This document shows, piece after piece, positions 1-64,000 of a stretch of 64,000 nt of DNA. The first letter of the stretch is position 1. The number at the start of each line of letters is the position of its first letter. Below the pieces are notes generated by a model, which did not search any database, had not been told where the DNA came from, and worked only from the letters and a program-made list of their open reading frames with translations. Made by a program: the position numbers and the translations under genes. The stretch spans positions 136,834,001 to 136,898,000 of the forward strand of contig NC_135809.1 of the NCBI RefSeq assembly GCF_964213995.1. Reading direction: 5' to 3'. The stretch is from Mustelus asterias (taxonomy: Eukaryota).

Positions 1-56
1 GCCGAAGGGCCTGTTCTGCGCTGTAATGTTCTATGTTCTATGTTCTATGTTCTATG
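1..56 (+). mobile_element. 3' tail of a CR1-clade LINE (runs in from beyond the window edge)
   Basis: ggccgaagggcctgtt...(TTCTATG)n tail, same as the CR1 3' ends at 6860-6920 and 36090-36138. Confidence 0.85.
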
Positions 57-625
57 TCGAATGCCTTCTTCACCACTCTGTCCACCTGTGACTCCACTTT
101 CAAGGAGCTATGAACATGAACCCCTAGATCTCTTTGTTCTGTAACTCTCCCCAACACCCTACCAATAACTGAGTAAGTCCTGTCCTGGTTCAATCTACCA
201 AAATGCATCACCTCACATTTGTTGAAATTAAACTCCATCCGCCAACTGCCTGCCCACTGGCCCAATTGATCAAAATCCCGCTGCAATTGGAGATAACTTT
301 CTTCACTGTCCACTATGCCACCAATCTTAGTGTCATCTGCAAACTTACTAACCATGCCTCCTATATTCTCATCCAAATCATTAACATAAATGACGAATAG
401 CAGTGGACCCAGCACTGACCCCTGAGGCACACCGCTGGTCACAGGCCTCCAGTTTGAAAAATAATTCTCTTCAACCACCCTCTGGCTTCTGTCAAGAAGC
501 CAATTTTGTATCCATTTAGATGCCTCACCTTGGATTCCATGAGATTTAACCTTATGCAACAACCTACCATGCAGTGCCTTGTCAAAGGCCTTGCTAAAGT
601 CCATGTAGACAACACCAACTGCATT
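57..625 (-). mobile_element. CR1 LINE ORF2 fragment (RT domain)
   Basis: ORF 38..604 has [17 protein letters not shown] and KFADDTK reverse transcriptase motifs. Confidence 0.92.
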
Positions 626-813
626 GTTTGTTATAAAAAGGGTTCTCCTGAAACCACTTGTGGAAAAATGTGGTGAAGGAAGTCCATGAATTAAAAATGC
701 TTCGATTGTCTGAAATTGAGTGCCAAGAATTTGCTGAATCTTTACTGGGACCCATGAATAATTTTCATGGCATTGGATGGAGCACTATGATTTCCAGCAT
801 TGGGTAAAAAAAT

Positions 814-1084
814 AAAGTAAAGTTTACTTATTAGTCACAATTCAGGCTTACATTAATACTGCAATAAAATTACTGTGAAATTCCCCTAGTCGCCGCACTC
901 CAGTGCCTGTTCGGGTCAATGTACCTAACCAGCACGTCTTTCAGACTGTGGGAGGAAACCGGAGCACCCGGAGGAAACCCACGCAGACACAGGGAGAACA
1001 TGTAGACTCCACACAGACAGTGACATAAGTCGGGAATCGAACCCAGGTCCCTGGCGCTGTGAACAGTGCACTGTGCTACCGTGC
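814..1084 (-). mobile_element. tRNA-derived V-SINE with alternative (type-2) 3' tail
   Basis: core ggaggaaaccggagcacccggaggaaacccacgcagacac; B-box gggttcgattcc on the minus strand; tail ...gtgactaataagtaaacttt. Confidence 0.85.
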
Positions 1085-1087
1085 ACT

Positions 1088-1374
1088 GTCACTGTCTGTG
1101 TGGCGTCTGCACGTTCTCCCCATGTCCGCGTATGTTTCCTCCAGGTGCTTCAGTTTCCTCCCACAGTCCAATCCAAAGATGTGCAGTGTAAGTCGATTGG
1201 CCATGCTAAATTGCCCCAAGATGTGTAGGTTAAGGGCATTAGCCGGGTAAATACAAAGGGTAGCCGGGTAAATATAGGGATAGGGCCTGGGTAAAATGCT
1301 CTATAGGAGAGAGTTGTTGTAGAATCGATGAGCCGAATGGCCTGCTTCGGCCTGTAGGGATTCTATTCTATGAT
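1088..1374 (+). mobile_element. HE1-type V-SINE, 5'-truncated, CR1-like tail
   Basis: V-core followed by gccgaatggcct...ttctattctatga tail. Confidence 0.85.
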
Positions 1375-1774
1375 TTTGATAGCATTATCACACTGCATCA
1401 TTTCAAAAATCTGTGTAAGGAAATGGGACTCCAACACTAAAGGACAGGAACCTCAATACAACTTTGCCACTTTGTTACAGTGGCAATAACAGTGCTGTTG
1501 TTTCAGGGTAACTGGAGTGGAACTTCTCCCCAACATATTTAACTAGTACTGCAGTGTACAAATTGAAATACAACACAACAAAGAGTTGTTGTCATTATGC
1601 TACAACCAGACTATAAAAAAGTGTATTTTATTTATTGCCAATCAAATTATTTCAGCAGATTACATGTGGCATCAAGAGAATGTATGACAACCTGCTGTAT
1701 ACGCGTCAGTTTTATAAATTCTTCATGCTACAAATGTGACTGATTGCAGATTTGGGAGGAATGTACAGATATGT

Positions 1775-2050
1775 GTGAGGTCCTCTGGCATTGCTGGCAG
1801 TGTCTCTACCCCCGAGGTAGAGACTCTGGGTTTAAGTCCCATCCTGGTCTTTATGACCAAGAAAGATGTGCTCATAACGTGGTCAAACAGAGTGAGAATC
1901 ACCCTTCCAAAACACGGCGGTAAGAATGGGAGAGTTTCCTGTTCAGCCACGTGATGGAAAGAAAGATGGAGCCTCTACCCTCACTACCCTGAGGCGACAG
2001 CGCGCATGGAAAAGTGTACGTTGCAACTTGGACTTCCTGAGTTGAACTGT
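1775..2050 (+). mobile_element. old tRNA-derived SINE (family unassigned)
   Basis: A-box-like tggcattgctgg and B-box-like ggtttaagtcc at tRNA-like spacing. Confidence 0.45.
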
Positions 2051-2126
2051 AACACGCTATTATGGCCATGTCGCAATGTAGTTGTCATTGAATTAATCAG
2101 TTCAGTAATGAGATGAATATAAATCA

Positions 2127-2623
2127 TTGATTTGATTTGATTTTATTTATATTGTCACATGTATTAGTTATATAATGAATAGTATTGTTTCTTGCGCGCT
2201 ATACAGACAAAGCATGCTGTACATAGAGAATGAAAGAAGAAAGTGCAGAATGTATTGTTACAGTCATAGCTCGGGTGTAGATAAAGATCGACTTAATGTG
2301 AGGGAGGTCCATTCAAAAGTCTGACAGCAGCAGGGAAGAAGCTGTTCTTGAGTCGGTTGATAAGTGTCCTCAGACTTCTGTATATTTTTCCCGACAGATG
2401 AAGGTGGAAGAGAGAATGTCTGGGGTGCGTGGGGTCCTTAATTATGCTGACTGCTTTGCCGAGGCAGTGGGAAGTGTAGACAGAGTCAATGGCTGGGAGG
2501 CTGGTTTGCGTGATGGACTGGGCTTTCTTCACAACGCTTTGTAGTTTCTTGCGGTCTTGGGCAGAGCAAGAGTTACATCCAGCTGTGATACAACCAGAAA
2601 GAAAGCTTTCTATGGTGCATCTG
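2127..2623 (-). mobile_element. Rex1/Babar LINE 3' fragment
   Basis: ORF 2293..2628 RCTIES..CITA..AQDRKKLQ..NRLKNSFFPAAVRLLN; (TCAAA)n tail. Confidence 0.85.
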
Positions 2624-2997
2624 CTCATTGTTCAACCGGAGCAAGGCAGAGAGGAGCGATTTGTGGCTGCAGTAAAAAGGGTAAGGGATGAACTTTATTT
2701 TCATTACTTTTTCACGGGGTTTCTTTTTTACGAGTTTAAGGGAAAAGCAGAAGTAGGCCGGGCGTGGGGTGATCTTTTTTTTTAAGCGCGCGGGAGGTTT
2801 CAAAAGCAGGCCGCACTATCCAGCGGGCAGCGGAGTTAGCGGGCAGCGGAGTGAGCAGGCAGCAGAGTGAGAGCTGAAGGGCTTTGGCTCAACGGGCTTA
2901 GGAGGAATCGGGCGAGGGAGGGTAGGTTTAGTTTTTAGTTGTTTCACCTTTTAAGTCTTAAGTTCTTTCCCTGTGGAATCTGAGGAAAAGGGACATT

Positions 2998-3919
2998 ATG
3001 AATGTGAAGCCAGTTTGCTGTTCTCGGTGCCGGATGTGGGAGGTCGTGGAGTCTCCTAGCCTCCCAGGGGTGCATATCTGCGCTAGGTGTGTCGAGCTGC
3101 GGCTCCTAAGGGACCGAGTTAGGGAACTGGAGCTGCAGCTCGAGGACATTCGTCTGGTCAGGGAAAACGAGGAGGTGATAGATAGGAGTTATAGGCAGGT
3201 GGTCACACCGGGGCCACAAGAAGCAGGCAAGTGGGTCACAGTCAGGAAAGGGAAAAGTCAGGTGGTAGAGAGTACCCCAGTGATTGTGCCCCTTAAAAAT
3301 AACTACTCTTGTTTGAGTACTGTTGGGGTGGACAGCCCACCTGGTGGAAGCAGCAGTGGTCGTGTCTCCGGCGTGGAGTCCAGCCTTGTCCAGAAGGGTA
3401 AGGAAAGGAGGAGGAAGGCAGTGGTGATCGGGGACTCTACAGTGAGGGGGTCAGACAGGCGTTTCTGTGGAGGAAGTCGAGAAACGCGGATGGTGGTTTG
3501 CCTCCCTGGTGCCGGGATCAGGGATGTTTCTGAACGTATCCAAGAAATCCTGAAGTGGGAGGGAGAGGAGCCAGAGGTCGTGGTGCATACTGGTACCACT
3601 GACATAGGCAGGAAAGGGGAAGGGGTTATGAAAAGAGAATATAGGAAGTTAGGTAGGGAGTTAAGAAGAAGGAACGCAAAGGTAGTAATCTCGGGATTGC
3701 TGCCTGTTCCACGAAACAGTGAGGGAAGGAACGGAATAAGGTGGAGGATAAATGCTGAGGGATTGGAGCAGGGGTCAGGGATTCAGGTTCCTGGATCATT
3801 GGGACCTCTTTAGGGGCAGTTGGGACCTGTACAAAAAGGACGGGTTTCACTTAAATCCCAGGGGGACCAATATCCTGGCAGGAAGGTTTGCTAAGGCTAC
3901 TGGGGAGTGTTTAAACTAG
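2998..3919 (+). pseudogene. CR1 ORF1 (zinc finger, leucine zipper, SGNH-type esterase), frameshifted near 3755
   Basis: CxxC..CxxC, coiled coil, GDSTVRG, VHTGTTD; the shifted frame continues ...DGFHLN...ECLN* with TAG at 3917-3919. Confidence 0.9.
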
Positions 3920-6830
3920 AATGGTTGGGGGGTGGGAATCGAAATGAGATGACTGGGAGAGAGGAGGTTAGCTTAAAAATAAAAGGGGCTTGTAGACAGT
4001 GTGAGAGGGAGCATAGGCAGGTGACGGAGAAGGGAAGCGCTCAGACCGAAGGGTTGAGATGTGTGTATTTTAACGCAAGGAGTGTAGTGAACAAAATGGA
4101 TGAGCTTAGAGTGTGGATCGTTACTTGGAAGTGTGATGTGGTGGCCATTACAGAGACTTGGTTATCTCAGGGACAGGACTGGATACTTCAAGTGTCGGGT
4201 TTCAGATGTTTCAGGAGGGACAGGGAAGGAGGCAAAAGAGGTGGGGGAGTGGCACTGTTGATCAGGGATAGTGTCACGGCTGTAGAAAAGATGGACACCA
4301 TGGAGGGATTGTCTACGGAATCTCTGTGGGTGGAGGTTTGCAACAGGAAGGGGTCAATAACTTTACTGGGTGTTTTCTATAGGCAGCCCAATAGTAGCAG
4401 GGATGTGGAGGAGCAGATTGGGAAGCAGATCCTGGAGAGATGTGATAATAACAGAGTGGTCGTGATGGGAGATTTTAATTTCCCAAATATCGATTGGAAT
4501 ATCCCTAGGGTAAGGGGTTTAGATGGGGAGAAGTTTGTTAGGTGTGTTCAGGGGGGCTTCCTGACACAGTATGTAGATAAGCCTACAAGAGGAGAGGCTG
4601 TACTTGATTTGGTATTGGGAAATGAACCTGGGCAGGTGTCAGATCTCTCAGTGGGAGAGCATTTTGGGGATAGTGATCATAACTCTATCTCCTTTACATT
4701 AGCATTGGAGAGAGATAGGATCAGTCAAGCGAGGAAAGTGTTTATTTGGAGTAAGGGCAATTATGAGGTTATTAGGCAGGAAATCAGAGGCATAAACTGG
4801 AAGGTTTTCTCAGGGAAATGTACAGAAGAAATGTGGCAAATTTTCAAGGAAAATTTGTCTGGAGCTCTGCACAGCAACGTTCCAATGAGACAGGGGAGTT
4901 ATGGTAGGTCACAGGGACCATGGTGCACGAAAGCTGTAACGAATTTAGTCAAGACGAAAAGAAAAGCCTACAAAAGGTTCAGGGAGCTAGGTAATGTTAG
5001 AAATCTAGAAGAGTATATGACTAGTAGGAAGGAACTTAAGAGGGAAATTAGAAGAGCAAGAAGGGGTCATGAGAAGGCCTTGGCAGACAGGATAAAGGAA
5101 AACCCCAAGGCATTCTACAAGTATGTTAAGAGCAAGAGGATAAGATGTGAAGGAGTAGGACCTATCAAATGTGATGGTGGGAAAGTCTGTATAGAACCGG
5201 TAGAAATGGCAGAGGTACTCAATAAATACTTGGCTTCAGTATTCACAGTGGAAAAGGATCTTGGTAGTTGCAGTGCAGACTTGCAGTGGACTGAGAAGAT
5301 TGAGCATGTGGACATTAGGAAAGAGGATATGTTGGAGCTTTTGAAAAGCATCAAGTTAGATAAATTGCCGGGACTGGATGGGATGTACCCGAGGTTACTG
5401 TGGGAGGCGAGGGAAGAGATTGCTGAGCCTCTGGCGATGATCTTTGCATCATCAATGGAGACAGGAGAGGTTCCGGAGGATTGGAGGATTGCGGATGTGG
5501 TTCCGTTATTCAAGAAAAGGAGAAGAGATAGCCCAGGAAATTATAGACCAGTAAGTCTAACCTCAGTGGTTAGTAAGTTGATGGAGAAGATCCTGAGAGG
5601 CAGGATTTATGAACATCTGGAGAGGAATAGTATGATCAGAAATAGCCAGCACGGCTTTGTCCAAGGCAGATCATGCCTTACGAGCCTAATTGAATTTTTT
5701 GAAGATGTAACTAGACACATAGACTAGGGAAGAGCGGTAGATGTAGTTTATATGGATTTCAGCAAGACGTTTGATAAGGTGCCGCATGCAAGACTCATTG
5801 AGAAAGTGAAGGGGCATGGGATACAAGGGGACATTACTTTGTGGGTTCAGAACTGGCTTGCCCACAGAAGGCAAAGAGTGGTTGTAGATGGGTCTTTTTC
5901 AGCATGGAGGTCGGTCACCAGTGGAGTACCCCAGGGATCTGTTCTGGGACCCTTGCTCTTTGTGATTTTTATAAATGACCTGGATGAGGAAGTGGAAGGA
6001 TGGGTTGGCAAGTTTGCTGATGACACAAAGGTTGGTGGGGTTGTGGATAGTGAGAGGGATGTCAGCAGTTGCAACGAGACATAGATAAGATGCAAGACTG
6101 GGCGGAGAAGTGGCAGATGGACTTCAACCCAGATGAGTGTGTGGGGGTTCACTTTGGCAGGTCGAATCGGATGAAAGAATATAATATTAAGGGTAAGACG
6201 CTTGGCAGTGTGGAAGATCAGAAGGATCTTGGGGTCCGGGTTCATAGGACGCTCAAAGCAGCATCGCAGGTGGAGGCTGTGGTTAAGAAGGCGTATGGAA
6301 TACTGGCCTTCATCAATAGAGGAATTGAGTTTAGAAATTGGGAGATAATGCTGCAGCTGTATAGGACCCTGGTCAGACCCCATCTGGAGTACTGTGCCCA
6401 GTTCTGGTCGCCTCATTACAGAAAGGATGTGGGAGCCATAGAAAGGGAGAAGAGGAGATTTACAAGGATGCTGCCTGGATTAGGTGGCATGCCTTATGAG
6501 GATAGGTTGAGAGAGCTCGGTCTTTTCTCCTCGGTGAGACGAAGGATGAGAGGTGACCTGATAGAGGTGTATAAGATGCTGAGGGGTATTGATAGAGTGG
6601 ATTCTCAGAGGCTTTTACCCAGGGCTGAAATGGTTTCCACAAGAGGTCACAGATTTAGGATGCTGGGGAGTAGGTACAGTGGAGATGTTAGGGGTAAGTT
6701 TTTCACTCAGAGGATGGTGGGTGCGTGGAATCGGCTGCCGGTAGTGGTGGTGGAGGCGGATTTGATAGGGTCTTTTAAGAGACTTTTGGACAAGTTCATG
6801 GACGTTCGTAAGATAGTGGGTTATAGGTAA
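3907..6830 (+). pseudogene. CR1 ORF2 (APE endonuclease + RT); premature TAG at 5725-5727 and frameshift near 6055
   Basis: YFNARS, ITETWL, MGDFNFP, SDHN (APE); [29 protein letters not shown] (RT) across ORFs 3907..5727, 5752..6084 and 6069..6830. Confidence 0.95.
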
Positions 6831-7312
6831 GCCCAGTAGGTAGGGACATGTTCGGCACAACTTGTGGGCTGAAGGGCCTGTTTGTGCTGTAGCTTTTTTA
6901 TGTTCTATGTTATATGTTCTCTATCTGTGAAATGTATTGAAAAATACAGTATTTTATATGTAACAAGTCAAAAATTCTTAAATATTTTATTGAATTAAAT
7001 GTCGGATTTAATTTTAATCTGGGTTGTTGGTGATGGAATGGAGTTTGTTAGTTTTAAGGATCTTGAGCTGAGATTTGCTATTTAGAATACTTTCCAAGGT
7101 GTAGCTGCAGTTTCAGTGAGACAAGAGTGAATTTAACTTGTGTGTCGCAGCAGATCACAGTAAGTGCAGCAATCTGGGAGAGATCTTGTTTTTGGAACTG
7201 GTTGTTGGTTAGAGGTAGCAGTGAGGACAATTGAAATGGTGGCCAGAGCAATCAAAGCAGTCGCCTGTAAATGGAGGTGCGAGCAGCACTACTGTGCCAC
7301 TTCCTAGATGCT

Positions 7313-7448
7313 GGCTGGAATTCTTCGACCGTTCAATCCCCACTGTTGCTACCAGCGAGAACGGAGAATTGGGCGCTCAGCCAAATCTCAGTTCATGGAA
7401 GCGGGACTGGAGAATCCCAGCTGCGGGCAAGGTCGGAGAATTCCAGCC
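7313..7448. mobile_element. about 136-bp MITE
   Basis: TIR GGCTGGAATTCTTCGACC / GGTCGGAGAATTCCAGCC (17/18 match); TGCT on both flanks. Confidence 0.8.
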
Positions 7449-8689
7449 TGCTGTCTATTTAAGGAGAGGCACATAAGTCCCAGTCACAAATTAAGTATTC
7501 TATACTCCATACTTCTCTATTGTGTATTCTGTTTGTCCAGCCTGGGGGAGAATTATGCAGGTAATAACCTAATTTACTTTTTGCTTTTGCTTACTGGTAA
7601 CAATATAACTTAATTTACAGCAGTGATTCAATTTGACTAAGTTCAGTGTAGATGGAAACTCAGATACCATTTAATTTTTCCCTTCGAATGATTGTGTTGG
7701 CAGAAGAAGCTAATCTTCAACCCAGCGCTATAGTTCTCTGAATTAGCACTGACAATTATCAAGGTTGCAATGACCTCAACAAGACAGGACTTCATCCATT
7801 CATTGTAAATGGTGTTCGTGGAAATGAACTTTCTTGATAAAAATGATCCCGTACAGAATTCTCCACTTGTCGTCCAGCACAGAGAGGTTAGTAAAACCAT
7901 GGGCACCCGTTGGAAAAGTTAATTGAAAATATCAAGTTTGGATTATCCAGCTTCATTCATTGGGTAATTGTCATAGCCAAACATTTATCTTATTCAGGTT
8001 CTGGAAAGAGAATGAATGGAATAATTTGCAGATTTAAGGATAGTTGTTGAAAAACAATAAATGATGAGAGTGTAAAGTGCATTTCCAGTATGTTTTGAAT
8101 AACAAAAAGTGTGATAGAATGTCTATATTTAAATCTACATTTTAATTACATAATCATTCTCCTTAACTTGTCAGTCTACAGAAGGTTTCTCAAGTTAATC
8201 CTAAACCTATGTAATATGCACAAGTATACATGAGTTAGTTTTTTTTGCACACTTTAATAAGAATTGACACACAGATTTCAAATGTTGCCCGAAGGACAAG
8301 TAACGAATCAACCACAGAAAGAAGACGATATAAACACTCTGAGTACAATGTCATATTAATAGCACCAAGGCAACAAAAAGCAATTAAGGGAAAACCATAG
8401 GGAGATTAAAAGAGAATAGTATATCATATGAAGATAACATGCTTAGGATTGCTGTCATGTGATGAAACGATGTAGTTTTATTGTAAATGAAATATCTCTC
8501 ACAGTTCATTTTAATGGAAATTAACTTTGATTCAGTGGGCTTACTTTTGCAAATGTAAAAAGTGTATCTGAAAACCGTTTGCAAAAATATTTAACATTTT
8601 GATGGAAGGACTGGATTACATTGCACCAATTTGCAGGGGAAAACCGGACACTGATGGGCTCGCACTGACCTTGATAAGAATTGGAAAAT

Positions 8690-9660
8690 GTTTATAGATG
8701 ACATAGATGATTTGGAGTTGGGGACCAAGTGTAGTGTGTCAAAATTCGCAGATGACACTAAGATGAGTGGCAGAGCGAAGTGTGCAGAGGACGCTGAAAG
8801 TCTGCAAAGGGATATAAATAGTCTAAGTGAGTGGGTGAGGGTCCGGCAGATGGAGTACAATGTTGGTAAATGTGAGGTCATCCATTTTGGTAGGAATAAC
8901 AGCAAAATGGACGATTATTTAAATGGTAAAAAATTGCAGCATTCTGCTGTGCAGAGGGACCTGGGTGTCCTTGTGCAGGAATCTCAAGGAGTTGGTTTGC
9001 TGGTGCAGCAGGTAATTAAGAAGGCAAATGGAATTTCGTCCTTCATTGCTCGAGGGATGGAGTTTAAAAACAGCGAGATTATGTTGCAGCTGTATAAGGT
9101 GCTGGTGAGGCCACACCTGGAGTACTGTGTACAGTTTTGGTCTTACTTGAGAAAGGATATACTGGCACTGGAGAGGGTGCAGAGGAGGTTCACCAAGTTG
9201 ATTCTGGAGTTGAAAGGGTTCGCTTATGAGGAGCGACTGAGTGGACTGGGGCTATACTCAGTGGAATTCAGAAGAATGAGGGGAGATCTTATAAAAACAT
9301 ATAAGATTATGAAGGGAATAGATAAGATAGAAGCAGGGAAGTTGTTTCCACTGGCAGGTGAAACTCGAACTAGGGGGCATAGCCTCAAAATAAGGGGGAG
9401 CAGATTTAGGACTGAGTTGAGGAGGAACTTCTTCACACAAAGGGTTGTGAATCTGTGGAATTCCCTGCCCAGTGAAGCAGTTGAAGCTACCTCATTGAAT
9501 GTTTTTAAGGCAAGGATAGATAAATTAAGGGTGGGTAAGTGGAGTGGGTGGGTAAGTGGAGCTGAGTCCATAAAAAGATCAGCCATGATCTTACTGAATG
9601 GCGGAGCAGGCTCGAGGGGCCAGATGGCCGACTCCTGCTCCTAGTTCTTATGTTCTTACT
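8690..9660 (+). mobile_element. CR1 LINE 3' fragment
   Basis: ORF 8688..9644 KFADDTK..RPHLEYCVQFW..RGHS..FFTQRV; (TTCTTATG)n-like tail. Confidence 0.92.
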
Positions 9661-9856
9661 ATTAAGTCACAGAGGGGCACACACCTTTTCAGGCCCATTT
9701 GTGAAATTGGTTGCTGCTTTAGACACCGCAGACAGTTTTCTTAAGTGAAGAGCAGCAAAACTGAGGCTATTTAAAGGGACCACGAGAAGTTGTCATCGAA
9801 AAGATAGATAAAACACTCTTTATGTATCAGAATGTGGAGCCAGAGAGACAGTCCTC

Positions 9857-10066
9857 TAATAAAAGCAAATTACTGCAGATGCTGGAATCTGAAACAAAAA
9901 CAGATAATGCTGGAAAATTTCAGCAAGTCTGACAGCCTCTGCGGAGAGAGAATAGAGTCAACGCTTCGAGTCTGGATGACCATTTGTCAGAGCTTATGAT
10001 GAAGTGATGAGCTCATGAGCTCTGACGAAAGGTCATCCAGACTCGAAACATTGGCTCAATTCTCCC
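9857..10066. mobile_element. fold-back PLE-type terminal fragment (family B) with two inverted hammerhead motifs
   Basis: inverted arms 9955-9994 / 10017-10057; degenerate 13-bp TSD agagacagtcctc / agatacagttctc. Confidence 0.7.
10017..10057 (+). ncRNA. minimal type-I hammerhead ribozyme motif (degenerate)
   Basis: gagct-CTGACGA-a-aggtc-atcca-gactc-GAAA-CATT-ggctc. Confidence 0.6.
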
Positions 10067-11774
10067 AGATACAGTTCTCCTTCTGCCTTCACACTAAAAC
10101 TGCTGGCAGATGCAGACCAACATTTGCCGCACACTTCCTCTCTCGTTCCTAATCTCCTAATTTCCCCATTTTATTAGGATCGGAGTTGCTACAGTACCAA
10201 TATCACTGCCAGCTATCTGTCCAAATTTGTATGGTCTGCTTGATCGTCAGCTTCAGGTTAGCGATTCACGTTGGTGTGTAATGGAATCCTCGCAGCAGAT
10301 TGGTAACTCTGCCAAACTGTCATTTGTGATGTGGATGTCCAGAGGAGGCAAATGTCCAATGCATCGCAGTTACTTGATTGGAATTGTGAACAAAAGATGG
10401 GAATATTTTGGGTTTGCTCTGGACATTATCCAGTCTATAAGCTCATTTCCAAATCTGCAGCAGTGACCTGAGTTTCTGGTGACTCAGAAGGACTTTGCAC
10501 CTTAACCAAAATGGTGCTGGAGCCCAGAACTCAGAAGTCTCATCTCTGAATCCAGTACTCACCACTTTCACCAGGGGTGAGGGGAGGGGGAGGGGGGAAT
10601 GTTTTTCACCCATCAACAGTTCACAGCTACAAATGTAAAGGTTCCGCTGGCTTCCAGCAGAAACAATTTTGATCATTGCAGTTTCAGAAGCATGACTTGT
10701 GGGCTTAAGATATTTGGAGAAAAGTTCTAAACCTACCAGAGTTCTTTCGAGAGGTAAGGTACCCTTTTTGGAGAGTTGAGCACATCTTTTGGGGAGGTGA
10801 GGTACCCTTTGGAAGATGTCATGTAGGCTTTGGGATTGTTAAGATTGGACCTGAATGAATGTGCATACAAAGTGGACATACTCTGTTGAACTGTCAATCT
10901 ATCAAGTCATTTAAATCTTTTGCCTTTTTACATCCTGGGCAAAAATGTTAGTCTGCTGTTGAAAAAAAATATTGCTCGCAATCTCACAAAATCTTAGTTG
11001 ATATATGTCTGAATGCTATCACTTATGGTACTATTTCAACTTGACTGCTTCCATAACATCATTATCACAGTAGGGGGCTACACATTCACAGTTTCATTGG
11101 CAGCCCTAAGTGGCTACAAAGAGATATGCTATCTTTGATGTGGGACTGTGAATATAAATGCTTGCTTTTATGAGGGATTGAGTACTTGATGGAAATATTT
11201 ATTTTATAAGGGATTATGCACCTGAAGGGATTCAAATATATTGAATAGTTTTTATACCAATGAGAATTTTTTTAAATATAGCGAGGTCTGTGGCAGATAC
11301 TTGCAACTCTATTTTATTTCATCTTACCATGGCTCCTGAGGTCTACCCATGGTGAATATTGAATAAGTTACCATAGAGTACGTTAGGCCAAAAGCTGGTA
11401 GATGGGAGTGGCATGGGTTGACATGAGTTGGCACTAAATTGGCATAGGGTATACAAAGGGCCATGAGAATGAGTGGGGGGTTCAAAGTTGGCATGATTTG
11501 GTCCTAAGTTGGCATAGGGGTTGTAAAGGGACACAGAGGTGGGTAGAGAGCACAGCTTGGAATGGAGGATATGAGGAGCTATGGTAGTGGGTTGAGGGAC
11601 TAATGTTGGCATACAGGATATGTGTGGCCATGGGAGTAGGTGGGGGGGAAAGGTGGCATGAATTGGCCTGCGTGGAACTTTAGGAGAATGTGAGGGGTAT
11701 GAGGGGTGAGGGCTGTTGTTTTTGTTTTACTGCTTTTTTCACAAATGGGGTGAAATTCCAGAGCAGCAAAGTGG

Positions 11775-12140
11775 ACCTCTTAACCAGGTTGCCTCAGCAC
11801 CCAGCCCTAAACCTGATCCTAACCCTAGCCCTAATGCAACCACTTGTGTTTGCCTCTGCACAGTTTCTGGGGGTCATCAGACCCACTACAATTACCCCCA
11901 CCCTGCCACCTTGTCTTATTAATCATTTTGTCCAATCACAGCGATTTGTTAGGAATGAGCAGAATAAATCCCTGTTTATTGCAGCTTTATACGTCTATAT
12001 GTTTAAAGTAATGTCTGGATTTCTCCAACCCCACCCATGGCTGGGTGAATGGAGACTTGGCTGAGCGCCAAATTCTCCATTCTCGCTGGCAGTGGCAGTG
12101 GGGGCAGGAAGACATCGTAGAATTTTGGCCAAAATATGCA
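11775..12140 (+). repeat. source copy of a local duplication (ends in a MITE at about 12013-12130)
   Basis: collinear match to 12799-13006 + 14285-14309 + 14482-14616. Confidence 0.9.
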
Positions 12141-13068
12141 AAACCACGAGAAGAGAAAATAAATGTACTAACATCCAGCCATCACTTTAAAAAAAATGAA
12201 TAAGAAATATTTGACTTTTGTGAACATCCCTGCCTTGAAGTGAAAGTGAATGGGTTCTAAATTGCTGATCAGTCTGAATGAACAAAAGACGATCTCAGCT
12301 GATCTCAAATAGCTGGTTCAATATGACTGAATAAAAACCCCTACCATTGCCAGATTTAGGTTCATTTCATACTTTCTCTCGCTTTTTGTTGTTCTGGAGT
12401 ATCAAAAAGCAATCTCCTCACTGAGCCACATATTTCACTTTGTAATTGAACATGGCTGAGGGTGAATAATCGGTGTGAATTTTGCTGCACTCATCACTCT
12501 CAGGATGTTCACTCAATCTTACTGATCGGCCGAAAGCTTCTGTCCTCGATCGCGGCTGAGATTTCCCGGTGTTGATTTGATTTGATGCTGACAGTGAACG
12601 GAGTTTGGACTGGAACACCAAATATTCCACTCTCATTCTATTTAATTATTAGTCACACGTAGGCTTACATTAACACTGCAATGAAGTTACTGTGTAATTC
12701 CCTTCGTCGCCACACTCTAGCGCCTGTTCGGGTCAATGCACCTAACCAGCAAGTCTTTCAGACTGTGGGAGGAAACCGAAGCACCCGGAGTAAACCAAAC
12801 CTTTTAACCAGGCTGCCTCAGCACCCAGCCCTCAACCTAACCCTAACCCTAACCTCAATGCAACCACTGTGTTTGCCTCTGCACAGTTTCTGGGGTCATC
12901 AGACCCACCACAATTACCCTCACCGCCACGACCTTGTCTTATTCATCATTTTGTCCAATCACAGCGATTTGTTAGGAATGAGCAGAATAAATCCCTGTTT
13001 ATTGCACCTTTGCAGAGGACGGTCACCTCAGCACCTCACTGTACCGCAAGCCCACGGATAACCTCACG

Positions 13069-13947
13069 ATGCTCCACTTCTCCAGCTTCTACCCTAAACA
13101 CGTTAAAGAAGCCATCCCCTATGGACAAGCGCTCCGTATACACAGGATCTGCTCAGATGAGGAGGATCGCAACAGACACCTCCAGACGCTGAAAGATGCC
13201 CTCATAAGAACAGGATATGGCGCTCGACCCATCGATCGACAGTTCCGATGCGCCACAGCGAAAAACCGCACCGACCTCCTCAGAAGACAAACACGGGACA
13301 CGGCGGACAGAGTACCCTTCGTCGTCCAGTACTTCCCCAGAGCGGAGAAGCTACGACATCTCCTCCGGAGCCTTCAACATGTCATTGATGAAGACGAACA
13401 TCTCGCCAAGGCCATCCCCACACCCCCATTTCTTGCCTTCAAACAACCACACAATGTCAAACAGACCATTGTCCGCAGCAAACTACCCAGCCTTCAGGAA
13501 AACAGTGACTACGACACCACACAACCCTGCCACAGCAACCTCTGCAAGACATGCCAGATCATCAACATGGATGCCATCATCTCACATGAGAACACCATCC
13601 ACCAGGTACATGGTACATACTCTTGCAACTTGGCCAACGTTGTCGACCTGATACGCTGCAGGAAAGGATGTCCCGAGGCATGGTACATTGGGGAAACCAT
13701 GCAGACGCTGCGACAACGGATGAATGAACACCGCTCGACAATCACCAGGCAAGACTGTTCTCTTCCTGTTGGGGAACACTTCAGCGGTCACGGGCATTCA
13801 GCCTCTGATCTTCGGGTAAGCGTTCTCCAAGGCGGCCTTCACAACACACGACAGCGCAGAGTCGCTGAGCAGAGACTGATAGCCAAGTTCCGCACACATG
13901 AGGACGGCCTCAACCAGGATCTTGGGTTCATGTCACACTATCTGTAA
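13069..13947 (+). pseudogene. PLE ORF C-terminus: RT thumb + GIY-YIG endonuclease
   Basis: IPYGQALRIHRICS, PCHSNLCKTC, NVVDLIRC..YIGET..LRQRMNEHR..E..GLN; the first GIY tyrosine position reads D. Confidence 0.9.
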
Positions 13948-14156
13948 CCCCCACGACTTGCCTGGACTTGCAAAATCTCACTAACTGTCCTGTCTGGAGA
14001 CAATACACATCTCTTTAACCTGTGCTTAACGCTCTCTCCACTCACATTGTCTGTATCTTTGAGACTTGATTACCTGTAAAGACTCGCATTCCAAACATTA
14101 TTTTGTAAATTGAGTTTGTGTCTTTATATGCCCTGTTTGTGAACAGAACTCCCACT

Positions 14157-14191
14157 CACCTGACGAAGGGGCAGCGCTCCGAAAGCTAGTG
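14157..14191 (+). ncRNA. minimal type-I hammerhead ribozyme motif
   Basis: cac-CTGACGA-a-ggggc-agc-gctcc-GAAA-GCTA-gtg. Confidence 0.8.
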
Positions 14192-14306
14192 GCTTTTGCT
14201 ACCAAAAAAACCTGTTGGACTTTAACCTGGTGTTGTGAGACTTCTTACTGTGTTTACCCCAGTCCAATGCCGGCATCTCCACATTATTGCAGCTTTATAC
14301 ATTCTC

Positions 14307-14481
14307 CAATTTTGTCTTTTAAAAAGCATTTAGACAGTTACACGGGTACGATGGGTATAGAGGGATATGGGCCAAATGCGGGCAATTGGGATTAGTTTAG
14401 GGGTTTTTAAAAAAAGGGTGGCATGGACAAGTTGGGCCGAAGGGCCTGTTTCCATGCTGTAAACCTCTATGACTCTATGAC
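14307..14481 (+). mobile_element. CR1 extreme 3' fragment
   Basis: matches 31290-31470 and 58280-58450; (CTCTATGA)n tail; ctccaa on both flanks. Confidence 0.85.
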
Positions 14482-15739
14482 TCCAACCTCACCCATGGCT
14501 GGGTCTCTCCAGTCCTGCTGCAGTGAATGGAGACTTGGCTGAGCGCCAAATTCTGCATTCTCGTTGGCAGCGGCAGGGGGGCATGCGACATCGTAGAATT
14601 GTGGCCAAAATATGCAGACACGGAGAGAATGTGCAAAGTCCACACAGACAGTGACCCAAGCCTGGAATCGAACCCAGGTTCCTGGTGCTGTGAAGCAGCG
14701 GGGCTACTGCACCATGCTCGTGACAGGTCCCGCCACGGACGAGACCAGAGAATCCCAACCAGTTTTTCTTGAGCCTGGATCTGGGGTCTTTACTTCCCTC
14801 TGCCCGTGTTCTCTGCCTCTAACTCTCAGTGCCACATGCAAACAAGCTGAATACCGCACTCAAGAGGAAGATATAACCTTCAGTTTGAAGTTTGACAGTC
14901 GGGTTAATGTTAATGCACAATGATGAATACTTACTGTGACAGATTGCTTTTTGATGGTCTGAGACTTTCTTTTTTTCTTCTGTGTTTGCACTATTCCATA
15001 AAATAATGTAAACTGGAGGAGCTATCATTCTGAGGAAAGTAAATGCTCAGCCGTGTGTTAGGAGGTGACTGGCAGCGAGTTGGGAGCATTACCTTGGTGG
15101 TGAAGCTGTCAGAACAGCCTTTGCTGAACAACAGCGGAAGAATGCAAAACCACCCATATTCAAAAACACAACTGGCTTTTAACATAAAACGTGCTTGCTG
15201 TCCATGTTCAAAACTAATATTGCGCAGCGTGAAAGTTGTCCAATGTCCGATTTCACTGGAAATGATTGGTTTCCATAGCAGCCGCCTGAAAGCTGTATTC
15301 AGCATCATCATGGATGGGAAGCAAGGTGGAATCTACCTCCTGTCTTAAATACCTGAAAGTAGCAAAAAATGTCCAATGTACAGTGTGTTTGAATACATTG
15401 AATAAAGCTTTGTTTTATAAATGCAGAATGTTCTCTAAAATAGATTACAGTTTGATATCTTCAGAAAAAGAGCATAGGTTTTAACTGTTAATGAAAGTCT
15501 GCACTGGCCTGACATATAAATTCCCCGTCTAGGGAATATAAATTAACTGGGACACATTTTGGGGGTGTGAAAGTGGCAGAGATCACAGCCCAAGCTGAAA
15601 CGGGAAGATGTGTGATTAGCCCGAAAAGCAACCTCTTTAATATTAATTAGTGAAATTTTGGTACCTGCTACATTACGCGGGCAGCTCACTCATTCGAAGA
15701 AATTCATTTCACGTTGCTTGCCTTGCCAGCAGCAACCAA

Positions 15740-17170
15740 AGGCTATGTTATTGTATGGAGAGCTGAGAATTATGCAGTCGTTGCAATGGGAGATTTCAAT
15801 TATCCAAATACAGAGACTGGGATAGTATTAGTGTAAAGGGCTGGGAGGGAAAGAGTTGTTAGCTTGTGGTCAGGAAAATGTTCCGCAGTAATATGTTTCC
15901 AGTCCGTTAATAAAGGAGGTGTGGCTAGATTGGGTTTTTGGAAATGAAGCGAGCCCAGTGAGTCAATTTCAGTGGGGGAGCCTTTAGGGAAGAGTGATCA
16001 CTGTATCATAAGGTTTAGGTTTGTTATGGAAAAGAGCATGGAGCAATCCAGAATAAGAATAATGAAGTGGAAAATCACCCATAGAACATAGAACAGTACA
16101 GCACAGAACAGGCCCTTCGGCCCACGATGTTGTGCCGAGCTTTATCTGAAACCAAGATCAAGCTATCCCACTCCCTATCATCCTGGTGTGCTCCATGTGC
16201 CTATCCAATAACCGCTTAAATGTTCCTAAAGTGTCTGACTCCACTATCACTGCAGGCAGTCCATTCCACACCCCAACCACTCTCTGCGTAAAGAACCTAC
16301 CTCTGATATCCTTCCTGTATCTCCCACCACGAACCCTATAGTTATGCCCCCTTGTAATAGCTCCATCCACCCGAGGAAATAGTCTTTGAACGTTCACTCT
16401 ATCTATCCCCTTCATCATTTTATAAACCTCTATTAAGTCTCCCCTCAGCCTCCTCCGCTCCAGAGAGAACAGCCCTAGCTCCCTCAACCTTTCCTCATAA
16501 GACCTACCCTCCAAACCAGGCAGCATCCTGGTAAATCTCCTCTGCACTCTTTCCAGCGCTTCCACATCCTTCTTATAGTGAGGTGACCAGAACTGCACAC
16601 AATATTCCAAATGTGGTCTCACCAAGGTCCTGTACAGTTGCAGCATAACCCCACGGCTCTTAAACTCCAACCCCCTGTTAATAAAAGCTAACACACTATA
16701 GGCCTTCTTCACAGCTCTATCCACTTGAGTGGCAACCTTTAGAGATCTGTGGATATGAACCCCAAGATCTCTCTGTTCCTCCACAGTCTTCAGAACCCTA
16801 CCTTTGACCCTGTAATCCACATTTAAATTAGTCCGACCAAAATGAATCACCTCACATTTATCAGGGTTAAACTCCATTTGCCATTTTTCAGCCCAGCTTT
16901 GCATCCTATCTATGTCTCTTTGCAGCCTACAACAGCCCTCCAAAACCAGGATGGTAAAAAAGAAAGAAATTGAGATGATAAAGAAAAAATGTGCTTATGA
17001 CAGATGTCAGGCAAACAATGCAAATGAGAATGAGGCTGAATATAGAAGGGGAAGAGAAAAAGCCAGTAAGAGAAGCACAGAGACTATGATATGAGACGTA
17101 CAGTTAATACCAAAGAAAATCAACAAGTCTTCTATCGTAAAGGGTGATTAAAGGAGGAGTGGACCTGTTT
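15740..17170 (+). mobile_element. old degenerate CR1 ORF2 fragment interrupted by a younger CR1
   Basis: atgggagatttcaattatcc (MGDFNYP), agtgatcac (SDH) and aaagaaaatc..aag remnants. Confidence 0.6.
16081..16940 (-). mobile_element. young CR1 3' fragment with an uninterrupted reading frame
   Basis: ORF 16158..16943 is intact; near-identical to 35774-36138 and 48463-48986. Confidence 0.95.
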
Positions 17171-17496
17171 AAGGACATCCCCCCATCGGCCACCCCCCAT
17201 TGACCACCCCATAGATACCCCATCAATGCACTCACTGCCATTAACCACCTCCCACATCGGCCATCACCCCATCACACATTATCTTATAAAGTTACCCTCT
17301 CCCCAGCTTCCCAAAGTGGCTGGACCTTTCACCTTCTCTGCTTGACAGCAGCTAGTGCTGAAAAAAAAGGGAGTATGTCTTCCATATCTCTGACCCCCTC
17401 AGCCCTTGAAGCAAGGCCTCAGGAACTTGCTGCACCACATTCTTCTCAATGGGTATGAGACAGAAGAATAGGGTGAGAAAGGTGCGCGTTCACTTC

Positions 17497-17843
17497 CATA
17501 GAATCATAGAAACCCTACAGTACAGAAGGAGGCCATTCGGCCCATCGAGTCTGCACCGACCACAATCCCACCCAGGCCCTACCCCCACATATTTTACCCA
17601 CTAATCCCTCTAACCTACGCATCTCAGGACCCTAAGGGGCAATTTTTTTTTTTAACCTGGCCAATCAACCTAACCTGCACATCTTTGGACTGTGGGAGGA
17701 AACCGGAGCACCCGGAGGAAACCCACGCAGACACGAGGAGAATGTGCAAACTCCACACAAACAATGACCCGAGCCGGGAATCGAACCCGGGACCCTGGAG
17801 CTGTGAAGCAGCAGTGCTAACCACTGTGCTACCGTGCCGCCCC
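17497..17843 (-). mobile_element. full-length HE1-type V-SINE
   Basis: gggcggcacggtagcacagtggttagc head, ggttcgattccc B-box, V-core, (TTCTATGA)n tail. Confidence 0.92.
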
Positions 17844-19181
17844 AGATGTGTAATCGGAGCAGACTGGCAATCCAACTCGGATTGTTACCTCCACAGTGGT
17901 TCAGGGCTAACATTTTTTAAAAATAGACATTTGGAGGTGTTTACCAAACTCAGCAGTTCTGTTCCAGTTAGTGCCAGATACACCTGTTAAATATACTTCA
18001 TAAGTTACCCAAACTTAATGTTGGGTGGAACACCTTTGAGAGTGTTTAGGTTCGGGGTGTTGTTCTCTGATACTGGTGCTTGTTGGACATGCTTTGTGCC
18101 TGGACAATAGATGCAATGAGATGCAATTGTTTAACCTCAGTCAGGCGGATTATGGCCCTATCTCTTCACTCAATGCTGACAGGTTCTAAGCTTCTGCACT
18201 CCTGCATTCCAATTGGCTGTGATTCTGCCATTGTCGCCATGACAATGACATGTCGACCACTTCAAGCAGAGGATACAACATTTTGAATTTCTGGACATTG
18301 GTGAGATTAGCTTAAGTATGTGTATATTTATCAGACCTTCACCATAAAAAAAAGCCCCCCAAACAAATTGTCACTGGGCTCTTGAGAGCCCTCCCGCATG
18401 GAGCTCCCCAGAGGGGAGGGGGGCCCTGACAGTGCCCCCCGCACTTCCCCTGGCACCCAGAATTGTCCCCTGGCACTGCCCCTAGCACTGCTCCCAGCAC
18501 TGCTGCTGGCTTCCTGGCACACTGCCAGTGTGTCATGGGGCTGTGCTCAGGCCAGTGCCGTGAAAGTTCCGGGATATGTGTACATCCATTCCAAGATCCC
18601 TCACTTCGTCGGTGCCACTCATATCCTCCCAAATAGTTGAATTTCCAACACTGATCCATGCAGACCCCACTATTCACTGCCTGCCAACTTGAAAAGCCCT
18701 GTTTATGCCCAATCTCTGCTTTCTACCTTTTAACCAATCCTCTATCTATATTAATATATTACCCAGTCTACTGTGAAGACAGGCAGAAAATACTTGATCA
18801 ATGTCTTGGCTATTTCCACATTCCCCATAATCATTTCTATTGTCTCTGCTTCTAAGGGACCAATGTTTACTTTAGTACAAGCTGTTTTTCTATTTGTGTG
18901 CACTTACTCTCATATTTTATTTTTATTCCCCTTTTTATCAACCTTTTGGTTAATAAAACCTCTGCTGGTTTCTAAAACACTTCAGACTTGCCACTGTTAT
19001 CTGCCACATTATAAGCCTCTTCCATTTAATCTAACACTATCTTTGTAACTTCTTGAGTGAATCATAGGTGGATCATTCCTGCTAAGGTTTTATTTGACTC
19101 ATTTCTTAGAGTTCTTTCGATGGAGTAACAAGCTAGATAAATAATGGGAACCTCTCAATGTCGTGTACTTGGATTTATATG

Positions 19182-19995
19182 TGTTATGTTTCAGATCAGA
19201 AACTCCAAAGTGTTTTATGGAGTCTGTCTGGATCATAAGCTTTACATCTTGAATTTGGCTCGGATATGCAGGACATGTTTAATTTCAGGTGTGATTCAAA
19301 TGACCCACTAGGGAGCTTTTATCAAACAAAGTTTATTTAGGAATATATTTAACATGTATAGTAAGAAAATTAGCAAGAACTTCTTTCAATTACAAACAAG
19401 AAACAGAACAACCAGCATAATGTACAACCCTTAACAAATACATCTAATGTGTTCCAATCAAAATGAAGCTTCCTTTAGACAAAACCTTTTAAACAGTTCA
19501 AAACAGCAAAGACTAATGCTCACGTGATACTGGACTTGAGTCCTTTGGATGAAGTCTGCAGCTCTGTGGTTAGACTGAGAACAGTTTGAAGTCAGAACAG
19601 ATTCCCAAAGCACCAGGGACTCTCGGCAAACCACCAACAGCAGATTCACCCCCTTCACAAAAACAAGACCTTACTTTCAGATAACCAGCAGAATTTCCAA
19701 AACCAGGGAGAGACTTCTTTTCAGCTTGATTCCCCATCTAAAACTAAAACTCAAACTGCAGCTCCAAACTGAAAATGAAAAAACTCCTGTCACCTGACCT
19801 GTCAACCAGTTTTTCTCCTAACAATGCAGAATCATAATGCCCCAGTAAAAATAAACAAACCCCCGTTTAACCAGCAATAAAATACTCTCATAGACAGCCC
19901 GGCAACCATGAGAAAAACAAACTGACAACATTTGCTTATAACTGCAGAGTATACGATTAAAAAAAACACCTTTCTCCAGGTACACTAACGTCACA
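19182..19995 (-). mobile_element. solo LTR (family 1) inserted in an old CR1 RT fragment
   Basis: TGT...ACA ends; collinear with 54645-55445; AATAAA on the minus strand. Confidence 0.75.
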
Positions 19996-20254
19996 CAAGA
20001 GGGAGTTGATATGCTGCCACATCAAAAGTTACTACACAACATCGGATCTTGTGGCATGGTGGGTAACATATTAGCACAGATAGAGGCAGTCCAAGGTCCC
20101 GAGGGGGGAAGTGGGGCAGGAAAGAAAGTGAAGTTGAGGCCACAATCAGATCAGTTAGATCTTACTGAATGGCAGAGCAGGCTTGGGTGACCTACTCATG
20201 CTCCTAAATCGTATGTATGTTCATATGTACATGTGTATCAATGTAATCAGAGAA

Positions 20255-20690
20255 AACAGGGCAAAATGAACCCCAGAAAAGAAGTTTTGATGGCTTGGCG
20301 AGGAATGTTGTTTACAGATAGGTTTTAATGAGTGTCTTAGTGCAGGAGGGAAAAGTCGAGAGGTTTAGGGTTGGAATTCTGGGGATTAAGGCCATGACGG
20401 CTGAAGGAACAGCGGCCCAGTAAGGAGTAACATATGAGGCTGCAGTTGGAGTAACAGGGAGTAGCTGGGCTGACTGCAATCTCAGGAAATGATTTAAATA
20501 ATGAGGGTGAGCATTTTAAATTGGATGATGGACGAGTGCCAGTGAGGATCAGTGAGCAGAGGGGAGATGGTGCAGGTTCGAAAGCAGAGTTTGGAATCAA
20601 TTCAAGTTTGGAAAGTGGAAAATGGGAGCGAGCCAGGAAAGGCTGACACGGAGAGGTCTGTGAGTGAAAACGCATTGAAACCCATATGTT
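20255..20690 (-). mobile_element. degenerate L2-like LINE fragment
   Basis: resembles decayed L2 ORF2 C-terminal sequence (recognised by eye only). Confidence 0.45.
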
Positions 20691-20894
20691 CAACTGAATT
20701 AAAAGTAAAATTTATTTTGTAGAAAACTCTTGCAGTATGACTGGCTTCATAGCGAATCACGCTGTCAGAATTCATGCATACTACCCAAACTGACAAAGGA
20801 TTATCTCTGAAATATTAATGCTTTCCTCTTCACAGATGTTGCTGACCTGCTGAGTGTTTCTGCATTTTCTGTTTTGCCTCAGGTTTGCAGCATT

Positions 20895-21540
20895 GGACAC
20901 AGCCCCTCCCCCCCACAACCCCTCCCCCCTCCCCCACACAGCCCCTCCCCCTCCCCCACACAGCCCCTCCCCCCTCCCACACACAGCCCCTCTGCCACAC
21001 AGCCCCTCCCCCCACACAGCACATCCCCCACACAGCCCCTCCCCTCCCCCACACAGCCCCTCTCCCACACACACCCCCTCCACTGCACAGCCCCTCCTCC
21101 ACACACAGCCCTTCCCCCACACAGCCCCTCCCCCTCACAGCTCCTCCCCTTCCCCCCACACAGCACCACCCCCACACAGCCCATCCCCCTCCCCAACACA
21201 GCCTCTCCCACTCCCTCAACACAGCCCCTCCCCCTCCCCCCACACAGCCCCTCCCCTCCCCCCCCACAGCACCACCCCCACACAGCCCCTCCCCCTCCCC
21301 AGCACAGCCCTTCCCCCCCTCTGCCCACACAGACCCTCCCCCTCCTCTCACAGTCTCCCCCACACAGCCCCCATTCCTTTCCTGCACATAGCTCCTCCCC
21401 CCACACACAGCACCGATCCCTTTCCCCCACACAGCCACCACCCTCTCCCACACACAGCCCCACCTCCTCCCCCTACAGTCCCTCCTCCCTTCCCCCACAC
21501 AGCCCCACCCCACAAAACACTCCCCCCACCCTCACCTTTC
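20895..21540. repeat. C-rich minisatellite, unit about cacacagcccctccccc
   Basis: many imperfect 15-22 bp units; the Pro/Gly-rich ORFs here are artefacts of the repeat. Confidence 0.95.
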
Positions 21541-21819
21541 CCAGCAGGGTTGCCACTCGAACATTCTCTTAACGGCTATAATAAAACCCATTCCCCCGGC
21601 CTCTTCCTCTTTGAATTTTCTCTGTTCTTTACTGAATGGAAATATCAAAATGGGACAATTGACTTAAGGTCATGTCTGTTTCATTCTTTGAACCAAGCAT
21701 TCTTCACACAGCTGTTCCTTTTTCTACACCCCTTACTGCTTTGAGAGAATATTAATTGACTCTGACATTAAGATTGATTTTGATTTCCTGTCCGTGTATC
21801 TATTGCAAAATCCTTCTTT

Positions 21820-22262
21820 AGAAACATAGAAGATAGGAGCAGGAGGAGGCCATTTGGCCCTTTGAACCTCCTCTGCCATTCATCACCATCATGGCTGATC
21901 ATCCAACTCAATAGCCTAATCCTATTTTCTCCCCATAACCTTTGATCCCATTTGCCCCAAGTGCTATATCCAGCCGCCTCTTGAATACATTTAATATTTT
22001 GGCATCAACTACTTCCTGTGGGAATGAATTCCACAGTCTCACCACTCTTTGGCTGAAGAAATGTCTCCTCACCTTTGTCCGAAATGGTCTACCCCGAATC
22101 ATCAGACTGTGATTCCTGGTTCTGGACTCCCCCCACCATTGGGAGTATCTTCCCTCTATCTACCCTTTCTAATCCTGTTAGAATTGTATAAGTCTCCATG
22201 AGATCCCCTCTCATTCGTCTGAACTCCAGCAAAAACAATCCTAACCCAGTCAATCTCTCTAT
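21820..22262 (-). mobile_element. CR1 3' fragment
   Basis: FRRMRGDL..RVVRLWNS motifs and CR1 tail. Confidence 0.88.
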
Positions 22263-22609
22263 TGTCTTTATCTGCTGGATCAGCAACTACTTATTCCACA
22301 GAACTCTTCTTGCAACTTTAACAGTGGAATCTCGAAATAGTAACTTTAATCACACGTTGGTATATTACCTGTGTATTATACTATAGGTCAATATGAGATG
22401 ACAATCCAGTTTACTAACTGCCTTTATTCAAAGGGCAGGATTTATCTTCCTCTCTGCCGTGTATTCCATGGCGGTGGGATGTGGCCACTTGCAGGATCTT
22501 ATGGACCCGCAATGGAGTTTCCTGTTGAATGCATTCCTCGCCTCTGGGAAACCCGTGGCACGGGTACGGCATCGGCGGGACCGTAAGATCACATCGACGT
22601 GACGAACAG

Positions 22610-23735
22610 CAAGATTTTGGTGAAAGGATGCAAGCTGGCAAACAACTCTTAAAAACAATATTTGAGGACCAACATCTCAAGTGTATCAGGCAAGCAATGA
22701 TCCCCATGCTCTTATATGCTTTGGAGTTCGGGACAACATACAACAGGCACTGCAAAGCACTGGGGAAATATCACCAGTGGTGCCTTGGCAAGATCCTCCA
22801 AATTGGGGAACAGGAAATACAGTCCAACAGGAGCAACTTCCCCCAAACCAACATGCCCAATGTCGAGGTGCAAATCACTCAGAGCCAGCTCTGCTTGACA
22901 GGGCATGTTTCTTGTGTTCCTGACATCAGACTCCCCACTACAAAGGGTCGTGAATGTAGCCCAATCCATCATCCGAACCAGCCTCCCATCCATTGACTCT
23001 ACCTCGGGAAAGCAGCCAGCATAATTAAGGACCCCTCGCACCCAGACATTTTCTCTTCCACCTTCTTCCATCGGGAAAATGATACAGAAGTCTGAGATCA
23101 CGTACCAACCGACTCAAGAACAGCTTCTTCCTTGCTGCCAACAGACTTTTGAATGGACTTACCTTGCATTCAGTTAATCTTTCTCTACACCCTAGCTATG
23201 ACTGTAACACTACATTCTGCACGCTCCTCTTTCCTTCTCTATGAACGGTATGCCCTGTCTGTATAGCATACAAGAAATAATACTTTTCACTTAATACCAA
23301 TACAGGTGACAATAATAAATCAAACCAAATCAACACAACTACCCTACTCGGCACTTGGTCATGTTATGAGACTCACAGGAGCACAGTGGAAACACTTTAG
23401 GGATGTCCTCAGAGAACTGCTGAAGAGATCAAAGACCCGGCCAACTTCAGGGAGTCCCTACTTTCTGACTGAACAAAATGAAGAAGGTTCATTCAGGAAG
23501 GACACATCGAGAGACTATATTAAGAATACACAGAGGAGAAGCCAAGGCATCGGAGTGGGAGCACACAAGCCTCCAAACAACTCAACTGCCCAACCCGCCA
23601 AGCATCACCTGCCCCAAATGTGGCAGAGTCTGCAGTTGGCACAATGGATTCATCAGCTATCTTGGAACCCACTGAACTGGAGTGGAAGCAAATGCACCTC
23701 GGAAACGAGTGACTGCCTAAGGAGGAGAAGATAGA
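22610..23735 (+). mobile_element. RTE-clade LINE 3' fragment (interrupted by Rex1)
   Basis: IPMLLYA..YHQWCLGKILQI..GHV..PDIRLP; C-terminal CPKC..H zinc-finger remnant. Confidence 0.75.
22937..23331 (+). mobile_element. Rex1/Babar 3' fragment nested in the RTE
   Basis: matches 2127-2623 and 36139-36460; gtgacaataataaatcaaa tail. Confidence 0.85.
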
Positions 23736-24461
23736 GTAAAAAACTAAATTATTTACATCAAGATTTTCAAGTCAATCACCCAAGATCAACTGGCCAAGGG
23801 GAAAAGTGTATAGAGAATGGACCATTCAGAGAATGAACAAGACATGGCTGAAAATAATTCCTCCCATCACATCATCTATCCACAATTGTCAGCATTTAAT
23901 CTGTGAATATCAATTTTCCAGATCCAAACAATCCCAACAACTTTCTTTTTGACTCCAAACTAACCTGCCCTTGACATGCCATTCAGTTTTTCATAATCTG
24001 CCCCATCACATCTCACTTTGTGTGTATGAGGATTTGCTCATTAGCGATCTTTCTTGCTCAACTTAATTTTTATCCTCAGTTTGTCAGCAGCTTGTTGGTT
24101 CTATCTGTGACTTTCTCGTGTTTTTCTGGTTTTGGCAGGTTTCCAGCATCCGTGGGTCTTATTCTCCTCAATGTTTGATGAATCATTGGAGAAACCTCTA
24201 CAAGCTCAAGGTAATTTTAAAAAAACCTTTAAAACTTTTACAACTGCTGCAAATCTTCTCTGGGAGAGCTTAGTGGGTTTTTAAAAAAACTTTCCAGGAC
24301 CTTGTTATTTTTGATCTTTGTGGTACTCACAGCAGCCAGGGTGAACTATGCAGCACCAATTATGTTTATCCTCATTGCCAATGTAATAACTTGAGGGAGG
24401 AGCAGATTTTGTGCAGGTAAACTTAAATTTTATTGAGAACATACATTGCCATGCTTGCACA

Positions 24462-25290
24462 TGTTTAGGGTACCAGATCAGAAACCCCAGTAAGCCAGAC
24501 ACAAACAATTTTTCTATTTTTGCTTTAACGTGAGGTAGGATGTTTCGCTCTAGGTGTGTTTCCACGGACAGACTAAGGAACTTTTATCAAAACAGCTTTA
24601 TTTAATAACACAGTGTCACTATAACAAATGAATTAGCTTAATTTTTAACATTCAAAATGGCAAAATACAATTCTTAACTGCTAACCTATCATTATGAATT
24701 CAAATCAAGCAATATCTCACTTATAGACTTAACCCCTCTTTAAAAGGAGTTAGCTAAGCACAGGCATACTTGCTTTGATTTAGGTTAACAGTCCTGGAAC
24801 TTTCAGATCGCCTCGGAAGTGTGGGGGGGGGGGGGGGGGGGGGGGAGGGGGGGGCAGGGGAGAGAGAGAAAGAGAGAGAGAGCTTCTTTCCTCTACCAGC
24901 TCCAAGCAGCAACCACTGTTATTTAAAATGAAAATGAAACTTTTTCCAAAAACTTTAGCTCCTCCCCGTTAGACACAACATCATACGATCCTGTCAATGA
25001 ACCTAATCAAAAATTCATATGATGATATGGCCCTTTGTACCAAACTCATCTCTCCATTATTTTAATCAAGAAAACACCCCAAAGGCCCTCTTCTTTGGTA
25101 ACAAAAAGTTCATTAAGCCCTCTGCTAAATAAAGACTTATGTGGCTAAAATGAGTAATTTTCCATCTTTTAAAGACAATGACTAATAGAAAATGAGAGAT
25201 ATTATTTCTCCAGAACAGTGAAACCAAAAGACATGGTCTGTCTTGGAAGGGAGCACATTCTAAAGTATTTTGCTGATAAATCATTAACCT
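24462..25290 (-). mobile_element. probable solo LTR (family 2); right end approximate
   Basis: starts tgtttagggtaccagatcagaaacccca; reverse-complement match to 29400-29757. Confidence 0.6.
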
Positions 25291-25625
25291 CAATATTAAG
25301 CTCCCACAAAGGGTGGGAAAGGGTTGAGGTTTAAGTCACTATCCCGATCCGACTCCTATCCACCATGTGTGTGCTTGCTGCTATTTTCATGGCCCAACAA
25401 ACGTCCTCCTCTGGAGAAGTGACACAACTCATTAACATATTTAAATCAGGCTTCCAAAGTACCCAATAGATTTTCCAGGGATTGTACCTTCTGCTGGTGA
25501 AAGGGAGGCAGGAGCAGCCAATGCAAGCTAAGTGTGTTTACAGCATTCTTTGCAGGCTTAAGGGTAGCAGGTGGCTCCCTCTGCTGGCGCCTCAAGAAAT
25601 TATTTTGCAGTCCTGATGGCAGGCT

Positions 25626-25825
25626 NNNNNNNNNNNNNNNNNNNNNNNNNNNNNNNNNNNNNNNNNNNNNNNNNNNNNNNNNNNNNNNNNNNNNNNNNNN
25701 NNNNNNNNNNNNNNNNNNNNNNNNNNNNNNNNNNNNNNNNNNNNNNNNNNNNNNNNNNNNNNNNNNNNNNNNNNNNNNNNNNNNNNNNNNNNNNNNNNNN
25801 NNNNNNNNNNNNNNNNNNNNNNNNN
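25626..25825. other. assembly gap (200 N)
   Basis: run of N. Confidence 1.
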
Positions 25826-25985
25826 GCTCCCATTTTGTATGTTCTTACATTCCTCACCTGACTCACCTGATGAAGGGGCAGCGCTCCGAAAGCTCGTGCT
25901 ATCAAATAAACCTGTTGGACTTTAACCTGGTGTTGTGAGACTACTTACTGTGCCCACTCCAGTCCAACACCGGCAACTCCACATC
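25826..25985 (+). mobile_element. PLE 3' end with hammerhead motif (25864-25898)
   Basis: cac-CTGATGA-aggggcagcgctcc-GAAA-GCTC-gtg, then aataaacctgttggactttaacc...ctccacatc. Confidence 0.85.
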
Positions 25986-26709
25986 TTATGTGACTGTGAG
26001 ATTAATGGCTCCTGATTCCTCAACAACTCCTTTATCATTGTGTCATGTGACTACCAGGATGATAAGAAGCACACTAGCCCTTTCCCGACCCACTAATCCT
26101 TCTCTTCCTGCACCAGAAGCAATGGTTTGTGAGTCATTTATAAACCATCTGCTCCCATTGAATTCAGGCAGCTTCAGTGAACGGAGCAAAGGCTCACGAA
26201 TTTAGCCAGTTATTCGCATCACTCTGCAAATGTCAGCACGTGGCAGGACTTAAATGATTCAAATAGTCTGCAGCAATGGACATAATTATTTAATTTAGCT
26301 TTTGTTCTTCCACTGAAGGGTTTCTTAAATGAGCAATAAATATTTAGTTTTAATTACTTGTCTCTATTTGTTCTCCACCAGTGGGGTGTTGTGGACCAGT
26401 ACCAGCGGGAGACCATTTCACTCTTTTAGCAACCTTAAATTACAGAGACTCCTTAAACACAAAGGAAGCATAAAATCCGTAAATTAAATATTCATTGCAC
26501 GATTATGGAATGCAGGCAGATTTGATGAATGCTTCAATATGCAAAGCTGATGGGAAACAGTTTTGCTGTAACGAGCTGTTAAAATATCGACCTGAGTAAA
26601 AACTGGTTAGAATCAAATTCAAGTAAACTAACTTCTATTACTGTTATTCTGATGAGGAAACGCACAACATGATAATAACTGAGAAATTCAATTTTGAAAT
26701 TTACATTTT

Positions 26710-27050
26710 AAAAAAATTGTTAATGGGATGTGGGCATCACTGGTTAGACCAGCATTTATTGCCCACCCCTCATTACCTTTGAGAAGGTGATGGTGAGCTG
26801 CTTTCTTGAACCGCTGTAGTCCCTAAGGTGTAGGTGCACCCACAGTGCTGTTAGGGAGGAAATTCTAGGATTTGGACCCAGTGACAGTGAAGGAACGGCA
26901 ATATATTTCCAAGTCTGGATGGTGAGGGACTTGGAGGGGAACCTCCAGTTGTTGGCATTCCCAAGCATCTGCTGTCTTTGTCCTTCCCAATGGTAATGAT
27001 CATGGGTTTGGAAGGTGCTGTCTGAGTGAGTTCCTGCAGCGCATCACACG
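26710..27050 (-). mobile_element. L2/Crack-like LINE 3' fragment
   Basis: same family as 38590-38885, 56272-56630 and 61836-62330. Confidence 0.65.
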
Positions 27051-28059
27051 GTACTCACGGCTGTGTTGTCACAGTTATTTTCATTTATATTTGCTGCATA
27101 ATTCTGGTATAATAGAGAATGTGTTTATTTTGTTGTGTATCACAGTTAATCTGTTGGTGATAAAATTTAACTCCAAATAATTTCATCAAAGATGCCAGAA
27201 CAACAGACCATTTTCAACTTTGTTCTGACCATTCCCAATCTATTTTACAATTAATCTGAATGCAATATGACAGGAACCCAGGCTACATCCAAATTATCTC
27301 AGCAGAGGTATTTAAATATCTTCCCCAAACATTAGCATATCAACACTGTAACCTTTGAGTTAATCTTTAATCCCCTTTCTTTTGGATCCTACCCTCTCAC
27401 TTCCTTGTACTTTCCTTCACAATGCATCTGCTTCTCTTTTCTCAGCCTCACTTGCTAATTAAATTTGCTTTCATTCATGTCCAATTTCTATCCTTTGGTA
27501 TGATAATAAGAGGATTCATTCTCTGAGCAGAACTAATGTCAAATGCCTCCTGATGTTGGGGCTTGCTAACTCTGTTGACACACAGGATTACTTGCCACAT
27601 CAGAAATGAACTTCATTATTTTCTGACAAGTGAGCTTTGCTGTCTGATTGTAATGTACTTTATCCTGCCACCAATTTTTAACCAGTTGGGTTCTTGCAGT
27701 GTTGCTCAAACATAGCTGGAGACCTGGAATCTAGCTCCAGATGTAAATCAGCAGTGTTGATAATCATGGCAGCAGCTTGTCCCCAAATACAGCAAATTCA
27801 GAAAAGCAATATATTGCAAAAAAACATTTTAATTGAAGCAGGGAGGGAGGGAAACCCCTGTGTGAAGACTCACAGGACACTAAAGTTGTAGAGCAAGAAG
27901 GTGAGGACAGAAAAGAGCAAATGGCCTTTGTACTGAGAGCCACAGAATACATCCAGGTGACATTGAACTTGTGTCAATGTAAGACTGAAAGTTAATTAGT
28001 GCATGTTGCCTGAGTATTCATTTCGAGAATAATACAAATGCAATAGAAAAGCTCATCAT

Positions 28060-29110
28060 TTTCTTTCTGTAGCTGCACAGGGTCTTGGTGAGACCACATA
28101 GAAATCATAGAAGTTACAGCACAGTAGACCATTCAGCCCATCTTGTTCATGCCAGCCCAGGAACATCAGATACCTTTTCTAATCCCACCGTCCTGCACTT
28201 GGCCCATAGCCCTGTAGCTTCCAGCACTTAAGATACAGATCCAGGTACTTTTTAAAAGGGTTTAGGAGTCTCTGCCTCCACCCCCAACTCAGGCAGTGAA
28301 TTCCAGACACCCGCCACCCTCTGTGTAAAAAGTTCTTCCTCATGTCCACTCTACACCTACTGCCACTTATCTTGAATCTATGTCCCCTGGTTCTAGAATT
28401 CCCCACCAAGGGGAACAATTTTTTCCTGTCGACTCTATCTCTTCCCCTCATAATTTTGCACCACCCTATCAAGTCACCCCTCTGCCTCCTTTGTTCCAAA
28501 TAAAGTAACCCCAACCTACCCAATCTCTCCCCCAGCTACACTTTTCTAACACTGGCAACTGGAGCAATGTGTACAGTTACAGTCCCCTTATTTGAAAAAA
28601 AAATATATTTGCATGAGATGCAGTTCATTAAAGGTTCACTCATCTCACCTTGGGAGGAGGGGTTTATCTTCTGAGGATAGATTGTGCCGATTGGGCTAAT
28701 GTCCATTGAAGTTTGGAAGAATGAGAGGTGATCTCTGTTAGATCCTGAGGAGACTTGACAGGGTGGATACCAATAGGATGTTTCAATTTATCGGGAAGAA
28801 TAAAACTAAGGACACAGTTACAGAACTAAGGTCACAGTTACAGAATAAAAGGTCTCCCTGTTTAGATGTAGATGGGGAGATATTTTTTCTCTCAGAGGGT
28901 TGTTAGCCAGTGGGATTTCCTTCCCCAGAAAGCAGTGGGGGGTGAACCATTGAATTTATTCAGGGCAGAGTTAGGTTTTTGGTAAACAGGGGAGTCAAGG
29001 GTAATAATGGGCAGACAGGAAAGTTGAGACCACAATCAGATCAGCCATGATCTGAGCAGGCTCAAAGGGCCGAATGGTCTGCTCTTGCTCCAAAGTCATA
29101 AGTCTTATGT
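28060..29110 (+). mobile_element. old CR1 3' fragment containing a nested minus-strand CR1 (28097-28560)
   Basis: ORF 28179..28523 RGDL..RGHRFK; host resumes at gagcaatgtgtacag and ends agtcttatgt. Confidence 0.8.
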
Positions 29111-29149
29111 CTGACTGAAGTCATGCCTGAGTGATCAACAACTACCATA

Positions 29150-29757
29150 CCATCATTAACCTGTATTGCCCAAGATAGCAGTAATGTTATCTACAAGCCC
29201 TGGCGCACCTACTTAGCATGCATATCACAGCAAATATCTTTGCATTGTTTGGGCCGTCAGATGGTCAGATGCAGACCACTTCCATCTTCTCAAAGGACAT
29301 CTAAAACTATCCTGCAGCAGAGAGAAGACTGGGAGCTCTCTCTCTCTCTAATAGCAGTGAGCTCTCTCTCTACAAAAACTCTCTGGAAGCTCCAAAGCTG
29401 TTAACCCAAGTTAAAACAAATATGCCAAGACTTGCTAACTATACTTAAATGGGGTTTAAGTCTATTAAAGAAATATTGCTTAATTGGAACCGAATAGTGA
29501 TAAGTTAGAAGTTAAGAGTTGTTTCTTTTCATGTTTAAAGATTTTTCAACAGTTAAGAGATAAACTGTTTGCTTTTGTTAGTGTTAGACTTTAACTGTGT
29601 TATGAATAAAACATGTTGTGATAAAGGATCCCTAATTCAGTGGAATCATTCCTGAGGTGAAACATCCTATCCTCACATTAATGCCAAAATAGAAAACTGT
29701 TGGGGTCCAGTCGGGCTTCATAATATACCTTGGGGTTTCCAATCTGGCACCCTAACA
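29150..29757 (+). mobile_element. probable solo LTR (family 2); left end approximate
   Basis: AATAAA near 29605, ends ...caccctaaca; homologous to 24462-25290. Confidence 0.6.
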
Positions 29758-29914
29758 ATAGTCTCATTAGCCTATATGAGTAGCTTCCTACTCATGAGCT
29801 AGTTTGTCACTTGCTCCTTAGCCCTTACCAGTCTCCCTTAAAGCTGGGAGTGGCCATGTCAAAGTGGATGGGTGCCAAGTTTAAGCTTTTAGGAAACGTT
29901 AACCTACTCCCCCA

Positions 29915-31470
29915 TTGGGGAGAGTTACAGAACAAAGAGATCTCAGGGTACATGTTCTTAGCTCCTTGAAAGTGGAGTCACAGGTGGACAGAATGGTGAA
30001 GAAGGCATTCAACATGCTTGGTGTCATTGGTCAGAACATTGAATACAGGAGTTGGGACTTCTTGTTGAAGTTGTACAAGACATTGATAAGGTCACACTTG
30101 GAATAGGGTCTGGTCACCCTATTATAGAAAGGATGTTATTAACCTAGAAAGAGTGCAGAAAACATTTACTTGGATGCTACTGGAATTTGATCGTTTGAGT
30201 GAGAAGGAGAGGCTGGATAGAACATAGAACATAGAAAGCCACAGCACAAACAGGCCCTTCGGCCCACAAGTTGCGCCGATCACATCCCCACCTCTAGGCC
30301 TATCTATAGCCCTCAATCCCATTAAATCCCATGTACTCATCCAGAAGTCTCTTAAAAGACCCCAACGAGTTTGCCTCCACCACCACCGACGTCAGCCGAT
30401 TCCACTCACCCACCACCCTCTGAGTGAAAAACTTACCCCTGACATCCCCCCTGCACCTACCCCCCAGCACCTTAAACCTGTGTCCTCTCGTAGCAACCAT
30501 TTCAGCCCTTGGAAATAGCCTCTGAGAGTCCACCCTATCCAGACCTCTCAACATCTTGTAAACCTCTATCAGGTCACCTCTCATCCTTCGTCTCTCCAGG
30601 GAGAAGAGACCAAGCTCCCTCAACCTATCCTCATAAGGCATGCCCCCCAATCCAGGCAACATCCTTGTAAATCTCCTCTGCACCCTTTCAATGGCTTCAA
30701 CATCTTTCCTGTAATGAGGTGACCAGAACTGCGCGCAGTACTCCAAGTGGGGTCTAACCAGGGTCCTATAAAGCTGCAGCATTATCTCCCGACTCCTAAA
30801 CTCAATCCCTCGATTAATGAAGGCTAGTACTCCATACGCCTTCTTGACCGCATCCTCCACCTGCGAGGCCGATTTAAGAGTCCTATGGACCCGGACCCCA
30901 AGGTCCTTCTGATCCTCTACACTGCTAAGAATGGTACCCTTCATTTTATACTGCTGCTCCATCCCATTGGATCTGCCAAAATGGATCACTACACACTTAT
31001 CCGGGGACATTGGATCTGCCAAAATGGATCACTACACACTTATCCGGGGACTTTTTTCTCTGGAGTGTAGAAGGCTGAGAGCTGATCTTCTAGAGGTCTA
31101 TAAAATAATGAGTGACACAGATCAGCTAGATAGTCAATATCTTTTCCCAAAGGCAGCAGAGTCTAAAACTAGAGGGCATAGGTTTAAGGTGAGAGGGGAG
31201 AGATACAAAAGTGTCCAGAGGGGTAATTTTTTCACACTGAGGGTGGTGAGTGTCTGGAACAAGCTGCCAGAGGCAGTAGTAGAGGCGGGTACAATTTTGT
31301 CTTTTAAAAAGCATTTTAGATAGTTACATGGGTACAATGGGTATAAAGGGATATGGGCCAAATGTGGGCAATTGGGATAAGCTTAGGGGTTTAAAAAAAA
31401 AGAGCGGTATGGACAAGTTGGGCTGAAGGGCCTGTTTCCATGCTGTAAACCTCTATGACTCTATGACTCT
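29915..31470 (+). mobile_element. CR1 3' fragment interrupted by another CR1
   Basis: ORFs 29915..30106 and 30931..31323; (CTCTATGA)n tail. Confidence 0.9.
30218..31050 (-). mobile_element. nested CR1 3' fragment
   Basis: ORF 30300..31022 is intact; 43-bp tandem duplication at its 5' junction. Confidence 0.92.
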
Positions 31471-32113
31471 ACCCAAGCCTCATTCATGCCTGCTGTGGGT
31501 ATTAAAACTCTCCCTTATAAAATCAGCACTTTCAACAGGGTTCTGAATTCCTAATTAACCAGCTCTCATTAACAGATTGTATGTGGCAAGTATCAGATCT
31601 CTTCTAATTCATATATAAATGGAAAATGTTTAAAACACTCAGCAGGTATGACAGCATCTGTAGAGAGAGAAGCAGACTTCTCATTGACCTGAGACATTGG
31701 GCTGAATTTCTTGATGTCTTTTTGAGATGAGCTAGGAGGTTAAAGGGCTGGTGATATGCCAAGGTAAAGCCAAATGAAGTGGGAGCCCAAAATCTTCCCA
31801 CCACAATGGCATATTACTAGTGGCAGGAACCACGGGGCTAAACCACCAGGTGATGAATTGAGTCCCTTAAATGCTGAACTAAGGGACACTTTCTGACCAT
31901 GCTGCCATTTTGCCTGCATCGAGAAACCATTGTTGTATGACAGACCACCAGCCTAAGTTAGCAGCTCTGGGAAGCAGCCTCACTTGGACAGCTTAGATGC
32001 CCACTATTGACAAAAGTGCCAATCTAGGAGCCCTGACACCCAAAAGCATGGAGTAAGGCCTAATTTCAGTCCTGAGGACGAGATATCTTCCCTTCCCCCA
32101 AAATTCACTCACT

Positions 32114-32451
32114 AATCATAGAATCACTACAGTGCAGAAGGAGGCCATTTTGCCCATTCAGTCTTCACCGACTCTCTGACAGAGCATCTTACCCAGGCCC
32201 TATCCCCGTATCCCACATATCAACCCTGCTAATCCCCCCAGCCGGCACACTTTTGGACACTAAGGGGCAATTTAGCATGAACAATCCACCGAACCTGCAC
32301 ATCTTTGAGTGTGGGAGGACCCGGAGGAAACCCACACAGACACGGGGAGAATGTGTAAACTCCACACAGACAATCACCCAGGGCTAGAAGCAAACCCGGA
32401 TCCCTGGTGCTGTGAGGCAGTAGTGCTAACCAATGTGCCACCATGCCGCCC
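32114..32451 (-). mobile_element. HE1-type V-SINE
   Basis: head, V-core and CR1-like tail. Confidence 0.88.
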
Positions 32452-33383
32452 GAAACTCCATGATCCTGTCAAAGCTGCTGAAGGTTTCCAGCATTTTCTG
32501 TTTATCACATTTCCAGCATCTGCGGTATTTTGCTCTTCCAGCTCCTGCTGTCTTTCCTGATATCATTCTGCGATTCATATGAGAGGCTCATTTTGAAGCA
32601 GCCCTGTGTGGCTGCTTTTTAATTAATTCTCAAGCTGTAAGCAATGTTCGTTCTATCAGAGAGTATAGGGCATTAGAGACCGTCGCGTTGACTGGTTTAT
32701 TCTGTGTATCAATGATGAAGCATGAGAGGCCAAGAATGAAACTGACTGTCCCTTCTGTGAAAAAGAGTTTCAGTTTATTAAAAGTGTCGAAAGAAGCCAG
32801 TCGTGGTGATAAGGTCAAACAAAAATCTAAAATGGTTCTGGCAATCAAGTGGCAACAATTAGAAGATTATGCAAATGATCTTGAATGTGATGGCGAGTGC
32901 GAAAATTGCAATTGACTTTCTAATAATGTTAGCCTCGAAGGGGGCCTGGGACGGAAATGAGAAGGCTGCGCTTGTGATGTCGTCAGTCTTGCTGTCAATG
33001 GCTGTGTGGCTTTTTACGAGGCACAGAAGGCCCATGTGAAAGAACGTGAATCAGATGTACTGGCCAGAATGAATTAAGTAACAAGCACCAAGCCTCCCTG
33101 TTGCCTCTTAATAGCTTTTTCTGCGTCAATAGCTTTTACTGTAAACAATGGCAGGAATCTTTTCAATGATTGGATAACTGTCCATGTTTTAATAATGTGG
33201 AAACTACAATCACAGAAGAGTCTTAAATTGAAGGTGGTGCGAGAGCTTCTCATCGGCTTTGACTCTAGTTAAGTATCCAACAGCTAAAGACATTATTTTG
33301 GGCAAATTTGTGTTTAAAAAAACAATGCAATTGTTCAAGCTTGTGCATATAACTCTGCCAATAAAACATATTCATCATCAATG

Positions 33384-33832
33384 CAGTCCAAAGATGTGCG
33401 GGTTAGGTTGATTGGCCATGCTAAAATTGCCCTTAGTGTCCTGGGATGCGAAGGTTAGAGGGATTAATGGGTAAATATGTAGGTTGGAGGGATGTCAGAA
33501 GCTGCAGTGTGACAGAGATAGGATGCAAGACTGGCGGAGAAGTGGCAGATAGACTTCAACCTGGATAAATGTGTAGTGGTCCATTTTGGCAGGTCAAATG
33601 GGATGAAGGAGTATAATATCAAGGGTAAGACTCTTAGCAGTGTAGAGGATCAGAAGGACCTTGGGGTCCAGGTCCATAGGACTCTTAAATCGGCCTCCCA
33701 GATAGAGGAGGTGGTTAAGAAGGCATATGGTGTGCTGGCCTTCATCAATCGAGGGATTGAGTTTAGGAGTCGGGAGATAATGATGCATCTTTATAAGATC
33801 CTCGTCAGACCCCACTTGGAGTACTGTGCTCA
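33384..33832 (+). mobile_element. HE1 SINE fragment fused to a CR1 RT fragment
   Basis: cagtccaaagatgtgcgg...aaatatgtagg, then the ORF 33576 region HFGRSNG..RPHLEYCAQ. Confidence 0.8.
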
Positions 33833-33858
33833 GTCAATGGTGTCAACTGAATCACAAT

Positions 33859-33985
33859 GGCCAGAATTTTACCGCCCCGCCCACCGCGGGAATCGGAGCG
33901 GGCGAAGAGTGGACAATGGAAAGGCCCATTGACCTCGGGTAAGATTTTATGGTTCTGGGGCGAGTGAGGCCAGAAACTCCCACCC
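33859..33985. mobile_element. MITE-like element (GG-ended)
   Basis: ggccagaattttac... / ...agaaactcccaccc degenerate TIRs. Confidence 0.5.
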
Positions 33986-34019
33986 ATTGGCCGTTGTCTT
34001 GTGTGTGAATCAGAATGGT

Positions 34020-34430
34020 TCTGGTTTAAAATGCCACTCCAGAAACCTGAGCACAAACATTAAGCTGACGTTGTGCATCTTGAGGAAGTGTTGCACTGTC
34101 AGAGGTGACATTTTTCAGGTGAGATGAGAAGCCAACATGGTCTCCCCTCTGTGGTGGAGGCAAAAGTTCCCATGGCTCTTTTCTAGATACAGTGGGAGAA
34201 TACCAGCCGCCCCCACCCTCCCTCCCACCTCCCCCACAACCTGGTTGATATTTATCCCTCAACCAACATAACTAACAACAAATGATCTGATCATTATCAC
34301 GTTTGTAGGACCTTGCAGTGCACAAATTAGATAGATTCCCATAGTAAAGCAGTGATTACACTTCAACAGTACTTCTTTTCTTGTAAAACACTTTGGGATG
34401 GCTTGAAAAATGTGACATAAATACAAGTGT
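34020..34430 (+). mobile_element. Deu-domain SINE (SacSINE1-like)
   Basis: gcactgtcagaggtg..ttcaggtgaga..atttatccctcaaccaaca..taaaacactttggga..ataaatacaag. Confidence 0.7.
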
Positions 34431-34642
34431 TTTATGAAAGTCTGTTCATGTCAAATATTCTGTTTTAACCTGTCAGCTGCAAGCTGGAATTGAACTTTCA
34501 AAAAAGCAAACTTTTTGCTAAATGATTTCCACCGAGGTGGCCGACTGCTTTACAATTACAGTTGTTACCAGGCGGAGGTGACTTTTCCCTCTTGGAACCA
34601 CTCAAAGGGATATACCTCACCCCATAATCTTATACAAGTGTG

Positions 34643-35435
34643 TGTAAGGTAGTAGGAAGTTATTGGTTTTGGTAAATTAATACAGGATCTGACACTGTTT
34701 ATCATGAACAATTAACAGGTCTTTATTTTTAAACTGGTGACAACCTGATTAAAACAATTAACAAACTTACTAAACTCCCCAATAGAATGCTGTTCAAATA
34801 TTACAAGACTCCTTCAAGAATAAGGAAATAAATCATTACAGAATTCAGTCACTCTCAACTATTATACAACAATGCATCTTTTGGAAGTATGAACTTTCTC
34901 CGGTGATGCTCTCATCTGGAACACTTCCTGAGTTGGTCTCTCTCTCTCTATTTAGATGGTGATTTTATGAAGACATACATGAAACTGCAGGATTTACATG
35001 AGAGCCTCGCCTTCCCTCCTCCCGACTCAAGCGGTGGCAAGCATACTCTGACAGTTATCCCCCCTTGTCCTGGTTTATATACCTGCAATTACTTCACGTT
35101 TTTGAGTGGCTTGAGGCTGTCAACAGCCCTCACATTTGAATTCCATTGGTTCTGTGTCTGCGTGCTTGCTTGAAATTTATTGGTCCAATTCAAAAGCCTG
35201 TTTTGTCAGGTTGGAACACTGACTGCTAGGCTTTGATTCAAATCTTGCAAAAATCTCCTTCTGCAACCTGCTCTCTGCAATTTAAAATCCACAAAGACGC
35301 CTGTTTTTTTTAAAGAGACAATGCTATATGATTTCTTCTTCTGGTTTTAGCATTTCTTTTCATTATTTACATTTGTCAAACAACACATTTTTAACCTGAC
35401 ATATGCAACTTCACAACACATTTTTACTCATAACA
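34643..35435 (-). mobile_element. candidate solo LTR (family 3)
   Basis: TGT...ACA ends; TATA (tttatata near 35074) and AATAAA (near 34722) on the minus strand; flanks tgtg/tgta. Confidence 0.5.
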
Positions 35436-35519
35436 TGTAAATTATTGTGTGCAAAGGGATATTACGTGATCAATGCCCCCCACACCCCCCAACCGGTAAA
35501 TTATTTTATTTTCAGATTT

Positions 35520-36817
35520 CCATTTCTAGCGGGTTGAGAGCTTCAAGTTTTTAGGTGTCCAGATCACCAACAATCTGTCCTGGTTCCCCCATGCCGACAC
35601 TATAGTTAAGAAAGCCCACCAATGCGTCTACTTTCTCAGAAGACTAAGGAAATTTGGCATGTCAGCTACGACTCTCACCAACTTTTACAGATGCACCACG
35701 GAAAGCATTCTTTCTGGTTGTAATACAGCTTGGTATGGCTCCTGCTCTGCCCAAGACCGCAAGAAACTACAAAAGACTTAATAGAGGTTTATAAAATGAT
35801 GAAGGGGATAGATAGAGTGAACGTTCAAAGACTATTTCCTCGGGTGGATGGAGCTATTACAAGGGGGCATAACTATAGGGTTCGTGGTGGGAGATACAGG
35901 AAGGATATCAGAGGTAGGTTCTTTACGCAGAGAGTGGTTGGGGTGTGGAATGGACTGCCTGCAGTGATAGTGGAGTCAGACACTTTCGGAACATTTAAGC
36001 GGTTATTGGATAGGCACATGGAGCACACCAGGATGATAGGGAGTGGGATAGCTTGATCTTGGTTTCAGATAAAGCTCGGCACAACATCGTGGGCCGAAGG
36101 ACCTGTTCTGTGCTGTACTGTTCTATGTTCTATGTTCTAAAAGCCTCCCATCCATTGACTCTGTCTACACTTCCCGCTGCCTCGGCAAAGCAGCCATCAT
36201 AATTAAGGACCCCACGCACCCCGGACATTCTCTCTTCCACCTTCTTCCTCAGTAAAAAGATACAAAAGTCTGAGGTCATATACCAATCGACTCTTCCCTG
36301 CTGCTGTCAGACTTTTGAATGGACTTACCTTGCATTAAGTTGATCTTTCTCTACACCCTAGCTATGACTGTAACTCTACATTCTGCACTCTCTCCTTTCC
36401 TTCTCTATGAACGGTATGTTTTGTCTGTATAGTGTGCAAGAAACAATATTTTTCACTGTATGTGGCACGGTAGCACAGTGGTTAGCACTGCTGCTTCACA
36501 GCTCCAGGGTCCCGCGTTCGATTCCTGGCTCGGGTCACTGTCTGTGTGGAGTTTGCACATTCTCCTCGTGTCTGCGTGGGTTTCCTCCGGGTGCTCCGGT
36601 TTCCTCCCACAGTCCAAAGATGTGCGGGTTAGGTTGATTGGCCAGGTTAAAATTGCCCCTGAGATGCGTAGGTTAGAGGGACTAGCGGGTAAATATGTGG
36701 GGGTAGGGCCTGGGTGGGATTGTGGTCGGTGCAGACTCGATGGGCCGAATGGCCTCCTTCTGCACTGTAGGGTTTCTATGATTTCTATGACATGTGACAA
36801 TGATAAATCAAATCAAA
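35520..36817 (+). mobile_element. Rex1/Babar 3' fragment with nested CR1 (35774-36138) and HE1 SINE (36462-36790)
   Basis: ttcaagtttttaggtgtc..tacagatgcacc..; tail gtgacaatgataaatcaaatcaaa. Confidence 0.88.
36462..36790 (+). mobile_element. HE1-type V-SINE
   Basis: near-identical to 17497-17843 and 50447-50789. Confidence 0.92.
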
Positions 36818-37984
36818 TTTTTATTCTCTTTGAAACTCCATAAAACAGATATTTTCCCATTGAACAAATCAACTGGGAAAATACTTCACATGTTGTGAGT
36901 AACAATGTAATTGTAAAGCAGTCTTATATAATTACAATATTAATTGACTCATATTTTTGTTGCTGCATAAAATTGGAATGCAGTTTCACAACTAGGAGCA
37001 TAATTAAAAATGTGATTTGTGTATTGAAGAAATACACAGAAATACCATGTAATAACAAACATAATTTATATCAGGAATTAAATAATTTCCTCCTGATTGA
37101 CTGCTTTGGAAACATACACTTTCTGTGCTTGCTTACACAAGATAGATTGCAGACAAAGACCAGAGAGAGGATTTGTCAACTAAAATAACTCTGGTTATAA
37201 GGTATAAATGTTATCACATCAGCAAATTGATCAGGGTTGAATGAGATTTTTGTTTGAATTATGCTGGCATGATAAAATTGATTCAAAGGTCTGCCTGAAG
37301 GTTAAATATATGGAAGAATTGTCACCAGTCATGAGGGGTGATTGCATCAGTGAATTCTAGCAAGATTTGTGTGTGATCCTGGAGAAAAATCTGTGATATT
37401 GTGCGATCTGATATTTAGTATCTTCTGAGATCAGCTCGATAGGGGCAGGCTTGAAGGGCCGGTGATGTACTCCTGCTTCTATTCGTTGTATTCTTGTGTG
37501 AGTGCCTTTAATTTCTATGTTGCTGAGTCCTTCCAAGCAACAGCAGGTGATATCTGCTAAATCCTCCCAATCTCCAGGGCACAGTCCATCACGCAGGTGC
37601 TGAGATGGTTATCTTGCCAGGCTGGTGAATTTACTCTAACATGGATACTGGCAGTGATGTGAGAAAGCCCTGCACTTTCTCTATCTTACTGCATTCTCCA
37701 TGTGGTCTGACAGGTTCCGAACCCTGGCACGCCAGCCACTTCATTAACTGAAATGGACAAACAGCCAACGACCATTCATCCTGAAAAGAACAAAGGAACA
37801 TAGGAAATAGGAGCAGGAGGAGGCCATTCGGCTCTTCAAACCTGTTCCGCCATTTATTATGATCATGGCTGATCAGTCAACTCAATAACCTAATCCTGCT
37901 TTCCCCCCATAACCTTTGATCCCATTCACTCACCTGCAGCTTCTCCCTTTTTAGATGATAATCTGCCTTTTGATTCCTTCTATT

Positions 37985-38200
37985 AGAGTCATAGAGTCAT
38001 AGAGGTTTACAGCATGGAAACAGGCCCTTCGGCCCAACTTGTCCATGCAGCCCTTTTTTTTTTAAACCCCTAATTCCAATTGCCCGCATTTGGCCCATAT
38101 CCCTCTATACTCATCGTACCCATGTAACTATCTAAATGCTTTTTGAAAGATAAAATTGTACCCGCCTCTACGACTACTTCTGGCAGCTTGTTCCAGGCAA
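37985..38200 (-). mobile_element. CR1 extreme 3' fragment
   Basis: reverse complement of the 31260-31470 type tail. Confidence 0.85.
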
Positions 38201-38589
38201 CTGGTTACCTTAGCAGCAGATAGAGCTAGCTTTTTCTGGAAGAGGCTGCTTAATCTGCAATGAATGTCAGTCTCCTTGCAGAATCATAAGCCTCAATTTG
38301 GAGGGCCTCCACTTAGCAGGAACAGAGAGGTAGTATCTGAAATACAGCCCAGAATTGATTTGCCCTTTGCTATTTTTCTGAAACCTTCACCCTATACCTG
38401 TATCAACCGGGAATCTAGTTATAATCTGGAGCTTAGGGTCTAATGCTTGTTTAAGGACATGGATGCAGTTATGAAGTGTCAATTGATGGAATGTGCACAG
38501 GAAAGCATCCTCCTTGGACACACGTAGCTATGGGGTTGTGGAGATCCAGGAAATAGGCATGTTCCTGGGCTGCCTGGCTGGAAGAATAG

Positions 38590-38885
38590 TTTTTAAAATC
38601 CTTCTTATGGTACGTAGACACTGCCGGCTGGGCCAGCATTTCCCTTGAGGGGGCAGTTAAGAGTCAACCACATTGCTGTGGCCCTGGAGTCACATGTAGG
38701 CCAGACCAAGAAAGGACGACAGATTTCCTTCCTGAAAGGACATTATTGGACAAGATGGGTTTTTCTGACAATCAAATTTGACTATCTGCCATGGTGGGAT
38801 TTGAACCCAGGTCCCCAGAGAATTACCCTGGGTCACTGGATTACTGGCCCAGTGAAAATACCACTGCACCACTGCCTCCACTGCT
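38590..38885 (-). mobile_element. L2/Crack-like LINE 3' fragment
   Basis: agagtcaaccacattgctgtgg..gtaggccagacc, shared with 56272-56630. Confidence 0.65.
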
Positions 38886-41056
38886 TCTGGACAATGTGAA
38901 TTCTGTGTCTCCAGCCCACCCAGCCTATAGGACAAGGTCAGTGTGAAAAATAATCACTTGCTGAGAGTTGAAGGTAAGGCAACACTCATTATTAAGTGAA
39001 GCATCAAAAAACAGGGATGGATGTTTAAGCCTGTTATAACAAACTGTGCGTAATCAACATTGAGTTCAACAACTTCAGATTGTGACTCGTCTCCTCCATC
39101 TTCAACCCCTTTTTTAAAAAAGTCCCTAAAAATGTCTCAATGCAATAACCTTTCTTCCCTCGCCACCCCCACCTCACTCTTCCTGCCCACACCAGGCCAT
39201 CTGTCTCTTGTTCGTAAGGTTGCTACATCTTGTTGCAATCTCTCACAGCTCCAGTTTAATATGCAACACATTGCTCCCTCTCTTTAGTTCAGATGAAGAA
39301 TCAGGCAGCGTTGAAACATTCACTCAGTTTTCTCCCTCCCTGCAGATGCTGCCAGACCTGCTGAGTTTCCCCAGCATTTCCTGTGTGTAAATCTGTGTTC
39401 TGTTGCCATCACAACATGATTCAATTATGGGATGACAATTGAAAGTAATGTGCAAATGGGCTGGAAAGAGTGCAGACAGACCTCACATATGTGGAGAGCT
39501 CAACGAGGGTGGAACAAATGCATTCATATTTGTATGATAAAAATGAACGGTGGAATAAAGACTTTTGCTTTCCTGAAATGGAGATCAAGACATTATGTAA
39601 GCAAGAAATTTATACCACAGTGCCACAGTGATTCACATCCTGTGTTTAAAATAGTGTGAATGAATTGGTATGCATGATCTGATGGATGAATAGCAAGTTG
39701 TGCTTGGATTTGAAAGTGCTACACTGACTAAGAGCTATGGATAAAACGGCTACATCTGTACATCATTCTCTCTCAGCAACTCTCTGTTACAACAAAACAT
39801 TTTCCATTTCCTGTCCTGTGCTGCTTTATCCGACTGCTGCTGGTTCCAGCTAAGGAGACAATCGCAAGACAAAACATTGTTGCTCGCCTAGTTTAATTAA
39901 TCAACTGAAAGGAATTTCTTGGATCAGATTCCCCTGAAATGGAAGGCTATGTATGTGTCATGTAAAGCATAGCGTCTAATGGCAGCTATCATAATATCCA
40001 TGTAATAAAACCATTGTAGTATCGAGGAGCTTGCAGAACAATGATGGCTCTGTCAGTAGCTGGCAAGGTAACCAGGGTCTTGAATTTGTATGCTAATGAG
40101 TCTTTCCAAGCAACAGTAGGCTACATCTGCCAAATCGCACAATTCTCAGCCCACAGCTTTGTTTTTGCTAGACCAGTGAATTCATCAATATGATGAAAAA
40201 CATCGAACAATATGGGAAAATGCTGCACTTACACAGTTTGGCTAGATTTCCCACATGCAGGTCGCCATATTATCACAATGTTGTTGTTGTTCCTGTACCT
40301 TCACACACACACACTGTTCTTTCACTCTTTGGGGAATAGAGGTGGAAGGGTTTCCGAGCGGATTATCAGCCGTTGAACTGAATCGAACGTTTCTTCCATG
40401 GCCAACAAGTCCTGATGTTGGACTCCCATCTGGGGCGTCTGGTCCACTGGCAGGGGTACTACCACGGCACCATGGGGACTCCTTGTCTCCTTGTGGCTGG
40501 TAATATTAATAAACCTTTCATTGTCCCATGAGTTCCCACAGTCCACAAGAATAACCTCTCATAATTCCAAAGAGTAAGAGAAAGAACCCCGAATGTATTA
40601 ATTTTAAGATGTGTGGAGAATAAGCTCTCCTTTGAGATGAATGAGCTCTCCTTTGAGAAAACAATACTCAATCAGGCACAATTCTACCTTCATCTAATTT
40701 GGCTCCGTGTGTGTCAAAGTCCAAATCCTCATGAATGGTTCATTCTCAAACATGGTGATTGTGAAAACCCTTCACTTTGTGAGCAAGCCACCTGATACCT
40801 CAGCAAGTCCCAGCTCCTGTGTCATGTGTTGGGAGCAGCCCCAGTGGATGACACCATTAAATCTTGTCTGCCTCACATGAATGTTTATGCTGCAGCTATA
40901 GAAACTTCTGGACAACTGAACCTACCGCCACCTGACTCGGAAGTGAGACTAGTAAAACTGAACAAAGTCTGTTACTAAACCGATCAATGAGGTAAAAACC
41001 TGCCTGTGAAATACAATGCTATCTGAGTCACCTGATGTCTGCTCTTTGTAACTTTG

Positions 41057-41245
41057 ATGTGGAGATGCCGGCGTTGGACTGGGGTAAACACAGTAAGAAG
41101 TTTAACAACACCAGGTTAAAGTCCAACAGGTTTCCAACAGGACTCACTCACCTGAAGAAGGGGCTTGGAACTCTGAAAGCTTGTGTGGCTTTTGCTACCA
41201 AATAAACCTGTTGGACTTTAACCTGGTGTTGTTAAACTTCTTACC
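41057..41245. mobile_element. fold-back PLE miniature with a degenerate hammerhead (41149-41185)
   Basis: inverted PLE 3' arms; TSD TTGTAACTTTG at 41046-41056 / 41246-41256. Confidence 0.88.
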
Positions 41246-41519
41246 TTGTAACTTTGGCAGATATCATCCTGGCAGAGACTCTACTTGCCAATTGAAGCAT
41301 TATGGACATATAGGATTACAGGTCTAAACATTATGCTGCATGTTCCTTCAGAAAGGCCCCAATTTAACTGTTACTGCATCGCAGAAAGTATGCAGGATTG
41401 ATATCAATTGTCTCTCTGCAGATGTGGGTGAAAATGGAAGGGTACAAAGTGCATCTAAAGCAGCTTCACCTGCCTGACACCTCTCCATGAACCCTCTTTC
41501 TCTTCCAAGGTTATTAGAT

Positions 41520-42305
41520 AGAAAGAAAGACTTCCATTTATATTTATAGAGTGTATTGATGACCACCGCATGGTCGCAAAATGCTTTACAACAAATTAAA
41601 TCATTTTGAAGCGTAGTATTGTTGTAATGTACGAAACATGACGGCCAATTAGCACACAGCAAACTCCCAGATAGAGCGATGCGATAATGCCTGGGTGATC
41701 TGTTTCATGTGATTTTGACTGAGGCTGGGACACTGAGGAGAATGTCCCCTCCACCCACCCTCCTCCCCCCCCCCCAACTCTTCATAGAATCATAGAAACC
41801 CCAGAAGGCAGAAGAAGGCCATTCGGCCCATTGAGTCTGCACTGACTCTCTGACAGAGCATCTTACTCAAGCCTGCCCCCTGCCCTATCCCCGTAACACC
41901 ACACATTTACCCCACTAATCCCCCAATCCTACACACCATGGGACACTAAGGGGCAATTTATCATGGCTAATCCATCTAACCTACACATCTTGGACTGAGA
42001 GAGGAAACCGAAGCACCCGTAGGAAACACATGCAGACATGGGGAGAATGTGCAAACTCCACACAGTCAGCTGAGGCCGGAACTGAACCTGGGTCTCTGGC
42101 GTGTTGAAGCAGCAGTGCTAATCACTCTTCTTCAACGTGGTGCCATAGAATCTTTCATATCCACCCGAGAGGCAGATGGGGGCCACAGGTTAACATTTCA
42201 TCCAATTGATAGCACCTGTGACAGCCTTGCTTTTTGTGCTCAGGCGCTGGAGCAGGTCTTGAACCTCGGACCTTGGGATTCAGAGGTAAGTGCGCTACCA
42301 ATTAA
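41520..42305 (-). mobile_element. Deu-domain SINE interrupted by an HE1 SINE (41783-42125)
   Basis: reverse-complement similarity to 34020-34430; actcttc flanks the HE1 copy. Confidence 0.7.
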
Positions 42306-42618
42306 ACCCTGGCAGACATAATTACGATGAAGATAATTACTATTGGTACCTGATCAATGGCCAGAGCCGCCTGATTGGCTACATCTGCCTTGCTGCCACC
42401 AACTAAATCAACAGACTTGGCAGACCCGAGCTGGCATTGGGAGCCTGTCTGCCCAGGATGTGGGCCAGTCGAGAGATAGATGGAAAACAAAGTTCTGGCA
42501 CATGTACGGACAATGATGGTCAGCTATGACCTCTATCCCGACAGGTGTGCTACATCTCGAGTCATGAGGACAGCAGTGTAGAATGACACAGAGAACATGC
42601 ACTGTCACTTCCACCTCA

Positions 42619-42749
42619 TGATGTGGCGATGCCGGCGTTGGACTGGGGTAAACACAGTAAGAAGTTTAAAAACACCAGGTTAAAGTCCATTGCTACCAAA
42701 TAAACCTGTTGGACTTTAACCTGGTGTTGTTAAACTTCTTACTGAGTTT
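42619..42749. mobile_element. 131-bp fold-back PLE miniature without a hammerhead
   Basis: inverted arms; TSD ACTTCCACCTCA at 42607-42618 / 42750-42761. Confidence 0.88.
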
Positions 42750-43855
42750 ACTTCCACCTCAAGCAGCCGTTAAAAATAGGCCTGTGCTGGTACCTGCCCG
42801 CAGATGTACGCCTGAACTGTAAGTTCCCTTTCTCTTCACTTTTAGCTGTTACTTCCCTTTGAAAAGCTGCTCGTGAGGTGTGATCTCCAGGGAGTCCCTC
42901 TGAAGCCTTCCTGATATTCGTCACCTTAATTGTAACATTTCCATTAATTGTCCACATCTTTATAAAATTAACTTGCAGGTGAATTCCCCCTCCCACCACT
43001 TGTATCCCACTGCCTCCTCACTCCCCCCCCCCGAAAAAATAAACACCTGAGTCTACAGCTGGTACTATGAATAATTATACAAATGAGCTTACGCTGGAGA
43101 ATTGAGTGTCATTTATGCTTAATCTTTTAGGCAGGATTTGCACCAGAGATTAACTATTGGAACGTGATTTACATCTGAAATAAAAATAAGCCCTGACCTC
43201 TGGAGATAGAAATTTCCTGGCCTGGAAAAAGATTTTTTTTCCCTGTCAACACTAGGAGTTTAATTAAGTTCAACACTCATTTCACTATTTAGTGTTTTCT
43301 TTTCCCACATAAATTGCTGTAGGTACAGGCTGGTGTGGAAGCTTTTTAGCCTGTGGTATAATCTTAAAACAGAATGGATCGTCATTGAAAGCTGGAATTT
43401 ATACCTAATTGCTCACTTATTTAGATTTTGCAGGCAGCAATACTTCCACAAAAAGCACATTTACGCTGATATTTAAGGGTCAATTTAATTAAGTTCTGAA
43501 TTATCAACAGGAGAATTAAAAATTAATTTAACAAGAGCATTTTAGGATTATTCAGTTTATGAATAATAACTATTGCAATAAAAAGCTTGTGCTTCCCTCT
43601 AATCATTATCCTTGAAAATAAACCACCTTTATGAAAAAGTGTTTGACAAATCATTTGAGAAGATTCAAATTCCCACCTTCTTCAATCGTGGGAATTATCT
43701 AAAAATCAGAGTAATAATGTTTCTGAATGTGATTTCTGTAATCCCATTGTGCATTTGCAGGCAAATTGATCAAGATTTGCCAAATCATTTCAGGAAGGGC
43801 TGTACTTACAGATAACTTGTAGTTCAGCCCTATTATTTTCTAGGCACAATGCTAG

Positions 43856-44154
43856 TTGCCGTACTCCCGGATGACCATGGTCTCCTCTCCACCTTGAGGG
43901 GGAGAGCTGACTGATGGTGATTTAACCCTACGGTCACCACACCACAGGCAAGGGGCGAGATTGAGAAGGTGGAGCCTTCATGAAAAATCTTAGCTGATAC
44001 GGGAACTGAAGCTGCGCTGTTGCCGTTGCTTTGTATCATTAATCAGCCACCCAGCCAACTGAGCTAAACCAACCCCCATTGCCGCAAGCACAATGTTCGA
44101 TAAAGTCACTATAGTTCCAGGTGACCATTGTTGCTCTCCTCTCTGAAGGGGAGA
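43856..44154 (-). mobile_element. tRNA-derived SINE plus a second 3'-end fragment
   Basis: head gggggttggtttagctcagttgg at about 44077; its 3' part recurs at 44103-44154. Confidence 0.65.
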
Positions 44155-44499
44155 GCACAATGTTAGTCACCATCTCGAAACAAATATTAAACACATGGAG
44201 ATTGTGAACAAAGAGGCAGTACGTAGAGGCTGATGAAACAGCAAGAACAAAACGTACTGACTATTCATTCTTGCAGCATTCACATTACTCTGCTGGTCTT
44301 CAGATTTTATATAGGTCAAGAATCTAAAAGAAAACTTGAAAGATGTGATCAATTATATAAGGCAATTTTCATTTCACGCTACGACATATGGGAAGATGTG
44401 TGTTCATTTCCTTTACTTAACTAAACTCCTTATCAAACTGGCTGCTCCACATCAGACTGGGAAAAGATGACAGACTGTTGTTCAAACTGTTGCTGATGT

Positions 44500-45310
44500 T
44501 TAGAGAACATACAGTCAAGTGGTTAATAAAGCAAACAGCATCATATGTTTATGAATAGGGGGATGAATAGGGGGATGAATAGGGGAATAGGTTTATGAAC
44601 AAGAGCAAGGAGGGTGTGTTAAATTTATTTAAACTTCTGGTCTGGCCTCAGCTGGTGTGGTGTGTCCAGTTATGGGCTCCACACTTTCAGAAAGATGTGG
44701 AGACATTGGGGACAGTGCAGAATAGATTCACAACAATGGTTCCAGGGATGAGGAACCTCAGCTATGTGGATAGATTGGAGATGTTGGGACTGTTTCCCTT
44801 GAAGAAGAGAAGGTTGAGAGGTCAACCGGGATATTGGGTTCATGTCACACTATTTGTAACCCCCACAGAGTTTCACTGGCTTGGCTGTCTTGTCTGGAGA
44901 CAATACACATCTTTTTAGCCTGTCTTGATGTTCTCTCCACTCACGTTGTTTTGTTTCTTAAAGACTTGATTAGTTGTAAGTATTCGCATTCCAACCATTA
45001 TTCATGTAAATTGAGTTTGTGTCTTTATATGCTCTGTTTGTGAACAGAATTTCCACTCACCTGAAGAAGGGGCTCGGAGCTCCGAAAGCTTGTGTGGCTT
45101 TTGCTCCCAAATAAACCTGTTGGACTTTAACCTGGTGTTTTTAAACTTCTTAGAAGGATCTTGAACCAGAGGGCACAAATTTAAGGTAATTGGCAAAAGA
45201 AGCAATGGAGTCACAAGGAAAAAACATTTCACACAGCGTTCGGGTCTGGAATTCATTGCCGGCGAGTGTGGTGGAGGCAGATTCAATTGAGGCCTTAAGA
45301 GGGGATTATG
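44500..45310 (+). mobile_element. old CR1 3' fragment containing a PLE 3' fragment (44822-45151) with hammerhead motif 45058-45094
   Basis: ORF 44595 CVQLWAPHFQKD; cac-CTGAAGA-aggggctcggagctcc-GAAA-GCTT-gtg. Confidence 0.85.
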
Positions 45311-45875
45311 TTCTATTAATTATATTCTATAATTACGTTATACACCTGGCAATATTTTGCCCACGCATTTAACCTGTCCTCTTTTTATCCTTTTCACAAG
45401 CTATGGGGTCGGAATTAGTCTCGAGTGGTGATGGAAAGAGTGGTGACATTGGACTAGCTCCCCATAATACAGTGCAGGAAGTAGAATTAAATATCCCGCA
45501 TTGTATAGATCAGCCAGTCGATTGATACTGCCCATTCTGCAGAACCGTCATAGTTGAATTTCTCCCCATGTATTTCCAGTTTCATATAATTGTGGCCAAT
45601 TTACCCTCAATGCCAATCACAAAGAATGCCAGTCACAGAAATGGGGACGAGTAGACTTAAAGAACCAAAAACAGAAAAGATTGCAGAGTCCTAACTCATC
45701 CATCAATTTTGGATCTTTTTTTTGCTTTTTCTTCAGTTCCTGCCATCTGCTTTGCCATCTGCCAACACTGATGAGTTATTTCACAGGGAAGTCAGGAGAG
45801 CATCCAATAAAGGCAGTGCATTAATGATGGGGACTTTTCACTGCCCAGATAGGGAATTTCAACTACCTCGATATT

Positions 45876-46057
45876 GGCCGGAATTCTCCGACCTTGCCTG
45901 CGGCTGGGATTCACCGATTCCACCGCGGTGAATGGAGATTTGGCTGAATACCAGATTTTTTTTTATTCCTTCGTGGGACATGGGCGTCGCTGTCTGGCAA
46001 ATTCTCCATTCTCACTGGCAGCAGTAGGAGGGTGAAGAAGATTGGAGAATTACGGCC
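45876..46057. mobile_element. MITE (same family as 7313-7448) carrying an about 45-bp LINE-tail insert
   Basis: TIR GGCCGGAATTCTCC / GGAGAATTACGGCC; ATT on both flanks. Confidence 0.8.
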
Positions 46058-46950
46058 ATTAGATAGCATATGGACACTGACAGGAATAAAAGAAATGTTT
46101 GGAATCACTCGTGCAATATTACACTGAATAACCTGTTGTCGAGATGTTCAGTATTGAGGCTACGCTGGACCAAGTAAGTTTTGGGAGAAATGTCTTTACG
46201 CTGAGAATAATTCAAATGAGGAGCCAGCTACCACAAGGATAGTTGAAGCGAATAGAATAAATGCCTTTAAACTCAAGTTAATACATGAGAAAGAAGGGGA
46301 TTAGAAGGTTGTGCTGATAGAGTTCGATGAAGAATGGTAGGAGAAAGCTCCCATAGAGCATAGACATCATAAAAGTCCAGTTGGGCAGATTGTGTGAATC
46401 TGTGTAGTTCAATCTGTGTTAATCTTCGAAATCCAGCTCAATAACAAGGACATTTCGGCAAGAGGAGGGCAGGAGTGGAGCCAAGGAACAGCAAATATTA
46501 GAGTCATAAATTCTCAATAAGGAATGGCAAATGGTAACAGTGGCCAGAATTTAATAGTGCCAGTGGACCTGTGCACCAGCCAATGGAAAACCCTGCTACG
46601 ACCATTCCAGCTCCCTGCTGGCTGCCAACGGGGGGTTCTGGGCTCCTGCAGGGGGAGTTTCATGCCAGACTTTCTGGTGCAGAGTGGGTGTCCCAGCTCC
46701 AGTACTGACTCCACCGCTAGGAGTCAGTGCTGCAGTCGGCCCAAGCCTGAAGGTTGTCGCTTAAGTCTTGGAACTCAGGTAGGTGGGGTGGGATTGTCAG
46801 GGAGGATCTGGCAAGGAAATTCATTGTTAAAGATAGGAGAAGGGGTTTCTTTCCCTGGGTCATTCTCCTGCCACCAGCCCCTTTCTTTAGGGAACAGGAT
46901 AGCTGACAAGGAGGCTCCCCATACCTCCCACCAGGCCACATTGTTTATCC

Positions 46951-47229
46951 TAGAATCATAGAATCCCGACACTGCAGAAGAGGCCATTCAGCCCATCAGG
47001 TCTGCACCGACTTTCTGCCAGAGTATTTTTCCCATGGCTAATACATCTAACCTACACATCTTTGGACACTAAGGGAAACCTTTGGAGTGTGGGATGAAAC
47101 CGGAAGATCCCCACGCAGACACGGGGAGAATATACAAACTCCACACAGACAGTAACCCAATGCTGGAATTGAACCCGGGTCTCTGGTGTTGTAAGGCCGC
47201 AGTGCTAACCACTGTGTCACCATACCACC
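46951..47229 (-). mobile_element. HE1-type V-SINE (internally deleted)
   Basis: V-core and tail. Confidence 0.8.
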
Positions 47230-47744
47230 TGTTGGATTGCCGATATGGTCCTCTCCTGCCAATGCTTGAATACTAACAGTGATGAGGTGAGGCCCTTGAA
47301 TGGCCTCAACTAGCCTCCAAAGACCTTTGACTTTTCCACCTCAGAATTAGGTAGGAAGTGTCTGGAAGATGACAGGGTTTCCGCTTGGCACTTTCTGCCC
47401 AATTATACAGTCCCACCCTTAACCCACTGTCTCCCTGCCTGCGCCAGTGGGAAGCATTAAATTCCATCCAATATTCGGTCTTTACACTTTGGGCAGGCAG
47501 ATTCTCAGATTGTGCACAAGGCAAAAATGACAATGGGTTAGTAACAATAAAGCAAGGGGATTGTTGGGATTATGTGAAAGCTAACTGAATGTGACCTTGT
47601 GCTCTATAGCTAGGCGACTGCGAGCAAGAATAATGGGAAATTAAGGTCAGTCTGGATAACTAGGAATTAATGGTTTTTAATAAAGGATTAATATTTGAAT
47701 AATGCAATTTATCCGCAATAGATGCGAATGAGAGCAAGCTTATT

Positions 47745-47894
47745 AAGTTTTTTTAAAGTATATTTATTAGTGTCAGAAGTAGGCTTACAAATTCACATTG
47801 CAATGAAGTTACTGTGAAAATTCCCTATTCGCCACGCTCCGGCGCCTGTTCGGGTACACTGAGGGAAAATTTAGCACGGCCAATGCACCGAACC
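47745..47894 (-). mobile_element. type-2 SINE tail fragment
   Basis: gtaggcttaca..gcaatgaagttactgtgaaaat..ggcgcctgttcgggtac. Confidence 0.8.
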
Positions 47895-48419
47895 ACATGG
47901 AAAACTTACAAAATGCACAAGGATTCTTAAATAAAATAACAGACAAATGAGTAAAATTATAGCAGAAATGAATGGAAATAAATGTTCTTGACTGCCTGCA
48001 TACCCGGAAAAAAAGGGAGGAATGCCACAGGAAGGATTGCTGACTTTTAACAAGGTTATTCATAATGTTGAACACAGCAGGAAAAGTGTGGACACCCAAT
48101 TAAGAAGAATATTAAAGCATCATTACAGCATAGATTGATGAGAATGATGCTTATAATGGAAAAGACATGGAGGTGTTGGGATATTTTCATGAGAATAAAA
48201 GCTGAGGGGATAGGAGAGAGTTTTTAACAATGAACTATGGAGAGAATCTACAAAGACAATTTCCGATGCTTGTGATGAGGGATCAACAAATTAAACCTGA
48301 CACAGAGAGAAGTGAGGAGCTGGGAGAAATGTCATTAAACAGAATCGCTGGTGCATTGAATGTTTCACCAAAGGGTTTGGCAGATTGTAACTTTTGAAGG
48401 AAAAGCAGATAAATAGCTT

Positions 48420-50280
48420 TTGATTTGATTTGATTTATTATTGTCATATTGTCATATGTATTACATAGAACAGTACAGCACAGAACAGGCCCTTTGGCCC
48501 ACGATGTTGTGCCGGGCTTTATCTGAAACCAAGATCAAACTATCCCACTCCCTATCATCCTGGTGTGTTCCATGTGCCTATCCAATAACCGCTTAAAATG
48601 TTCCTAAAGTGTCTGATTCCACTATCACTGCAGGCAGTCCATTCCACACCCCAACCACTCTCTGCGTAAAGAACCTACCTCTGATATCCTTCCTATATCT
48701 CCCACCATGAACCCTATAGCTATGCCCCCTTGTAATAGCTCCATCCACCCGAGGAAATAGTCTTTGAACGTTCACTCTATCTATCCCCTTCATCATTTTA
48801 TAAACCTCTATTAAGTCTCCCCTCAGCCTCCTCCGCTCCAGAGAGAACAGCCCTAGCTCCCTCAACCTTTCCTCATAAGACCTACCCTCCAAACCAGGCA
48901 GCATCCTGGTAAATCTCCTCTGCACTCTTTCCAGCGCTTCCACATCCTTCTTATAGTGAGGTGACCAGAACTACACACAATATTCCTGTATTGGTATTGG
49001 TATTGGTATACAGTGGTATACAGTGCGCACTATACAGATAAAGCATAACATTCATAGAGTCCATAGGGGAGAAGGAAAGGAGAGGGTGCAGAAAATAGGG
49101 GGGAATTTTACCATTTTGAGTCTAAGTGCCGAATCCGGGCGTCAAATAGATCCGCGCCTGGAATCCTCTTTCCAGCGCGCCCATACGCGTTTTGCCAGCT
49201 CCGGCCCAATCTGCGCTGTGGGCGGGGCTTAGCGCTGGCGGACCGATCGGAGCTCTGAACTGCGCATGCACAATTCGGAAAAAATCTGACAGAGCGCGCC
49301 CGAGCGCGAAAGAAAAAGCAGAAAGCAGGGGGTGTGACGTCTCATCCTCTGGTCGGGGGGGTTCCGCTGCTTGTCTGCGGCCGATCCCTCCTGGCACCAT
49401 CACTGGTTCACTACCAGCCACAGCCATCTCTCCCGCTCTCTCGCACCTGCAGGGAAGAGTAATCTGTGGCTGGTAGTGAACCAGTGATGGTGCCGGGAGG
49501 GATCGGCCGCAGACAGGCAGCGGAACCCCCCGACCAGGGGATGATCGGTCACACCCCCTCCCCTCCCACCCCCCCCCCCCCCCCCCCCTCCAGAGGATGA
49601 GACGTCACACCCCCTCTCCTCCCACCCCCCCCAGGGGATGATTGGTCACACACCCCCACCCCTCCACCCCCCCACCCCACCCCCCCAGGGGATGAGACGT
49701 CACACCCCCTCTCCTCCCACCCTCCTCCCGCCCCGACCCGAGGATGACCTGGGTCAGAGAGCCGTTGCAGTCTCTGACTCCGCTCTTCGGAGGCTGCAGC
49801 GGCGACTTCAGACTTTTATTTTGCAGGTCGGTAACAGCGCGGACGCGGATTGGGCCAGAAGACGGTAAAGTGGGATTTGGCGGGAGAGCTGGGCGCGCGG
49901 TTCATTAAGTCGATTTAAATGCCCGAATCGGGTGTCGATAAAGCCGCGATCTGCTCGAAATCGGGTGCAGATCGCGGTATCGGCCCGACGCCCAACTTTA
50001 CCAAAAACGGGCGCGAAGTTTTGGTAAAATCAGGCCCATAGTGTTACAGTCATAGCTAGTATGTAGAGAAAGATCAGTTGAATCCATGTCTGGTTCATTC
50101 AAAAGTCTGATGGCAGCAGGGAAGAAACTGTTCTTGAGTCGGTTGGTACGTGACCTCAGATTTTTGCATCTTTTTCCCAATGGAAGAAGGTGGAAGAGAG
50201 AATAACTGAGGTGCGTGGGGTCCTTGATTATGCTGGCTGCTTTTCCGAGGCAGCGGGAAGTGGAGATAGAGTCAATGGAT
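48420..50280 (-). mobile_element. Rex1/Babar 3' fragment with nested young CR1 (48463-48986) and a DNA element (49098-50037)
   Basis: (TTTGA)n tail; ORF 49998..50390 RTNRLKNSFFPAAIRLLN; CR1 TSD TGTATT. Confidence 0.88.
49098..50037. mobile_element. 940-bp non-autonomous DNA transposon (PIF/Harbinger-like)
   Basis: GGG..attttacca / tggtaaaat..CCC ends, 3-bp TSD ATA; host Rex1 sequence rejoins when the element is removed. Confidence 0.75.
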
Positions 50281-50446
50281 CTGAAACAAATGATGTGCAG
50301 GGTAATGGGGAAAAGGTGAGATAACAGGATTACTGTAGCAAAATATGGTATTGACATGACTTGACAAGTGAATTCCTTCCGTGCCATCAACTAATGTGCT
50401 TTGATGGCACAGCCATGTCTGCCAAAAATGCAAAGTTTCAGAACAT

Positions 50447-50789
50447 GGGGCGGCACGGTAGCACAGTGGTTAGCACTGCTGCTTCACAGCTTCAGAGACC
50501 TGGGTTCGATTCCCGGCTTGGGTCACTGTCTGTGTGGAGTTTGCACATTTTCCTCGTGTCTGCGTGGGTTTCCTCCAGGTGCTCCGGTTTCCTCCCACAG
50601 TCCAAAGATGTGCGGGTTAGGTTGATTGGCCATGCTAAAATTGCCCCTTAGTGTCCTGAGATGCGTAGGGTAGAGGGATTAGCGGGTAAATGTGTTGGGA
50701 TATGGGGGTAGGGCCTGGGTGGGATTGTGGTCGGTGCAGACTCGATGAGCCACATGGCCTCTTTCTGCACTGTAGAGTTTCTATTCTAT
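50447..50789 (+). mobile_element. full-length HE1-type V-SINE
   Basis: TSD GAACAT at 50441-50446 / 50790-50795. Confidence 0.93.
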
Positions 50790-51394
50790 GAACATCATTG
50801 AAGTTTCTCCAGCAGCATTGTATAGATTGTAACCAGAAATATTACAGTCACAGTGGGGAAGATAACAGTCCTCCAGATGGACTTCACATGGCAGAAGGTT
50901 TGCAGGTCCCATTATAGAGCCAAATAAAAATGTTTAATATATTTACCAGATGTGCATTGTAATGAACCCTCGGGATAGCCAGTGATTAACACAGAATGTC
51001 TTACACATCCAGATTGTACAAATTCATGTAATTACATCCAGAATGGGTTCCACTTTGAGGTATGGGTTTCCCCGTAAATTCTCTTGGCAAGCTGAATTGG
51101 TTAAACATACTTGTCAAACATTCCTTCTCTTTTACAAAAGAATATTTCGCATCGGAAGAGAGAGAGAAAAAAAACCCACAAAAGAAGGCTGCTGCCAAAC
51201 TTCAGTCCAGTCAGTCCCTTTGAAGAGATATCCCAAAGGAACTAAAGATAGGATGACCAATACGGAAACAGTGAATAGATAAGCAGAAGACATGGCTCCA
51301 GCAGCGTGCCCTTCTTTTTCTCTTACACGGCATTCACTTGTACTCTGGAAGCAGATCATCCCACATGCACAACTGTAGGGTGGTCATTCAATAG

Positions 51395-52045
51395 AAACAC
51401 AGTAAGAGTTTTAACAACACCAGGTTAAAATCCAACAGGTTTATTTGGTAGCAAATGCCATTCGCTTTCGGAGCACAGCTCCTTCGTCAGATGGAGTGGA
51501 TATCTGCTCTCAAACAGGGCACAGAGATACAAAATCAAGTTACAGAATACTGATTAGAATGCGAATCTCTACAGCCAACCAGGTCTTAAAGATACAGACA
51601 ATGTGAGTGGAGGGAGCATTAAGCACAGGTTAAAGAGATGTGTATTGTCTCCAGACAGGACATCCTAAACCAGGATCTTGGGTTTATGTCACACTATCAG
51701 TCACCCCCACAGCTTGCCTCCTGGACTTGCAGAGTCTCACTGGCTGTCCTGTCTGGAGACAATACACATTTCTTTAACCTGTGCTTAATGCTCCCTCCAC
51801 TTACATTGTCTGTATCTTTAAGACGTGGTTGGCTGTAGAGATTCGCATCCTAATCAGTATTCTGTAACTTGATTTTGTGTCTCTGTATGCCCTGTTTGAG
51901 AGCAGATATCCACTCCATCTGACGAAGGAGCAGCGCTCCGAAAGCTAATGGCATTTGCGACCAAATAAACCTGTTGGACTTGAACCTGGTGTTGTTAAAA
52001 CTCTTACTATGTTTACCCCAGTCCAATGCCGGCATCTCCACATCA
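51395..52045. mobile_element. fold-back PLE insertion with two inverted hammerhead motifs (51458-51494 minus; 51915-51951 plus)
   Basis: about 270-bp inverted arms; TSD TCATTCAATAGAAA at 51384-51397 / 52043-52056. Confidence 0.9.
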
Positions 52046-52194
52046 TTCAATAGAAAGCCAGGGCTCAAGATTTGGCAATGAAGATCGCATTAGAACGCTT
52101 CCTCCTCTTCTTTTCCTCAAGATGCCTGTAATGTTCTAACTATGACAGAGGTTATGGGTTTTTAACAAAGAGAAAGGATGTGGTTTCACACATG

Positions 52195-52322
52195 GGGTGG
52201 GATTCTCCAGTCACGTCGGTTGCGAAGCGAGAATGGAAAATTTAGTATTCCAGCCAAAACTCCATTCACTTTCAACGGCACTGGAAAATCTCAGCCACGA
52301 ACGAGGTCAGAGAATTTTGGCC
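52195..52322. mobile_element. MITE (7313-type family, diverged)
   Basis: gggtgggattctcc...agagaattttggcc; shared internal gcgagaatggaaaattt..cagccaaa..tccattcac. Confidence 0.7.
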
Positions 52323-52337
52323 ACAGATTCAACCATA

Positions 52338-52875
52338 GGGCAGCACGGTGGCACAGTGGTTAGCACTGCTGCCTCACAGTGCCAGGGAGCCGGATTCGAT
52401 TCCCGGCTTGAGTCACTGTCTGTTTGGAGTCCGCATGTTTTCTCCATGTCTGCTTGGGTTTCCTCCGGGTGCTCCAGTTTCACCGCACAGTCCAATATTC
52501 TTTGAAGGCACATCATCCTCTGCCAATATTGCAAAGTTTCAGAACATCAAGTTTCTCCAATGCTGCTGGAAGGGTTTGAGATGTGGAGAAACTACAATGA
52601 AGTTCTGAAACTTTGCATTGTTGGCAGAAGAAGATGTGCCTTCAAGGCATATTGGGCTATGGGATGAAACCAGAGCACCCGGAGGAAACCCACGCAGACA
52701 TGCAGAAATACATTGCCTCTTCGTGTCCCAAGATATGTAGGTTAATAGATTAGCCATGGTAAATGTGTGGGGTTACAGGAATAGGGTGGGGCAGAGGGCC
52801 TGGTTAAGACACTCTGTCAGAGTCGGTGCAGACTTGATGGGCCAAATGGTCTCCTTCTGCAGGTATTCTATGATT
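52338..52875 (+). mobile_element. HE1-type SINE rearranged by an internal inverted duplication
   Basis: head 52338-52493, tail 52709-52875; hairpin arms 52438-52559 / 52584-52708. Confidence 0.85.
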
Positions 52876-53151
52876 ATAACAACAACCGATTTATTGAGGA
52901 GCCACTGCCTGTACAGAGTTGATGTGGGTCTGTCACGATGTTTCTCTTGTTGTATTTAAAACTATCATTCCCCTCACGCAGCCAAAGTCACAGAGTGGTT
53001 CAAGATCATCCATTGACAACTATAGCACTGCAGGACTCTGATTCAGCCATTCAGACCATGCAGAGTGTAGAATTCAGAAATACACAAACAATTATAGTTC
53101 TAAATTTGATTACAAATAATTAGCATGTACCAATAAAAGAATAGGAATTAT

Positions 53152-53342
53152 AAATTTAAAGTTTATTTCTTAGTGTTGCAGGTAAGCTTACATTAACACT
53201 GCAATGAAGTTATTGTGAAAATCCCCTAGTCGTCACACTCCAGCGCCTGTTCGGGTACAGTGAGAGAGAATTTAGCACAGCCAATGCACCTCTTTCAGAC
53301 TGTGGGAGTAAACCGGAGCACCCGGAGAAAACCCATGCAGAC
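53152..53342 (-). mobile_element. type-2-tail V-SINE, head missing
   Basis: tail plus partial V-core. Confidence 0.82.
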
Positions 53343-53660
53343 CTACTCGAGTGGAGTGGGTGCAGGGTGGCCGTTGTCCCACCGACAAGGGAGAGAATCA
53401 CTCGGGCCTTGGTGGCGGTTTTGGGATGGCTGTGTGATATAAGTATCAGGTTACCGGTCAGTTATAAACGGTGAGCCTGGTTCAGCGCTCTCTCCTGTGG
53501 AGTTGCCCCAGTGCAGCATTCCCCGGCCTTTGAAATTTCAAAGGCTGTAAGAGAGAGACACTCGCAGCTATCGGCAGACCCCCAAATACCGGCCTGTAAG
53601 TGGAGTAAAGAGAACGATCCGCTACAGGAGGCCAGCACTGAGCAGGTTTAGGACAGAGTG

Positions 53661-53914
53661 ACATTCTCCTCATGTCTGCGTGGGTTTCCTCTGGGTGCTC
53701 CGGTTTCCTCCCACAGTCCAAAGATGTGCGGGTTAGGTTGATAGGCCATGCTAAAAAAAAAATTGCCCTTAGTATCCTGAGATGTGTAGGTTAGAGGGAT
53801 TAGTGGATAAATATGTAGGGATATGGGGGTAGGGCCTGGGTGGGATTGTGGTCGGTGCAGACTCGATGGGCCAAATGGCCTCTTTCTGTACTGTAGGGTT
53901 TCTATGATTCTATG
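53661..53914 (+). mobile_element. HE1-type V-SINE, 5'-truncated
   Basis: V-core and (TTCTATGA)n tail. Confidence 0.88.
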
Positions 53915-54644
53915 AACATCAGAACAACGGGCACTTGTGAGGACTAAAATTGAAGATACATTGAAGCCATTATCATTAATAAGATATAAAGAGGATAATG
54001 TTTAATTATTTAGCAAGGTCATCTTTTTTAACCATAATCAGTCCATTGTAATTTTTAAAATGATTGTATTTTAAATCTGTTTGAAATTATATTCAGGTTT
54101 TGGCTTACATGAATGGAAAATACTTTTATCCTGCGATGAGTAGCATTATTAATCTTCTCTCAGACTGATGTACAATTCCCTTTTGTCAGTGGAGCCAAGC
54201 TTCATAGAATAATGACACAAAATAATTGAAGTAAAATACCTTTTTATTTGGTGATATATTCTGCTGACTTTTATTTATCTGCTTTAATTAAATGATGGAA
54301 CCACATTGTGAGACAAAAACTGCTCATTTGAGCAAATAGCATCACAGACAACAGTGAACCTGTGAAGTCTGATATATCTGATACAATAGTGCACATTGCT
54401 GAGGCAGCAAGTGCAGCCATTCACGTTACCTCTCTTATTTGGATTGCAATGCATTATTCGTCTGTGACAGATAACTCCAAAATGGTTTTGCATCATTTCC
54501 TAAAGGGATTAATTATTCTAATTCTATTCAGCAATGGAACCTGCTGTTAAGCCGCTTTGACTCCTTGTAGATCTAGCTTTTCATGTTGAAATTTGGAATA
54601 TTTATTTTCTAATTATGGGCTGGACAATTTCACAAATTAAGAAT

Positions 54645-55445
54645 TGTTATGGTTCAGGTCAGAAACTCCAAAGTGTTTTATGAAGGCCACCTGAATCATA
54701 AGCTTTGCCTCTTGAATTTGACTAGGATAAACATGATATGTTTCACTCCAGGTATGATTCAAATGACCTATTAGGGAGCTTTTACAGAACAAAGTTTGTT
54801 TAAGAATATAGTTAACATGTATAGTAAGAAAATTAGCAAGACTTTTTATCAAGTACAAACAAGAAACAAAACAACCCTCAACAAAGGTTTTTTTTCCAAT
54901 CAAACCAAAAGCCTTGCCTCAGACAAAACCCTTTAACAAGTTCAATACAGCAAAGTCTACTGCTCATGTGATAATGGAAATTGAATCCTTTGGTTGAAGT
55001 CTGCAGTTCTCTGGATTCACTCTGAACAGTTTGAAGACAAGGCAGCTTCTCAAAACACCAGACTCTGGTCCAACTCCCAACAACAGCAGATTTTCACCCT
55101 TAAGGAAAACAAGTTCTTGTTTTCAGCTAACCAACAGAATTTTCAAAACAACAAGGAGAGAGGGAAAATATTTCTTTTAGCTTGCTGTCCATTCTAAAAC
55201 TCAACTCAAAACATGCAGCTCCAAACTGAAACTGAAAAAAACTGTCCAAAAACACATGACCATCTTCCTAACAATGCAGGATCATAAAACTAATCCGAGA
55301 GTAAACACAAACAATCCCATTTAAGTCACTTAAGAAGCAATGAAAGGGCATTTCCAGTCAAGCCGGCAACAATGACATCACTGTGAGAACTGCAGAAATC
55401 ATGATTTTTAAAAATGAACTTTCTTAAAGGTACACTAACATTACA
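54645..55445 (-). mobile_element. solo LTR (family 1), 801 bp
   Basis: TGT...ACA ends with perfect 4-bp TSD GAAT (54641-54644 / 55446-55449); homologous to 19182-19995. Confidence 0.85.
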
Positions 55446-55730
55446 GAATTGAGTGAACTCTGGCCTTTGCATCTTTGTTTTCATTTAGAATCATGGGCCA
55501 GTAGATCACTGAAACAAAATGACAGTGACAATGTGGTGAAAAAGAATTGAAAAATACCGTGAATATCTATTTTTACTCAGCCAGTCTTTCACATTTCCAT
55601 CTGAAATCCACGAGTTACAATTGTCATTTTTATGAGTGAAAAATATTATTTTAGTGACCACCCTCTGGAAGAGTTGCCCCCTCCCCCCCCTCCCCACCCA
55701 CTGCGGTGGTCCAGCAGCTGTTGCCACTTC

Positions 55731-55950
55731 TTCTGTGTGGAGTTTGCACGTTCTCCCCATGTCTGCGTGGGTTTCCTCCGGGTGCTCCGGTTTCCTCCCA
55801 CAGTCTGAAAGACATGCTGGTGAGGTGCATTGACCCAAACAGGCGCCGGAGTGTGGTGACTACGGGAATTTCACAGTAACTTCATTGCAGTGTGAATGTA
55901 AGCCTATTTGTGACTAATAAATAAACTTTAAACTTAAAAAAAACTTAACT
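55731..55950 (+). mobile_element. type-2-tail V-SINE, 5'-truncated
   Basis: V-core then ...ttcacagtaacttcattgcagtg..gtgactaataaataaacttt. Confidence 0.85.
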
Positions 55951-56271
55951 GCAACATTTTAAACATTGTTAAAAGGATGTCTCAGGGTGGAGTTCACCTC
56001 ACTTTATCCTTACCTAAAATGGCAGGCTGCAGCTTCCTCTGTGCTGGGGGTCTCCTTAGCGAGATAGCCTGTGACCACTGTACTGCCCCACCCCTCCCTC
56101 ACTGGGCCATCTGTCACTTGTTTTGCTGTTTTGTTCCCACTCAGCACTGACCGTTATTCTCCTATTAACACAGGATCAATTGGTAGTCGACCTGACTCCA
56201 GGTCATACGTGCACCCCCTACAACCCCCACAATTCTTGTTGGCACTTTCTCAAAAGGCAAGCCAGGCCTAG

Positions 56272-56630
56272 ATTTTATTTTTCATTCATTTGTGGGACAT
56301 GGGCGTCGCTGGCTGGCCAGCATTTATTGCGTATCCCTAGTTGTCCTTGGAGGGCAATTGAGAGTCAACCACATTGCAGTGGTCTGGAATCATATGTAGG
56401 CCAGACCAGGTAAGGATGGCAGATTTCCTTTGCTAAAGGACATTAGTGAACCAGATGTGTTTTTCTGACAATCGACAATGGTTTCATGGTCATCAGTAGA
56501 TTCTTAATTTCAGATAGTTTTTTAAAATGCAAATTCCACCAACTGCCGTGGCGGGACTTTAACCCAGGACCCCAGCGCATGAGCTGAGTTTCTGGATTAA
56601 TCGTCTAACGATCATCCCACTGGGCCATCG
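56272..56630 (-). mobile_element. L2/Crack-like LINE 3' fragment
   Basis: shared with 26710, 38590 and 61836 copies. Confidence 0.65.
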
Positions 56631-57996
56631 AATCCTGCTCCCTGGCTCAGGGACAAAATTCCAGGCCAGTGTGTGCAGTGCTCCCATAGTTCAATGTCCT
56701 TAACAAGGCACAGAAGCCACATTCATAAGAATCCCTGCTCCTTGCAGGTGTCGACTGAATCAATGGTGACTGATTTATGGGATAGATCCGAGATGGGAGA
56801 TTGCACCGGAAGTTTGAAGGCAAATGATTTCATACACAAAATGGGCAAACATGAATCGGATTTCTCTCCCCAGTGTTCAAACTCAAATTATAAAACTGAC
56901 ACTGAGGCAGAGAGTGATTGAAATTATAATGTGTTTTACATTGATGCTGTTCGCTATACAGTAACTGGTTAATAGTTTCCTCACCTGTTTCAAACAATGA
57001 TTATATCCTTCAGAACATAGATTTCCCCAGCTGGTGGCTTTTGAAGGTGGTTGGGGGCGGGGAGGGGGGGGGGGGGGGGAGCAGGGGTATGGAATGGCGG
57101 CCTGTAAAATTCTCTGTGCCCCAGACTGCTTGACTCTTTTATGTGGGGTGGGCCACCTGTTAGTGACCAACTACTGACCACCGAAGGACCATTCCCACCC
57201 AGCCTCAGGTTTGAGGCTGGTGGGAGGAGTTTGGGACAGGGGTAGCCTGACAGGTTTGGGCCTCAGGCACTCAGGCAAGGAGAGGGGGCATCACCCTCTC
57301 AGGATCCCTTTCCATATCAGGCACCTTCCACCCCACCCCACTAAGGTCTGCCCCTCTGGGTACTTCCTCACCCCTTGACACCTGTATCAAAAGATGCCCA
57401 GCCTCTCTCCCTCCACTCTGGACCTCCCCACACCCCCATGAGGCCCAACCTCTTCCCCAACCCTCCACACTTACCTAATCCTGGACTCTGAGGCTACGTG
57501 TTGTCCACATCCTGGCCAATGCTGACACTGGTAGTGCTGGACCACAGAACTGCCAGCCAATCAGATTGATTGACAGCTCCCTGAGGCAGGACTTCCTCAT
57601 GAGTGATGGGCGATGGATCTGCCCCCAGCCAATCAATGCTCTTTGGGGTGTTGCATGCCTGTGGGTCTGCTGTGGTTCGGTGGTGAGATGGGAAACCCCA
57701 TCTTCTGAAAAGTCCTGCCCATTGTATCCCAATGCCTAGCAACCCTTTTGGCTGTGCACAGAGGTTGTTAGACTGTTCAGAGATAGTCAGGACTGTGACA
57801 AGGCTATGAGCCTTCTGCTAGCGGGGTCTTCTGCTTCTGCCATTTGTTCAACATGGAGGAGTACTGATTCATCAGCCAAAGGAGGATGAAACATGGTGAA
57901 CAGTAAGAGGTTTCCTTGCTCATGTTTAACCTGAAGCCATGAGACTTCATGGGGTCCGGAGTCGATGTTAAGAACTCCCAGGGCAACTCCCTCCCG

Positions 57997-58450
57997 ACTT
58001 GATGGTTTGAGTTATAAGGAGAGGCTGGATAGACTGGGACTTTTTTCTCTGGGGCATAGAAGGCTGAGGGGTGATCTTATAGAGGTCTATAAAATAATGA
58101 GGGGCACAGATCAGCTAGATGGTCAATATCTTTTCCCAAAGGTAGGGGAGTCTAAAACTAGACGCCATAGGTTTAAGGTGAGAGGGGAGAGATACAAAAG
58201 TGTCCAGAGGGCAATTTTTTCACACAAAGGGTGATGAGTGTCTGGAACAAGCTGCCAGAGGTAGTAGTAGAAGCGGGTACAATTTTGTCTTTTAAAAAGC
58301 ATTTAGATAGTTACATGGGTACGATGGGTATAGAGGGATATGGACCAAATACGGGCAATTGGGATTAGCTTACGGCCTTTCAAAAAAAAAGGGCAGCATG
58401 GACAAGTTGGGCCAAAGGGCCTGTTTCCATGCTGTAAACCTCTCTGACTG
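57997..58450 (+). mobile_element. CR1 3' fragment nested in a minus-strand LINE APE-region fragment (57800-58710)
   Basis: ORF 57965..58234 GLSYKERLDRLGLFSL..RGDLIEVYK; gact on both flanks. Confidence 0.88.
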
Positions 58451-61400
58451 TGTACCACTGTGCCACCGCCACCTCTGCTGGATCTGTCCTGCCAGTGGGA
58501 CATATCCAGGGATAGTAATGGTGGTATCTGGGGTGTGATCTATAAGGTATGATTTTGTGAGAATGACGATGTCAGGCTATTGCTTGACTAGTCTGTGAGA
58601 CAGCTCTCCCAATTTTGGCACAAGCCCCAGATGTTAGTAAGAAGGACTTTGCAGGATCGACAGGGCTGGTGTTTTTTTCCATTTCCATTTCCGCTGCCTA
58701 GGTTGATGCCTTCAGCTGTCTTGATCAGTCAAAATAACCTTTCTTCCCCGCACTCTGCTATTTTTACAACTAGTAAACTAAAAGTGTTCAAAGGAAATGA
58801 AAAAGAAAAGGCAATGCTTTTAATGCCACCATCATTTCCCTTCTGGGTTTCTTTGACTACTTAATCTTTAATTCTCAGAGACTCTAGGGGAATCCTGGAA
58901 TGTTGGTGATCCTAAATTCCAAGGTCTTTGAAGGGCCTCCCCTTTGTTTCCTGGTTGGTAAGTTGGGCAGCAAATTCTCGTGTTGCGTTTCTGACTTCCT
59001 CCAGGCTCGCTTTAGAACCTGATGCTTTGCTGTAACTTGGGCTCAGTTGAAAAAGTGGGTTTTAGATCTAATTCTTTTGAAAGAAGCGGATGTACAAGTG
59101 GAGTACAGGGAAAATGATTTTACAAAAGGAATAAGTATTTGGAAAGCGCTCCTGTTTATTTTTTGGCTCACCACAGCTTAAGTGACTTCATTACTGAGCT
59201 TTTTGACTCAAGTTACATTGCAAGATGGATCACAAACAACTATCTTTAAAGATCGCACTGCTTTCTTTACAAGCATGATTGGACATTTTCTCTTTATTTA
59301 TAATGCCACAAATCTGCAAAAATATTGCAATTTCCAGCTTCTCTTTCGGGGCCTGTAAAAGTAGTCCAATAAAAACAAAATCTATATTCCTTTTACCAAC
59401 TGCATTACCCAGAGAAATAACACCTTGGGCAATAAAACAAGATAGCTGCTTCAATTTCATATATATATCAAAAAGAATACAAGCATTAGCAATAAACACA
59501 CAAACAGCCAGGCATTCAATTGCCATGAAACAAGTGGAATCTTCAATTCCAAACAAAGGGAAAGTGGCTTTTATTTAAGGAGCGTTAAGTGCTGGAGTAA
59601 ACCCCCAGGAGCACAGAATCATATCTTAATATGGGATGAATAGCAAACAATAACATTAATGATATTACCTTTACGCAGCAGTGCAGCCCTCAGAATAATT
59701 GAAATACTCTTCAGTTTGGAATTAGCATAATCAGACACATGAAAACTAATCCAGACAGACATTCCAACATTGCAGGAGAGTACCGAGAACAGCTGGCGTG
59801 AGACCAGGGGCAGAATCTTATGTTCCTGCCGAGAGGGTGGGACAATTATCTACCGAGAACCAATTTCCGAAGAGGGGCGCGGGACGGGAGGAAGGGGTGG
59901 ATGGGGTTTGGTGATGATGGCAGCGGATGGTTTTGCCAAAGCTTGGCATTCGAATCCTACAGCCCCCTGACCAGCTTCAGAGGGCGGGCAGGCTGACCTG
60001 TTCATTCCACCAAAGGAGGGGTTTTCGAATTGACGGCCTGGGTTTACAATCACTCGCCGGCACTTTGACCAGTGACCACAGGAATGGAGAGGAGATCTGG
60101 GATTGCCGCTCACTGAGTTGGTCACTCTCAGCTGGAGGCCCTGTGGTGGGATCTGAGGGATTGCAGTGAGGTGTGGTCTCCTAAAGACATACTAAAGTAT
60201 TGAGTATTCACAACCCTCTGGGATAAAGAATGCCAAACATTTACAACCCTTTAAGTGATAAACCCCTGAGTATGTTGAAGACTGGTTTCAATAGATTTTT
60301 GCGACTAAGGGAATCAGGGGTATTGGGGTAGAATGGGAAAGTGGAGTTGATGTAAAAGATCCAATTCTAGCAGTGAACCCTCAATGCTCTGTGGTGATTA
60401 AACATACAGTTCAGAGCCTTTCTAATCATGGAATCTTTCAGTCCCAACATCTCATTCCCTCACCTTGGTTTGAAATGAATGATCCAATATTCTCAGACTG
60501 TGATACCAAGTCTAGACTCTACAGTCAAGAGAAATTTCCAAAAGAGATGGGGGTAGGGCTGGGTGACATCGGGAACTTGACCTGATGTCAATGTGAAGGT
60601 CTTTACCAACTCACATACATCAGATCCCACCTCCGCCTCGCTGGGGAACCTTTGCCCCAGGTCTCAGGTAGAGCAGAGACTGAAGAAAGGTGAATGAAGG
60701 GAAGGTGCTGGGCTGTGATGATTGCATTAAAGATAGAACTCAGTCAACAGTGTGGGAGAAAACATCGTTACCTCATGCCCTCTTCAAATAACAAATTGTA
60801 CATTTATTACTCAGGTGTCAATGACATTTCCCTTGCCTTTCCCAGGATATTTCAGCAGTTTTTGTGGATTGGCAGTTTTTCTTGATGCCACCAAAATGCC
60901 AGTTTTCTGATCATCTTTTTTAAAAATGTTCTTACGAACATAAAAAAAAATGTCAGGCAGGAGAAGCTTAGCTGGCTCAATAAAACTGAGATCAGAGCGC
61001 CGTTTATAAAGGGTGCCTTGATCAGAGAAAAAATAACCTCCCTCCACCCTCGCGATCAAAGCCGACATGTCTCCCATCCCTGCGATCAAAGCCAACATCA
61101 CCCTCTCCCTCTCACTCTACCCCCCCAAAATCAGCCTCTCTGCTGTCACGTCTGCTCCCCCAACCACCACAAATAAATGAGTTGCCCCCCCCCCCCCCCA
61201 CCCCCCATGAGTTTTCCATTAGGGTCCTTGGAACTACCCCCGGCATAGGTTGGCACTGCCAGGTGGCAGGGGACAGTTCCAAGGGGCATTGCCCAGGCAC
61301 TGCCTGGTCATGTTCCTCTCCCCTGGGGTCTATATGCCTGGGTGAACTTTTTGGAAACCTCAGAGATGTGATGTCAAGTCAGCAAGGTATGAAAATGCAG

Positions 61401-61835
61401 CGAAGGCGGGCGGGGTGGGGGTTCTTTAATTATATTTAAACATATGTGGATGTATTGTCATCAGGTTCATGCCCATTATAGCTGTTAATCTGATTACGAT
61501 GCCGGTGAGGGGTGATGAAAATCAGAATTTACTACCTTGCCAGCGAGATTTGCAGTTTCCGTGTTAGGAATCTTGAGCCCCTGTTGTCAATCCCACAGTT
61601 GGAGATTGCGGCTTAAGATCGCCCCTGTTGTCTGCACAAAGTAAATGGCCAAGTGTCATAAACTGACAAGCAAATTTTGGAGATTTGAAACTTATGAAGT
61701 TCCTCTAAATGTTCTGAAGTTGCAGCTAAGTTGTGTATTAATAACTGCAGGTATCATTAATATACCAGCCTTTTTTTCCACAAGACCTGGCCCACTGTTT
61801 CAATAGGGATGCAATCCAACAATTGCACTACTTCT

Positions 61836-62330
61836 TTTTAATTCTTCCGTGAGTTGTGAGCACTATTGGCTCGGCCAGCATTTATTGTCCATTCATAATT
61901 GCCCTTGAGAAGGTGTTGATGAACCGCCGCCTTGAATCCCTGCAGTCCATATGGTATAGATACACCCACAGTGCTGTTAGAGGGAAGAGGTAGCAGGTTA
62001 AGAACGTGAAGTTGAAGGAAGCTCAGTATGTTTCTGCAGTGCATCTTATAGATGGTACACGCTGCTACCACTGTGCATCGGTGGTGGAGGAAGTGAATGT
62101 TTAAAGTGGTGGATGGGGGACTGATCAAGTGGGCTGCTTTGTCCTGGATTGTGCTGAGTTTCTTGAGCATTGTTGGAGCTGCACTCATCCAAGTGGAGAG
62201 CATTCTATCACACTTCTAACTTGTGTCTTGATGATCGGCAGTCTTTGGGTATTTATGGCTACAATGTGTATCATTTACAATATGCACTATAGCAATTTCA
62301 ACAGCACTCCCAAAGCTGAGACCTCTACCA
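61836..62330 (-). mobile_element. L2/Crack-like LINE 3' coding fragment
   Basis: ORF 61838..62203 WMSAAPT.LKKL.TIQDKAA.LI..LHHR.TV..CTIYKMHC. Confidence 0.75.
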
Positions 62331-64000
62331 CCAAGACAGACAAGGCTCATGAACCACGGCACAAATCTAAGTTGGGAACTAACATACTCTCTGAGAATTA
62401 CCATTTGAAGCATTGCATGCAAAAGTTTCTGTGCCTAAGCCACATTGCCTGCTTATCTTGAAAGTGAAGGTGATAGCTGAGGAATAGCAATTGGTATTGT
62501 GGTTTTAAATAAATCTCACGCAAGAGTTATCCCGAGGCTCATTTCTCTCTGCCAGTGTAATTTTGATGTAAGTTCAGCAAAAAGCCCATTTGTGTGCATA
62601 AATTTCCACTAAATGTACGGCAGTGAAATGGGAGAAACATTACCTGAGGAAAATTATCCTTTGGTCATTTCCTAGTACAGTATTCTTGTATTCAATATTG
62701 GAAAATTAAGGTTTCAAACTATATTTTTCCTATTAAAAACTCTACACCCAAAGATAAATGGCTTTCTGTGCCCTGCTTCACCCCACCACCTCGGCTCACT
62801 TACAATATATCATACAATAACTAAATCCTAACAGGGGCTCTTACAGCCATCAAACATTCACAATCCTGGTGCTCTTAGCGCCATTGTACAGAATGGCATT
62901 GCCACCTTGACACGGTTCTGAGTGATACTGCAAATGTCATGTTCTGAAAAGGTATTAGCATGTACACACAGAAAGCACAAGAGAGCAGTCATCTACCCTG
63001 GTTACCTTTTACAGCCATTTTAGATGCAGAAAAAATTAATTAACCTCACACCAAAAGAATCACAAGAATCTGAATGAATGATTTTTGTAAGGTGAAGTTG
63101 AGATCTACCACTTCAGTATTGAATTAGCTGTGGTCTTCCATTTGGCCATTTCAGCCGGTGGTATGAAAATTCCTGACATTTATGGAACAGCTCCTTTGAA
63201 GGGTAGATTCAATTAGAATATAGCGACCTTGTACCCAAGGCGCACTCATTGAGGAGAGCAGTAAGAGCAGCACATGCATGTCATCAAATCGGGATTGCTT
63301 CAAAGTGCACGTGTTGTGGCTGCCATAAATCTCTGGGCTGTTGCAGTTGATCTGACAGGGATAAAGCCAAAATTGATTATGCTTTCTGTTTAATTAGGCA
63401 AGTCTCATAAAAATTGTCCCAGTGACATGCAGCAAAATATTTACACTCAACCTGTTGCATTTTTGAACTCCCGCAGGAAGATGAGTGGCTTTGTTTCTGC
63501 TGCATTGTTTCTTGTCACTCTTTAACCTCTACATTCCAATTTTAAACCGTGCTAGTTTGGTGTTTTGTTATTTTAATGAACAAAAACAGCATTTTTCAGT
63601 CATTGTCTATTTCTGAGGGTAAATCTCCATGGTGCATTTAAAAAAAGAGCAAATTGTTCCTCTGTGTAGGTGTGTAGAATACATCTATATCTAATCCTAG
63701 AATGAAAAATTAACTTTCGCCAAAGTTCTTAAAAGCCAGGTTGAGAGTTTCAATGGCGTACAGAACAGGAGCAAAGTTTATATAAATGTTTCACAACAAT
63801 TCTGATGTCTTTCATGACCAAACTTCCGTTCTAAGTGAATATATAAATGTACACATATCGTTCTGAGAAAAAACAAGATAAGAAAGTGTAATAATAAGCT
63901 ATAAATAAACTAAACAAAAACTAAAAATAAGATAATAAAGCTTATCTTTAATAATAACTTTGATAATAACAGACACAATGGACACAAAACATTTCCTGGA

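Follow-up and report, generated by a model that had tools for sequence, protein, structure and literature searches.

The CR1 element and its ORFs

The window, meaning the whole 64,000-nt stretch of DNA analysed here, contains a near full-length CR1 LINE of the shark type. The features of the element and its relatives in the window are listed below.

2625..6925, + strand: shark-type CR1 LINE, dead and close to full length; its two ends are approximate and were judged by eye
2998..3753, + strand: 5' segment of ORF1, with a Cys-rich N-terminus, a coiled-coil-like stretch and an SGNH esterase
3755..3919, + strand: 3' segment of ORF1, assigned by homology, terminating in ...ECLN*
3910..3916, + strand: slippery heptamer T_TTA_AAC, in X_XXY_YYZ phase with ORF1
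3917..3919, + strand: TAG, the ORF1 stop codon abutting the heptamer (TAA in some families)
3910..5727, + strand: first open stretch of ORF2, with the APE endonuclease and the start of the RT, closed in the window copy by a stop at 5725-5727
3920..4071, + strand: variable linker, read in the -1 frame, that separates the heptamer from the endonuclease motif NARS
3927..3931, + strand: conserved GGGGG, nt 11-15 after the heptamer and core of the G-tract at 3923-3936; candidate stimulator
3949..3951, + strand: ATG private to the window copy by contig depth (GTG in the shark-type family)
5728..6830, + strand: remainder of ORF2, in two pieces (5728-6084 and 6054-6830)
38-784 (-), 8655-9644, 16097-16924 (-), 30235-31005 (-), 33487-33834 (+) and 48618-48986 (-): further CR1 fragments

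ORF1 starts at the ATG at 2998, and the frame from there stops at 3811-3813. Comparison with homologues placed a frame break near 3752-3755; homology (81% to residues 256-309 of P0001) assigns the segment that ends at 3919 to ORF1. ORF1 was 67-86% similar to proteins with PF13472 or PF00657, which identifies it as an SGNH esterase ORF1; its own Pfam match was to OSK only and lay below the cut-off. Among named proteins, those closest to it come from rays, skates and sharks and carry SGNH esterase domains, and its closest homologues, P0001 and P0002, group among shark and ray ORF1s in the esterase tree. In ORF2, Pfam detected Exo_endo_phos (E 6e-19) followed by RVT_1, the expected APE and RT domains. 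ORF2 of this copy is split into three pieces. With this and the frame change in ORF1 the copy is dead, as the initial annotation had said. Published esterase-type CR1 LINEs (PMC13343379, PMC3905857) likewise combine an SGNH esterase ORF1 with an APE-RT ORF2, and their consensuses share the junction described below.

Degenerate short repeats were seen by eye at both ends of the element: a tandem repeat of roughly 17 nt within the 5' untranslated region (2822-2875), and another repeat at the 3' end (approximately 6896-6925). The further CR1 fragments in the window are 5'-truncated RT or 3'-end pieces, 67-84% similar to the element and all without ORF1; no second ORF1 junction was found within the 64,000 nt. 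A 112-codon frame at 2293-2631 (-) lies immediately upstream of the element and presumably corresponds to the 3' end of another LINE type.

The junction between ORF1 and ORF2

The 3' segment of ORF1 ends with TGT TTA AAC TAG, giving the protein end ...ATGECLN*. The -1 frame reads FKLEWLGGG... and is open from 3895 to 5727, through the endonuclease domain and into the RT. The Asn of NARS is encoded at 4072-4074, and the next Met of the -1 frame is at 4096. The initial annotation had proposed that a coronavirus-type slippery heptamer connects the two ORFs. Its map was correct throughout: TTTAAAC occupies 3910-3916, TAG 3917-3919, the G-tract GGTTGGGGGGTGGG 3923-3936 and an ATG 3949-3951. Translation also confirmed that the heptamer is in the phase of ORF1 and that the -1 frame is that of ORF2, open through the APE domain.

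Generic slippery heptamers occur 288 times in the 64,000 nt, and 18 of them, one being TTTAAAC, are on the + strand of the element. Similarly, TTTAAACTAG with one mismatch was observed six times against 5.1 expected by chance. Since such heptamers are common in the window, the case rests on conservation. The motif in a single copy means little; its position and its conservation across lineages, as compared below, exceed chance.

Conservation within the shark-type family

We compared the region 3820-4100 with four of 24 listed sequencing runs, a list that included no RNA run; the four were three contig sets (727, 492 and 163 pieces) and one raw-read run, in which no read matched the region. Among the differences listed for the three contig sets, whose pieces had to match the region at 80% and so favour conserved stretches, none reached 3% at 3910-3921 or 3927-3932; positions 3904, 3908, 3909, 3922 and 3933 do vary in the same sets.

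The initial annotation had cautioned that the in-frame ATG at 3949 would permit re-initiation. This caution does not apply to the family, as G was found at 3949 in 99.7%, 99.8% and 100% of the related contig depth in the three runs, and we rejected this ATG as the start of ORF2. Weighing against frameshifting, a C>T change at 4025 creates an in-frame ATG in 15%, 8% and 53% of the depth in the three runs; a G>A change goes with it at the next base, 4026, as CpG decay would produce. The next family-wide Met, at 4096, sits behind the NARS Asn (4072). This Asn aligns with the N-terminal motif of the L1 endonuclease. An Asn mutant of the endonuclease N-terminal motif crippled Zorro3, according to the available part of PMC1965478, and the NARS Asn is probably equivalent to the residue mutated there.

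Conservation across vertebrates

We scanned metagenomes for internal esterase patterns, none of them covering the junction, and obtained 41 loci. Nine of them had a readable CR1 junction (L001, L002-L005, L007-L009 and L027), and the remaining 32 end short of the junction, are without it (L012) or are unrelated esterases. L001 is sturgeon-type (95.5% to a sturgeon ORF1). The other eight readable loci were closest to a swallow ORF1 and are called bird-type by this ORF1 similarity. The heptamer was present in all nine readable junctions, followed by TAG in eight and by AAG in L027; these and the following counts come from related sequences and are not independent. Four loci were found in the genome contigs searched, and these were unrelated or without a junction.

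We aligned the window junction with those of seven loci, omitting L004 (too short) and L027 (decayed). In this alignment TTTAAACTAG forms ten consecutive invariant columns, in contrast to 6 of 60 columns upstream. The first T of the heptamer is a wobble base, and it is fixed beneath C, H, S and A codons. In these CR1 elements TTA accounts for 14% of Leu codons and AAC for 47% of Asn codons. In 8 of 10 junctions the -1 frame closes at 1-5 codons before the heptamer; thus, ORF2 has no upstream start there. Downstream, the distance from the heptamer to NARS (35-90 codons) is open and in frame in seven of the eight readable copies, and L001 has no Met between the two.

The consensus library in the supplement of PMC13343379 gave at least 20 matches to TTTAAACTAG or its TAA version, of which 17 of 20 lie at junctions as judged by eye and three elsewhere; this motif search selects positives and gives no denominator. 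By their label abbreviations, the junction families come from alligator, crocodile, bowfin, bullfrog, coelacanth, elephant shark, stingray, sawfish, catshark, dogfish and one teleost. The comparison of junctions suggested in the initial annotation came out in favour of its proposal: the heptamer, the stop and the -1 phase are kept from sharks to bird-type CR1s, and the ATG at 3949 is not.

C-terminal tails of distant ORF1 proteins

Deeper relatives were compared at the protein level. We collected 257 proteins; in 161 of them the esterase motif lies 20-45 residues before the C-terminal end, and these have 148 distinct tails. A tripeptide compatible with an X_XXY_YYZ heptamer ends 93 of the 148 distinct tails compared with 4.1% of internal tripeptides; the other 55 end incompatibly. 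The search profile included the LN columns, which introduces a small bias. In 82 of 83 tails, the residue before LN is one whose codon may have T as its last base (nominal p 4e-6; the rows are not independent). All nine GN endings are QGN, and both KN endings are SKN. Five more tails carry xKN at an equal distance from the esterase motif and stop later. At the protein level, these xLN, QGN and SKN tails would fit U_UUA_AAC, G_GGA_AAC and A_AAA_AAC, respectively, which a 2016 review names among the heptamers most shifty on mammalian ribosomes. Searches for DNA of the QGN and SKN families in viral contigs gave 0, 1 (L046, weak) and 0 loci, and plasmids gave none; no QGN or SKN junction was present among nine matches in the published consensus library.

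A quick tree was made from 115 esterase domains, thinned from 146, with the junction excluded. Within the clade that includes the named vertebrate CR1s, 48 of 53 rows end in LN. Compatible endings were found in 0 of 15 rows of a fish sister clade, which we take to be L2-like, and in 20 of the 47 other rows.

Several database records are of separate interest. The distant ORF1s P0160, P0201, P0206 and P0256 end in FF plus one residue, which could reflect a U-run shift site of another type. P0019, encoded on a 4.2 kb contig, bears the name SGNH hydrolase and is assigned to Pseudomonas aeruginosa. Its sequence is that of a shark-type CR1 ORF1 with a GLN terminus, and the entry is likely host contamination in the database. 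Ray gene models for hydroxyacid oxidase 2 (P0059), 40S ribosomal protein S24 (P0045) and TMEM204 isoforms (P0084/P0085) contain CR1 ORF1. P0059, a single-member record, runs from the esterase through FKL into the endonuclease, as the predicted transframe product would.

The conserved G-run and search for a 3' stimulator

GGGGG (G5) was invariant in all eight aligned junctions, and L027 has it as well. In the -1 frame, the first G of the run is the last base of a variable codon (Leu, Lys or Arg), and the Gly codon is always GGG, compared with 36% expected. Several published consensuses carry G5 at the same spacing with other spacers, and some gap-collapsed ones are without it. The initial annotation had put forward the G-tract, 6 nt after the heptamer, as a stimulator. 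A conserved element at the nucleotide level was indeed found, but its core is GGGGG at 10 nt, not 6 nt, and has no predicted structure.

No hairpin or pseudoknot 3' of the heptamer stood out in the eight junctions (z -1.1 to +0.8), by a folding method that cannot predict pseudoknots, and no shared stem appeared. In particular, the stable stem-loop 5-9 nt downstream of the heptamer that marks canonical -1 signals was not found. A three-tier quadruplex motif was absent from all eight junctions, and a two-tier quadruplex fold was predicted in three. A search for a long-range partner of the G-run gave none that was shared, the best duplexes lying at unrelated places in each locus, and Rfam had no match at the junction. 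In viral frameshifts that are stimulated by a protein, the spacing is typically 10-14 nt. Protein stimulation of frameshifting is on record in the 2016 review, to which no natural case of a G-quadruplex frameshift was known. G5 may be a new type of frameshift stimulator.

Proposed mechanism of ORF2 expression

We propose that active relatives of the element probably reach ORF2 by programmed -1 frameshifting on U_UUA_AAC, which would produce an esterase-endonuclease-RT fusion. This reading is based on the in-phase heptamer, the abutting stop, the open -1 frame, the lack of a conserved AUG, the conservation across vertebrates and the G5 at a fixed distance. The majority of ribosomes would terminate at UAG, freeing ORF1p. 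In a minority, tRNA-Leu and tRNA-Asn would re-pair on UUU AAA and translation would continue in the -1 frame (...LN or ...FK, then LEW...), and the product of the slip would be an esterase-linker-APE-RT fusion. Pausing would be due to the stop codon adjoining the site and to the G5 element, rather than to a pseudoknot. The outcome would be a high ratio of ORF1p to ORF2p, with ORF2p tethered to the ORF1p particle. That ribosomes slip, how often they do so, that a fusion results and what G5 contributes are inferred from sequence comparison; the conserved heptamer, stop and -1 phase support the ORF1-ORF2 fusion that the initial annotation had suggested for CR1.

Of the properties of a canonical -1 frameshift signal, the junction has the in-phase heptamer, the open -1 frame and conservation of the site at the nucleotide level. 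As in canonical signals, the same heptamer in the same phase would fuse a structural gene to a polymerase gene. CR1 differs from them in that no pseudoknot or stem is predicted 5-9 nt downstream, the stop abuts the heptamer, and G5 lies at 10 nt. A more specific version may be offered tentatively, and as a whole it is rather doubtful: a retrovirus-like -1 frameshift in esterase-type CR1 that predates the split of sharks and bony vertebrates, switches between the three most shifty heptamers in deeper lineages, and works without structure through the stop and a G5, fixed at a spacing of 10 nt, that is bound by protein or forms a minimal quadruplex. As part of this version, the binder would be a host protein that binds G-runs or ORF1p itself; otherwise, a minimal quadruplex would stand at the mRNA entrance of the ribosome.

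Alternative readings of the junction

Ribosomes could instead stop at UAG or UAA and begin anew on an AUG or non-AUG codon close by, making ORF2p as a separate protein, the heptamer and G5 serving as a signal for termination or for holding the ribosome. Bicistronic LINE RNAs of this kind are represented by SART1, with its UAAUG stop-start, and by human L1, with AUG-independent re-initiation (available text of PMC3708506 and PMC11485995). Some CR1 families share with SART1 an AUG adjoining the stop (PMC3708506, in part). An in-frame ATG lies 2 nt after TAG in four of the eight bird-type loci (L002, L003, L005 and L009), and in ScyCan_CR1-1a, SquAca_CR1-17a and SquAca_CR1-6c (PMC13343379 supplement) the heptamer is followed directly by TAATG in the ORF2 frame, so that the slippery site and the SART1-type stop-start share one junction in these three shark consensuses. 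The lack of 3' structure at the junctions agrees with re-initiation, too. In addition, since L1 ORF2 is translated AUG-independently (PMC11485995 and PMC5009743, in their available parts), the lack of an AUG in CR1 is not decisive. However, the AUG is patchy and the heptamer fixed: no AUG at the ORF1 stop in the ORF2 frame is conserved across the junctions, and the shark-type family, L001, L004, L007, L008 and L027 have none at that place. CR1 is unlike SART1 and L1 in this respect and in its conserved slippery heptamer in the -1 register. Re-initiation predicts neither the X_XXY_YYZ phase, the fixed wobble T, the constant -1 register nor the switch among LN, QGN and SKN, and the patchy AUGs do not explain the phase, the wobble fixation or the switch. 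We consider re-initiation as the sole route to ORF2 unlikely; both routes could coexist, and re-initiation may accompany frameshifting in lineages with an AUG.

The motif might also be kept for a reason silent on ORF2 translation, such as a C-terminal Leu-Asn needed by the esterase or a binding site in DNA or RNA. LN does close the last predicted esterase stretch at a nearly fixed distance from DGLH, and the published library contains TTTAAACTA in two CR1 5' regions as well. A protein constraint, however, fixes neither TTA, AAC nor the wobble base before them, LN is missing from the fish sister clade, and the tail varies from 22 to 39 residues with its ending unchanged; a fixed binding site would not change to GN or KN endings. 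We regard this reading as improbable. Still harder to credit is that transcriptional slippage or RNA processing brings ORF2 into frame at the RNA level. Database proteins running from ORF1 into FKL do exist (P0059, P0031 and P0161), but each is a record with a single member, best interpreted as a mutated copy or a gene model, and three T and three A make short runs for slippage by a polymerase. A search for natural in-frame ORF1-ORF2 fusion families, a weak test, gave six matches, all tubeworm gene models without RT domains.

Relation to known systems and significance

Frameshifting at the -1 site, our preferred reading, has a precedent among APE-type LINEs. In the available text of PMC5911963, a -1 frameshift to ORF2 is stated for TRE5-A and TRE3-A of Dictyostelium, which differ from CR1 in clade, host and ORF1. 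A +1 frameshift is suggested for Paramecium elements (PMC5405496, in part), and a frameshift inside the gag of HeT-A is described (PMC5009743, in part). Thus, -1 frameshifting is already on record among LINEs, and by the comparisons made here the CR1 site is real and conserved. The main text of PMC13343379 makes no mention of a frameshift, overlap, slippery site, translation, start codon or fusion. Neither a frameshift proposal for CR1 nor any other mechanism for translating its ORF2 was found in the available text of the literature searched (PMC13343379, PMC4316615, PMC3905857, PMC5009743 and bioRxiv 10.64898/2026.06.17.732966), a scope that ends short of the CR1 papers of 1997-2003; an overlap or a passing remark on frameshifting may be present in Haas 1997, Kajikawa 1997 or Kapitonov and Jurka 2003.

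The synthesis of ORF2p from bicistronic LINE RNAs is described as unclear (PMC11485995 and PMC3708506, in their available parts). The conserved -1 site offers a testable answer and predicts a Gag-Pol-like ORF1-ORF2 fusion. Annotations of CR1 ORF2 that start at a Met would then be wrong at the N-terminus, and assays of CR1 should keep the junction intact. CR1-group elements are the dominant retrotransposons in most vertebrates and make up 22-34% of shark and ray genomes. If the structure-free version of the mechanism were true, the dominant repeat of most vertebrate genomes would carry a natural frameshift switch that works without RNA structure, and feedback by ORF1p would be possible.
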